A stretch of 64,000 nt of DNA from assembly GCA_964016885.1 (NCBI GenBank), contig OZ024742.1, positions 59,210,001-59,274,000 on the forward strand, written 5' to 3'. The translations under genes were made by a program, and so were the position numbers. Of the stretch, positions 1 through 64,000 are shown one piece after another. Origin of the DNA: Eledone cirrhosa (Eukaryota). The notes under the pieces are model-generated. The model saw only the letters and a program-made list of their open reading frames with translations, ran no database searches and was not told where the DNA came from. The stretch's first letter is position 1. Each line of letters opens with the position of its first letter.

Positions 1-49
1 TGTGTGTGTGTGTGTGTATGTGTGTAACATCATGTTCAATATAGAAATG

Positions 50-97
50 GCTTTTATAGGACTAGAACTGTTTCATTCAAAACAAATCATCAGAAAA
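50..97 (-). ncRNA. Degenerate type I hammerhead ribozyme, same family as 48473
   Basis: Minus strand: uuuu-CUGAUGA-u uug uuuu gaa u-GAAA-cag uucuaguc cua-UA-aaag. Stems II and III carry mismatches. Confidence 0.55.
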
Positions 98-148
98 TTT
101 CTTTTGAATGAAACAGTTCTAGTTCTGTGGTTACCCTGATTGAATCCG

Positions 149-300
<152 letters not shown>

Positions 301-510
301 ACGTACACATGTATAATGTGTGTTAGTGTATTCGTATATCAATAGAGCGTTCAGGTTTCTCTTGCTTTATCTAAATTCTCTTGTTTATTCCAGAAGATAA
401 CTTAAACACATAACAAATACAGACAATATGTCTGCCCTGACTATTCTTCTTTCTATCATTCTATTGTATCTACATTGTTACATCAGATTTTGGGGTTATT
501 CGTTTTCATT

Positions 511-720
511 ATTGGCAGAATCGGTAGAGCGTCGGAAAACATGCTTAGTGGCATAGCGTTACCGCCTTTACGTTCTGAGTTCAAATCCCGTCGAGGTTAG
601 CTTTGCCTTTCATACTTACGGGGTCGATAAAATATGGTACCAGTAATGCGCTGAGGTCGATATAATCGACTTTCTCCTTGTCCGAAATTGTGGCTTGTAC
701 TTAAATCAGAAACAGTTATT
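511..720 (+). mobile_element. tRNA-derived SINE
   Basis: A-box-like TGGCAGAATCGG, B-box-like GAGTTCAAATCC, conserved core gcctttcatc/acttacggggtcgataaaat..gtaccag, end gaaacagttatt. Many dispersed copies in the window. Confidence 0.9.
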
Positions 721-739
721 AAATAAATCTTGATGACAA

Positions 740-952
740 TGGATTGGCCGTATCGGTAGAGCGTCGGATAGCATGTTTGTGGCATATAGTTACCTCATTT
801 TATATTCTGAGTTCAAATCCCGCTGAGGTTAGGTTTGCCTTTCATCCTTACGGGGTCGATAAAATAAAGTACCAGTAACGCACTGGGGTCGCTTTAATCG
901 GCTCCCACCCCGCCCACAAAATTGTTGGCCTTGTCCCAAAATCTGAAATAAT
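740..952 (+). mobile_element. tRNA-derived SINE, tandem second copy
   Basis: Same boxes and core as 511-720. Confidence 0.9.
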
Positions 953-1094
953 ATAAAAGAGAGATGTTTATTGGTTTGTTGGTTGGCTGAATCACACGAA
1001 AATCCCCCCCCCCCCTACACACATATATATATATGTATATATATATACATACACACACATCTAAAGAGAGAGAGTGAGAGAGACTCAGAGGGAG

Positions 1095-1134
<40 letters not shown>

Positions 1135-1460
1135 GTCCCACAAAAGTCTACAATCGGCTTAAACTATAGATCAAAGTATCAGTTGAAGGTTTAACAATAT
1201 TGTGTTAGCTTTTATAAAGTTGTTTTACACCAGTCTTTGATTTTACAGAACAAAAAAAACGATACTATTTGAAACTAATCTATGGTGTATATTAATTTAG
1301 CTTTTTTAGGATAGTGTCATATGTTATTATTGACCTAATTCGGATGATAGAGTGTCAACCTATTCTCTAAGGCTGCTATTTGCATTTATTTCTATTTTTT
1401 TTAAATATTGCTTTGTATTGTTTTTTTTTCACGATATTTTCCAAGAAAATTAATTTCATT

Positions 1461-2324
1461 ATGTCACCAAAACACTGCTCATCTATCGGGGGAGTTGCAA
1501 TGTCCGCTAAACGGTTGAAATCTTCAACCGAAAGAGAAACTCACGAACAATATAAAACTTGGGAATAAAGGGACAAGTCAATATTGTGGCATTCAGCAGA
1601 ATATGAGACGGGAAACAGAAAGATTATGACAACAAGAAAGACGATCCCAACCTTCTGAAAGTGTACAGATCTTGAGAGAGGAAACAGAAATATTAAGGCA
1701 AGAAGAAAGACTATCGCAACAAACAGAGGCTCTATATGAAAATCACCAAGAGGCAATGACAGTTGCGATGCAAACTCGACCAGCACAAACAACTCTTCAA
1801 GGCAGAATAAACTGGCTAAGAGCTGCGTTTTCATATGACCCATTGAAGAATTATAAAAATGATCCTAAAGTCGTGATTGGTAGTATGGATATTACACTTG
1901 GCATGTGTTGCTTAGGAGGAAAGGTAAGACTTCCACTGATAGAGGACCATCCAGCTTTTATCCATATACTACTTACAGACCGTACTAACGAAGCTAAACA
2001 CTTCAGAAGCAATGTTATGTGGTATATTGCTGCGTTTCAGATGACGTCCTTTGGAACTGAAAAAGACCATAATGACTATGGCTATTTCACATTTAAAATC
2101 CAAAGCCAATGATACCATTTAATCGGCAGTTTACTCTCCCAACCTAATAAGGAAGTTTAATTGATTTTTTTATGTCCCCCCCCCCCCAATCTCTCTCTCT
2201 CTCACACACACATTACGGTCTCACCCCATACTGTAAACCAGACAACACATCCAATACGGTCGTTTTCTCTTTTATCCTTCTTCTCTTAACTGTTCTCCTG
2301 GGCGAAGCCGGGTACCTCAGCTAG
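1461..2324 (+). mobile_element. Internally deleted Helitron (RepHel N-terminal remnant plus 3' terminus)
   Basis: ORF 1672-2112 contains GMCCLGGKVRLP...KHFRSN...AFQMTSFG, typical of the Helitron RepHel N-terminal region. 3' end shows a ggc-GAA-gcc hairpin (2301-2309) then CTAG|T (2321-2325). Confidence 0.8.
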
Positions 2325-2369
2325 TCAATAATATATCAAGGAGAAAATACAGAGGAACACACACGAATC

Positions 2370-2555
2370 TATCTATATATATATAGAAACACGTGTATGC
2401 ACACACACACATTTATGCACACATACGCACACATACACACATACACATGTATACACACATACATACACACATATACATACATACACACACACACACACAC
2501 ATACATTTATATATATATATATATATACATACACATATACAAACACATGCACACA

Positions 2556-2609
<54 letters not shown>

Positions 2610-2905
2610 TTTCACACATATACAAGCAGAAAGACGTACATATACATACATGCATACACACGCATAGATACACACAGACACACACACATACACATGTACA
2701 CGCATATACACACTCACACGCGCACATGCACTCATATGTATACGTACATATACGCCCATGCACTCATACACACACATCCACATCCACATACACATAAACA
2801 TACACACACACACACACTCACACACACTCACACACATATTGACATACAGACACATACACACACTTGTACATACACGCCTACACCCACACCCCAACATACA
2901 CATAG
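2370..2905. repeat. Compound (CA)/(TA) low-complexity tract
   Basis: Directly visible. Confidence 0.95.
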
Positions 2906-3249
2906 AATTAAACTGCAACGGAAGATGATTACATTGTAATTTTCACTTAATTAGATGTTGCCGGGACTAAGGTGACCCAGTGAGAACTATAAAAATAAAA
3001 TCTGGCTTGGGGATGTTAATATAGAGTGCTTGTGTGTGTGTGGCCTTGTGTGCTTGTGCGTGTGTGTGAGTGCGTGAGCACTTGTGTGTTTACACGTAAC
3101 TCCTGATAGAATCGGAGGGACATATGACAAGTCTTGTGTACTTTTAAAACCTAGCGGAGCTCATCTCCTCACCATGCCTGGACACATGCGCATTCATTCT
3201 TGAGTCAGAGAATGTTTGATAGAGAGGAAGTATAAAAAAAAAGACACAG

Positions 3250-3370
3250 GAAGAATTCCCTCCAGTAATAAACTGGTACTTTATTTATCGACCACGAAAG
3301 GATAATAAGTAAAGTTGACCTCTGTAGGATTTGTACTCAGAACGTAGAGTCAGAACAAATACTGCAAAAC
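3250..3370 (-). mobile_element. SINE copy, degenerate
   Basis: Reverse-complement core ctggtactttatttatcgac...ggatttgtactcagaacgta. Confidence 0.8.
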
Positions 3371-3379
3371 TGATAATAT

Positions 3380-3918
3380 AGAGCGATTGCCATGGCGGAT
3401 AGCACGGGGCCCAAGCCTTGGGTGTACACTAAAGGTGATGCCAACATGATTTGGGCAAAGCTGATGAAATATTTTCCACATCATACAGATAATGTATCGC
3501 TCACGGCGACGTTGGAGAGAATAAAGTTTGAGCTGTTCTAATCGACCCCAATAGTCAAGGCTTGTCATCCCATTTATCTTTTTTGTAATTGACCTTTGGG
3601 GTGCTTCAACTTTCATGATACTTTGTTTCGTGTGGGGTGACCACAGTATTCAAGGTGGGTCGGGCAAAAGTGGAGAAGAGAAGGATAACAGTGTGGATAT
3701 CTCTCGACTGGAATGTTCTAAGAATCCAGGAACACATTCTGCGGGCCATATCAACTTGCTGTTTATATGAGTGGCCCAGCTTATGTTGTCCTCAATTACT
3801 CCCAGGTCTCTGATATTATTGGATGCCACTAGAGTTTCACCCGAAGGAATAGAGTATGGTAGTTTCAGGGCATCCTTTTTTCCAAAGTGGATTAGTTGAA
3901 ATTTATCTTCATTCAACA
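3380..3918 (-). mobile_element. CR1/L2-group LINE ORF2 C-terminal fragment
   Basis: Minus-strand peptides [24 protein letters not shown]-like and RLEQLKLYSLQRRRERY, with frameshifts. Confidence 0.8.
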
Positions 3919-4390
<472 letters not shown>

Positions 4391-4499
4391 AAACAAGGAA
4401 CTGGAATCATATGATTCCAGTTCGTCAGTGAAATAACAACCCAACCAGGAACTAAACACCTCAACAACATGTGTACTCGTCTCTACCACACTAATTCGG

Positions 4500-4554
4500 A
4501 CTGCCTGACGAGGTCACAGCCAAAGATGGCTGTCACCGAAATATATATAGCAGT
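4500..4554 (+). ncRNA. Type I hammerhead ribozyme, minimal stem III
   Basis: acugc-CUGACGA-ggucacagcca aaga uggcugucacc-GAAA-uauaua-UA-gcagu. Stem I acugc/gcagu; AATAAA follows immediately. Confidence 0.9.
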
Positions 4555-4744
4555 AATAAACGAAGCCAAATTTTAAACATTTGACTTATTTATTTTATTT
4601 TACATTACTTCGGAGTACCAAACCAACCTGCGCACTTCGTCGAGTGCTCCACTCTGATTACTATGGTGTTCGTATACAACCAACATATATTCAAAATTTA
4701 TATATATACATATATATATATGTATATATAAATATATATATACG

Positions 4745-4850
<106 letters not shown>

Positions 4851-4983
4851 CATATGTAGGAAAATGTTCAAGACTATTACCCACTCTACTACCCTAAGTA
4901 TTGAGTACTCAGGTGCGTTATGGTCCATCTGGTTCCTTCGTTACATACATATATATATACATATATATGTATGTGTGTGTGTA

Positions 4984-5020
<37 letters not shown>

Positions 5021-5088
5021 GGGTATGTGTGTATCTGCAGATGTGCATATGTATGTGCAGATGTGCATATGTGTTCGCGTAAATGTAT

Positions 5089-5170
<82 letters not shown>

Positions 5171-5526
5171 GTGAGTGTATGTGTATGTATATGTACGGAT
5201 GCGTACGTGTGTGTGTGTGCATCTATATATACGGGTGCGTGTATGTGTGTGTCTGTGTATATGCGTGCGTATATAAACGCGCGTGTGTGCGTGTGTGCCT
5301 CTCTGTGCGTAAGAGAACATTAGTCTACAACCTCTTTATACCATAAACGTGGTTCCGTCTTTGCGCGTAATTGGTTTTCACCGCTCCTATTAATGACGTA
5401 TTATATTCATTTTTTCCCGTTCTTTGCCAGGGAACGTTTCCACGAACCAAAGTATCATCTTCCTGTTTTCCTCCGGTTGCAGCGTTTTTGAAATATCCAC
5501 TTCTGCGTTTACAGATTGACTTTGTT

Positions 5527-5577
5527 AGTTTCAGAAGATCCCGTTAAGGGTGAAAGCAGCGATTCTTTGCTTAAACT
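5527..5577 (+). ncRNA. Variant hammerhead (CAGAAGA core) in 5' pLTR
   Basis: aguuu-CAGAAGA-u ccc guuaa ggg u-GAAA-gca gcgauucuu ugc-UU-aaacu. Confidence 0.72.
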
Positions 5578-5731
5578 TTAATCTGTTATTTTAATAAATA
5601 TTTGCTCTACGGTTCTTATATATTTGATATATATTTATCCTTATCGAGCCCTCTTTGGATTTTAGTCTTCAAATTTATTATTATTACTATTTGGCTCCCT
5701 CGGTTGAGCACTCTATTGACTTATATTCATC

Positions 5732-7862
5732 ATGCAGAAACAACATCTGAATATTTCTACAAAGAACATACCCGTACCAAGCAGGAAAACATACCTAAAA
5801 CTCCTGATACAGAAAACAGACGCGTTCATTAAAAGGTTGCGGTGGCATGCCTTTTATTTCGATAATCCGCGAAAAGCAGACAACAAACAGGATAAATTTG
5901 GGTTTAAAACCTATAATAACCCCCCGTGAAACCCAGCATTGCTACCCTTCGAAAATGATGTCTTGGAACTCATACGGAGTATCAAATTTCGGAATAGGAA
6001 CAATTCCTTCCAGCAGGACCTGAAGAATAGAATTCGTTCTATTAAGGATTCTAATGCCGTGCACGTCCATTCCGACAAAACTGGCAACCTATATCAAGTG
6101 GAGCGCAGTACTTACCATCAACTGCTACATAATGCTGTAACTAAGGATTACCGTAAAACTAATCGGTGCGTCATCAATTTAATCAACGATGCTGGGTTTA
6201 AAATCACATCTGATCTCAACATCATGGACCGGACCGAACCTCTGGACCCTTTTTCTCCCCACTTTACCCTGAAGGATCACAAATCCAAATTTTCCGAACA
6301 ACCCCTCTATTCGGCTTATTAACCCTACGAAGTCCTATTTAGGTAGACTTAGTAAAACGATTCTTGATAGAATTATACCTGAAATTAGAAGTTTGGCCCC
6401 ACTTGCACTGTGGAACAATTCTTTCGCGGTGATCGATTGGTTCAACGTCATATGTAACAAGGAACATTGCCGTTTTATCCAATTCGACATCAACAATTAC
6501 TACTCCTCCATCACTTTACCACTTCTCCTTAGAGCTATCAATTTCGATAACACACTCACAGTAGTTAAGGATTTCGAAGTTGATGTCATCCTCAATGCCC
6601 GTAAGTCGGTGATTAATTTCGACGACTCTATTTGGATTAAAAAATCCAATAGTACCCCATTCGACGTGAGTATGGGCGCCAGCGATTCTGCGGAGGTTAC
6701 TGATCTTATCGGCCTTTTCCTTCTTTTCTCTATCAAGGACGAATTCCCCAACGCGGGCGGTGGTTTGTACCGTGATGATGGTCTTTTGACTATGACTAAG
6801 TGCGGGCCTCGTGCTTGCGACAGGTTCAGAAAAGAACTCACAGCCTTCTTTAAAGGCTTCAACCTCTCTATCCAGGTTGAGGCCAATCCCTCGGTCGTTA
6901 ATTACCTCGACGTTACCCTCAATTTATTGAATGGGTTGTATTACCCGTATAGAAAGCCGAATGATACGCTTAATTACATAAGTAAGCATTCCAACCATCC
7001 TGCCAGCATAACCAAGAACCTGGTAAGAAACGTTTCGTTGAGGCTTTCCCGTCTATCTACTAACGAGCATATTTTCAACGACCATTCCACTTATTACAAT
7101 GAAGCTCTTGCTCGGAGTGGATTTGTCGATAAGGTAGCTTATACAGTGTACGAAAATAGACCTAGAAGAAATAGATCCCGTCGCATTTGTTGGTATAACC
7201 CACCATATAATATGGAGGTAGCCACACCATTAGCTAAGATCTTTCTTTCCCTTATTACGAAGCATTTTCTCCCTACACATAAATATAGTAACATTTTTAA
7301 TAGAAATACTATTAAAATTTCTTACTTTACGACTCCCAACCTTGCACATAACATCACAGCTTCAAATTTAGCTAAACTACCTAGCCGTAGGAATACGTGC
7401 GACCCTGTAGTTAGTACTAACTGTAATTGTAGGAATCGCGTTGATTGCCCCCTATCCGGGAAATGCCTCTCTAGTAACATTGTCTACAAATGTAAGGTTG
7501 AAACACCCACGTCCCGTAGGGCCTACATAGGGTTAACCGCCAATAGATTCAAGCAGCGTCTTTACATGCATACCCATTCTTTTCGTTACCCTCTAAGAAG
7601 GAATATGACGTCACTTTCGGCTTATATCTGGAGTCTAAAAGACAACCACACCCAATATAAGCTACACTGGGAGATCCTAGCTTGGGCTAGATCGTATAAC
7701 GGAAATAAAAGACCATGTGACCTCTGCGCCGCTGAGGCCCTGGAAATACTCTACGCCACAGACCACATCTTTAACAAAAAATCTGAGGCAATTTCGGCTT
7801 GTAAATATAAATTGCACAAAACTTTCCTGTATTACAGCCCCACGTTATACCCTAACGGATAG
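5732..7862 (+). pseudogene. PLE reverse transcriptase plus GIY-YIG endonuclease (~710 aa, two lesions)
   Basis: KNIPVP...FIKRLRW, SDKTGN, FDINNYY, FDVSMGASDSAE, GLYRDDGL, CNC-x5-CPL, IVY...AYIG, CDLC. In-frame TGA at 5927-5929 and a frameshift near 6286. Confidence 0.93.
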
Positions 7863-8797
7863 TACGATCTGTACGTGGATATTTTACGTCTTGATGTGGT
7901 AGCTAAGTATATGTTTTGTTTATACCATTACTTATTTGCATAGGTAAGTATATATTACCTGTATGTTTCGTGAAGGTACATATACCTTCTCGTACGTATA
8001 TGTGATTTTATATGTTATGGCGTATAATTTTTTTATATATTCTGGTACATATGGTTTGGTTATGTGTATAGGGGAGTTTTGCGTCTGTGTGAGTATGCAG
8101 GTTCGTACGTATGTAGGGTGTGTGTATATGTGTACTTCATATTCTGGTTGACTTACGTCTCCGAATATTTGTGTATTTACATGTAGGTATGTGTGTGCGC
8201 TTGTTATATACGTATTTATTTATTTATATACGTTTATTTATTTATTTATTTGTATACACGCATACACACACACACATATTTATATGTGCGTGGTTTTGTA
8301 TACCCATGGTAAGTGTTTTTGCGTATGCTTGTGATGTACGTATTTGTATGCGTGTATGTATTTATTTAATTTCTATTACTTCTGTATTGTATTTATTTAC
8401 TTTGTTCTTAACTCTGAAGCGGAGATTCATTCGGTCTCCTAGTTAGAATTTTAGTCTACGACTTCTACTATACCATTTACGTGGTTTTGTCTTTGCGTGC
8501 AATTGTTCTCCATGCTCCACATATGACGTATTACCTTCGGTTTTTTTGTTCATTGCCAGAGAACATCTCTATGAACCACCTAAGAGAACATTAGTCTACG
8601 ACCTCTTTATACCATAAACGTGGTTTTGTCTTTGCGCGTAATTGGTTTTCACCTCTCCTATTAATGACGTATTATATTCATTTTTTCCCGTTCTTTGCCA
8701 GGGAACGTTTCCACGAACCAAAGTATCATCTTCCTGTTTTCCTCCGGTTGCAACGTTTTTGAAATATCCACTTCTGCGTTTACAGATTGACTTTGTT

Positions 8798-8848
8798 AGT
8801 TTCAGAAGATCCCGTTAAGGGTGAAAGCAGCGACTCTTTGCTTAAACT
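8798..8848 (+). ncRNA. Variant hammerhead (CAGAAGA core) in 3' pLTR
   Basis: Identical to 5527-5577 except one loop III nucleotide. Confidence 0.72.
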
Positions 8849-8864
8849 TTAATCTGTTATTTTA

Positions 8865-9542
<678 letters not shown>

Positions 9543-10105
9543 AACATAATAACGCGTGTGTGTCTATTTCATTGTTTATCTATACACACTAGCTTAGTTG
9601 TTCGTCAAAAAAAGATCGATAATATAAGTTGCAGTTTAAATTTTGTGGTCTGTATGATCGATTAAATTCGCAACCATTTTGTAGTGGCTTTAATGAAGGG
9701 AACATGTATTCATGTATTTATTGTTGTTATTTTACCCTAGTTAAACACTGATCGAGCGGAAGTATGTTCAAATATGTTGCACCCATGCATATCCTGTTAT
9801 TTATTCGGACACAGTCTCTCACGGGTAATATTTGACTGCTATTTCTAGGAAGTCAACTGAAGTTATAGAGTTTTTTCATTGCCTTGTTAAATGTGTAAAA
9901 CAGTGTTTTACGCGGCAATTAGCACGAGAAGAAAAATAGCAAATCCATGATAAAATAAGTTAAAAACGTAACAATGTGCATGGGAAATAACTCTGAATAA
10001 AAATAAATAAGGAGTTATTTCCCTTGCAGCTTATTTATTTACTATGTAGGGAAAATTAGTTAAAAAAATCGAAACATTAAAATGATTGCCAAGCATTATA
10101 TTTTT

Positions 10106-10290
10106 GTGGATTGGCAGTATCGGTAGAGGGTCGGACGCCATGCTTTCTAGCATAGTTACGTCCCTTTACGATCTGAGTTCAAATCCCGCCGAGGTTGACT
10201 TTGCCTTTCATCCTTACGGGGTCGATAAAATAAAGTACCAGTAATGCATTGGGCAATTGCTGGCCTTGTGCCTAAAGTAGAAACAATTAT
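10106..10290 (+). mobile_element. SINE copy
   Basis: A/B boxes, core and ggccttgtgcctaaagtagaaacaattat end. Confidence 0.9.
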
Positions 10291-10436
10291 ATTTTTACTG
10301 GTATTAATCATTAGAATGCGGCCATGGTGGAGTACCACATTGAAGGATTTTAGTCGATGAATATCGACGCCCAGAACTTATCTGTTTTCAGGTCTCGTAC
10401 TATTTTATCGTTCTCTTTTTGTGAAACTGCTCTATA

Positions 10437-10533
<97 letters not shown>

Positions 10534-11040
10534 GAAGAATTATGAATAGAAGCCAGGACTATCCGTCATCAGTGGTCTACTAGCCATCATAGGTATTTCT
10601 TCGCATTACAGACCATATACCTCCGGCTAGGGCAATGCAATAACTAAATTAAGTTATTGGGATAAAAAGAGTTTGGTGAAGAAAGAGAGACAGGTAAACA
10701 AACACGAATGGTGATGCAAATTTTGGTCTGTTATATTTCACTGAGTTGGTCAACTATAGTAGAAGATACTTGCACAACATACCTTGCAGTTGTAGTGAGG
10801 CCGAAACCACGTGGCTACACAGCGAACTCTTTATCAACACCAACATAAAATGTTTTGTTATTGAATTGACAGTTTTAAATCTATCAGATATTACATTCAA
10901 TTTAATTATTCAATTAAAGATTCATGCAACCCAATCATTAAGCGAGAATAGATTTTGAAACACTTTCCATTAAGATTCCTTCTAAGTATAGTTTGATTTA
11001 GTTTATAATATAGTTTATAATATAAGGAAACATAGGTAAG

Positions 11041-11220
11041 ATAGTGGTTTCTAATTTTGGCACAAAACCTGAAAAAATAGGGAGAGGAGATAGGTCGATC
11101 ATGGCTAGTATTATATTTTATCGATCCCGAAAAAACGAAAGGCAAAGTTGACCTCGGTGAGCTGCAACGAAGAACCGTAATGAATTTCATGCGACGCTCT
11201 AACGATTCTGTCAATCCACC
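11041..11220 (-). mobile_element. SINE copy
   Basis: Reverse complement of the same family. Confidence 0.8.
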
Positions 11221-13274
11221 ACTGCATATAAGCAAAGCACATCATTATCGCAAGTAGATTTACTTTATATTATGGTAAAGGTTATCCCCCTTGAGACCGG
11301 TTTATTTCAGCACTGGCATATTTTCAGATGTGATTCGGGGCTAAACAACAAAAACAACAACAGCCACTATAGCAATAAAATCAAGAACACAGCTGTTAAT
11401 ATATCATCATTCTATTGCAGTGAGATGACGAAAATCTGGATGACTGGCTTTTTTGATATTCTATAAAACAATGTCATTTTTCGCTCACCCTAAGCAAGGG
11501 AATAAAGCCACAGAAATGAATGGAGTTATCGAGAAGTGAAAAGTACAAAACAGAGAGAACATAATTCAAGGAAAGAGAAACTGACGATTGATGTTGTTTT
11601 TCAATTTTTGCAAATTGTAGTGGTCAGGAAAGTAAAATTCCAGAGGAGATGTGTGAGAAACTATCAGAATATAATTTCTGGTTGCAATAGTAAATTGAAG
11701 GTTTTAGTTGTTGTTGCTGTTATTGTTTAGCTTTAGGTTAAATCTGGTTGATCCGAACTGTAATTAAAGGCATTACGATGGTAATTATTTCGTAGGCATA
11801 AAGCACCCACTACGAAATTATATAAGGTGTCATTTATTAGGAAGATAAGGTAAAATTTGAGATATTTTGGCTGCTATTTCTAACAGGTGACAAGTCCACG
11901 TAGTTCTCCCTCATTTACACCACTATGGTAGGTGGATTATATAATCTAAGATTGGCAAAATCAAATGCTTGAACAGATTATTGTTTTTGGTATTATTGTT
12001 GTTACTGGTTATAAATATCCCGATTTAATGATAGGTGCCCTCTTTAAGTTTAACATTCTGCCAATCTATCGCCCCCTGTTTACTGCTTTATTTGTCGATT
12101 CCGAAGGGTTAAGGCAAAGTTAACCCCTTTGAACTCGTGACACAGAGAGCCAGAGCAATTACCGTCATGTATTTAATTTGATTGTAACCTTGTGCCGAAA
12201 GAATTGTGGTTTTGTGTCGAGGAGGAAATCAATATTTCCAATTCTGTCTTTTGAGTGAATGAATGGCTAGGTGGCGGGTATTGATTAAAATAATTTTGTT
12301 ACATTTAACTTGTTATTAAAATTAGAGTGATGAGGATTGTTCGTAAAATACAGGTCTGAGCTACACGCACTTTGGAAAACTATGCAAAGGTTCTGTGATA
12401 AAATAATTGCAGGAATCACTGAACCATAAATTTAAATGTAAGAAAATCAAAACTTAGAAACCGATGAATCGACTGATCTGTTGCTAAGATATTTAAACAT
12501 CTCTGTGTAAATATATCCACATGTAAATATACATTTAAAAGGTCAACAGCCAACTTTGTGGTATTTGCTCTGGCGCTATGTAATCTGAGTTCAAATCTCA
12601 CCTTTTATCCTTTCGTGGTCGATGAAATTATGTATTAGTCAAGGGGTAGTGGATTGGCGGGATTGTTAGAATGCAGGATGAGTTGCTTTGCGTATTTTAT
12701 TCTAGGTTTTTGCATCTTGAATGCAAATTTTGCTGTGGCCTATTTCGGTGGTATACAGAAACCGTCATTCGGTTTAACACCACCACTCGGCCCATAGTTG
12801 TCTAAAACACAGCCCAGTCAAATGTAAAGATTCAAGCTAGGTCTTCTGTTTAAAAATACCTTCTACTCTCCTACCAATCACAGAGATCCAGAGAGAGTCA
12901 TGGGCCCTGCTCAGCCCTCCCCTGACTACATAGTAAAAAAAGTTAAACTGTAGCTCATCACTGGAGATTTGTACTCTACGGCTAGATTGTCTTTTTATTT
13001 ATCCCCAGGCTAGACCATTTTGAATTCATCCAATAGTGTTCAATATGAGAAAGACTTTGATGCTGTTTCTTACAAGTAGAGCGACCACACAGATGCTCCC
13101 TCCTTCATTGACTGTCAAAGTTTAAAGCAGGTTCTTATATAATCCAACTCCCGTTAAAGTCATTTTGTCCTTCCTCTTCTTCGGCCATTTATTCCTGAAA
13201 TGGTTGTGGTGGCAAAGTTCTCAAACACTCCTTCTAGAGGGTTCTGTCAGAACCATCTCCAATTGATTTTAGGT

Positions 13275-13571
13275 AGAACTGTTCTGCCAGAGAACGGGTC
13301 GTAGGTGACAGATAGCGATACGACCACCAGATATGAAGATTAGTTGCGATATAAGTGGGCACCTATCAAACGAATAAGCAACTCTCAACCAACAGCGTTA
13401 AACTAATATGGGAGATGGAGCAATGGGTGAGACATTTAGCTCCCTAGAAAACTCCCACAACCTACTGATGTAGCTATGACGAGGCAAATAAAGGCCGCCT
13501 GTAAGAGGCCTAGTCTTCGCGGGTCTGAGAAAGTACCATGTTATTAACTGGCACGAATATGACTACGAAAA
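13275..13571. repeat. Unclassified dispersed repeat, copy 1
   Basis: Colinear similarity to 48610-48907 (ccaacagcg.taaact, ccacaacc..tgatgtagcta.gacga). Confidence 0.75.
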
Positions 13572-13694
13572 CAGCAATATGCCAATAGATAACTCATTTG
13601 GCCCTGAGTTTTAATTTACCACTGTAGATATTTTATACTGGATTATTTTGCATTGAGGTTTCATGTTAGTCACCACTACGAGTGAGTGAGATAA

Positions 13695-14020
13695 AACTTG
13701 TTTCAAGCACAGGCCAGAAAATTCGGGAGAGGATTATTCGATTACCCGACTGGTACTATATTTCAATCTACCCCTGAAAGCTGAAGGCATAATTGACTTC
13801 AGCATGATTTGTCCGGCTCAATCGATTCTGCCAATACAACATAATGATTTCTGTTTTAGGCAGAAGGTCAATTTTCTTTTCGGCGGGGTGGGAGGGTGGG
13901 GGTAGTGGGTGGATGGGTGTGTCGATTAAATTGAAACCCCGCCGGGGGTTTGAACTCTTAGTATATATAATCAGAAGAAATACTATAAGGCATTTTGTCC
14001 GACGCTCTACCGATTCTGGC
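13695..14020 (-). mobile_element. Two adjacent SINE copies
   Basis: Both end on the + strand in cgattctg(c/g)caat, the reverse complement of the SINE head. Confidence 0.75.
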
Positions 14021-14829
14021 AATAGAGAGATGATATGACCAGTACTTTTGAGCATATAATTTCAGGATATATTCAATAATATTTCAAAATATGATACATT
14101 GTATATCTTACGAACATGAAGACTAAACCGAGAGAAGGACATTAAATATTTGTCGTTATCTTACAAAAAGCTACAAAATGAAAACAAACAAAAATCAAAC
14201 TAACAACATAAACGGAACCAGTAAAATAGAAGAGAATTGATGAAATGTATATGGACGATGTTCGTTTTATGTTGTTTCTGCGTTGGTGTATGGTAAATCA
14301 ATTAATCATAGAAGAAAGACTCTTTCAGAAAAACAGACATTCATTAATATACATTGACCTCCTGAGACATGAAATGTTGTAATCGAATTTGTTATATGAC
14401 AATATCCAAACGAAAGGAGACGATATATTCGTAAAACCATCAGAACATCTAAAAAAGACTACTGTAAAAAAAAACCCAAAAAACAAATAAATAAAATAAA
14501 ATAAAACGGAAATGTGTGTCTATCAACTGGTGATAACAATAATCCAAGTCAAGTTGTAGGAACTGAAAAAGCAAAAAGAAAATATGGCGGATAATACCAG
14601 GCTATGACAAAAGTCAATTGACTGATGATACGACCCATGAGACATTTAGAATAGAATTATAGAAGCATTTCAAATATCTGGACCAAAATACACAATAGAA
14701 AACAAACAAAATAATGCCATTGACAAATGCTGGAACTTTGGTTATGAAGAGGTAGGAGAAACCTAAATGAAATGGAATATAAATATGGTATAACAATTGG
14801 AACACACAAAGTAAAGGATAAATAATATA

Positions 14830-15552
14830 GCGAGATATTTTCTGTGAACGATTAGACCAAGGAATTTAACATGGTGTAAGATTTTCTGTGATCGATACGA
14901 GATGACATGACATGGTAAAATATTTTCTGTGATCGATCAGAGATGATGTTACATACTGAGAGATTTTTCTGTGGCAAGGGATATTAGCAGGTAAGGGGTT
15001 TTCTGTGATAGATGAGAGAATAGGACATCACATGAATTTTCTGTGATCGATTAGAACAAGGGATGTCACATGGTGAAAGCTGATTCTCAGAGAATATGAT
15101 GAAAAATGGTGAGAGGTATTATGTGATTCATCAAATCAAGGGATGTCATAGGGTGAGCAATTTTCTGTGATTGACGAGAGAAAAGCATATAACATTGTGA
15201 CAGATATTCTGTAATTGATAAGGGTAAAGGATATAAAATGCTGAGAGATGTTCTTTGATCGATTAGGGCAAGAGATTTTTCTGTGATCAATCAGAGGAAG
15301 GGATATTGCATGAGGAAAGACTTCTGTGATCGATTTAGGCTATGGCGAGAGATCTGCCTGTGATCGATGAGGGCAGCAAGGGATATTACACGACGTTAAA
15401 CTTTCTACGATTGATCAGATTAAATGAGATGGCATGCTGAGAGATATTTTGTGATCGATGAAATCAAGGGATATAAAATGGTGAGAGATTTTCTGTGATG
15501 GATCAGAAGGGATATGGCATCCTGTGAAGGATCAGAGCAAGTGATATCACAT
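14830..15552. repeat. Degenerate minisatellite, ~40-45 bp unit, ~17 copies
   Basis: Recurring gagattttctgtgatcgat..gag..caagggatat.acatggt. Confidence 0.9.
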
Positions 15553-16359
15553 AATATCGATATACACATACAATACATCTCCTATCTCAGTCACGTTGCT
15601 ATAATGAGAAGTTTCTTTTCCAATCATAAGGCTCTACATTTCTTATGCATTTAATCCAATAAGATTTTCGTACACATATGCTGAACATTTGTGTAATTAT
15701 ATCCTAGAAAATAATTATTCAAATATCATTCTCATCTTTAGTCAATTGAACATATCAATATCAACATGAAATATAGGGTTTCTCTCATGTAAACCATTAA
15801 TAAATCAAAATGCAAATTTCCCAGTTTCTATGATTATATATCCGATAATTCCTGTGTATATGGCCTAAAAATTCTGGACTCCAAAAATAAAACACCTCGT
15901 TTTTTTTACGGTAATCCTAATCCTGGTATATATGGCATATATATCCTGGCCTCCTAAAAGTAAAAACAGTCATTACTATTGCCATCATTATTGACGGCAC
16001 GGACCCATTAAATTTCAAAGAAAATATGTTTTATGTTTTATAAAAGTACAACAATATGCAGGAAACACAAGTAATTACCAGAATCTTATGACATATTTTC
16101 AGATAATCATCTAATTTTGTATCAACTATACTTTAAGCTATAGCCAATTATAAGCTCGTTCGTTACCCACATATATTCATTCTATTCGTATATTCTTTTA
16201 TGCAAGCATTCTTCTATTTTTGTTTTCTTTGGTTTCTGTATTTCTAAAATACTATTTTTTTGATATTTTCAATCTATTCTGTTATATTCTGTCTTGATTT
16301 CTTCTGCTTCACCACTCATTCCTACAAATCGTGCATAAACATACGCACACACATGTGCA

Positions 16360-16401
<42 letters not shown>

Positions 16402-16414
16402 CATGTGTACAGAA

Positions 16415-16449
<35 letters not shown>

Positions 16450-16474
16450 CATGTGCACGCTGTACACATGTATG

Positions 16475-16558
<84 letters not shown>

Positions 16559-16570
16559 CATGTGTACAGA

Positions 16571-16608
<38 letters not shown>

Positions 16609-16639
16609 CATGTGTACAGGCGCATATATATATATATAT

Positions 16640-16780
16640 AACGAAGGATTTGTGGTAAGGAACCAGATGGACCATAACGCACCAGAGTACTCGATACTTA
16701 GGGTAGTAGAGTGGGTAATAGGAGAAAGTATGACCCCGACGGCAGAGCTCAAGCCGTTTCGGCGGCTATTTCTGGACTCA
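16640..16780 (-). mobile_element. PLE-type 3' end with the 3' half of an HHR; related sequence at 4874-4942, 27508-27663, 40603-40801
   Basis: Minus strand GAAAC-ggc...gcc-GUC-ggggu, then a shared tail ending ccttcgtt-(AT)n. Confidence 0.7.
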
Positions 16781-17768
16781 AGTAAGAGTTTTTTTTAGTC
16801 TGGTAAATAAATAGCCGAACTTTTTAAGGGGGTACTTCCTTATATGGGAAGGTTGTAGTTGTCAAGACGATTGGTCAAAATTTGTAGCAGACACAGAAAA
16901 GTCTATCATGGCAGTGGGTGCGGGGTGGGGGTGGCTGAACTTGCCTGTAGAACGATAGGGGACTGGGTAGAGCCGGTCAAGCGTTGAAGGTGAAATCTAC
17001 ACGGCAAATTCTAAGGAATGTGTATGAAAGTAGGCCAGAGGAGGTTGGCGAAAAAAGGTTTCTTTAGGAAAAAGGAGGAGGGACGTTATAGAATTAGTAA
17101 ATCAAATGGGATTAGGGGACAATGAAAATATATATATATATATATATTCACAGGAAGGCTGTAAAAATGTTTATTGACATGAACATTTCGTATATTATTC
17201 AATATACAACCCAGGTCTTGTATCACTCTTGCTATGTTAGAGTATTAAAAGCTCTCATTAATTTCGGTCTGTATGCAAATGAGCTTCATAAGTTGATGTT
17301 CATAAACATAAATACTATAAGTTTTCAACTTATTTTCATCTTAGCATCCAAGCGGAGTTAGCCCCTCTGAAGGTGGTTAACGATCCCAAAACAACCACCT
17401 GGTTGCTAACGACCAATAATGACACTCACCACATCTTAAGTTCATTGCAACGTTGTAAATAAGTTTCTTTAATGAACATTTCGTTCTGTTCATACCGCCC
17501 TGCACGCGATACCCATGTGATTTTCCTCTTTTAACACATATGCGTATTTTAGTCTTCTAAGAAATTTAGTGGTAAGGATTGTATTGGTTGTACATCCATT
17601 GATAAGCAATGGAACCAATGTCTCTCTTCACTGAATTGTGAAACAGTTCTACCCTAAAGCTGCCTGGGTGTTGGTAGTTATCATAGTCGGTTCGTATACC
17701 TTAATTTATCCTTTTAATTGAGTTCTGTGAACCGTAATATTTATAGTTAATATATTCTTCACCTTGAA

Positions 17769-17845
<77 letters not shown>

Positions 17846-17851
<6 letters not shown>

Positions 17852-18129
17852 ATACTTGGGGAGGGTCATATTTGTGTAATATTGCCAGAATTAATAACAG
17901 AACACACTCACTGTTTGGTTGGTTTTCGCTTTTCGCTTCTGTGTCTTTTATATCGGTAATCTAATTTATTGGGTCCTCAATGTTGCCATTGACTGACCAA
18001 CGGTAAAAAATAATACAGATACAATATAGACACAAACACATATATATAGTTTATCAAAGTTCTTCCGTTGCACATCTGCAACATCGTCAGTGGAGCTATT
18101 GTTTCCTCCCGTTGCATTGTATTTTCTAC
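17846..18129 (-). mobile_element. PLE pseudo-LTR with HHR motif at 18054-18093 (GAAA mutated to GGAA)
   Basis: Near-identical to 51697-51976, the 3' end of the PLE at 51640-53770. Confidence 0.85.
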
Positions 18130-18135
18130 AATACA

Positions 18136-20883
18136 GAAAGAGCAGAGGGAGAACTAGTTAGAAATTTAGACGAGGCGCTTAGCAAAGGCATCGCGACCGA
18201 CGTACATGCGGCGAAATTGGCCCTTGACCAATTCTTCAATGCAAAGCACGAAGGCTGCGTTGTCAGAGCTAGGGTGCGTGCTCACAGACACGAGGGGACG
18301 AAAGCCGTTCAATGCGCCTGAGTGGCGAAGGCGCGTCGTGGCAACAAAGCCACGATCCGGTCTTTGGTGGACCACGACGGGCGCATGCTACTCGATCCCG
18401 GGCAAATGTGTGAAGCTTTTCAGCGACACTTCGCACAGCTGTTCGGGGGCCGCGGCGGGCCGGATCGAGGGATGGACTTTAGTGTCTAGCTCGACGGACT
18501 GCCGCGGCTCTCGGCCACTGAGGCGGAGTGTTGCGAAAAGCCGATAACAGCCGCTGAAGTACGGGAGGCAATGACTGGCTGCACAAGGGGTAAATCGCCT
18601 GGTTTGGATGGTCTGCCCTATGAACTTTACGTACAGATGCCAGACTTGTTCGGATGCCTCTTGGCGGACGTCTACTGCAACTGGCAACAGAACGGGAGAA
18701 TTCCCAGCTCTGTGAGCCGAGGAGCTGTGGCGCTGCTGAGAAAGAATCCGAACAAGGAGGAGAACATAGATAACATAGATAACAAGATTTTGGCCAAGGT
18801 GCTAGCAAAGAGGTTGGCGCTTGTCGTTGGTGGTCTGGTGGGAGAGGCGCAGACATGCGCCATTCCCGACAGATCCATCCACGACAACCTCCACCTCATG
18901 CGATACATCGTAGAGAGGGTAGCTAGGGAACCTGGCACGGGTGGGTCCTTGATCAATTTAGATCAGTCGAAAGCTTTCGATAGGGTCGACCATCGTTACC
19001 TAGCGGCAGTCCTGAGGGCGGCTGGCTTTGGGCCCGTCTTCAGAGGCTGGATCGCTGCCATGCACAGCGACATCTGCTCTGTGGTGAGAGTGAACGGTCA
19101 CCTGTCAGAACCGTTCAACATCATGCGCTCGGTCCGCCAAGGATGTCCCCTCTCGTCCCTCTTGTACGTATTGACTCTCGAGCCATTACTGCACAAGCTG
19201 GAGACGTTGAGGGGAGTCCCGCGCGAACTAGGATGCGGAAGATCCGTGTCAGCATATGCGGACGATGTCACCGTAGTGGTGTCGAACGCCAAACACATCG
19301 AGGCGATCGGCACTACACTAAGAGAATACGAAGCGGTGACAGGAGCAATGATCAACCAGGAAAAGTCAGTGGGCCTGCAGCTCGGCACCTGGAGAGGCAG
19401 GTCCATGCCGTCCAACAGCGTCGTCGGGCGCTGGACGGACGGACCGGTTAAATTGCTAGGGGTCTGGTTCGGTCCGGACCTCCAGACGGACAAAAACTGG
19501 GACGAGGTGACGAGCAGGGTGGCTTCTCTCACCCAGAAATGGGCGGAGAGGAAGCTATCCCTGAAAGGTCGAGCGGAGGTGGCTAACGCGTACATCGCGT
19601 CTGTCATCTGCTACCGCCTAACCGTCGTACCTTGTCCTAAGCCTCGCCTGACTGCGCTGGAGCGTTTGCTCTTTCGCTTTTTGTGGAAGGGACGTGCTCC
19701 GATGGTCAGGCGGTCCATCTGTTGTCAACACCCGCTACGTGGAGGGCTGGGCATGCCGTGGCTGATGATGCGCAGGCACGCGCTCAGGCTACGACATCTC
19801 CACCTCTTCCTCGACGGTGATCAGGTGTGGTCGCCGTTTGCTAGACGCGTTTTTCCCCAGCTCGTTTCCTTGACGGAGCTGCAGTCCTGGGTCAAGCGAA
19901 GACCGAGAGGGAGCGCCTGGAGACTGGAATGTCTTCAGGCGCTCACAGCCCTCGACCAATCGGGCAATGTGATCGGTGGAAACTCCACCTCGGCGTTCTA
20001 TAGAGGATTAGTGGAGGGGAAGAGCGACGACGTACTTGGGGAAACTCTAGGCGTCGACGAAAATCAACTAGCCAATCTCTTCGGAAGAACCTTCGGGCCA
20101 GGGCCTATGGACAACTTCCAGAAATCTCTGGCCTGGCAGTGCTACCGAGGAGCCTTGCCAGTTCGGGATAAACTCTACAGGCATGGAGGTGCCGTCAGCC
20201 GGGCATGTCCGAGATGCGCGCAGGGCGACGAAACCGTCCTGCACGCACTCGTCCAGTGTCCGAAAATTGCTGACTTGTGGGTTTATGTCGAACACCTGCT
20301 GTCGCGTTTAGGACGGATCCAGCTATCATCTGAGTCTATCGTGAGGATTGCCCCGCCCTCCTCCTTTAGCCGGGAAGGGCAGGCAGTTTTTATCTGTCTG
20401 GTGGCCATGGCGAAAGAGATAGTATGGTGGACACGTTTGAAAGGGCTGAAGACGAGCACTTACCTCTTCGGTGATGCTCTGATTGACTTTTTCAAATTTC
20501 ATTTGAAAAGGAAAATCAGAGTAGAGAAGGAAGTGCTCTCTTCCCAGCATTTTGTTGAAAGATGGGTGAGAGAAGCAAGAATGGCCCGAGTGAATGGGCC
20601 GACTCTGAGTATATATCTGTAAACTAAAGGTGGAAAACTGGGAGAGGGCACTTGCCTTGGTGGTCAGAGTCATTGTGGCTTTTTACTGGGCTTTCTCCAC
20701 AAATGTCCCTCCGAAGTCTCCCCCCTATTGGGGAATTTTTCATTGTTATTTTCATTGTTATTTTTGTTACATCCTCTATTTTTGTTTTTTTTACACGCAG
20801 AAATGCCCATTTGTACCGTCCTGCATTGTCCTGCACTGTCCTTAATGTCTACTTTATGTAAACCCTTGTGGTTAATAAAGAAA

Positions 20884-20938
<55 letters not shown>
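18136..20938 (+). mobile_element. 5'-truncated Tx1/L1-clade LINE with (ATT)n tail
   Basis: GC-rich RT ORF, 3' UTR, AATAAA at 20874 and (ATT)n at 20886-20938. Confidence 0.92.
18571..20622 (+). pseudogene. LINE ORF2 reverse transcriptase plus C-terminal CCHC zinc finger
   Basis: KSPGLDGLP, LDQSKAFDRV, VRQGCPLS, AYADD, CPRC...ETVLHALVQC. The conserved RPI.LLN motif is deleted (NIDNIDNKIL) and there are upstream stops. Confidence 0.93.
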
Positions 20939-20940
<2 letters not shown>

Positions 20941-21987
20941 TTGGTCGATTTAATCTACTTTCTTCTCCCCAAAAATTGTTGGCCTTGTGCCTAAATCAGA
21001 AACCTTTATTATTTGTTTTTTATCAATATATATTGAACTATGAAAATCAATACCGAAGTTTGGTTAAAGGTCGAATACACAGCAAACAAGACTCAATTAT
21101 TATAAGAAAGGATGCAGTATAGCTAAGTGGTTAAGACGTATGTTTCGCGATCTTATGCCCCTGGGTCCAGATGACAGTGGTAGTTATTGAAGAACACTAT
21201 CTCCTCCATAGATGTTAATATCCGGCTTAAAGACTAAAATCAAGAAGAATCTTTTTCGTTTAAGTCTAGCCACTAACAACATCTGAAGAGCTAACTAGAC
21301 CCACATCTTTGATTGGAGAGGATTCAGAATGACTCTCCTCAAATTGACATGAAAATCTTCACTTCTGAAAACACTTCTCCTCTTGGTTCAGAACCTCTGT
21401 GGAGTAGTGGCAGTCATTCAACTACCCGAGAAGAAGCACGAGGAGATCATGCTCTGTTTTGGTCAGAAGTGGCTACAGATCAGGCTCAGTAATCGGTGAA
21501 TATGGTGAAGTAAGCGAGACTTTGATCACGATCTTGTCTGCTACCCAACCTATGTAGCTAAAAAACAAAAAACAAAAAAAAAACAGCTTGCAAACTTCAA
21601 TGTAAAGAGCTGTGTAGAAAGGTGAAAATCTCTTATATGACCATCTTGCTTGGTTCGAAGAAACGATAAGAAGAAGGTGCTAAGTTTTAGCTCACAGTAA
21701 GGCATCATGGGCAAGAATCTATACCATAACCTCGGCTCAACCCAATCTTTAAGTGAAATTACGAAGACAGAAAGTCTCGTCGGTAGAATTGTTCCTGTAA
21801 TTCAATGGTCCAACATTGGCACATATTGTGTGACACTGATTCTACTAGAGAATTACGTTAAGAGGTTGGGAATACTCGAATACTGAATCCCTTAGAGTCC
21901 AATTCATGAGTAAGATGTCCAGTTGATCGATTGACTGAATGCCCCCGTCGGAAACACTTTACAAGCGTTTTTGTTTTTAGATTGTAT

Positions 21988-22428
21988 ATTGGCAGTATCG
22001 GTGGAACGTCGGAGATAATTCTTTGCGATATTTAGTTACGACGGTGTACGTTATGTGTTCAAATCTCGCCGAGCTCCAGTTTGTATTTCATTCTTTCGGG
22101 GTCGATAAAATAACGTACCTGTTAAGTTTTGGGGTCGACATAACCGACTTTGCTCTTCTTCCAAATTGCTGGACTTGTGTCAATGATAGAAAGAATTATC
22201 TAGAAATAGAGCAATGGATTGGCTGAGTCAGTAGAGCGTCGGAAAAATGCTTAGGAGTATTTTCTCCGCCTCCTTTAGTTCTGATTGTGAGTTAAATCTC
22301 GACGAGGACAACTTTGCCTTTTATCTCTCTGGTGTCGATAAAATAAAGTACCAGTTATATACCAGGGTCTATATAATCGACTTTCTCTTTCCGAAAAATT
22401 GTTGACCTTGTAATTAAAGTAGAAATCA
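21988..22428 (+). mobile_element. Two tandem SINE copies
   Basis: Two heads (attggc...gtcgg) and two cores. Confidence 0.85.
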
Positions 22429-22806
22429 TATATCGAAGCATAAAAATCTATATCAAATTCCAAATGATGAAGTTAACAGTATGTTATTGGATAAAGGTTG
22501 AATACACTACAATTAAGAATCAATCAATTATTATAAGAACATGTAAGAAAAGGTAAATGTAGTTCTTTGGCAACTTCTTTCGTGTTGTATTTTTTATGGA
22601 TTATATTCCTAACGGTATTGTATTTTGTATTTTAGATGATTTCATAATTTCATATCACTCAATATACTGTGTATGCGCGCGCGTGCGTGCGTGCGTGCGT
22701 GCGTGCGTGTGTGTGTGTGTGTGTGTGTATATATATTTATGTACGTACGTACGTACGTACGTATATATGTATGATTGTATATAAACACACACACACATGC
22801 ACACTC

Positions 22807-22838
<32 letters not shown>

Positions 22839-22864
22839 TTCAAGTTATCAATAATGTAGTGATA

Positions 22865-24395
22865 ATATATCTCACGTTAGAGATGAATAGCGTACGTGTA
22901 GGTTTGCTCAACGAGTATAAATTACATTCCGGAGAAAATGTAGAAAAGATGAATATAAAATGAAAGTGCTTTTATAAAGGAATTTATTAGGTATTGACAT
23001 ATGTTTCTGTAACAGACGGAATACCTCTGTACCGCTGCTTGCGTAATCATATAATGTTAGCAAGTATTCAATAGCAAATGTATAATCAGTTGTCACTTCT
23101 TCAGAGATATTGGATAAATTGGAAAAAATCAGAAAAATTAAAGTATTTATATTAGTTGTAAGAAAGGAAGAACAGAAGGGATAGTATATGACAGATGGCA
23201 ATTCAATTTGCTGGTAAACAAGTATATAGAAGGTTTTTAATGAGAATACAATGAGTATATGGTTTATTTTATCTAAATAAGAATTTTTGGGAGTGCCTAT
23301 TTTAATCTATATTTGACCAATTGAACAATGGACAGGGTTGGTCGTTTGGTGTAGTAGTATTAATATAGTAGTATTAATCAAGTAAGGAAGAGAGAGATTT
23401 TCACTGCTACTGTATAACAACAATGCTGGTAACCTGCTGGTATATGCATTAGGGAATTGAATTAAGAAATCTCATTTTATCTATAGCAGTTTATATTAAA
23501 TGGTAAAGAATAGAAGAGTTGATAGAATTAAGACTAATAGAAAATGTTAATATGTAGATGGAGACAGGCGTTCAATCCTGGTAGCGTTTGTAATATGAAA
23601 ATGTAGATTTCAAGCGATGGTTACAGTATAACGATCGTTCTATTCTGTTATTTAATAAAATATTTTTGGATTTCATAATACAAAATATTTCCATAATACA
23701 CAATTTACAAAATTCCTGTCCTTGGAAATATGCAGGGGCAAATACTATTATATCCCATTTTAGGTTAAATTGTTGATTATTTTCGCGCAGCTGCCAAGCT
23801 TTGTCTGCAAGTGTTGTTACATAACGCTGGTTTTCATGTTTTATCGAGTAACGATGTCTATAAAGGTGAGATTTGAAGGAGGTAGCTGTAGACCCCACAT
23901 AGTACCACTTCTGGCTACCCGATTCGATAGTACATTTGTATATGATGTTGCGTTCAAGACACTGATTGTTCAACGGACACATTCCTGGTTGGACACAGTT
24001 ACAGTTATAATTATGCGTTGTTGTATTACCATGGATGGGTTGATGAGGTTGCTTAGGCAGGACGGGATGTTGTCTGTTGTTTTGTGATGTTATAGCCGAT
24101 GTTTTACGTGTATTGTTATGTGTTGGAAGGCGTTTATACAACCGTTTTGCGTTAAGCTTTTTTATATGTTGTTCAATATTAGGGGCGGTTGAATATGAAA
24201 GTCGAATAGTGTTAGGGTTTAAGATTTTATTATATTTATGTGATGTTGGAAAATGTTTTTTAACTAATCGAAAGAATTGTGAGGGTAGATTGGTTTTAAT
24301 AGAGTTGTTATAGACCGGGTTGTACCATATATACTCTTTACATCGCCTTCTGTTTGGTGGTGTGCGACTATTAGTGTGTCTATTGCGGTAGTGTA
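22865..24395 (-). mobile_element. 5'-truncated Hydra-like PLE (thumb end, GIY-YIG, 3' UTR)
   Basis: ORF 23572-24141: CNC-x5-CPL, IIY...YYVG, CKLC, CNH. Upstream WYNP...KHFP...NTIRLSYST lies in another frame. Confidence 0.88.
22989..23110 (-). ncRNA. Hammerhead-like motif with 76-nt stem II insert
   Basis: CUGAAGA-a gugaca..(76 nt)..uguuac a-GAAA-cauaug-UC-aauaccu. Stem I is imperfect. Confidence 0.6.
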
Positions 24396-24615
24396 TGTAT
24401 GTAAAATTATAAATGCGAGGAAAGAATCGAGAAAGAACTACCTATTTGTTCTTCAATATATATATACGCACACGCACACATATATTTGTATATATGCATG
24501 TACACATACACTTACACACGCATGTATGTACATATTTATACGTATGTAAGTGCATTAATGTATGTATATATATATTATATATATGGATTTATATATTATG
24601 TTTGCAGCTATGTAT

Positions 24616-24647
<32 letters not shown>

Positions 24648-25814
24648 GTATATAAAATGAAGAAATTACATCCTTTGACTGTGTTAGGAATGTTTAATCA
24701 CCCACATAGATTTCTTGATAGAAATTAATGCTGAAGTTTCTAATTACATGTTGCATTCATTTACACATGCATAATTACATACTTCCATTGATATCTACCA
24801 GCTATTATGGGAACTGTGAAAATATGTAAAACATTCCAGAAGTGTGGCGTGTAATAAATTCATATACCCACGCGCAAACACGCAAACATATGTACGTGTA
24901 CACACAAGTGAAACCATAATGCCACGTATGCATGCAAGCAATGACATTTGTGCTTGCATACATATTGATGCACATATGTTATATATTCTTGATTGCATAC
25001 ATCTTTATACACATTTCTATCTTAAATGAGATATAAATAATAAAAAAAAGTACATACATGCATAGATACACGAACATCTATTTGATGCTGTCTAACAGCC
25101 AAAGAAAGAGCGGAGCCTTCTTTCTTGGTTAGGATCCATGTATTTCTCTAATAGTGACAAATCTGGAACATAAAACCAAATGAACACTTTTGCATACACG
25201 CATACGCACGCACGTGCGCGTACACACATGCACGTTTGCACTTCCTCCCCACACAGTAAGTGCAACTGCTCTATAACTAGTAAACGTTATATCACACCCC
25301 ATTTCAATGGCTATGGTTTTGTTAAGGTAAGAGTAGTATTAGATAAGTAAATAAAAATCACGGTCTTAATGTTGATTATGTCAATAAATATAGAAGCTAT
25401 ATAGCTGGCATGACCAGCAACTTCAGATATGTCATTAAAACATTGCTTTTCAAATACGTTATGATGCTGTTGCTAAAACACTACGTAGTGTCTGTCATAC
25501 GTAGGGGATATTGTTTTCAGATAAATATAAAGTATTATATTGTTGAGTCCATTCATACGTTTCAACTGGGGGAATATTTGTGGAACATTGTCATAAAAAA
25601 CCTCTGCAAGTTGGACAGTATTTATTCTTCATACATCCATGGATGCAAAATCTTGGACACATCACCAGCATTGTATCCTGGAGACATTGAGTATTTTGGA
25701 TCTTACAACATAGATCCTCATCTATGTGACCCTAGTTACTGCCCATGTGACATATATATTATTGACCCATTGATCACATTGTTTTAACCATAAAAAATGA
25801 GAAATGTTAGAAAT

Positions 25815-26028
25815 AACAATTGTTTCTACATTTGGCACAAAGCCATCAATTTGAAGGAAAAGAGACAATTGATTAAATCAGCCCCAGTGATTTACTGGTA
25901 CTTTATCGACTACGAAAAGACGAAATGCAAAACTAACTTAGGTGGGATATGAGAACAGAGCGTAAAGTGCCGTAACAATATGTTGTAAAGCACGTTGTCT
26001 GACGCTCTACCGATTCTGCCAATCCACC
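25815..26028 (-). mobile_element. SINE copy
   Basis: Ends on the + strand with cgattctgccaatccacc. Confidence 0.85.
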
Positions 26029-26429
26029 GAGAGTAAAAGGTAAAATGAAAAAATGATGGCAAAAATACAATAACCAAATGCCGTAAAATAACAAGAAGAT
26101 ATAGAAACTTCCTTTTCGTTTGACTGGTAACTTCTGAAGGAGTCGTAATAGTACTGTCATGACATTTTAGGGCATTTTAGACTTGGCGGTGCCCATGCCT
26201 TCACCACGCCTGAACACAGCCGATTTCTTCCAGAGAAGGTATGAAAGTGATAGAGATGAAGTCAGAAAATGATATAGATGAGGAATGGACCCAAGTACTG
26301 ATCTGGTACATTTTCATTGACCTTTAACTGGTTTCAGTCATTACACAGTAGTCATGCTGCAACATCAACTTGAAGGGACATAGTTGATCCTATTAACACC
26401 ACAAATAATTTAATCTGATACATATATAT

Positions 26430-26981
26430 AAAATAAAAATAGAATCCACACACAGAAAAGATGCAATGTTTAGGCAAATTAAAGAGGCAGTAAGCATAAA
26501 AAAATTACAACCAAAATTAAATAGAAAATATGAGTGGAACAGCAACATCACAACTTACAATTAAGGACAAAATGAAAACACACACACACATAGAACAAAC
26601 AACCAACCAACAATAAATAAATAAATAAATAAACAAATAGATAAATGAACACAAACACACACAGACACCCGGATGTGGCGCATGCGCAAACTGAGCACAC
26701 AACACACACACAGAAACAAAATGGAGTAGGACAGAAGAAAGGAAAGGCACAGAAACAAAGAAAGGAATCGCCAGTCACTGAAGAGGTCACAGAGTGTGTG
26801 ACGAAAGGACTATGACTATATATAAACAACTATCTAGTTGTGGAACCAACCAACCAACCAGAAATTTATAAGTTTGTAGATTTGTAAATTTATAAATTTA
26901 TAAATATATAATAAATTGAAGTGAAAGCAACTGGTGCGTGTGTTTCTTATTGGCAACATGACCCTCCCAAAGTATAACAAT
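26430..26981 (+). mobile_element. 5'-truncated PLE (GIY-YIG end plus pLTR)
   Basis: Colinear with 42920-43448. Confidence 0.88.
26773..26817 (+). ncRNA. Minimal type I hammerhead
   Basis: aguca-CUGAAGA-g-gucaca gagug ugugac-GAAA-ggac-UA-ugacu. Confidence 0.85.
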
Positions 26982-27100
26982 ATATATATATGTATGTACA
27001 TGTATGTATGTATATATAAAGAAATGTACATGTATTTATGTTTTTATATATATGTATATATATATATGTATGTATATATATGTATATATGTATACATATA

Positions 27101-27178
<78 letters not shown>

Positions 27179-27660
27179 TGTATATATATATATTCTATAA
27201 TGTTATAGATTATTGATCTCACCAAACACAAAAATTCCCTGAAACTGAATTTTCTTCACACACCTTTAATCAGTAAAATTATGCGAAATATGATTCAATG
27301 TTTGAATTATCGATTTATTCGATATCATCTACAAAGATGCAAAATGTATATTGTGAAAAGTTAAAACTTTATAAAAATAATATACAAGGTCGCATATGAG
27401 AATGGTCGCTAGATGTTGTAAACGACCAATTCAAATACTAATTTATCGTATTATCGTAGTTAAAGTATTTATAATGTGCAACATAATGGTTATGTATATA
27501 TATATATAACGAAGGAATTGTGGTAAAGAACTAGATGAACCATAACGCACCAAAGTACTCAATACTTAGGGAAGTAGAGTGGGTAATAGGAAGAAGTACG
27601 ACCCCGTCAAGAAATATCCGTCGAAACGGCTTGAGATCTGCCGTCGGGGTTATACTTGTT

Positions 27661-27728
<68 letters not shown>

Positions 27729-27919
27729 TATATATATATATATATATTTAAAAAAAACATATATATATATTTATATATATACAAATATATACATATATAT
27801 ATATTTATATATATATATATACATATATATATATAGTGGTAAAACACTGGAGGGTAATATCCGTATTAGTAGAGCAGTCAGTCCATGGGACTATTTTGGT
27901 AGAAGTAGTTCCACAACAT

Positions 27920-27962
27920 ACCGAGAACAATTGTTTCCCCTTAGTCAGATCATCAGCTCGGT
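27920..27962 (-). ncRNA. Minimal type I hammerhead
   Basis: accgag-CUGAUGA-ucu gacuaa ggg-GAAA-caauug-UU-cucggu. 6-bp stem I, palindromic stem III. Confidence 0.82.
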
Positions 27963-27995
27963 CTAAAAAAGAAAAATGTATATTCGTACATTCCC

Positions 27996-28029
<34 letters not shown>

Positions 28030-28310
28030 GTAGGTCCCGGGTTGAGTCGGGGATAACCAAAGTAAGTAAGGTACTCAATACATGGCAGAGTAAACATTTT
28101 TTAATTTTATAGAAGGAGCTTCTACAGGACTAGTACTGCTTCTACAGGACTAGTACTGTTTCATTCAGATATATATATATGAATGTACCTATTATATATT
28201 TGATAATATACTGTATGTTTATTTAAAATAGTGACTACGTCACATACAGTATGTTATCAAATTTACTATACCTACATCCATATATACATCGCTATTTCAG
28301 AGCACCAATA

Positions 28311-28370
<60 letters not shown>

Positions 28371-28394
28371 CATACATATATATGTATATATTTA

Positions 28395-30050
<1,656 letters not shown>

Positions 30051-30076
30051 TCATATATGTATATATCTATCTACAT

Positions 30077-30262
30077 CTAAGGCGGGTAAAATTCCCGAGA
30101 TCCATGGACGAGTTCTCTCCAGCGGTCTCTGTCCCTCATTATCGCTGCCATGTCCTGCGTCTCCAACAGACCAGTGTCTGTCCTTAGGGCATCAACACAC
30201 GTTAACCTTGGTCTTCCTATTCTAGTGTGTCCATGTAGGGGCTCCCAAAGGAGCATTGAGTG
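30077..30262 (-). mobile_element. RTE-group LINE C-terminal fragment
   Basis: LLWEP.HG..RIGRPRLT.VD.L..DTGL...MRDRDRWRELV. Confidence 0.75.
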
Positions 30263-30265
30263 CAA

Positions 30266-30531
30266 TGTCAATCTGTAAACGCAGAAGTGGATATTTCAAA
30301 AAACGTTGCAACCGGAGGAAGACAGGAAGACAGGAAGACGTATTATATTCGTTTTTACCCGTTCTTAGCCAGCAAACGGTTCCACGAACCAAAGGATCGT
30401 CTTCCTGTCTTCCTCCGGTTGCAACGTTTTTTGAAATATCCACTTCTACGTTTACAGATTGACTTTGTTAGTTTCAGAAGATCCCGTTAAGGGTGAAAGC
30501 AGCGATTCTTTGCTTAAACTTGAATCTGTTA

Positions 30532-30540
<9 letters not shown>
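30266..30540 (+). mobile_element. Solo pLTR of the 5310-8872 PLE family with a 5' inverted segment; HHR at 30470-30520
   Basis: 30266-30331 is the reverse complement of 30398-30463. The remainder matches 5430-5596. Confidence 0.88.
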
Positions 30541-30580
<40 letters not shown>

Positions 30581-30609
30581 ATAAATATACATGTAAATAT
30601 GTATATACA

Positions 30610-30647
<38 letters not shown>

Positions 30648-30652
<5 letters not shown>

Positions 30653-30974
30653 ATACTGTGTGTGTATGGGGGGGGGGGACATGCTGCCAATAAAAACACA
30701 CGCACCTGTTGGTTTTCACTTCAATTTATAGTTTCCGGTTGGTTGGTTGATTGGTTCAATAACCGGAAGGTTGTTTATATATTGTTAAAGATCTTTCGTC
30801 TCACATTCTGTGGCCTCCTCAGTGACTAGGTTTTTATTTTGTGTGTCTCTCCTTTGTTTTGTCATACACTATCTTGTTTTTGTGTGTTTTTGACATGACC
30901 CTCCCAAAGTATAACAATATATATTTCAACACACGTTTTCAGATAAGAAATCTCGCAAAACAAATTAAAAAACG

Positions 30975-30978
<4 letters not shown>
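30648..30978 (-). mobile_element. Rearranged PLE pLTR with HHR at 30784-30826
   Basis: Minus strand guca-CUGAGGA-...-GAAA-gauc-UU-uaac; same family as 26773 and 43256. Confidence 0.8.
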
Positions 30979-31031
<53 letters not shown>

Positions 31032-31098
31032 CATATATATACATATATATACACACACACACATATATATATATACACACACACACATATATATATAT

Positions 31099-31182
<84 letters not shown>

Positions 31183-31216
31183 GCATATATATACATATAC
31201 ATGCAGCTACGTATAT

Positions 31217-31268
<52 letters not shown>

Positions 31269-31296
31269 ATATACATATCTGCATGTATATATATGC

Positions 31297-31342
<46 letters not shown>

Positions 31343-31349
31343 GTATATA

Positions 31350-31432
<83 letters not shown>

Positions 31433-31558
31433 CGTTTTTTAATTTGTTTTGCGAGATGTCTTATCTGAAAATGTGTGTTGAAATATATATTGTTATACTT
31501 TGGGAGGGTTATGTCAAAAACACACAAAAACAAGACAGTGTATGACAGAACAAAGTAT

Positions 31559-31602
<44 letters not shown>

Positions 31603-31605
<3 letters not shown>

Positions 31606-31754
31606 GGAAAATTTGAACCGGAACAAAACAGAGAGGCAGTACAACGACAACGAATGTTTATTAGTTTCACGCTCTGGAGATATATATACATATATATATA
31701 TACAATTATTCATATATATATTTATATGTATATATATGTGTGTATATATATATA

Positions 31755-31786
<32 letters not shown>

Positions 31787-31891
31787 ATTATAAATAATTG
31801 TATATATATATATGTATATATATCTCCAGAGCGTGAAACTAATAAACATTCGTTGTACTGCCTCTCTGTTTTGTTCCTGTTCAAATTTTCC

Positions 31892-31894
<3 letters not shown>
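31603..31894. repeat. Fold-back palindrome carrying HHR 3'-half-like sequence
   Basis: Arms 31603-31680 and 31823-31894 are reverse complements. The right arm reads agagcg-u-GAAA-cuaa-UA-aac. Confidence 0.85.
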
Positions 31895-31933
<39 letters not shown>

Positions 31934-31977
31934 TGAAAAAGAACAATGGAACTATTATGACATTATAACAAGTTTAT

Positions 31978-32024
31978 TGCCGACAGCCGTTTCGTCCGAC
32001 CACATGGTGGGACTTTTCAAGGCA
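31978..32024 (-). ncRNA. Type I hammerhead with U3-A8 core
   Basis: ugcc-UUGAAAA-gucc c acca ug uggu c ggac-GAAA-cggcug-UC-ggca, overlapping AAUAAA. Confidence 0.85.
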
Positions 32025-33919
32025 TATAACATGTGTTTGTAAGATCATTATTTACATCAACGTATCACTCAAGGCTAGCAGTTTGAAATTGTGGTATACA
32101 TATATATATATATATATACACGCATGCATGGAATCTTGGTGCTGTTTAACTGCTTAAGAAGTAAAAGTCATAATAAGAATAGTTAATCCATTATGCCATT
32201 ATCTCCGGACCTTATCTTATGTTAGTATTATACAATATATTGATTTTATATTGAGTGAAAATATGAATTTATTTGTTTCATATGGTGAAAAATGGAAATC
32301 CCTATTGCTTGAGGAAAAATTTAGTTGAGTCTTTTTGCCTTTTCTTAAAAAAATAAACCTAAAATAAACTCGCATGTACATATATTTAGATGAACATACA
32401 TATGTATTCACTCATAATACAATATCACTCACCTCTATTGTAATTTACACAGTGATTGAACGATGCTGCTGATAGTTATAGAAAATGCCATGTAATTCTC
32501 CAAATTGAGATATATTGCTATTGTACAATATATTATTTGTTACTAGCATGTGATCTCTCCTCACAATAGCCATAACCTTTATTCCCCTTGCTGATAATTC
32601 CCAGTTTTGAACAATATATAGGAGCATCTGGTATTCTGTAAAATAGGAAGAATGTTTTATATTAACACGGCTCCCCAATCGTTATGCTAAGTATAATTGA
32701 CTAAACTCCAAACGCACAGCTGTGCTTTGAAATGTGCATCATTAAAACCTTTAAATTGGCTTTCTTTTCTTTTAGTACTAGCATGACACACATCCCCTTT
32801 GAATTATGATATTAAATCCAAAATATTCATTATAGATTTTACAGTTTCATCAGTGATGGAAGAACAGGAGCTAACGTACCATATTATTAAATAGGTATGA
32901 TTAATGTTTTTATTGTTTAGTCAGGGGTAAACCGTGGGTCATGACACGACTTTTTTCAGAGCCTCCTTACGAAGGACAGTATCCTCAGATCGGAGGTCCG
33001 GACCGTCTACTTGCAGCAGAGTGATCATAGATACCCAAGGGTATTTCTACTCTTTTTAATACTAATAAGCAATATTTCTAATTCTTGCACCTTATATCAG
33101 CTCTCTGAGATTACTTTCTTCATTATATTTTACTGACAAAAATATTGTAACTATTTAAGAGAAGTTCCATGCCTTTCATTTCTGCCGCTACAACCGGGTC
33201 AATTCCCATTTAACACCGCATTTCTTGGAAGTCGATAGTTTTGTATGTTTATTCTGCGTCCTCTCGACCACACATTACCGTTTGTTATTGATGACAGATA
33301 ACCCGGCCGCATTGCGATACAAAAGCCAAACTTCAACCTCTTTACCGAGGCCATAAACATCGGAGCACAAGTGAGTGTGCGCATGGGGTGCATCAATACT
33401 TGAACCTGTTTTGGTGATTAGATTCACTCTCAAAATTGACGCAGTATACACTAGATTCTGCGCCGTTCAAACGTAAGGATATCTCCTTGCCCATCAGGAT
33501 GGGCTTCTTTAATGAGTGCTGTTCAGAGGATATGAAACCCCTCTTTCAGTTTTTATAATTCTCCAGGAAAAGGTTTATTATGTTCAACAATTCCGTGTTA
33601 TTTACTAAGCTAACAAATGTGCCACATTACAGAAACAGTTTCGTTTGAATATAGCATATGGGTATGTAAGTGTTCTTTTTAAATTTTCCGCTCGAGGCAT
33701 TCAAGCTGGCGTTTTTAACTGTTGAAATATTATTGTCTAATTTTGTTTTTTTGTGTCCTTTATTATAATATTGCTCTGCAATTAAATTACTACTATATTC
33801 TATTTGTAAACTATATCAATTTTATTTTCCTGGAAGGTAAAACTGGCCATTTTTTTAAACACTTTTTATATTTAGACTAGGTGAAAGATAAATATCTCTA
33901 AAAGAAGAACAAATTTCCT

Positions 33920-34078
<159 letters not shown>

Positions 34079-34239
34079 AGTAAGAACCCATATTGTTAGA
34101 TTGAAGACTTTCTGCAACTATTTCTATGTCCTCAAGTCCAATAAAACACTCTTGTAAAAACCTTTTGCTTCGAGGAGCAAGGAAGAAATAAGTCTCGTTA
34201 AGTCAGAAACGAACAACAACAACAACAACAATACTAATA

Positions 34240-34442
34240 ATAATAATTGTTTCTACTATTGGCACAAGGCCAGCAATTAACCAGTACATTACTGGTACTT
34301 TATTTTATTTTATCGACCCCGTAAGGATGAAAGGCAAAGTTAATAATAATTGTTTCTACTTTTGGCACAAGGCCAGCAATACTCAGTACATTACTGGTAC
34401 TTTATTTTATCGACCCCGTAAGGATGAAAGGCAAAGTTAACC

Positions 34443-34444
<2 letters not shown>
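34240..34444 (-). mobile_element. Two 5'-truncated SINE copies in (AAT)n
   Basis: Direct duplication of aataattgtttctact.ttggcacaaggccagcaat...ggcaaagttaa. Confidence 0.88.
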
Positions 34445-34488
<44 letters not shown>

Positions 34489-35982
34489 TAATGGTTTCAT
34501 TATTGGCCACAGGGGCTAACGCGAAGAAAAACATTACAGACGGCACAGAACTGTACAGGACGATACAAAGTGGGTTTTGGTCGTGTAAAAAGGTTATAAC
34601 AAGATAGAAATGTGTAAAAACAAATTAAAAAATTACAAAAGACCATGGCCATCCTGACCACCAGGGCAAGCGTTCTCTCTCAGTTTTCCCACTCCTCGGT
34701 TTACAAGCGCATACTCAGAGCGGACCCGTTCACCCGGACCAGACTCCCCATGTGAAACTTGAAAAAGTTAATCAGGTATTGGCCAGAGAGGAAAGTGTCC
34801 GTCTTCAACCCTTTCAACCATGTCCACCACAATCTCTTTCGCCATGGCCACCAGGCAGATGAAAACTGCCTGCCCTTCCTCCTCTTTAAAGGAGGATGGT
34901 AGGGCCATCTGCACAATGGACTCAGTCGATAACCGGATCCATCCTACACGCGACAGCAACTGTTCGACATAGCCCCACAAGTCAGCCATTCTCGGGCACT
35001 GAACGACTGCGTGCAGGACGGTTTTGGCGCCTTGCGCGCATCTCGGACAGGCTAGGCTGACAGCACCTCCGTGACTGTAGAGCTTATCCCGAACCGGCAA
35101 TGCTCCCCTGTAGCAGTGCCAGGCCAGGGATTTCGCATGTTTACGTATCATCAGACATGGCATGCCAAGCCCTCCACATAAAGGGTGCTGGCAGCAGATG
35201 GACTGCCTCATCAAAGGAACCTCTTGCTTCCACAATAAGTTGAAGAGGAGGCGCTCCAATTTGGTGACGAAAGCGATGTATGCGTTCGCCACCTCCGCTC
35301 GACCTTTCAAGGACACCTTCCTCTCGGCTCATTTCTGAGTGAGAGTGGCTACCCTGATCGTAACTTCGTCCCAATTCATTTCCACCTGGCGGTGTGGTGC
35401 GAATCATATCCCGAGCAACTTTACCGATTCGTCCGTCCAGAGCCCCACGACGCTGTTGGACGGCATGGACTTGCCTCTGCAGGTGCCGAGTTTCAAGACC
35501 ACCGACTTTTCCGAGTTTCAAGACACCCGTTCAACTTTTCATATTCCTTCAAGAAGGTTCCGACTACCTCGATTTCCGAGGTGTCCAACGCCATCACGGT
35601 GATGTCGTTCGCATATGCCGACACAGCCTATCCACGTCTCGATTCAAGCGGGATGCCATGAACATCTCCAGCTTTGACAGTAAAGGCTCGTCAGAAGAGA
35701 GGAGAAAGGGCTCCCATGGCGAACCAGCCGGGAGATCTGAAACGGTTCCAAAAAATAGCCATTAACTTTGGCCACCGAGCAGATGCCGATGTGCTTTGCA
35801 GTCATCTAACCTCTGAAGACGGGACCGAAGCCAGCTGCCTTGAGGACAGCCTCCAGGTAGCGATAGTCAACCCTATCGAAAGCTTTCGATTGATCTAAAT
35901 TAATCAGAGCTCCATTGAAGCCAGATTTGCACCCTACACTCTCTACGATATATCGCATGAGGTGGAGGTTGTCGTGTATGGT
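34445..35982 (-). mobile_element. Degenerate Tx1/L1-clade LINE, same family as 18136-20938
   Basis: SLKGRAEVANAYIA, GALPVRDKLY, CPRCAQG. (AAT)n tail at 34445-34492. Confidence 0.92.
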
Positions 35983-36143
35983 GGTCCTGTTTTTGTAATT
36001 TCTGCCCCTAAAGAGAGAAATAAATAAAGTCGACCGGTCTCTTATAAGGGTTTTGGGTACCTTCAGTCACAAAAAAACAAAATATTGGCCTACTTTCTGA
36101 GCGAGGTTAAACAGGTGTTTAAATGACAACTGAAGGCAATGTT

Positions 36144-36226
<83 letters not shown>

Positions 36227-36401
36227 CTAAAGTAAAAATAAAGTGAAAGATAAATACATACCTTTCAAGAGAAGTTTCGTTATGAGAACAACAAAGTATT
36301 TGAGGAAACGGAAGCGGAAGCGTGAAAAAGAGGAAATATAGAAAAGAAATAGATCACGATAAAAAGTGAGTGGGTGAGTGAGTGAGTGAGTGAGTGAGTG
36401 A

Positions 36402-36510
<109 letters not shown>

Positions 36511-36984
36511 TGAGAGAGAGAGAGATAGAGATAGAGAGAGAGAGAGAGACCATGTGATAAATGAAAATAATAAGTAACGGGAAGAGAGGTACAACGCATA
36601 GAGTTTGAAGTAGGGCAGGATAAAGGTAAAAAAAATAATTACATGAAATGAAAGAGGGGGAGAAACGGGACATACACACAAACCTTCGGAAATATATGTT
36701 AGATGTGAACACCCTTAGAGCGTTTAGTTTCGTCTAAATTATATATTGCCATATTTTGATACAGGAAAGAAATCATTAGCAATGTGTTAATAACATCCAT
36801 AGAGAGACTACGTACTTTTCTTCACAAGAAAATAGTCATTATTTTTAATGAGTAAAAATATATAGATTTCTCATGTAATTAGAAAGATCTTAGCGTTGGT
36901 GTTTGGAGAGAAAACATACTAATTTATTTGAAAATTAGTCTTGCATTGGGAAGAAAAAATGACATTGCGTACATACAAATACAC

Positions 36985-37074
<90 letters not shown>

Positions 37075-37104
37075 CGTATGTGTATATATATATATACATA
37101 TATC

Positions 37105-37240
37105 TTATAATAAATTGAAGTGAAAACCAAAAGGTGCGCGTGTTTTTATTGGCAACATGACCCTCCCAAAGTATAACAATATCTGTTTCTACACTCGCTT
37201 TCAGATAAGAAATCTCGCAAAACAAATTCGAAAACGAATT
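37105..37240 (+). mobile_element. PLE pLTR 3' end fragment
   Basis: Matches 43375-43500. Confidence 0.8.
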
Positions 37241-37340
37241 ATATATATATATATATGCAAAAGTTTTATTTAAAATTGGGTTACAACAAGTAAATATTTT
37301 ATAACTGATATAAAGCACTCGACAAGTTTTTGGAGTAGAT

Positions 37341-37786
<446 letters not shown>

Positions 37787-37930
37787 AGGGTTGACGGGCC
37801 CAGCATATTTATCAATGCCAGTACCGGTTGTATCTCAGCGCACTCAATGGGCAATGTAAGATACATTACCAGAGTATACACATGGTTATTTTCCTCAACA
37901 AACACACGTAAAACGGGTGCCTATAAGGTT

Positions 37931-38040
37931 CCCGGACTCGAGTTTCTGCCGCACTAATGCAGCAGTAAGGTGCACTGCACCATCTGTCTGCATATATTAT
38001 GCAACAATGCAGAATCGGCTTATGCGTCTTCATCAGCGGG
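37931..38040 (-). ncRNA. Type I hammerhead with 69-nt stem II insert
   Basis: cccg-CUGAUGA-a gacgca..(69 nt)..ugcggc a-GAAA-cucgag-UC-cggg. Confidence 0.82.
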
Positions 38041-38053
38041 TATCGCCTAATCA

Positions 38054-38149
<96 letters not shown>

Positions 38150-38809
38150 TAGGTAGTACGACGAATTACTGGTGTTGGTACCAAATCAAGCACTCTATGC
38201 ACAGACAGTGTATAACAAATAGAAAATGAGAAAGTTTCGTTTACATATGAAAAATATTTATTGCGTATCTACCTGTTACGCGCGTTTCGCAGAGGATTGG
38301 CTCAAGGTGACCCATATGAGTTATAGACTCGACTCCAGTATCAATCTGGTCCTCAGACTGGTGATGCGACAAAAGATATATCTTTCATCAGGTGTTATTT
38401 ACAGAATTATATTATAGGATCACGTTGAACCCAAACAGAGAATAAAAGAGAGAAGATACAAAGAAATTGAAGATAGAAAATAGAGGACCGATTCGATTCG
38501 GGGACCGCCTGCCAATTTGGTGTTATATCGATAGCAGACGATCCCCGAATGTCAGATTATCAGTTAATGTCAGGCTTGCGGGCTGGTAGGCGTGATAGAG
38601 CAGGTAGGGGTGTCAAGTGGTGACAGGAATACATCCATCCTTAGAAAACGCTGTTCGTCAATTACAACCATGTCTTCTCTGCCTTTCAGATCAAAGGGTA
38701 GTAAAAAGAACCAGTCTGTAGTGATGGTGTGTATTAAAGAGGCAAATTGCTATAGATAGGAATTATGGAAAATGTAAAAATAATAGACATAAAAGGAAAC
38801 AAGAGAGAT

Positions 38810-38950
38810 TGTTCCAATTACAGAGGGGTCTCCTTGTTCAGCCTCTCCGGTAAAGTCTATGCTGTGTCTGGCAAATAGACACAGAGAGATTGTCAAGTCT
38901 AAGCTAGCTGGTGAATAGTGTGGTTTTCGCCACGGACGCAGCATAGCCGA
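38810..38950 (+). mobile_element. RTE-like RT fragment
   Basis: NYRGVSLFSLSGKVYA...CGFRHGRS. Confidence 0.7.
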
Positions 38951-38959
38951 CCCGAGGGC

Positions 38960-39609
38960 TGCACAAGCGACCCATCATCTCGGTATATTCCTCCCCCCCT
39001 ATGAGAGCTGGGAACATTTCTATCAGTTTTTGGAGTATATGCAGGTATATAACTTGCGCCGAGTGAGATGCTCCCATATTAACATCGAAGCATGAGTTCG
39101 GGCACCTTTTTATCCAGGTAGAGTTTTCAAAGTACAGGTCCGTCTTCCTGGCGTGGAGTACGATGCCCTGAACACTGATTGGTGCGATATTTCGGGTGTA
39201 ATCAATAGCGAACCCCAGGAGTGGTTGTGTTATTGAGGTATATTAATTTTCGATATCGAATTAGATTAATTTGGTGTTCTCTTTATCAGTGGTACCTGGT
39301 ACTCATATGGGTTAGTCCACGTTGAACCTCGCTTGTTGCTTTACTCGGGGTATGATTTTTATTCAGGATCCTTTTACTGATCCTCCCTATGTCGGACTTC
39401 GTCGGTTGAATGAGTCGGACGGTGGGTTTGCGGTCTAAGTCCGGTGTATGGTCCTTGAGAGTGAAACAAGCGAGGCATGGGTCGAGAGGTTCAGTCCTAT
39501 TATAGATGGTGAGGCTGGATGTGATGTTGCGTCCCACAGCATTGATCTGGATCATATGTCGGTTGGACTTTCTGTAATAGAAGGTCAGGGTGTTTTTAAT
39601 CAGGGAATC

Positions 39610-39610
<1 letters not shown>
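38960..39610 (-). mobile_element. Hydra-like PLE RT fragment
   Basis: RTEPLDP..CFTLKDH...VRLIQPTKSDIGRISK, FDVNMGAS, GIYRDDG; homologous to 6230-6790. Confidence 0.85.
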
Positions 39611-39658
<48 letters not shown>

Positions 39659-39842
39659 TATATATATATATATTTATATAGGATAACAAGGTATCGTTTA
39701 AGGTAAACCAGTTAGAGGTTGTGAGTACTCTGTACTGTGGATAGTTTTAACGTACGGCGTTGTTTGACTCAACAAGAAGTTTCCTTAATTAGGTGGCGAG
39801 TTTACGACAATACCTATGCAGGTGATGATTCTTGGAGTAATA

Positions 39843-40583
39843 ATAGTGAAATAGTGAAGAACAACATGGTCGGCTGTACAAAAGGGGTTTTATTTACAGT
39901 ATTAACAATTGTTTCATTGAACAGGTGTCCCTTTCACTTTTTATTCTCTATTTATCTATTCTCCTATCCTTTTTGTCTCATCCTCGAATCCTTACTCTTT
40001 ATACACCATCTCCTGTTCTTTCTCTCTTTCTCTCTTTCTTTTTATTTTGATCCTTTACTATTTGTTCTACTTTTTGCTTTTTATTTCGCCAATTCATAAA
40101 GTCAATACACTATATTAGTACAGCGTCCACTCACCAAAATTTTGTCTATCATATATCGCATCCCTTTTCCTGTTATTGTTATCATTACTGTCATCACTAT
40201 TTTACACATCCACTTACTCACCATTATAACTTCATCTACCACTACTTGTATCAATAACCGTAATTTTTGTCTTTTTATTATTTTTTATTTTAATTTTTAA
40301 AATTTTTTAAATTATTTTTTATCATTTCATTATTTTTTATTATTGGTGTTATTGTTTTCATTTACTTGATCCTCCGACGCATCTATAAATACCAGTACCA
40401 TGTGTTACATCCTTCAGTATTCCGATGATTTGATCAGAGACACACACTGTATTTAAGGTCGAGTGACGCAATTTCTAGTGATTAGCGGCCTTTAGACTCA
40501 CCTGATCAATGAAACAATTGCTAATACTGTAAATAAAACACTTTTTGTACAGCCGACTATGTTATTCATCACTCTTTCACTAT
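39843..40583 (+). mobile_element. PLE 3' UTR/pLTR with 5' inversion, family of 49568-51520
   Basis: 39843-39927 is inverted relative to 40499-40583. The body is similar to the reverse complement of 49568-50210. Confidence 0.85.
40415..40529 (+). ncRNA. Variant hammerhead (CCGAUGA) with 64-nt stem II insert; U16.1 mutated to C
   Basis: caguauu-CCGAUGA-u uugaucag..cugaucaa u-GAAA-caauug-CU-aauacug. Confidence 0.78.
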
Positions 40584-40681
40584 ATATATATATATATATA
40601 TATAACGAAGGAAATGTGGTAAGGAACCAGGTGGACCATAACGCACCAAAGTACTCAATACTTGGGGTAGCAGAGTGGGTA

Positions 40682-40796
40682 ATAGGAACCAGTAAGACCC
40701 CGACAGCTGAGCTCAAGCCGTTTCGACGGCTAATTCTGGACTGTCCAGAATTAGCCGTCGAAACGGCTTGAGCTCAGCTGTCGGGTCTTACTGGTT

Positions 40797-40801
<5 letters not shown>
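40682..40801. repeat. Near-perfect palindrome, ~60-bp arms, 1-nt centre
   Basis: Centre ggac-t-gtcc at 40742. Each arm holds GAAAC...GUC. Confidence 0.95.
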
Positions 40802-40868
<67 letters not shown>

Positions 40869-41551
40869 TGTGTGTGTGTGTCTGTGTGTCTGTGTGTCTG
40901 TGTGTGCACGTGTCTGTATGTTTATGTGTGTGTGTGTGTGTGTGTTTGTGTGTATGTAGTCTTTTGTCTCCTTAAACATTCATATATTGGGAAGGGAGAT
41001 ACTGGAGAATATAGCTCTAGATATCCCAATATATATTATGGCTCACAGAAAGAGAGGCGTGTTCATAGTTTGAATACAGTTGAATAAAGGTTTCTTTGAT
41101 TAACAAGGAAAACAACTACATAACATGAAGAAGAGCGCATTTGATTTTTTTTACGGAAGCACCTACGTTTTACTTTTTCAAAGAGGTATGAGAAATAAAA
41201 TGTGTAAAGAATTCAATCATATGTTACAAACGTTTGCTGTCGCCTCAACTAATTATGGATAGTGAGAAATTACCGAGGGCTGTTTAGTTTTACACAATAG
41301 CTGTCTACAAGTAGAGTGAGAGGAGAAAAACGCGTAAAATGACAATATTGGATAAGCTAGAAAAGACAAATTATATCTGGAAAGAATAGGAAAAAAAAAC
41401 AAACGAAAGATAAAATGCCTACCACCGCCTAACAAAAATCAATAACAGTAAACAATACATTGATTACAATGTGAGGAATTATAATTAGGTTTCTTGTTTT
41501 CTTGTTTTATTTGTCGGTTAGCCAAATAAAAGAAATATGAAAACTAAGTAC

Positions 41552-41600
<49 letters not shown>

Positions 41601-42003
41601 GTGTGTGTATATGTATATATATATATGTATGTGCCTATATTTATGTGTACATATGTACATTATATAAGGCACCCCCTAAACTCTACAGTAGCTTTCGTCA
41701 CCTACCCGCCTAAAACAACAATACTACTGATACGCTACCAATGAACTCCAAAGGGTACACTGATACTACAACTGAATATGAATTGGCAACACCTTAATAA
41801 TATATAACGGTGTGGCACAGATAATCTCATTCATTTGAGAATCCACAAGTCTGATGAGCTATAAATTCCAGAGTCACGCCCGATCACTACCGATCACTAC
41901 CGATCACTACCGATCGTACCTTGAGCATATTAATGTTACATATAATGAACATATTAATGTTATATTGATATTTCGTCCCTGTTTCTCATTATTATTAACA
42001 CTG

Positions 42004-42198
42004 TGGCGGTGGATTGCCAGTATCGGTAGAGGGTCGGACGCTATGCTTTGTAGCAAAGAGTTACGGCCCTTTATGGTCTGAGTTCAAATCCCGCTGAGGT
42101 TAACTTTGTCTTTCATCCTTACGGGGTCGATAAAATAAAGTACCAGTAATGCACTGGGATAATTGCTGGCCTTGTGCCAAAAGTGGAGACAATTATTA
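42004..42198 (+). mobile_element. SINE copy
   Basis: Full head, core and tail. Confidence 0.9.
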
Positions 42199-42350
42199 AC
42201 ACTGTTTCTTAAGGATACCGATAATGGTGAAATACCAAACGTCGTATTCCACATCGATAGCCTGGTCCACATAGCATTGATACTCAAACTGGTGAATTAT
42301 CAGTAACTAAACATTACACACCAATACACTATTCGGATATATGTTTATAA

Positions 42351-42407
<57 letters not shown>

Positions 42408-42412
<5 letters not shown>

Positions 42413-43501
42413 ATACTTTGGAAGGGTCATGTTGCCAATAAGAAACACACGCACCAGTTGCTTTCACTTCAATTTATTATAATAAATTTATAAATTTAGG
42501 AATTTATAAATTTCCGGTTGGATGGTTGGTTCCACAACCAGATGGTTGTTTATATATTGTGATGGTTCTTTCGTCACACATTCTGTGACCTCTTCAGTAA
42601 CTGGGGATTATTTTCTTTGTTTTTGTGCCTCTCCTTTGTTCTGTCCTACGCCATTTTGTTTCTGTGTGTGTGTATAGATAAGAAATGTATAACCTGTAAA
42701 TTAAGCCCCCATATTAACTGTAAAACTAGAAATGTAGTATATAGCATAAGATGTACTGAAGGACAATGTAGAGACAAAAATATAGTGTACATAGGTGAGA
42801 CAGCTCGTAGTGTAGGGGAACGGATAAATGAACACTGGCGAGACCTTCAAGATAGTAAAGAATCATCTGTACTCTACCAACATGCTAAAATAGAACATAA
42901 GGGTAAATTAGAGAACATAGAAATAAAAATAGAATCTACACACAGAAAAGACGCAATGTTTAGACAAATCACAGAGGCAATAAACATAAAAGAATTACAA
43001 CCAAAATTAAATAGAAAACATGAGTGGAACAGCAACATCCCAACTTACAATTAAGGACAAAATGAAAACACACATGCACATAGAACAAACAAGCAACCTG
43101 TAACATGTAAATAAACAAATAAATAAATGAATATAAACACACACAGACACCCGGATCTGGCGCATGCGCAGACTGAGCACACAACACACACACAGAAACA
43201 AAATGGCGTAGGACAGAACAAAGGAGAGGCACAAAAACAAAGAAAAGAATCCCCAGTCACTGAAGAGGTCACAGAATGTGTGACGAAAGAATTTGACAAT
43301 ATATAAACAACCATCTGGTTGTGGAACCAACAAACCAACCGGAAATTTATAAATTTCTAAATTTATAAATTTATTATAATAAATTGAAGTGAAAGCAACT
43401 GGTGCGTGTGTTTCTTATTGGCAACATGACCCTCCCAAAGTATAACAACATCGCTTTCAACTCACGTTTTCAGATAAAGAATGTTGCTAAACAAATTCAG
43501 A

Positions 43502-43505
<4 letters not shown>
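42408..43505 (+). mobile_element. 5'-truncated PLE: inverted pLTR, GIY-YIG domain, pLTR; HHR motifs at 42559-42601(-) and 43256-43297(+)
   Basis: 42408-42673 is inverted relative to 43183-43448. Peptide CITC...CKTRNVVYSIRC...VYIGETARSVGERINEH...R..TEA...PKLN. Confidence 0.92.
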
Positions 43506-43574
<69 letters not shown>

Positions 43575-43779
43575 GTAGAACTATACAATCAATTCCAAAA
43601 AGAGAGTAGAGACAAAGCATTAACAAAGCATTTGGGTTACACACTATGTCTGAACACAATCCCAGGGTCTGGTTCGCAGGCATCCGTTTCGTTGAGTACA
43701 GCATCGAAAGGTATCATCCACTACCAGTTACTTCTATCGAACCCCAGCATAAACTCTGACATCTATTATTCAACAACAT

Positions 43780-44184
43780 GAGAGATAAGCCTCGAAAATC
43801 GCAGGTGCGTACCCACACCATGGTCCTGTTCGATTCTTTCATGATAACGCTCAGCCGCATACATCAAAGATGATTCATGAGAAGCTGATGTAACCAGGTT
43901 GGGATGTTCTGTATTCACCCGACCTCATGCCAGACAGACAATCAACCTTTTCTCTCAATGAGCAATGAAATGCATTCAAAGAACTTTACCAATGAAGACT
44001 AGTTAAATCGGTGGCTGACAGAATTATTCACATCGAAAGCCGGAAAAATTCTACAGGGATGGAATCATGTGCCTTTCTAAACGATAGTGATTATTTTGAC
44101 TTGTAAAATTCTCCTAATGTTAAAAAACGCCAAAGTCAATAAAAAAATTGAAAAAATGGCGAGAACCATTGTTTAACCTAAAAT
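43780..44184 (+). mobile_element. Mariner transposase C-terminal remnant plus degenerate TIR
   Basis: LFHDNAQPHTS, GWDVL, YSPDLMPD, with stops. Confidence 0.85.
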
Positions 44185-44605
44185 ATATATTTTCCACCGT
44201 TTCCAAATGGATTTATATGGATAACGTATTTAGTATATCTCATCTACTAATAAAATCTGAAATAATTTGTCTTCTTTTTCCAATCATATATCATTTGTTT
44301 TAATATTTGCAAATCCTATCATTAACCATCTGTTTACAGCATTTACTCTTGGTAATAAAAACTAAATACCCCTTTTCCTAATGTAAAAACCCAGATCGCT
44401 TTTTGTCAACGAAGGTTTTATCAATTGCCGTAAAATATTATATTGTAACTTAAATTTCTTGTTAATTTTACGTTCAACTCTTTCAATCATAAATATATTA
44501 TAATGTTACACATTTTAATACACACATGCATTTTTGTTGTTGTTGCTGTGGTTTTGTTGTCAGCCTGTCAACCGTTTGTTGTTGTTTTCCTGCTAGAAAT
44601 TCATG

Positions 44606-44669
<64 letters not shown>

Positions 44670-44828
44670 TCATTTCTCACAGGTACTTTGAAATAAGAGA
44701 TAACTAATAATAATATATACTGTCTCGCAGTTAGTTCAAATAGAGTATGTATATGTGGGAGTACGCGCGGATATATATATGTATGTAGAATCTATCAATT
44801 TCTCTCTCCCTCTCTCTCTCTATATATA

Positions 44829-44866
<38 letters not shown>

Positions 44867-44956
44867 TGTGTGTGTGCATGTATAAACATATGGATATAAA
44901 GTTATATATGGTTATGCATGAATGTATATATACGTATATATATAAGTATATGTATA

Positions 44957-45004
<48 letters not shown>

Positions 45005-45008
45005 AAAG

Positions 45009-45047
<39 letters not shown>

Positions 45048-45051
45048 AAAG

Positions 45052-45113
<62 letters not shown>

Positions 45114-45288
45114 AAATCAGTGAAAAGAAGGGAGGTAAGCAGGTTGGGTATTAAAAAATGACATAAAACATAGAAGAGTTGAAAGAGACGTCAAATCGTT
45201 TGATGTGTTGATATCTCTATAAATCATTTCATGAGCGGGGAAAATATGGGATGGAACAGCGACGAACAATGCGAACTATATGACAGCG

Positions 45289-46024
<736 letters not shown>

Positions 46025-46106
46025 CATATATAGATATATATATATATATATACATATATACACATATATATATATATATACATCATATATATGTATAAAC
46101 ATATAT

Positions 46107-46157
<51 letters not shown>

Positions 46158-46376
46158 TACGTATACGTGCGTATATGTGCGTATATGTGTGTTTATGTAT
46201 TTCACATATATATGTTGTGTGTATGTTTGTAACTTTCTATACAGTTCACAACAACCAATGCTTGTGCACTGACTGGCGTCCGTATCAAAGTCGAGTTATA
46301 AATGTTTAAACGCAACTTTAGAATTGAAATGTGTAATATGGCGGAGGATATCATGATTTTAATAGTAGTGCGTTAC

Positions 46377-47490
<1,114 letters not shown>

Positions 47491-48472
47491 AGAGTCTGAT
47501 GAATATATTGCTAAAGTCGTTAAAAAAGTAATATCCGTGAAAATATATAGAACGTCTTTTTCGGTGAAATAGGTTCCAGTTATTGGGTTCGGTCAACGGA
47601 ACGGCCTAATCGTAATATAGACGTGTAAGTATTACACTTACACCTAGGTTCTAAATATAGTTTCTAGAGAGCTTCAAGGTTTATGGGCTTCCAAATAGAA
47701 TAACTACAGTCAAACACATTTCTCTCACACAACTTGGGTAAACGGGGTGGCGGTGGTCAGAGAACACCTCACTTTGTATATATACGCGTGTATTATATCA
47801 TAACACATATGGCAATAGGGAATTTGATGGTGTTAGTATGCCATTGTTTTGTAGCAAGTTATTGACTAACCTATCACAAGTTAACTTTACAGAACAATCG
47901 TTTAGTCGGTATATGGTGTGGTAAGTAAATATATGCATAAATACCAGGTGAACTCGAGACTATGTTAAATAAACTCTCCCATTCGGAACCTCGCGATTGT
48001 GACACGAACTTCTTAAACACTCAATCATTCTACGTCCATAATATCAATGAACGTCAGAAATTTTGTCACACTATTTTTTATGTTTTCTAGTGTTAATCTT
48101 TGTAACCTGCACTTGTTGACTAATTTTCAAAAGTTCCAATCCAATATGACTTCTGTACATTTTTTGATAGTCCTAAAGAATAGATATGCAAAGATGATCT
48201 CCGCGTAAAGGGACGTATCCAATTAAGACCAATTTATTTTGCCTGGTATAGCTCGGACATCAGTAATACAGGTCGATACGTAGATTCATTCATAATAGGG
48301 AGAATGAGTATAAGAAAAAAATATAGAACGTTGACTCACATACACAGACACACACAGACACGCATATGATATATATGAGATATGATATATAGTGCGTGGC
48401 TTTGATAAAAGGTATTTATATCTTTTCCTGACCAGAAAAGATATAAATTCCTCCACATTACTTGGACAGTCA

Positions 48473-48521
48473 GCTTCCTGGTGATTTCTCCCGAATGAAA
48501 CAGTTCTAGTCCTGTAGAGGC
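48473..48521 (+). ncRNA. Type I hammerhead (A6 mutated to G in this copy)
   Basis: gcuuc-CUGGUGA-u uuc uccc gaa u-GAAA-cag uucuaguc cug-UA-gaggc. Related fragments at 50-128, 28097-28149 and 54940-54965. Confidence 0.72.
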
Positions 48522-48525
48522 CATT

Positions 48526-48583
<58 letters not shown>

Positions 48584-48609
48584 TATATATAATAAATATG
48601 ATTCTTGGC

Positions 48610-48907
48610 AGAACTGTTCTAGAGAACGAGTTGCAAGTGGGAGATAGCACTAAGCCACCATATATGATAGCTAGTTACGATATAAACGGGCACCTGCCGG
48701 GCAAATAAGCAACCTCAGACCAACAGCGGTAAACTGCTAATGGAGATTGAGTAATGGGGGACACTTCTAACTCCCCTCAAAACTTCCACAACCCAGTGAT
48801 GTAGCTACGACGATGCGGATAAAGACCGACTCTAAAAAAAGCTTAGTTTTCGCGGCTCTTGGAAAAGTATCAGATTGATGAGTGGCGCGAATAAGACCAC
48901 CAAAACT
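48610..48907. repeat. Unclassified dispersed repeat, copy 2
   Basis: Similar to 13275-13571. Confidence 0.75.
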
Positions 48908-49231
48908 AAACTAAATGTTTATCTATAAACATACAGTATTTCTTTAGAAATATGAAATTTCAACACATACACACATATATATATATAACTTTGATAACTT
49001 TGATAGGTTTCTCTAGTGTGCTTGTCTGTGATTTAATACATCCAAAACGGCAAATAATGGGAAAATACTTCGAAAGGAAGTTACCCCAGAAATGGGAATA
49101 CAATTGGAATAAAACAAGTTTCGCATAAATCGGAACACCGGTTCCCGAGATACGGGTTTTTTTCCGGGTACCTTCATAAATAGCGAGAGAAAAAGATCGC
49201 GATTGTGAGAAGTTAAACTGAAAAAGAGAGG

Positions 49232-49308
<77 letters not shown>

Positions 49309-49538
49309 TAGAGAATGAAAATGGAAGAGAGAGAGAGAGAGCTGGTGGTGTTGGTGAATGAAATATATACACACATATATATGTATAAATACACACATAC
49401 ATACACAAACACGCACCCACCCCCACATATATATGAGCCTTCCTATTTCATGTTACATTATATACATGTCTGTGTATATTTTAATTATTTAGAAATTATT
49501 TTTAAATGAACGTAACCCAACGAATCACGAGTGATCTA

Positions 49539-49567
<29 letters not shown>

Positions 49568-49573
<6 letters not shown>

Positions 49574-51520
49574 AAGATTGAAGAATAACATGGTCGGCTT
49601 TACAAAAATGGTTTTATTTCAAGTATTAACAATTGTTTCATTGATCAGGTGAGTCTAAAGGCCGCTAATCACTCGAAGTTGCGTTACTCGACCTTAAATA
49701 CAGTGTTTACCTCTGATCAAATCATCGGAATACTGGAGGTTTTACATATGGCATTGGTATATATAGATACAACGGAGAATCAAAACAATAACATCAATAA
49801 TAAAAGATAATAATAAAGAAGTAAAGAGGTTAAAATGAAGATGATATAGTTATGAAAAATAAGTAAAAAAATAATAAGTACAGAATACGATAGCTGATAA
49901 TAGTGGTGTTGGTGGTGGTGATTAAAGTTACAGTGGTGAGTAAGTGTATGTGTAAAGACGTGGTGAGGGTAGAGATAATACTAACATGAAAAGAAACATT
50001 AGATACATACATACGTGGTGGTCAAATCTCAGAAGGTTAGAGTAGAAAATGAAAAATAAAAAATAGTAACAAATGACAAATAAAAGATTAAAAATAATAA
50101 ATTAATAGTTAAGTGAGAGGGGAAGAGATACAAGGATGAGATATAAGGGGTAGGGCTAAGGACGGGGAAGGAGTAGATAGGTAGATAGAGAATAAAAATT
50201 GAGAGGGAGAGTTTTGATATATGAGTGTGGTAAATGTCTCGCAGCCTGATTAATGGGGTTTATGTGGCTTTAGGGAGAGAGAGTGAAAGAAGGTTAGGAG
50301 ATTTATGATGTCGATTTAGTGACCAGTTGGTCAGTTGACAGCTAATAACAGTGGAGTGGTATGTAGTCAGTACATTAAAATCCAGATGGTCCGGCTTGAA
50401 TTCTGAGATTGCTGGATCGAATCATGTTGGTTTGAAATTTGCGAACTTGGTAGCTGCTTTGTGCCTACAGAAAATTGAACGTTCTATTTTGCTGTTAAGC
50501 AGCATTTTATCATATTTTAAAATATGGAACAGCTTCATATTGCAAAGTCCGCAGTGGGACATTCCATTGTTGTAGGCCTTTGCTCCCGATAATTTCGACC
50601 AGCTAATCCCATATTCCTGGTTTGTGTCCTTAAGCTGGCAGATTTTATTGGCCAGCGTTGTTGAGTTCTCTAGTCTACGTTTCTACATAGAGTGTCTGTG
50701 AACGTACCACCTTTGTTTGAATTCCCCAGCCGTGGAACCTATGTAGTGCCATGCTAAGTTGCCCGAATTTATAGTACACAAGTACACTGCACTTGATTCC
50801 AGGCATCTATTTTGTAGTTGGCACTTATCCGGCAGGTGGCAGTTACAGTTTGAGGCCTTCCTGTGTGCAGGTCCTCCGTTGCAGTTTTGTATGTTGTTAT
50901 GGATGGGCTGAGATTTAGGCTTATTAGTGTTTTGTTGCGATGCGCCCTGATGTGTTTATGGTGGTGATGTTGTTATGTGTTGTTTTGTATTTGGTGCTAA
51001 GGTGTATGTTGGTAGGTTATTTTCCTTCGAGATTTTTTTATAGTTGATTTTATGTATGTGTGATTCTGTGATGGCTGCAGTAGAGTAAGAGAGTTTGATA
51101 GTTTTTCTGTTAAAGATTCTATGGTATTTGTGTAGTTTAGGGAAGGTATTTGTGTAGTTTGTAGAACGTAGTTTGGTTTTTATAGAGGAGTTGAATATTG
51201 GATTGAACCATAAGTTTTTCCTATCTCTGGATTTTCTATAGTTTCTAGGCGTCCTTATACTAGTATTCGGTTCAGTTATTTCTGGTGCTCATTGTCTATT
51301 TCTATGTTTAGTTCTATATTTGTTATTTCTATAGGTGTGGGTAGTGTAGCTGCGTTAGGTTTGTTGTTGCTGTCTCTATCTGGTATGTATTTGAACCCCT
51401 CCTTATGGCATGTCTTATGTAAAGCTATGTTATAGTAGTTTGCGTGTTCGTTAAAAATCTCTAGGTTAGAAGATAGGCTGAATATCTGAGGGATATACTA
51501 TGTGTTATGGAGTTAATTAT
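49568..51520 (-). mobile_element. 5'-truncated Hydra-like PLE
   Basis: Minus-strand translation near 50850-50455: CNCHLPDKCQL..CLESSAVY...WHYIGSTAGEFKQR...CGLC...FCRHK, with a stop. The 3' end abuts (TA)n. Confidence 0.88.
49622..49734 (-). ncRNA. Variant hammerhead (CCGAUGA) with large stem II insert and intact GUU site
   Basis: aguauu-CCGAUGA-u uugaucag..cugaucaa u-GAAA-caauug-UU-aauacu. Confidence 0.82.
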
Positions 51521-51586
51521 GGAGAGTTAACAATGCAGAGTACTCACAACCTCTAACTGGATTACCTATAACAATAACTTGTTATC

Positions 51587-51639
<53 letters not shown>

Positions 51640-51640
<1 letters not shown>

Positions 51641-52190
51641 CGGCGATGAATTAGTTTTGCGAGGTTTTTTATATGATATCGTGTGTCGAAACAAATATTG
51701 TTATACTTGGGGAGGGTCATATTTGTGTAATATTGCCAGAATTAATAACAGAACACACTCACTGTTTGGTTGGTTTTCGCTTTTCGCTTCTGTGTCTTTT
51801 ATATCGGTAATTTAATTTATTCGCTCCTCAATGTTGCCATTGACTGACCAACGGAAAAAAATACAGATACAATATAGACACAAACACATATATATAGTTT
51901 ATCAAAGTTCTTTCGTTGCACATCTGCAACATCGTCAGTGGTGCTATTATTTCCTCCCATTGCATTGTATTTTCTACGCCATCTTTATTTAGTCTGTTTA
52001 TATATTTATTTATTTGTTTATTTTTTTTGTCTTCTTTGCGCATGCGTTTGCGTGTGTGTATTGTGTTTTGTTTAATGTGTGTTCGTGATTGGGTGACTGT
52101 GTATTGGTTAATGTATTCTATCTTTACTAGTGTGTGTTTATATGTATTTGTTGTTATTGTGCTTGTGTATGTCTTTATTTATTTATCTAT

Positions 52191-52233
<43 letters not shown>

Positions 52234-53770
52234 TACTTCTCTTAGGTCAGTGTTGTTTGTTTGGGTGTTGTTATTCCATTCATTTTTTCCTGTTTAGCCT
52301 TGGCCTTCTAAGTTCTATTTCACTGGCCTCTCTGATTTGCCTATCTGCTGGGTCATTTCTATGTTTAGATATTATTCTAATTTCTATGTTGTCTATGTCA
52401 CCGTCGTGTTGTTGTCTGGTATGTTCGTATAGTACTGAACCGTTTTTTCGTCCTTTTAGTTCCCCCCAGTGTTGGTCTATCCTTTCACCTATGCTACGAG
52501 CTGTCTCGCCTATGTATGTTGTTGTCATGTTTCTGCAAGTACCCTCTGTACATAGACTAAGTTTCTAGTTTTACAGTTTATGCGGGGGTTTACCTCACAT
52601 ATAATACATTTCCTATTAGTACAGTGGGTTTTCTTAAAAGGGTATGTTTTGCTGATCAAGGATTTTATGGCGTTTCCTGGCTTTTCTACCACCTTAATCT
52701 TTAAGTGGGTCTTTCTCAGGGCCTTTCTACACTGGTTAGCTAATTTCCCTCCAGGGGTAGCGTCCACAAACATGACACTCTGGTATCTCTGGTTGTCGTA
52801 CCATGAGGTGGCTTTCCCTATCTTATGTCTAGCCTATCTAAGCTATTCCATGATTTGCTCCTGTATAATGGGCAAATTCCTTTCATGTCCAGTTCTATGA
52901 GGGTCTTATACTTCTCCGTGGCTCCTTCGTATACTCTGATTCTGTCTCTTTGGTTGTAGCCAGAGAACTGCATGCGGTTGATGAAGTGTTGGATGTGTCT
53001 TTCCATTTCTGTTGGGTCGCACATGCGGGACACGTTCTTCATCACTCGTACCAAGTCTGCGATCAGAATATTAAACTTAGCACTAGTGGACATTGCTGAG
53101 TTTTTGAGTATCAGGTATTTGGAGGCCATGGGTTTAGCATAGTGTGAGTGGAGAATTTGGGCTCTCTCGTCTATAGTGTTAATCTAGAGTTCCGTGTCTA
53201 ATACAGGTAGTCTATTGTTAGGGTGTTTGGAAGGGTAGTCGATAGTTACAGTTATACGCTGGTGTATGGAATTAGCTATCTGCTGGATGCTTTCCATTGT
53301 GCTAGGTTCTAAATCAAACTTGTTAGTGCTCTCTTGTGGGGATGCTCTTATAACTATATTGATATCGTCTACGTAACGAGAGTACATGATGAGGTCTATG
53401 GAGCTCTCATTAAGGAGATCTTTAAGTCTCCTTTCCCACCATACCATAAAAAGGTTGGCAACGTCACCAGCTATGCTGACGCCAATGGCTGCTCCCTCAT
53501 TTTGGGTGTAGATCTTCTCGTTGAACTTGAATATGTGGCCCTTTAGGGTAGTTTTGATACTAGCCCCTATTGCATGTGCGACCATTTTTCTTACCTGATC
53601 ATTGTTTTGGGGGGTCCGTATAGCTTTGGTCCACCCAATCCACCTTCCCATGGGAGTCTTTTTAGCCATTGAGGTTATGGTAGAGGGGTCTATCTCTTAT
53701 GGGTCTACTGGGGCAGAAACGTCTAAGGTCATGGCTGTCTAGGTAGTCAGTGTCGTAGGTAAGTCTAAGT
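51640..53770 (-). mobile_element. 5'-truncated PLE of a second type (YVDD RT, Cys-rich linker, GIY-YIG); HHR motif at 51902-51941
   Basis: QNEGAAIG..IAGDVANLFM, RYVDD, LPVLD, CTNRKCIIC, YIGETARSIGERIDQH. Broken into four ORFs. Confidence 0.92.
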
Positions 53771-54060
53771 TTATATATATATATATATAAATGGAAAAGA
53801 ATGAAACGAAATTTCATTTCTCACTCTTAGTACGGCTGATACTCAAATGTAAGTATGTAAACGTACATACATATATGTATACAGACGTACAGTAGTATGT
53901 ATATATATATACATACATGCACATATATATATATATATGTACGTATGGGTTTAACGAACATTTATTATAATGTTCGGTTTGTTTGTAAACAAACAGCCTG
54001 AATTACGCCGTACAGTGTTCGGAAACCATCGTCGCCTTTTTGTTCAACACTGACACTGGA

Positions 54061-54103
54061 ACGATGTACTAGTTTCAAGCTTATTAGCTATCGTCAGCAT
54101 CGT
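54061..54103 (-). ncRNA. Minimal type I hammerhead
   Basis: acgaug-CUGACGA-u agcu aaua agcu u-GAAA-cuag-UA-caucgu. Confidence 0.9.
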
Positions 54104-54590
54104 ATACCTTCCTGTCAGATGATTGAACGTTTGAAAGTATATACTTTCCTTATGTATATTAATGTATCAGCAGCCTAATTTGCATATCAAGTGAGTTAAT
54201 CGGCCGGGCGTGCCGAAAACGATAAATGTAAAAGAATGAAACGAAATTTCATTTCTCGCTCTTAGTACGGCTGATACTCAAATATAAGTATGTACACGTA
54301 CATACTTATATGTATACAGACGTACAGCAGTATGTACACATATACATACATGCACACACATATATATATATGTACGTATGGGTTTATTATATGTACGTAT
54401 GGGTTTATTATAACGTTCGGTTTGTTTGTAAACAAAAGGCCCGAATTACGCCGTACATTCTTTTCCATTTATCGTTTTCGGTACACCCGGCCGGTTAACT
54501 CACTCGATATGCCAATTAGGCTGCTCAGCCGTTAATATGCATAAGGAAAGTATATACTTTCAAACGTTCAATCATCTGACAGGAACGTAT

Positions 54591-54633
54591 ACGATGCTGA
54601 CGATAGCTAATAAGCTTGAAACTAGTACATCAT
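54591..54633 (+). ncRNA. Minimal type I hammerhead, inverted copy
   Basis: Same as 54061-54103 with one stem I mismatch. Confidence 0.87.
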
Positions 54634-54838
54634 TCCTGTGTCAGTGTTGAACAAAAAGGCGACGATGGTTTCCGAGCACTGTACGGCGTAATTCGGGCTG
54701 TTTGTTTACAAACAAACCGAACATTATAATAAATGTTCGGTAAACCCATACGTACATATATATATATGTGCATGTATGTATATATATATACATACTACGT
54801 CTGTATACATATTTGTATGTACGTGTACATACTTACAT

Positions 54839-54871
<33 letters not shown>

Positions 54872-55204
54872 GAGGGTCGACTGAAAAGTTCATAGGAAAT
54901 GTTCAGTGATGTCTTGGTTATTTGTTATGAATTAAAGGCTCTAGTCCTGTAGAAGTCATTTCTATGTGAGATAAAGATCTCTATACTCTACTAAATTATT
55001 AAGTACGTTTTGTAACGTCGGTTACCTTCCAATATCTATCGAGAATCTACCTAAATACATGTGTATATATTTATATATATACATACATAAGTTTGCTCAT
55101 TTATTGTGGAACTAATTCCCCCCCCTCTCTCTATATATATATTTACATATATATATACACACACATATATATATATATATATACATATATATATACATAT
55201 ATAC

Positions 55205-55260
<56 letters not shown>

Positions 55261-56403
55261 TGATTGATAATACAACCATATCTCTATATGGTTGTATAAA
55301 GAACATTTTAAATAGGCGGTGGAAGCAGTTTTGAACTGGGGTGCGGGGTGGGTGGGCAAATGTGGTCAATTTAGTTGTAGTGCTCAGTTTCGCTGGTTGC
55401 TCTCTAAAATGGTCAGAAAATGCAATTTGAGTCCAAGTCGATCATATTACATTTACACCTTTCAATAATTATAAAGTAATTATAGCAATATGACCTATGA
55501 AATCTGACTCTGAATACAGATACTAGCAATTAATAAATATGTGGAGAAAAAGTTATGACATGACAAAAAGAAATTTACTATGAAGGTTAACATAATATCT
55601 AATGTTATTATCTAATACCAACCAAGATATAAACAATTTGATATGCGATAAACATAACATGTAGATATATTGTTGCACATATACAAATAGATGTGTTTGT
55701 TTGTAATTTATGATATATACTCAATGAATTCTCCATTAGCTTCAATGACTGCTTCAATACGTGGTATGAAGCGTTATCATGTCCGAATCAGATATTCTTT
55801 ATTAATACTGGACATTTTGCTAGTAATGGCAGACTTGAGATATTCTATAATGTTGTGCGAGGGATCATTGACTCTCTTTCAACAACACCTCATACGAAAA
55901 TTGAGGTCTGGTGAGCTTGGAGGCCATATCTCTAAAAGAATGTGGTCATGGAAATTGTCACGCATCTCTGCATGTGTCATTCTGGCCTTACGAGAGAGCG
56001 TGGAACGTTGTTGGAAGACGAATGGTCTTCTGCTGCTTTCCCTGTCTATCCACCGCTTCACAACTCTCTCCAACCCGTCTTTGTAGACAATAGCGTTGAC
56101 TCTTAAGCCCTAAAAAAATAATGAGGAAGCATGACGTCTCCCTCGTTGATTGCCTCACCCATAGTCGTTGAAAATTTGGTGTGCATGACCGCTGGAACCT
56201 CATTTGGGTCTCTGCCTAGCCATCTATCATTCTTTCTGCTCACCTTTTGGTCTTGATCATAGTTTTTCTAATCGGAAAAGAACAAAAGTATTCCAGCTTC
56301 TTGATGTTTTATCTTATTCACTTTGCACGGACCAAACCATTTTCATTTGTCATACCCGAAATAAACTGACCTCTCCACATCATGGACAACTCTTCTGATT
56401 GCC

Positions 56404-56909
56404 CAGAGGTTCTCAGACTTTTGGGGCCATCACCCCACTCACGGCCACGTAATACCCTCAGCGTCCCAACCGTCTATTTCCAGAGAGACCTGCCTACATG
56501 CAAATTGTTAATAATATATAATAAATAAAATCATTAATTCATGTATAATAAATAATATAATTGTTTCTACTTTTTGGCACAAGGCCAGCAAATTACCCAG
56601 TGCATTACTGGTACTTTATTTTATCGACCCCGGTGGGATTTGAACTCAGATCGTAAAGGGACGTAACTATGCTGGAAAGCATGGCGTCCGACCTTCTACC
56701 GATACTGTCAATTCACCGCCCCCTATACTATGTATAAATAAATATTATATATTTTTTATTTTACTATATTTATATATATATATATGTATCATTTGATATT
56801 TAATATACTATTATATCATCTCTACAACCGACCACTCCCTAGGTCCCAGCGCCCCCTGTACCTTCTCAACGCCCCCGAGGAACAGTAGCACCTACTTTGA
56901 GAACCTCTG
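56404..56909. mobile_element. hAT-type MITE inserted in the transposase
   Basis: TIR cagaggttctca / tgagaacctctg; 8-bp TSD tgattgcc / tgatagcc. Confidence 0.88.
56555..56720 (-). mobile_element. SINE nested in the hAT MITE
   Basis: Reverse complement of the 10106-type copy. Confidence 0.88.
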
Positions 56910-58332
56910 TGATAGCCCATGCTAAAACCTTAAAATCCTTTGCGATGGCACTGATTGACTTTCCTGGGGTTTAATCAATTAATCTTTGAACGTTTGCTTC
57001 TAAACCTAGGCGTTCTGATTGTATTAAGTCCTTGCACATGCGTTTGGCTGCTGATGTTGGATCCCCCTCAGCAGCTTCCCGATCCTTTCTAACTTTGACA
57101 ACGATGGATCTGGCCATTTTCAAGAAGGAAGCTCTCGCTGTATCACTATACTATTCGTTTAAGATAACGATTACAGCACGCATTTTCATTTACTGAATCA
57201 ATCTAATGCCTGGCACTATTTATCAGAAGAATTTAAACAATAATAAGAAAGTTAGAGCTCAAGAATGAGGTGTCCTGAAAAACTGACGCACACTGTATAA
57301 TATATATATATATATAATATAATATACATACCTATATAATTTATGCACCAGAGTACACGCACTAACGCACGTATGCGTATATGTGTTTATGCACACACAC
57401 ACAACGATACAAATAAATATGCATGTATATATGTATGTATATCTGCATATCATAGGCATCCAAAAATATGATGGACATAAAAGCAACCATACAACAAAAA
57501 GATACAAATCGGACGCTTTATAAGAGATTATAAAGATAATAATATAACCAATGACTAGATGGGCAAGCAGCTAGGTCGAAATGTACATTATTAATATAGG
57601 CGAAGCACGAATGTCTATTTGAGTCACCATATTAGATCACTGACAAATGATGATATCACGTATAAATTCAATATTTTGATTGCAATTATCCGTATCACTT
57701 TCAGCATCAATGTAGATAACGTTCCAACGTTGAGTACATTATCAAACTGACACACTGAATATTTAATAACAAACTATATTGATAAATAGAAAATATTCTA
57801 CCAATAAATTTCCGTTCGTTATGACCTTGCTACGTCTTAAGGGTTTTCGGAACTAAGTAAGCTTTTGATAAATGTATTTTTTCTTGAAAGGTGAAATATA
57901 ATTGAAATATCAAATTCCTCTAGTTTCGGAGAGCAAATTCAATATCTTTTATCACATTACACGTCTCTATTAATACCAATTCATAAGGTACCAGCATGTA
58001 TATCATAAATTTATGTTGCGTGACCTTTAAGTTCAACTAGGAAGAAATATATATTACAGGGAGTCTAAGAGTGCAAAATGAGTTTATTGAACGTGTGCTC
58101 CAAGAAGAAAGGTATAGAACAGCAACAAAGACAATGAGAATAATAATAGATAATAGTAAAAATACATAAATGCACCTAAGTTAGTTTTTCAGTATTTCAG
58201 TTGTTCAGTCAGCAGAACGGCGTAGTCACTAAATTCATTTGTAAGTGACTGAGAATTCTGCAAACCAATATTACATTACAATAATTGCTGTTCGTTAATA
58301 TAGATATATTATTATTAATAACTCAATGAGGG

Positions 58333-58542
58333 AGGTGGATTGGCAGAATCTGTAGAGCGTTGGACAACATACTTTGCAGTATTTAATTATGGCCCTTTAC
58401 GTTCTGAGTTCAAATCCTACCGAGGTTAGCTTTGCCTTTCATCCTTACGGGGTGGATAAAATAAAGCACCAGTAAGTACTAGCGTCGAATTAATCGACTT
58501 TCCCCTCTCATTCAAATTGCTGGCCTAGTAGAAATTATTATT
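58333..58542 (+). mobile_element. SINE copy
   Basis: Head, B-box and core; flanked by a similar attatt(a/g)ataactcaatg duplication. Confidence 0.9.
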
Positions 58543-59519
58543 GATAACTCAATGGTCAATATCTTAACATCAACTTCTATTTCACAGAAGTTACCCCTGT
58601 AAAAGTTACCCCCGCTATATGATTATTCCGTCAATTATTCAATAGTGAGGAAAATGCACAATTATCGTTGAAAGTCCGTTTTTGTTTTGGTTGGTGAATT
58701 GTATTACATTTGACAGTTATTCTTTATTTGCTAAAGTGTGATGAATTTAGGGTCTCACTTTAAATCCCCGCTTTGTAGTGTGTAACAACCTTGTTTCCTA
58801 GTTTAACTTTTTGAACATTTATGTTCTGTATATTGCATACTATCATTAAACCATTGCGTCCTTGTAACAATAAGCAGCAGTGTTAGATAATTCTTCGTCA
58901 GTTGAATAAACACTTACTAATTATTATTCACTAAGTTCTTTCAAAAATTATTCGAGATGAACGGAATTAACTTCACTACACTGACATTTCTCGCTAGGTA
59001 AGTAATTATATTGGTGATACCTGCTAATAGCTAGATCTAGAATTACATCCAAGAAATCACCTATGCTATGATTCGCTTTAACAGTGGTCTTTCAATCTAT
59101 CACTTTTATGCTGAATGGGTAGTTGATCATCAAGGTAAATGCTAAGATCTGTGAGAGAAAAATTCTTTTAAAATTTAAGATGCATGATCCTATTAATGTA
59201 AAACCTCACCCCCATCATACAGCATCAAGCCATGAGTGATGGCATTAATCTATACATGACCACTACGTTTAACCAACAAAAATTTATCGAACTGTAGCAA
59301 AGTGTTCCTATCAGCAATAACAATATTAATGATCCGGTTATTGATTGGAATTAATTCTTTACCAAATTCTAAAGCTTTCCGAAGATGTAAATCTGGTCAT
59401 ATACGGGTAGAACTTTGTAACAACGAATGTTGGGTTTACCGAAAGTCCTTTAAAAGTTGCTCTCGTGATAGATGTATACATTCAAACATAGAGACGTTTT
59501 ACTATTTTACTTACAGCAA

Positions 59520-59919
59520 TAATAATTGTTTCTACTTTTGGCACAATGCCAGCAATTATCCCAGTGTATTACTGGTACTTTATTTTATCGACCCGTAAGG
59601 ATGAAAGGCAAAGTTAACCTCGGCGGGATTTGAACTCAGAATGGCAAGGGCCGTAATTCTTTGCTGCAAGACCTCTACCGATACTGCTATCCACCATCTT
59701 ACAGCAATAATAATGTTTTCTAATTGAAGTCAACAATTTTAGGAGAAGAAAGTTGATTAACGCGGCATCCAGTATTCGAATAGTACTTTAGTTTATCGAC
59801 CCCCGGAAGGACGAGAGGCAAAGTTGGCCTCGGCTGGATTTGAACTAAGAACGCAGAGAGCTGTAAGTAAATACCACAAATAATCTCGTCCGACGCTGTA
59901 TCAATTCTGCCAATCCACT
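59520..59919 (-). mobile_element. Two tandem SINE copies
   Basis: Two reverse-complement cores with ggatttgaact. Confidence 0.88.
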
Positions 59920-61142
59920 GAAAACTACAATAATAATTGTTTCTTAATTTAATTAGTTATTTTGTTTTTATAATAATAGAATTTTTATTCCGTCGTACTT
60001 GTGGCAAATAAAGAAACATCACGCTCAGTTTCAGCGAGAAAAATGCCGAAGTTCTTCCTTAGAGTAACACCTCTACATTTGTGATAATGTTGGAGAAGGC
60101 CGGAATGTTGTCAGGATTAGAATAGAAATGGAAAAAAGGCAAAAAATAACAAAACAAAAAACAACAACAAAAACCAACAACAACAACAACAACAACCCAG
60201 TTCTGCCATAAATCTTTACAAAATAGAGGTTAAACAGTATGGTACCTTTAAGTACATGACCATGAGAACCAACAATGTTGGTTTGTTTAATGAACCACAT
60301 GAATTAGAAGAGGGCGCGTATCCTGTGTGTGGATGGTCACGAAAATCTGAACATGCTATAGCGAACAACCGGATAAGAGACGTTTACTTCTAACGACAAG
60401 TATACAAAAATTATCATTTTCAAGATGATATGTGAGATTTTATTGAAGAGTCCACCATATGAATGCTTATGGAGGATTTCGAAAATCTCTGGGAACTATA
60501 TAATACATGGTGAACGAGTAAAAATGTGGGTTGTTTTAATTTGATTTGACTCTAGTCCAATCATCTGGTAAAAGTGTGTTGTACCTTTACTTAAAAGGGC
60601 GGGCTTTGGCATACACCGTGTCACACTAAGTTAAGTGTGCACCTGTATCTGGAATGCTCAACTACTTTCATGGAAATTTCACTTGCCAACTCTTCGTCGG
60701 AAACGACTGAGGTTCATCAACAACTATTCTTGCTAAGAGGACTATTCAAATTCGAGATCTATAGATGGTTGTCATTACTGAAACATTGACAAATGTCGAA
60801 AAACTATGCGAAGGAATCTTGAAATCGTAATATATCTGTATATAGTTGGTGTTTATGATCATATATACTCGCACAAAAGCATTTATAAATATATTTATAT
60901 ATTCCTAAATAAACACACGCACGCACAAACACACATGTGGCGTATGGTTGGCAGGATAGTATATAAAAAAATCTTTATGCATATATTGTAGATCGATTTC
61001 TGCATGGAGGGAAGTGGAGGATAGATGATGTTCAGATTTCATCATACGTTGAATGCTTGATATCCATCTGTAGAGAAGTGAAAAGAAATAGATGAACGGC
61101 GACAGTGTGAATGGAGTGAAACAGATTATATATATATAATAC

Positions 61143-61430
<288 letters not shown>

Positions 61431-61920
61431 TATAGATGGATAGATAGATAGAAAGGGAGAGACTGGGTGAGAGTGAGAGAGAGAAAGAGAAAGAGAGAGG
61501 GAGAAAGAAAGAGAAAGAGAGAAGGAGTTGGCTATAGAAATATAAAAGAAAGTTTGAATGCATGGTAAATGTTCTGCGGAGTGTATGCTATTGCTTCGGT
61601 GTTTAGGCTTATGATTAATACGAACAGATAAAGAAAGCAGCGCTGTAGGCGAAAGGATGTGTGTGGGTTAGAAGGAGGTGGGGCATATATATATTTGTCA
61701 ATGTATTACACGTACACACAAACATACACACACAGAGATATGGACATTAAAACATTTTTACCTAGAAACTCTTATATCCGGCTAAGAGATATTTTGTTTT
61801 TAAATTTTGACGTATTTTGAATGACTACAAAAAGTAGGAAGAAAAAAGAAAGAGAAAGAAGCATGGATGTCAATACACATACACATATATATATATGTAT
61901 GTATATGCACACACACGTAT

Positions 61921-61959
<39 letters not shown>

Positions 61960-62870
61960 TTATGTTGTAAACACGTGGGAAGATTTTGTGAATTTCTTTG
62001 CTGTGTCGTACAGCACGAAGAAAGGTTTCTGTCATAAGTTTGAAATATGGACATTTCCTATATTTATTTCTTAATTTTCTAAACTTGTATTCGATTCTTG
62101 CATTTAAAGTATATGATTAAACGCTTGGTTAGCCATCGCAATATTAACAACTTGCATTAGAATGCTAAATACTTACTTCTTTGCCGGTTCCTGCAAAGTT
62201 AACTAATGTCGGATTTTCAGATGGGAAACGGAATGGCGTTGTCAGTGAAAATGTCAGTTAAATGGAGTTCTGTGACAGCAGGATATCAAGGAAAAATATC
62301 ATTTGGTGACAGAGGAAATGTAGAATGAGTTATCATGCAGATCATATGTTACATATTTGACATGTATTGATCGGAAACTCAAGCTTTCAGAATATATAAA
62401 AAAAGTTGATTTGTTTATATTGAAAAAAAAAAAAAAAAAAGCAATGCAAAAAGGACCAACGGACAAACTTTATATACCTGACACAGTCTTGGCAGATAGA
62501 TACACTTTATTGTGGTCTTGAACTGCAGCATTCCCATGTTTTTATTCAATGTTGTTATTCCTTAGTCTCAAGTCGGCCAGAGATAGTACAGATCTATGAG
62601 CATTTCCGCCCTTACTATCTCATATTTTCTTTTCTTTTGGAATAACATACCATGAATTGTTTTATTATATTTAAAACCTTTCAAACTGAACGACCACATA
62701 TCATTCGTCAGTTTAAGCTAATAACCCAGTGGAGAAATATATGTTCTAATTTGTCATCGTGGCACTGTAAATTACCCCTTATAGTTTGTTCAGCTATGGC
62801 AAGCTGTGGCGATTGTCTGGGAGTGTAATTTGGTAGACGGGAACTGCAGAATCTCATCACATATACATAC

Positions 62871-62930
<60 letters not shown>

Positions 62931-63547
62931 GGGAAGATACGCACATGGTGGATAGGGTATTATGGAATCGCCCCCGTATGTTTTTGATTTTTTACATATT
63001 TAAAACAATTGTGATACAATAATTCTTATTACAAATGGAACGTAAGATATCAGTCTTGACTCTCAAGAAGTGGCAACGCATCACATTACAGCATAGGGCT
63101 CCAATTTTAATATTTAAATTAATATTTAATTTTGTACCAGAAATCTTATAGTCAGAAAAGAAAATGGCTGGAAAACAACAGCCAAATAACTTCACCACCA
63201 GCACCACCGCCGCCGCCGTAGCCACCATCACCATCACCACTACCACAAAAAGTCTAGCCAAATATAAACCAGCACCATCCCTATAATACTGCTGCCCCAT
63301 CACCACCGTCACCACTGCATCATCGCTACCGCCACTATTCCCTCACTACTTAAGAGAGGGGTGGTGGTGCCGCTACACATGAAAAGAAGCGAGGAAGGTA
63401 TCAAAAGATATAAATAGACTGGGTTAGTGACTCGGTCAAACAGCTAACAACAGCAACAACAACACCAAAATAATTATGTTGTATCTCTAAACTCTCTCAA
63501 AATGTTTAGTTTAAACGATGTCAAATCTAAACTATAATATAATAATA

Positions 63548-63635
63548 GTAATTGCTTCTGCTTTTGGCACGGGGCCAGCAATTGCCCCGGTGTGTTGCAG
63601 GTGCTTTGTTGTGTCGGCCCCGTAGGGATGAAAGG
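63548..63635 (-). mobile_element. 5'-truncated SINE
   Basis: ttttggcac..ggccagcaattgccc...ccccgtagggatgaaagg. Confidence 0.7.
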
Positions 63636-64000
63636 AAAAAAATTATAGTCGAAAAATTATAGAACAGAACACAGACAGAAGCAAACGCAACAACAAACAC
63701 AAATTTCAAAAGTTTTGAACACAACAACCCCTACTTCCCTTAGCAGCAGCAGCAGCAACAACAACACTAGTAACCGATGTTACTGGCCTTGTAAAACGAA
63801 AAACGCAAAGGAAAAAAAAAAAAAACAAAAAAAGAAAAAAAAACTAAGTCAGACATTCAAACATTACAATGAAACTTATGTTTATTTTTATCTATTTGTT
63901 TGTTTGTTTATTTATGTTCGTCTACAGCGTGATGGTCCCACGCTAAAATCACGGGGGGGGGGGGAGATGAAATCACTAGGAGTTATGTAACCATACATTC

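Follow-up and report, generated by a model that had tools for sequence, protein, structure and literature searches.

Structure of the locus

In the window, as we call the whole stretch of 64,000 nucleotides of Eledone cirrhosa DNA analysed here, three hammerhead-like motifs sit in the pseudo-LTRs (pLTRs) of what, by its ORF motifs, pLTRs, targets and protein similarity, is a Hydra-clade Penelope-like element (PLE). The element and its fragments comprise the following parts.

5310-5601, + strand: upstream pLTR, 292 bp, 97.9% identical to 8581-8872
5602-5690, + strand: optional "tail"; copies end near 5601 or at 5690
5732-7862, + strand: RT and GIY-YIG ORF carrying Hydra motifs, interrupted by a stop (near 5927) and by a frameshift (near 6290)
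8581-8872, + strand: downstream pLTR, a direct repeat of 5310-5601, followed by (TA)n
30263-30330, - strand: inverted truncated piece of the same pLTR (94% over 68 bp), adjoining copy 3
30337-30544, + strand: 5'-truncated pLTR copy (93.3% identity over 208 bp) that runs into (TA)n and holds hammerhead copy 3

The motifs at 5532 and 8803 lie in the two pLTRs of one insertion, and that at 30475 lies in a separate truncated copy. The same ORF is open across 709 aa in three other genomic copies (L075, L081 and L085), with YRDD and VY...YIG. Reading by eye identified RWR (L075, L081), SDKT (L081, L085), CNCRNRADC, CDLC and CKH in it, the published marks of the Hydra clade being RW(K/R), DKT, CxCX5C, CxxC and CxH (PMC8557442). 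The ORF protein is 43% identical over 668 aa to a jellyfish protein, the only one of six homologues examined that has a name. Pfam matched RT and GIY-YIG on homologue P0103 only and neither of them on the ORF protein itself. Further traits of the Hydra clade found here are the pLTRs, the inverted truncated copies and the (TA)n target. A non-LTR retrozyme, with short head-to-tail non-coding hammerhead repeats, was rejected as a reading, since the copies flank an ORF or are solo or inverted. An older 137-bp duplication of the first half of the pLTR (75% identical), at 8445-8578 just upstream of the 3' pLTR, is common to other copies as well.

A hammerhead fold with A at position 4

The hammerhead core consensus consists of C3 U4 G5 A6 N7 G8 A9, G12 A13 A14, the A15.1-U16.1 pair and H17, in which U4 makes the U-turn of the hammerhead pocket and is regarded as invariant. 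The three motifs of the window, all on the + strand, have the following parts.

5511-5586: type I hammerhead fold, copy 1 (sequence, pairs and energy, descriptor)
5511-5519 with 5578-5586: outer helix I of copy 1, with a bulge at 5520-5526 (predicted pairs)
5527-5531 with 5573-5577, 5540-5542 with 5548-5550, and 5555-5559 with 5567-5571: stems I, II and III of copy 1 (predicted pairs)
5532-5538: core C3-A9, with A at position 4 (5533) replacing U (sequence)
5539-5551: U10.1 (5539)/U11.1 (5551) mismatch at the closing position of the 3-bp stem II, a common feature in the Hydra clade (sequence; File S2 of PMC8557442)
5570-5573: CUU triplet, with the scissile bond predicted at 5572/5573 from hammerhead numbering
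8782-8857: hammerhead fold copy 2, with one change in loop III (sequence, pairs, descriptor)
30454-30529: hammerhead fold copy 3 (sequence, pairs, descriptor)

The heptamer CAGAAGA starts at 5532, 8803 and 30475, and the 5' strand of stem I at 5527, 8798 and 30470. A window scan with a descriptor that left position 4 free recovered all three motifs, each with a 5-bp stem I and, as the first-pass annotation had described, the U.U mismatch, a 3-bp stem II, a closed stem III and a CUU triplet, and the same descriptor gave 0 matches in each of 20 shuffled windows. Three helices surround the core and open at stem I (pairs predicted), as in type I hammerheads; of the strict type I core consensus, position 4 alone deviates. 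The motifs were said to lie just upstream of the pLTR end, and indeed they end 15-25 nt short of it. Their extent has to be corrected: 5527-5577 holds for the inner stem I, which continues beyond a 7-nt bulge into a 9-bp outer helix, so that the whole motif spans 5511-5586. Nor can three pLTR copies be taken as a sign of selection, because they represent two insertion events and their core is common by descent. The U.U pair at 10.1-11.1 is likewise no novelty, being present in 14 of 25 published Hydra families (PMC8557442), 10 of which have U17, and also among the variants of Perreault et al. 2011 (PMC3088659).

The folding model, which leaves out tertiary contacts, gave pair probabilities of 0.72-1.0 for the outer helix and only 0.05-0.08 for the inner stem I, and placed the hammerhead conformation at -13.0 kcal/mol against an MFE of -15.1, so that the active fold is 2.1 kcal/mol less stable than the MFE structure. 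In copy 3 a T-to-G change disrupts a G.U pair of the outer helix. The predicted cut lies 159 nt upstream of the ATG, and the two points at which copies of the family end on the 3' side (about 5601 and 5690) are downstream of it.

Rfam yielded no hammerhead match at E<=10 for an A4 copy or for a natural U4 copy, and U4A is therefore not the cause of the miss. The earlier expectation that strict searches would overlook the motif thus stands for descriptors with an exact core, such as the filter of PMC3088659, and not for Rfam. On the full window, the Rfam matches listed (150 of 343) were all driven by microsatellites. A CRISPR-repeat reading of the motif, at 14.7 bits only, was discarded. One spurious Rfam match fell on a GC-rich inverted repeat at 40705-40783, which is nearly perfect and about 79 bp long.

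A4 across the genome

Genomic copies were counted by sequence-pattern matching. With a 34-nt pattern in which position 4 was free, A4 was found in 10,159 of 10,223 exact matches, the remaining 64 being 28 T, 18 G and 18 C by hand count. A looser pattern, which also admits a few other families, gave 29,799 matches (99 of the 100 matches listed belong to the A4 family), and an anchor outside the motif gave 9,331 matches, with A4 in all 100 of those listed. The consensus of the family reads CAGA. The first-pass annotation had proposed a family-level variant and not decay, to be checked by conservation across genomic copies and overturned by a CUGA consensus; the genomic counts, the outside-anchored copies and the older subfamilies, in which the rest of the core is unchanged, support that proposal. 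A4 also occurs on contigs labelled as three organisms, which are possibly not independent.

The 28 U4 copies of the young family look like scattered later point mutations, some of which occur as neighbouring pairs; one copy (L048) carries U4 in one pLTR and A4 in the other. CUGA in L122 and L178 was considered as a U4 ancestor and rejected as an inversion-junction artefact, and the T4 rows L198, L212, L217, L240, L309 and L365 are artefacts of the same kind.

Derivation of A4 from U4

In the most diverged related family of the same genome, position 4 is U in 13, C in 5 and A in 2 of 20 rows, which came from the 100 matches listed of 112 to a pattern with positions 4-5 free and were counted by hand because the automatic subfamily labels mixed groups and junction rows. 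A downstream-anchored search for this oldest family found only 6 loci. The oldest group has a 4-bp stem II and diverges by 14% from its own majority, compared with 13%, 11% and 3% for the later groups (loose labels). A few intermediate copies are still U4 (L362, L230), and a 40%-identical Hydra element on metagenome contigs has CUGA. All 25 Hydra families in File S2 of Craig et al. 2021 (PMC8557442) have CUGA as well, together with a closed stem III and C15.2-G16.2. Since the oldest family is mostly U4 and both the published Hydra families and the 40%-identical relative are CUGA, A4 is, on this comparison of sequences, derived from U4. Once acquired, A4 persisted in at least three later groups that differ at loop II, loop III and the bulge.

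An oldest family that was all C4 and then underwent CpG decay was also considered; the counts of 11 TG against 2 CA argue against it and point to a U4 majority with a C4 side branch. The five C4 rows among the 20 (L533, L534, L551, L552 and L560) likely represent such a U4C side branch of the oldest family.

Variable and invariant sites after the U4A change

To avoid selecting copies by their core, we sampled them with anchors outside the inner motif (the tail; the flanks or the protein), the tail-anchored sets being 120 loci taken from 211 and 245 matches, with overlap between the sets. Position 4 is A in 26/29, 17/19 and 30/30 copies of three anchored samples, and the five T4 rows in these include one true U4 intermediate and two inversion junctions. 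The three A4 groups contain 53, 60 and 42 alignable copies, and a site was called lineage-variable when a second letter reached at least 20% within a group, CpG decay being set aside.

Between A4 lineages, 1 of 36 core and stem sites was variable compared with 19 of 39 unpaired sites (Fisher p 4e-6), a contrast that stems from few lineage events, with site classes set post hoc on the window sequence, loop indels that inflate the loop counts, and p-values, here and below, that assume independent sites. The counts were 2/36 versus 20/39 at a threshold of 17% and 1/36 versus 16/39 at 25%. Flank sites were also more variable than core and stem sites (7/19 versus 1/36, p 0.0016). None of the 10 invariant core sites varied (p 0.004), nor did any of the 8 of these that are unpaired (p 0.015); within the core only the free position N7 varied, with U in 7/32 and 5/29. 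Loop II (3/5 sites) and the bulge (5/7) were the most variable parts.

The 9-bp outer helix, with a bulge of 7-9 nt, is present in all subfamilies. Five of its 18 sites exceeded the threshold; two of the changes break pairing, each on 3 of 12 copies, and the well-supported ones keep it (A-U to G.U, G.U to A-U, and a C-G/U-A swap at 5510/5587). With regard to covariation, the inner stems are invariant between A4 lineages, and the outer helix shows wobble changes and this one two-sided swap. The constraint could stem from protein binding instead of catalysis.

An offshoot with a broken stem II and the 5' ends of genomic copies

One lineage, the only one found with a broken stem II, has lost two of its three stem II pairs and is present in at least 204 exact copies. 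A Hydra ORF lies near 1 of 30 loci of this lineage, compared with 9 of 30 main-family loci; most of its loci share about 1 kb of different upstream sequence, and 7 of 30 also lack the 3' strand of the outer helix. Judged by these surroundings, the lineage is a non-autonomous offshoot. Its sampled loci (L489-L518) show a unit of about 1 kb with an A4 pLTR, a broken stem II and its own 3' end, and in a sub-branch a pyrimidine tract replaces the 3' strand of the outer helix.

A cleavage footprint was sought in the 5' ends of A4-family copies. The 5' end could be placed, at the ATG or upstream of it, for 51 of 90 protein-anchored loci; a locus interrupted by an N gap at 5579 was excluded. None of these 51 ORF-bearing copies starts within 5 nt of 5573: 18 stop before the predicted cut, and 33 run through it, so that all 33 long copies that reach the site are uncut. 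Among about 38 very short copies no peak was seen at the cut either, with 3-4 starting at 5572-5573 and about 14 at 5579-5580 (hand count). As the offshoot spread without stem II and 33/33 long copies run through the site, cleavage is not needed on the template. The lack of a 5'-end footprint does not discriminate between an active and an inactive ribozyme, because uncut templates dominate for an active PLE hammerhead too, that of PAc (PMC11167929).

Many older copies (L309-L368) show a 5' truncation or an inversion within the hammerhead, often immediately before stem I, which could reflect stalling of the reverse transcriptase at a structure or only the sampling of short copies.

Comparison with published hammerheads

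The Eledone element resembles Hydra PLEs in its single ORF with RT and C-terminal GIY-YIG, its (TA)n targets and its pLTR hammerhead, and the hammerhead resembles theirs in its closed stem III, short stem II, U.U and U17 (PMC8557442). It differs from the Hydra families, which have CUGA, C15.2-G16.2 and a GUH triplet, in having A4, G15.2-C16.2 (CUU), a longer loop III and the 9-bp outer helix, and its unit is about 3.3 kb long whereas theirs are mostly <3 kb (PMC8557442). Set against these families, the U.U, the short stem II and the closed stem III are traits of the clade, and the departures are A4 and, to a lesser extent, CUU. With the minimal PLE hammerheads of Cervera and De la Pena 2014 (PMC4209133) the Eledone motif shares type I folds in both pLTRs, thousands of solo copies and a low expected activity; its stem III, however, is closed and non-palindromic (monomer type), its stem II is short, and its core change is at position 4 and uncompensated, the one core variant known among the minimal hammerheads being U3-A8.

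Natural core variants reported by Perreault et al. 2011 (PMC3088659) include U4C in a viroid, U3-A8, A6C, U13a and U10.1-U11.1. As in those cases, a conserved core position has changed in nature, and the U.U closing pair is known there and active; U4C has a lower activity in vitro that is sufficient in vivo in the viroid. However, the known core variants are rare singletons, whereas U4A is fixed here in a family of tens of thousands. The available text of that paper names no U4A, and it is the only source of natural U4C or U4G hammerheads that we found in the literature. No natural U4A hammerhead was found in the literature covered; Lunse et al. 2017, on PLE hammerhead variants and outside that coverage, may describe position-4 variants. 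In a pairwise mutational scan (PMC9901934), whose available text gives no value for U4A, the single and double mutants of the CUGA turn were all low in activity and none was rescued, except for the C3-G8 swap.

In the Poseidon element PAc of Anolis (Frangieh et al. 2024, PMC11167929), two 3' ends define a tail and both are 3' of the hammerhead, as in Eledone. The PAc core is canonical and overlaps the start of the ORF, unlike the variant core of Eledone 159 nt before the ATG; the PAc hammerhead is cut only with its protein and is not required for insertion, reverse transcription mainly uses uncut RNA, and mutation of the hammerhead leaves insertion in vitro normal. In chrysovirus 5'-UTRs, weak hammerheads with k of about 1e-2 to 1e-3/min are cleaved in vivo and the cleavage aids translation (PMC13725137). 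Naiad PLEs thrive without canonical hammerheads (PMC8557442). Against the literature covered, A4 is a core change not described before, in a ribozyme and a class of element that are both familiar; it is real at the level of the family and apparently under selection.

Possible roles of the A4 hammerhead

The data directly support the element, a fixed and derived A4, an unchanged remaining core and insertion from uncut RNA. Beyond this we lean, at slightly better than an even chance, towards a pLTR hammerhead that has a fixed U4A in tens of thousands of copies and likely still cleaves itself slowly, its residual activity likely being what selection kept in the protein-coding lineages. Read-through RNA would fold into the active form only part of the time, and a minority would be cut 159 nt upstream of the ATG in the upstream pLTR. 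The cut would detach element mRNA from transcripts that are tandem or begin in the host and may favour translation, as described for chrysovirus leaders (PMC13725137), and the uncut majority would be the template for reverse transcription starting downstream of the ribozyme. Slow cutting would be a small burden for such an element and would spare templates. In favour of slow self-cleavage are the near-invariance of core and stems after U4A, the well-supported outer-helix changes that keep pairing, and the non-autonomous nature of the one lineage with a broken stem II. The U4C viroid (PMC3088659) and the chrysovirus 5'-UTRs (PMC13725137) are precedents for hammerheads that are weak but sufficient, and PAc (PMC11167929) for one that is assisted by a protein and dispensable for insertion. 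The strongest argument for low activity is the uniformly low, unrescued mutants of the CUGA turn (PMC9901934). Against slow self-cleavage count the weak features that appear stacked in this motif (U.U, 3-bp stem II, CUU, an active fold that is not the predicted MFE and low predicted stem I pairing), the spread to at least 204 copies of the stem-II-broken lineage, some of it also without the outer helix, and the missing cleavage footprint in genomic 5' ends.

A catalytically dead fold, kept in the autonomous element for another job such as binding its own protein or controlling transcription or translation, is a rather doubtful alternative. It would agree with the low activity of position-4 mutants (PMC9901934), the lack of 5' ends at the cut site, the normal insertion of hammerhead mutants in vitro (PMC11167929) and the many older copies truncated inside the motif, as a stable structure or a bound protein could cause; yet the conserved positions coincide one by one with the catalytic consensus, N7 alone being free, and an offshoot copied at least 204 times without stem II implies that template recognition is independent of the fold. 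That U4A simply abolished the activity of a single master copy, whose motif was then carried along beside the start site of reverse transcription, is very unlikely: a high copy number shows descent only, the stem-II-broken lineage spread and Naiad PLEs do without canonical hammerheads (PMC8557442), but such a relic is already disfavoured by the changes after U4A, which affected loops and flanks (19/39) far more than core and stems (1/36).

It is improbable that A4 is compensated to a near-normal cutting speed, whether because loop II touches the bulge in stem I or because the ORF protein acts as a chaperone. The outer helix and bulge kept in all subfamilies, the closed stem III that permits folding as a monomer and the PLE hammerhead that is cut only with its protein (PMC11167929) would fit; however, loop II and the bulge vary more than any other part, which would not be expected of a fixed tertiary contact, the 33 long copies reaching the site are all uncut, and the mutational scan found no second-site rescue (PMC9901934). 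A bolder version of slow cleavage, which we regard as unlikely, would be an active, tuned CAGANGA hammerhead that exchanged U4 for A4, with C4 as a side branch, kept its other catalytic bases and out-amplified its U4 relatives more than hundredfold through a slow, possibly protein-gated cut that splits the RNA into a translation pool and an insertion pool. If this were true, the hammerhead consensus would widen and PLE hammerheads would gain a function.

In this animal genome of 3 Gb, U4A is fixed, and the remaining core conserved, in an element that ranks among the most abundant. Search filters discard cores without U4. The U4 ancestors, the C4 branch, the A4 families, the U4 revertant copies and the stem-II-broken offshoot form a natural allelic series that could help to show how hammerheads serve Penelope-like elements. 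If the A4 form cuts, the consensus and genome-wide ribozyme counts need widening; if it fails to cut, the fold must serve a second purpose other than catalysis.

Other hammerhead-like repeats

Another repeat family in the window has canonical CUGANGA motifs with a long stem II and a minimal stem III, at 26778 (+), 43260 (+), 42597 (-), 30822 (-), 4505 (+) and 51938 (-), of which those at 26778 and 4505 pass the descriptor. Further type I folds with a canonical core lie at 54597 (+), 54097 (-), 27956 (-) and 37587 (+); the first two are an inverted pair with a palindromic stem III, and that at 27956 has a 3-bp stem II and U17. Elsewhere in the genome, a separate family (L130, L132, L135, L136, L141, L146) has CUGA, U.U at 10.1-11.1, a palindromic stem III and CUU. 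A family with CUGA, U.U, a very variable loop II, a GUC triplet and an ambiguous stem I register was found at L121, L126, L127, L133, L138 and L142 and at window position 93 (-), and its copies often lie beside the A4 family.

What the first reader, a model, noticed from the sequence alone, without database searches (positions are those of the whole stretch)
40415..40529. CCGAUGA-core HHR with a conserved 64-nt structured insert
Seen: two diverged copies (also 49622-49734, attached to a GIY-YIG remnant) keep C4, the U.U junction, an 8-bp stem II, a 6-7 bp stem I and an insert with an inner aagguc/ggccuu helix, while flanks diverge more. This is the third family here with a large stem II domain.
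Basis: partly seen in the sequence, partly recalled or inferred. Interest (0 to 1): 0.75.

Follow-up and report, generated by a model that had tools for sequence, protein, structure and literature searches.

The report
Long-armed hammerhead heading a retrotransposon RNA
This is a decayed copy of a hammerhead (predicted self-cutting) RNA motif carried by a jumping gene with about two thousand copies in this animal genome; its second arm holds an extra 64-base hairpin kept by paired mutations, likely sits at the very start of the element's RNA and likely serves as a grip for protein, while the odd core letter comes and goes between sub-families.

Summary
Both copies are type I hammerhead motifs in the terminal repeat of a Hydra-clade Penelope-like retroelement; at least 1,855 genomic copies carry the arm (control 0). 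Across 14 sub-families the 64-nt insert keeps a 13-pair hairpin: 13 of 15 lineage-level pair changes preserve pairing, 4 on both sides, against 99 of 190 private changes. The catalytic core and the palindromic stem III stay fixed. Added here: 18 of 89 copies begin at stem I, 31–32 nt after a TATA-like box, and only 2–3 at the cut site, so the motif likely opens the transcript and uncut RNA is what gets copied. Intron and long-range-pairing ideas found no support. Cleavage and binding are untested. I found no paper describing such an arm, but this scan noted it before on other DNA of the same genome. New variant of a known kind.

The parts
40384..40391 (+). TATA-like box, 32 nt before the first A of stem I (consensus recalled)
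40415..40421 (+). Stem I 5' strand; inferred transcript start at about 40416 (initiator-like YCAGT)
40422..40429 (+). Core CCGAUGA (C4) plus U10.1
40430..40437 (+). Stem II 5' strand (8 bp)
40438..40501 (+). 64-nt arm: variable linker; invariant GUA (40449-40451) and UAGAC (40493-40497); 7-bp helix 40455-40461/40486-40492; AG/G internal loop; 6-bp helix 40464-40469/40478-40484 with one bulge; 8-nt loop
40502..40510 (+). Stem II 3' strand plus U11.1
40511..40522 (+). GAAA, palindromic stem III, cut triplet; this copy has C in place of U16.1 at 40521 (predicted inactive)
40523..40529 (+). Stem I 3' strand
39931..40583 (+). 5'-truncated element end (3' UTR plus terminal repeat) that stops at +169 in (TA)n
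39675..39927 (-). Inverted arm of the same insertion: leader +84 to +334, joined to (TA)n
49622..49734 (-). Second hammerhead copy, intact core, GUU site; predicted cut between 49628 and 49627; arm 49649-49712
49758..49765 (-). TATA-like box 31 nt before stem I of the second copy
49567..51523 (-). 5'-truncated Hydra-clade Penelope-like element (end of RT thumb, linker, endonuclease, 3' UTR, terminal repeat)
50437..50862 (-). Broken GIY-YIG endonuclease: CxC-x5-C linker, YIG, CxxC, CxH; stop codon inside
51530..51593 (+). Inverted leader piece (+271 to +334) at the 5' junction of the second insertion

Best explanation
This is a decayed copy of the type I hammerhead motif in the terminal repeat of a Hydra-clade Penelope-like retrotransposon, whose loop II is replaced by a 64-nt hairpin that keeps its base pairs across sub-families and likely serves as a binding handle for protein, most likely the element's own RT-endonuclease. 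Shown: identity of the element, the fold by covariation, the fixed core, the lability of C4, and the pile-up of copy ends at stem I, +169 and +334. Inferred: a TATA-initiator promoter in the upstream repeat starts the RNA at stem I, so hammerhead and arm are its first ~107 nt; the ribozyme is weak on its own (2-bp stem III that needs a dimer, U·U junction, often C4), so most RNA stays uncut and is reverse-transcribed from two internal starts; low activity is tolerated, which lets position 4 drift between C and U. Inferred and least sure: protein grips the arm's invariant loops and bulge to assemble the particle and to time the occasional cut.
For: Element: RWK, DKT, CxCx5C, CxxC/CxH motifs, (TA)n targets, 3,204-bp tandem unit. 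Fold: 97.8% of cells paired in the arm, 5 pairs with two-sided change, 0 of 500 shuffles reach the score; RNAalifold finds the same helices unprompted; 13 of 15 lineage-level changes keep pairing vs 99 of 190 private ones, Fisher p=0.013; 27 G·U vs 5 A·C cells fix the strand as the sense RNA. Unpaired letters GUA, GAG, UU, UAGAC, and the bulge position are invariant over 12 sub-families while linkers change. Core C3, G5, A6, G8, A9, GAAA, U16.1 invariant, N7 free. 18 of 89 copies chosen only on the 3' flank begin within -7..-3 of C3; 2-3 begin at the cut site; 29 ends are spread over the ~96 nt between. Arm-less copies exist but only as 3 different singletons. In the Anolis element uncut RNA is the main template and the hammerhead cuts only with protein (PMC11167929).
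Against: No binding or cleavage data. In the Anolis element the minimal RNA starts at +20 of the ORF, past most of the hammerhead, so the main protein site there lies downstream. The whole leader to +334 is about as conserved in sequence as the arm, so sequence conservation does not single it out. The arm folds weakly in single sequences (z -0.5 to -3.4; whole 49622 motif z -0.85). The sub-families form one lineage, so there are only 4 independent two-sided events, one of them at CpG sites on both sides; sub-family C has a fixed A·C mismatch. The TATA-like box is clear in A, B, D but weak in F-H. Published Hydra elements work with 3-10-nt loops, and D. virilis Penelope has a TATA-less internal promoter (abstract).
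Confidence: 0.5

Rival explanations
1. The arm is part of the ribozyme itself: its internal loops dock on stem I or on the partner in a dimer and replace the loop I-loop II contact of ordinary hammerheads, raising activity without protein.
For: Invariant internal-loop letters; GUA/GAC resembles a bulged-G docking motif (recalled, not tested); stem III palindrome can form a 10-bp duplex (-8.8 kcal/mol); peripheral contacts are thought to offset variant cores (PMC3088659 passages).
Against: The conserved loops lie 8 bp plus an 8-11-nt variable linker from the core, and stem I is only 4-7 bp and begins at the inferred RNA end; no covarying Watson-Crick contact to flanks was found; few copies begin at the cut site; arm and C4 are not linked.
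Confidence: 0.2
2. The arm is a brake: by separating the two halves of the core by 80 nt and favouring a misfold it delays cutting so that capped, full-length RNA survives.
For: The lowest-energy fold pairs the core with stem III (-23.1) ahead of the active fold (-19.0); every inserted 3' end contains an intact, uncut hammerhead plus 60 nt; C4 is reported to lower activity.
Against: A brake needs length or stability, not invariant unpaired letters; minimal PLE hammerheads are already very slow (PMC4209133).
Confidence: 0.12
3. The insert works as DNA or as an intron: a downstream promoter element, or a short GT-AG intron whose removal leaves a normal loop II.
For: It lies at +23..+86 of the inferred start; sub-families B and C have a GT..AG span of 56 nt and all have one of 47 nt; Penelope carries a 5' UTR intron next to its hammerhead.
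Against: 0 of 6 short-loop genomic copies match a precise splice product; the first GT is absent in A and D-H; a 13-pair hairpin would fill a 47-nt intron; G·U-rich compensation points to sense RNA structure. Penelope-like copies usually retain introns, so this is not excluded.
Confidence: 0.1
4. The arm is a tolerated passenger; pairing is kept by template-switch correction of a quasi-palindrome or by shared descent.
For: One lineage, few independent events; about half of private changes also keep pairing.
Against: Wobble pairs, a bulge and an internal loop persist instead of being perfected; arm length is nearly constant; arm-less copies did not spread.
Confidence: 0.08

Closest known systems
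Hammerheads of Hydra-clade Penelope-like elements (Craig et al. 2021, PMC8557442, File S2)
   Same: Type I motif near the 3' end, short palindromic stem III, U·U junction (14 of 26 rows), U at the cut site (10 of 26 rows), (TA)n targets.
   Different: All 26 rows have U4 and a loop II of 3-10 nt; here 62-64 nt with a covarying hairpin, and C4 in about half of the copies. The longest loops in that file are 29-34 nt, in spike-moss PLE-X elements.
Minimal hammerheads of metazoan PLEs (Cervera and de la Pena 2014, PMC4209133)
   Same: In the terminal repeats, 7-8-bp helix II, palindromic helix III, predicted dimer cleavage, core variants known (U3-A8).
   Different: No large loop II domain or C4 variant in the parts read; G10.1-C11.1 is typical there.
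Poseidon element of Anolis (Frangieh et al. 2024, PMC11167929)
   Same: Both DNA strands primed, two internal start sites, uncut RNA as template: matches the inverted arms and copy ends seen here.
   Different: Short loop II, ORF starts inside the hammerhead, starts 30-40 nt apart; here the ORF starts at about +403 and the starts are 165 nt apart.
U4C hammerhead variant of a viroid (cited in Perreault et al. 2011, PMC3088659)
   Same: Same core change; lower activity in vitro, sufficient in vivo; U10.1-U11.1 also reported as natural.
   Different: A viroid variant with tertiary contacts, no large arm.

Membership tests
Type I hammerhead ribozyme | Three stems round the core, open at stem I | tested here: met
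   stems I and II change in step between sub-families
Type I hammerhead ribozyme | Core C3, G5, A6, G8, A9, G12, A13, A14 fixed, N7 free | tested here: met
   invariant in 12 sub-family majority rows
Type I hammerhead ribozyme | U4 | tested here: not met
   C4 in both window copies; U4 in 47 of 110 family copies; natural U4C is published
Type I hammerhead ribozyme | A15.1-U16.1 pair and NUH site | tested here: met
   met for the family (GUU 182, GUC 8, GUA 2 of 201) and for 49622; not met for the 40415 copy (GCU)
Type I hammerhead ribozyme | Self-cleavage | not testable with these tools
   no assay; genomic ends at the cut site are 2-3 of 89
Type I hammerhead ribozyme | Match to an Rfam hammerhead model | tested here: not met
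   none at gathering score in the window; none at E<=5 in 3 loci
Hydra clade of Penelope-like elements | RWK motif and DKT in place of DKG | tested here: met
   RIRWKAY and KADKTSN in family copies L141, L127; definitions
Hydra clade of Penelope-like elements | C-terminal GIY-YIG with CxCx5C linker, CxxC and CxH, no CCHH | tested here: met
   CNCHLPDKC, YIG, CGLC, CRH; Pfam gives no hit
Hydra clade of Penelope-like elements | (TA)n targets, tandem and inverted arrangements | tested here: met
Hydra clade of Penelope-like elements | Placement in an RT tree with published Hydra proteins | not tested
   published proteins were seen only as text
Spliceosomal intron of PLE 5' UTR | Precise removal at GT-AG | tested here: inconclusive
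   0 of 6 short-loop copies are precise; no RNA data
Non-LTR retrozyme | Non-coding tandem monomers | tested here: not met
   attached to an RT-EN ORF in a 3.2-kb unit

The most novel reading that the evidence does not exclude
A natural protein-gated hammerhead: the ribozyme is the first 107 nt of the retroelement's capped RNA, and binding of the element's RT-endonuclease to the stem II arm decides whether the cap is cut off, sorting RNA between translation, copying and decay, with C4/U4 as a heritable activity dial.
Probability: 0.15. Interest if true: 0.8.

Novelty: new variant of a known kind. Interest (0 to 1): 0.45.

Why it matters
Why Penelope-like elements keep a hammerhead that is not needed for insertion in vitro is an open question. 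This family offers natural matched pairs (same arm, C4 or U4), a separable structured domain, a predicted transcript start and two sharp copying starts, so cleavage, binding and priming can be tested on a 340-nt RNA. It also shows that standard hammerhead models miss thousands of motifs when loop II is large. It remains a variant of a described element, and this scan has flagged it several times in this genome.

Tried and rejected
Rfam: nothing at gathering score, only microsatellite-driven miRNA noise at E<=5. Pfam: no significant family for the endonuclease pieces. Intron in loop II: no precise spliced copy. Long-range pairing of the arm with the leader: candidates of 5-8 bp (arm 46-53 with +145..152 or +172..176) have no two-sided change and many G·U pairs; a 4-bp match of arm 71-74 with +137..140 changes in step but does not extend. 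C4 as mere CpG source of U4 copies: explains scattered U4 copies but not the excess (18 U4 vs 4 G5A in the first 100 of 518) nor the U4 clades. Sequencing runs: no RNA holder listed; three contig runs of unknown kind from one sample were laid and say nothing on expression. The bacterial promoter scan is not apt for this genome. The pile-up at -42 (11 copies) is an artefact of a truncated reference copy and was counted as long copies. Lünse et al. 2017 could not be read.

Full report
Observation. The window comes from a 3.0-Gb animal genome; its repeats and the published Octopus Hydra element suggest a cephalopod, which I infer and did not establish. Both motifs are present as described. They agree at 106 of 113 positions, the flanks at 46 of 54, 29 of 40 and 132 of 208. 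The 40415 copy has C in place of U16.1, found in 2 of 201 aligned copies, so it is predicted inactive; the 49622 copy has an intact core and a GUU site. Rfam finds nothing.

The element. The 49622 motif ends a 5'-truncated element with a broken endonuclease. Longer family members carry RWK, DKT, a CxCx5C linker, CxxC and CxH, the features that define the Hydra clade in Craig et al. 2021 (passages). Locus L141 holds two hammerheads 3,204 bp apart round an RT-endonuclease frame that starts about 403 nt after stem I. Both window insertions show the usual layout: an inverted leader piece joined to a truncated main copy between (TA)n tracts. An arm pattern has 1,855 exact matches and a looser one 3,126 with some double counts, both against 0 for the control.

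The arm. From 226 loci I extracted 232 distinct arm-bearing copies, aligned 201 with a homologous 5' half (6 rearranged ones removed by hand) and sorted 192 into 14 sub-families by diagnostic letters; 9 stayed unassigned. On 26 of them, chosen as near-majority representatives plus the two window copies, the named structure has 97.8% of arm cells paired, 5 arm pairs with two-sided change, and no shuffle of 500 reaches the covariation score; the count of pairs with two-sided change is reached by 34 of 500, and slid controls fall to 24-45% paired. RNAalifold finds the same arm helices. Counted as events along the sub-family tree, 13 of 15 pair changes keep pairing, 4 on both sides, against 99 of 190 private changes (p=0.013); the two breaks are in sub-family C (4 copies), one of which is a real fixed A·C. 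G·U outnumbers A·C 27 to 5, which fixes the sense strand. The unpaired letters GUA, GAG, UU and UAGAC are invariant while the linkers turn over. Limits: one lineage, few events, weak folding of single copies, and a downstream leader that is about as conserved.

The core. C3, G5, A6, G8, A9, GAAA and U16.1 are fixed in all 12 larger sub-families, N7 varies, and the stem III palindrome changes once; it can form a 10-bp duplex, as expected for dimer cleavage (PMC4209133 parts 1-2 of 4; review passages). Position 4 is labile: 81 of 518 exact matches to the A/B 5' half have U; among 110 copies not chosen on this position 48 read CCG, 47 CTG, 5 CCA, 10 other. U4 forms clades (Bu, C, E2, F), C4 dominates A, B, D and H (at least 19 changes on a 99-row tree with mostly weak support, CpG decay included). 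The direction is unrooted: one gain of C4 followed by CpG reversions, or several gains. In File S2 of Craig et al. all 26 Hydra rows have U4 and loops of 3-10 nt, 14 have U·U and 10 have U at the cut site. U4C and U10.1-U11.1 are published natural variants (PMC3088659 passages).

Where the RNA starts. Of 89 copies picked only on the 3' flank (from the first 100 of 894 matches), 37 run well upstream, 18 begin within -7..-3 of C3, 3 just before that, 29 are scattered through the motif and 2 begin at the cut site or one base after, with a third 2 nt before it among the 29. A TATA-like box lies 31-32 nt before that point in sub-families A, B and D, with an initiator-like YCAGT on it (consensus recalled); it is weak in F-H. 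Copy 3' ends fall sharply at +169/+172 (93 and 23) and +334 (81). I infer that the hammerhead opens the transcript and that uncut RNA is the usual template, as found for the Anolis element, whose hammerhead also cuts only with protein (PMC11167929 main text).

Mechanism. Best guess (0.5): a weak, dimer- or protein-dependent ribozyme whose arm is a protein handle. The docking idea was first met in this scan's earlier notes; what I add is the selection test and the position at the RNA start. Against it, the Anolis protein needs RNA downstream of most of its hammerhead. Rivals are a catalytic helper (0.2), a brake (0.12), intron or promoter (0.1) and passenger (0.08). The intron idea had a fair look: 6 copies with short loops exist, 3 lack the whole arm through micro-repeat deletions, none is a precise splice product. 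No covarying long-range pairing was found.

Literature and novelty. Eight searches gave no paper on a hammerhead with a 60-nt structured loop II in such elements. I also saw passages of PMC6765202 and PMC13725137, abstract and one section of PMC2377424 and part 1 of 5 of the 2026 retrozyme preprint (supplements closed). Lünse et al. 2017, the paper most likely to list core variants, was not held; supplements of the 2014 paper were not read. The scan has reported long-armed hammerheads, including a 64-nt one and the C4 change, elsewhere in this genome; a sequence look-up gave nothing. Verdict: real, structured, under selection; a new variant of a known kind; interest 0.45.

Noticed in passing
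window 39675 and 40583; 51593 and 49567; L141: Copies end at two sharp points, +169 and +334, 165 nt apart, far longer than the 30-40-nt tail described for other PLEs; in both window insertions the inverted arm uses +334 and the main arm +169.
   Followed up: partly
window 22988-23110 (-): Decayed U4 hammerhead with an ~82-nt arm after another Hydra-type endonuclease ORF (23572-24441); weak hit to my model, E 0.007.
   Followed up: partly
window 37930-38036 (-): U4 hammerhead with an 83-nt arm of different sequence.
   Followed up: no
window 59373-59460 (+): CCGAAGA (C4) hammerhead with a 55-nt arm, unrelated in sequence; a second C4 family.
   Followed up: no
window 4500, 27962 (-), 37579, 54103 (-), 56-99 (-): Hammerhead motifs with 12-31-nt stem-loop II; 27962 shares the CAAUUGUU stem III with a short loop.
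   Followed up: no
window 5930-7862 (+): Near-complete Hydra-clade RT-endonuclease frame in two pieces; Pfam gives no significant hit.
   Followed up: no
G000:C1:249747397-249747443, 352602831-352602877; C2:36859225-36859272: Head-to-head copies that turn at or next to the first bases of stem I; in 2 of these 3 one arm has U4 and the other C4.
   Followed up: partly
L061, L065, L066: Three independent arm-less copies made by deletion between short direct repeats, each leaving a normal-sized loop: natural deletion controls.
   Followed up: partly
window 40598-40790: Short palindromic insert between (TA)n tracts with near-perfect inverted arms, repeated elsewhere in the window (16658-16798, 27535), probably a two-ended insertion of another element.
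   Followed up: no
window 18490-20622 (+), 42563-43054, 52131-53696: An L1/Tx1-type RT ORF of 710 aa and remnants of another PLE clade with YIGET endonuclease (family labels recalled).
   Followed up: no
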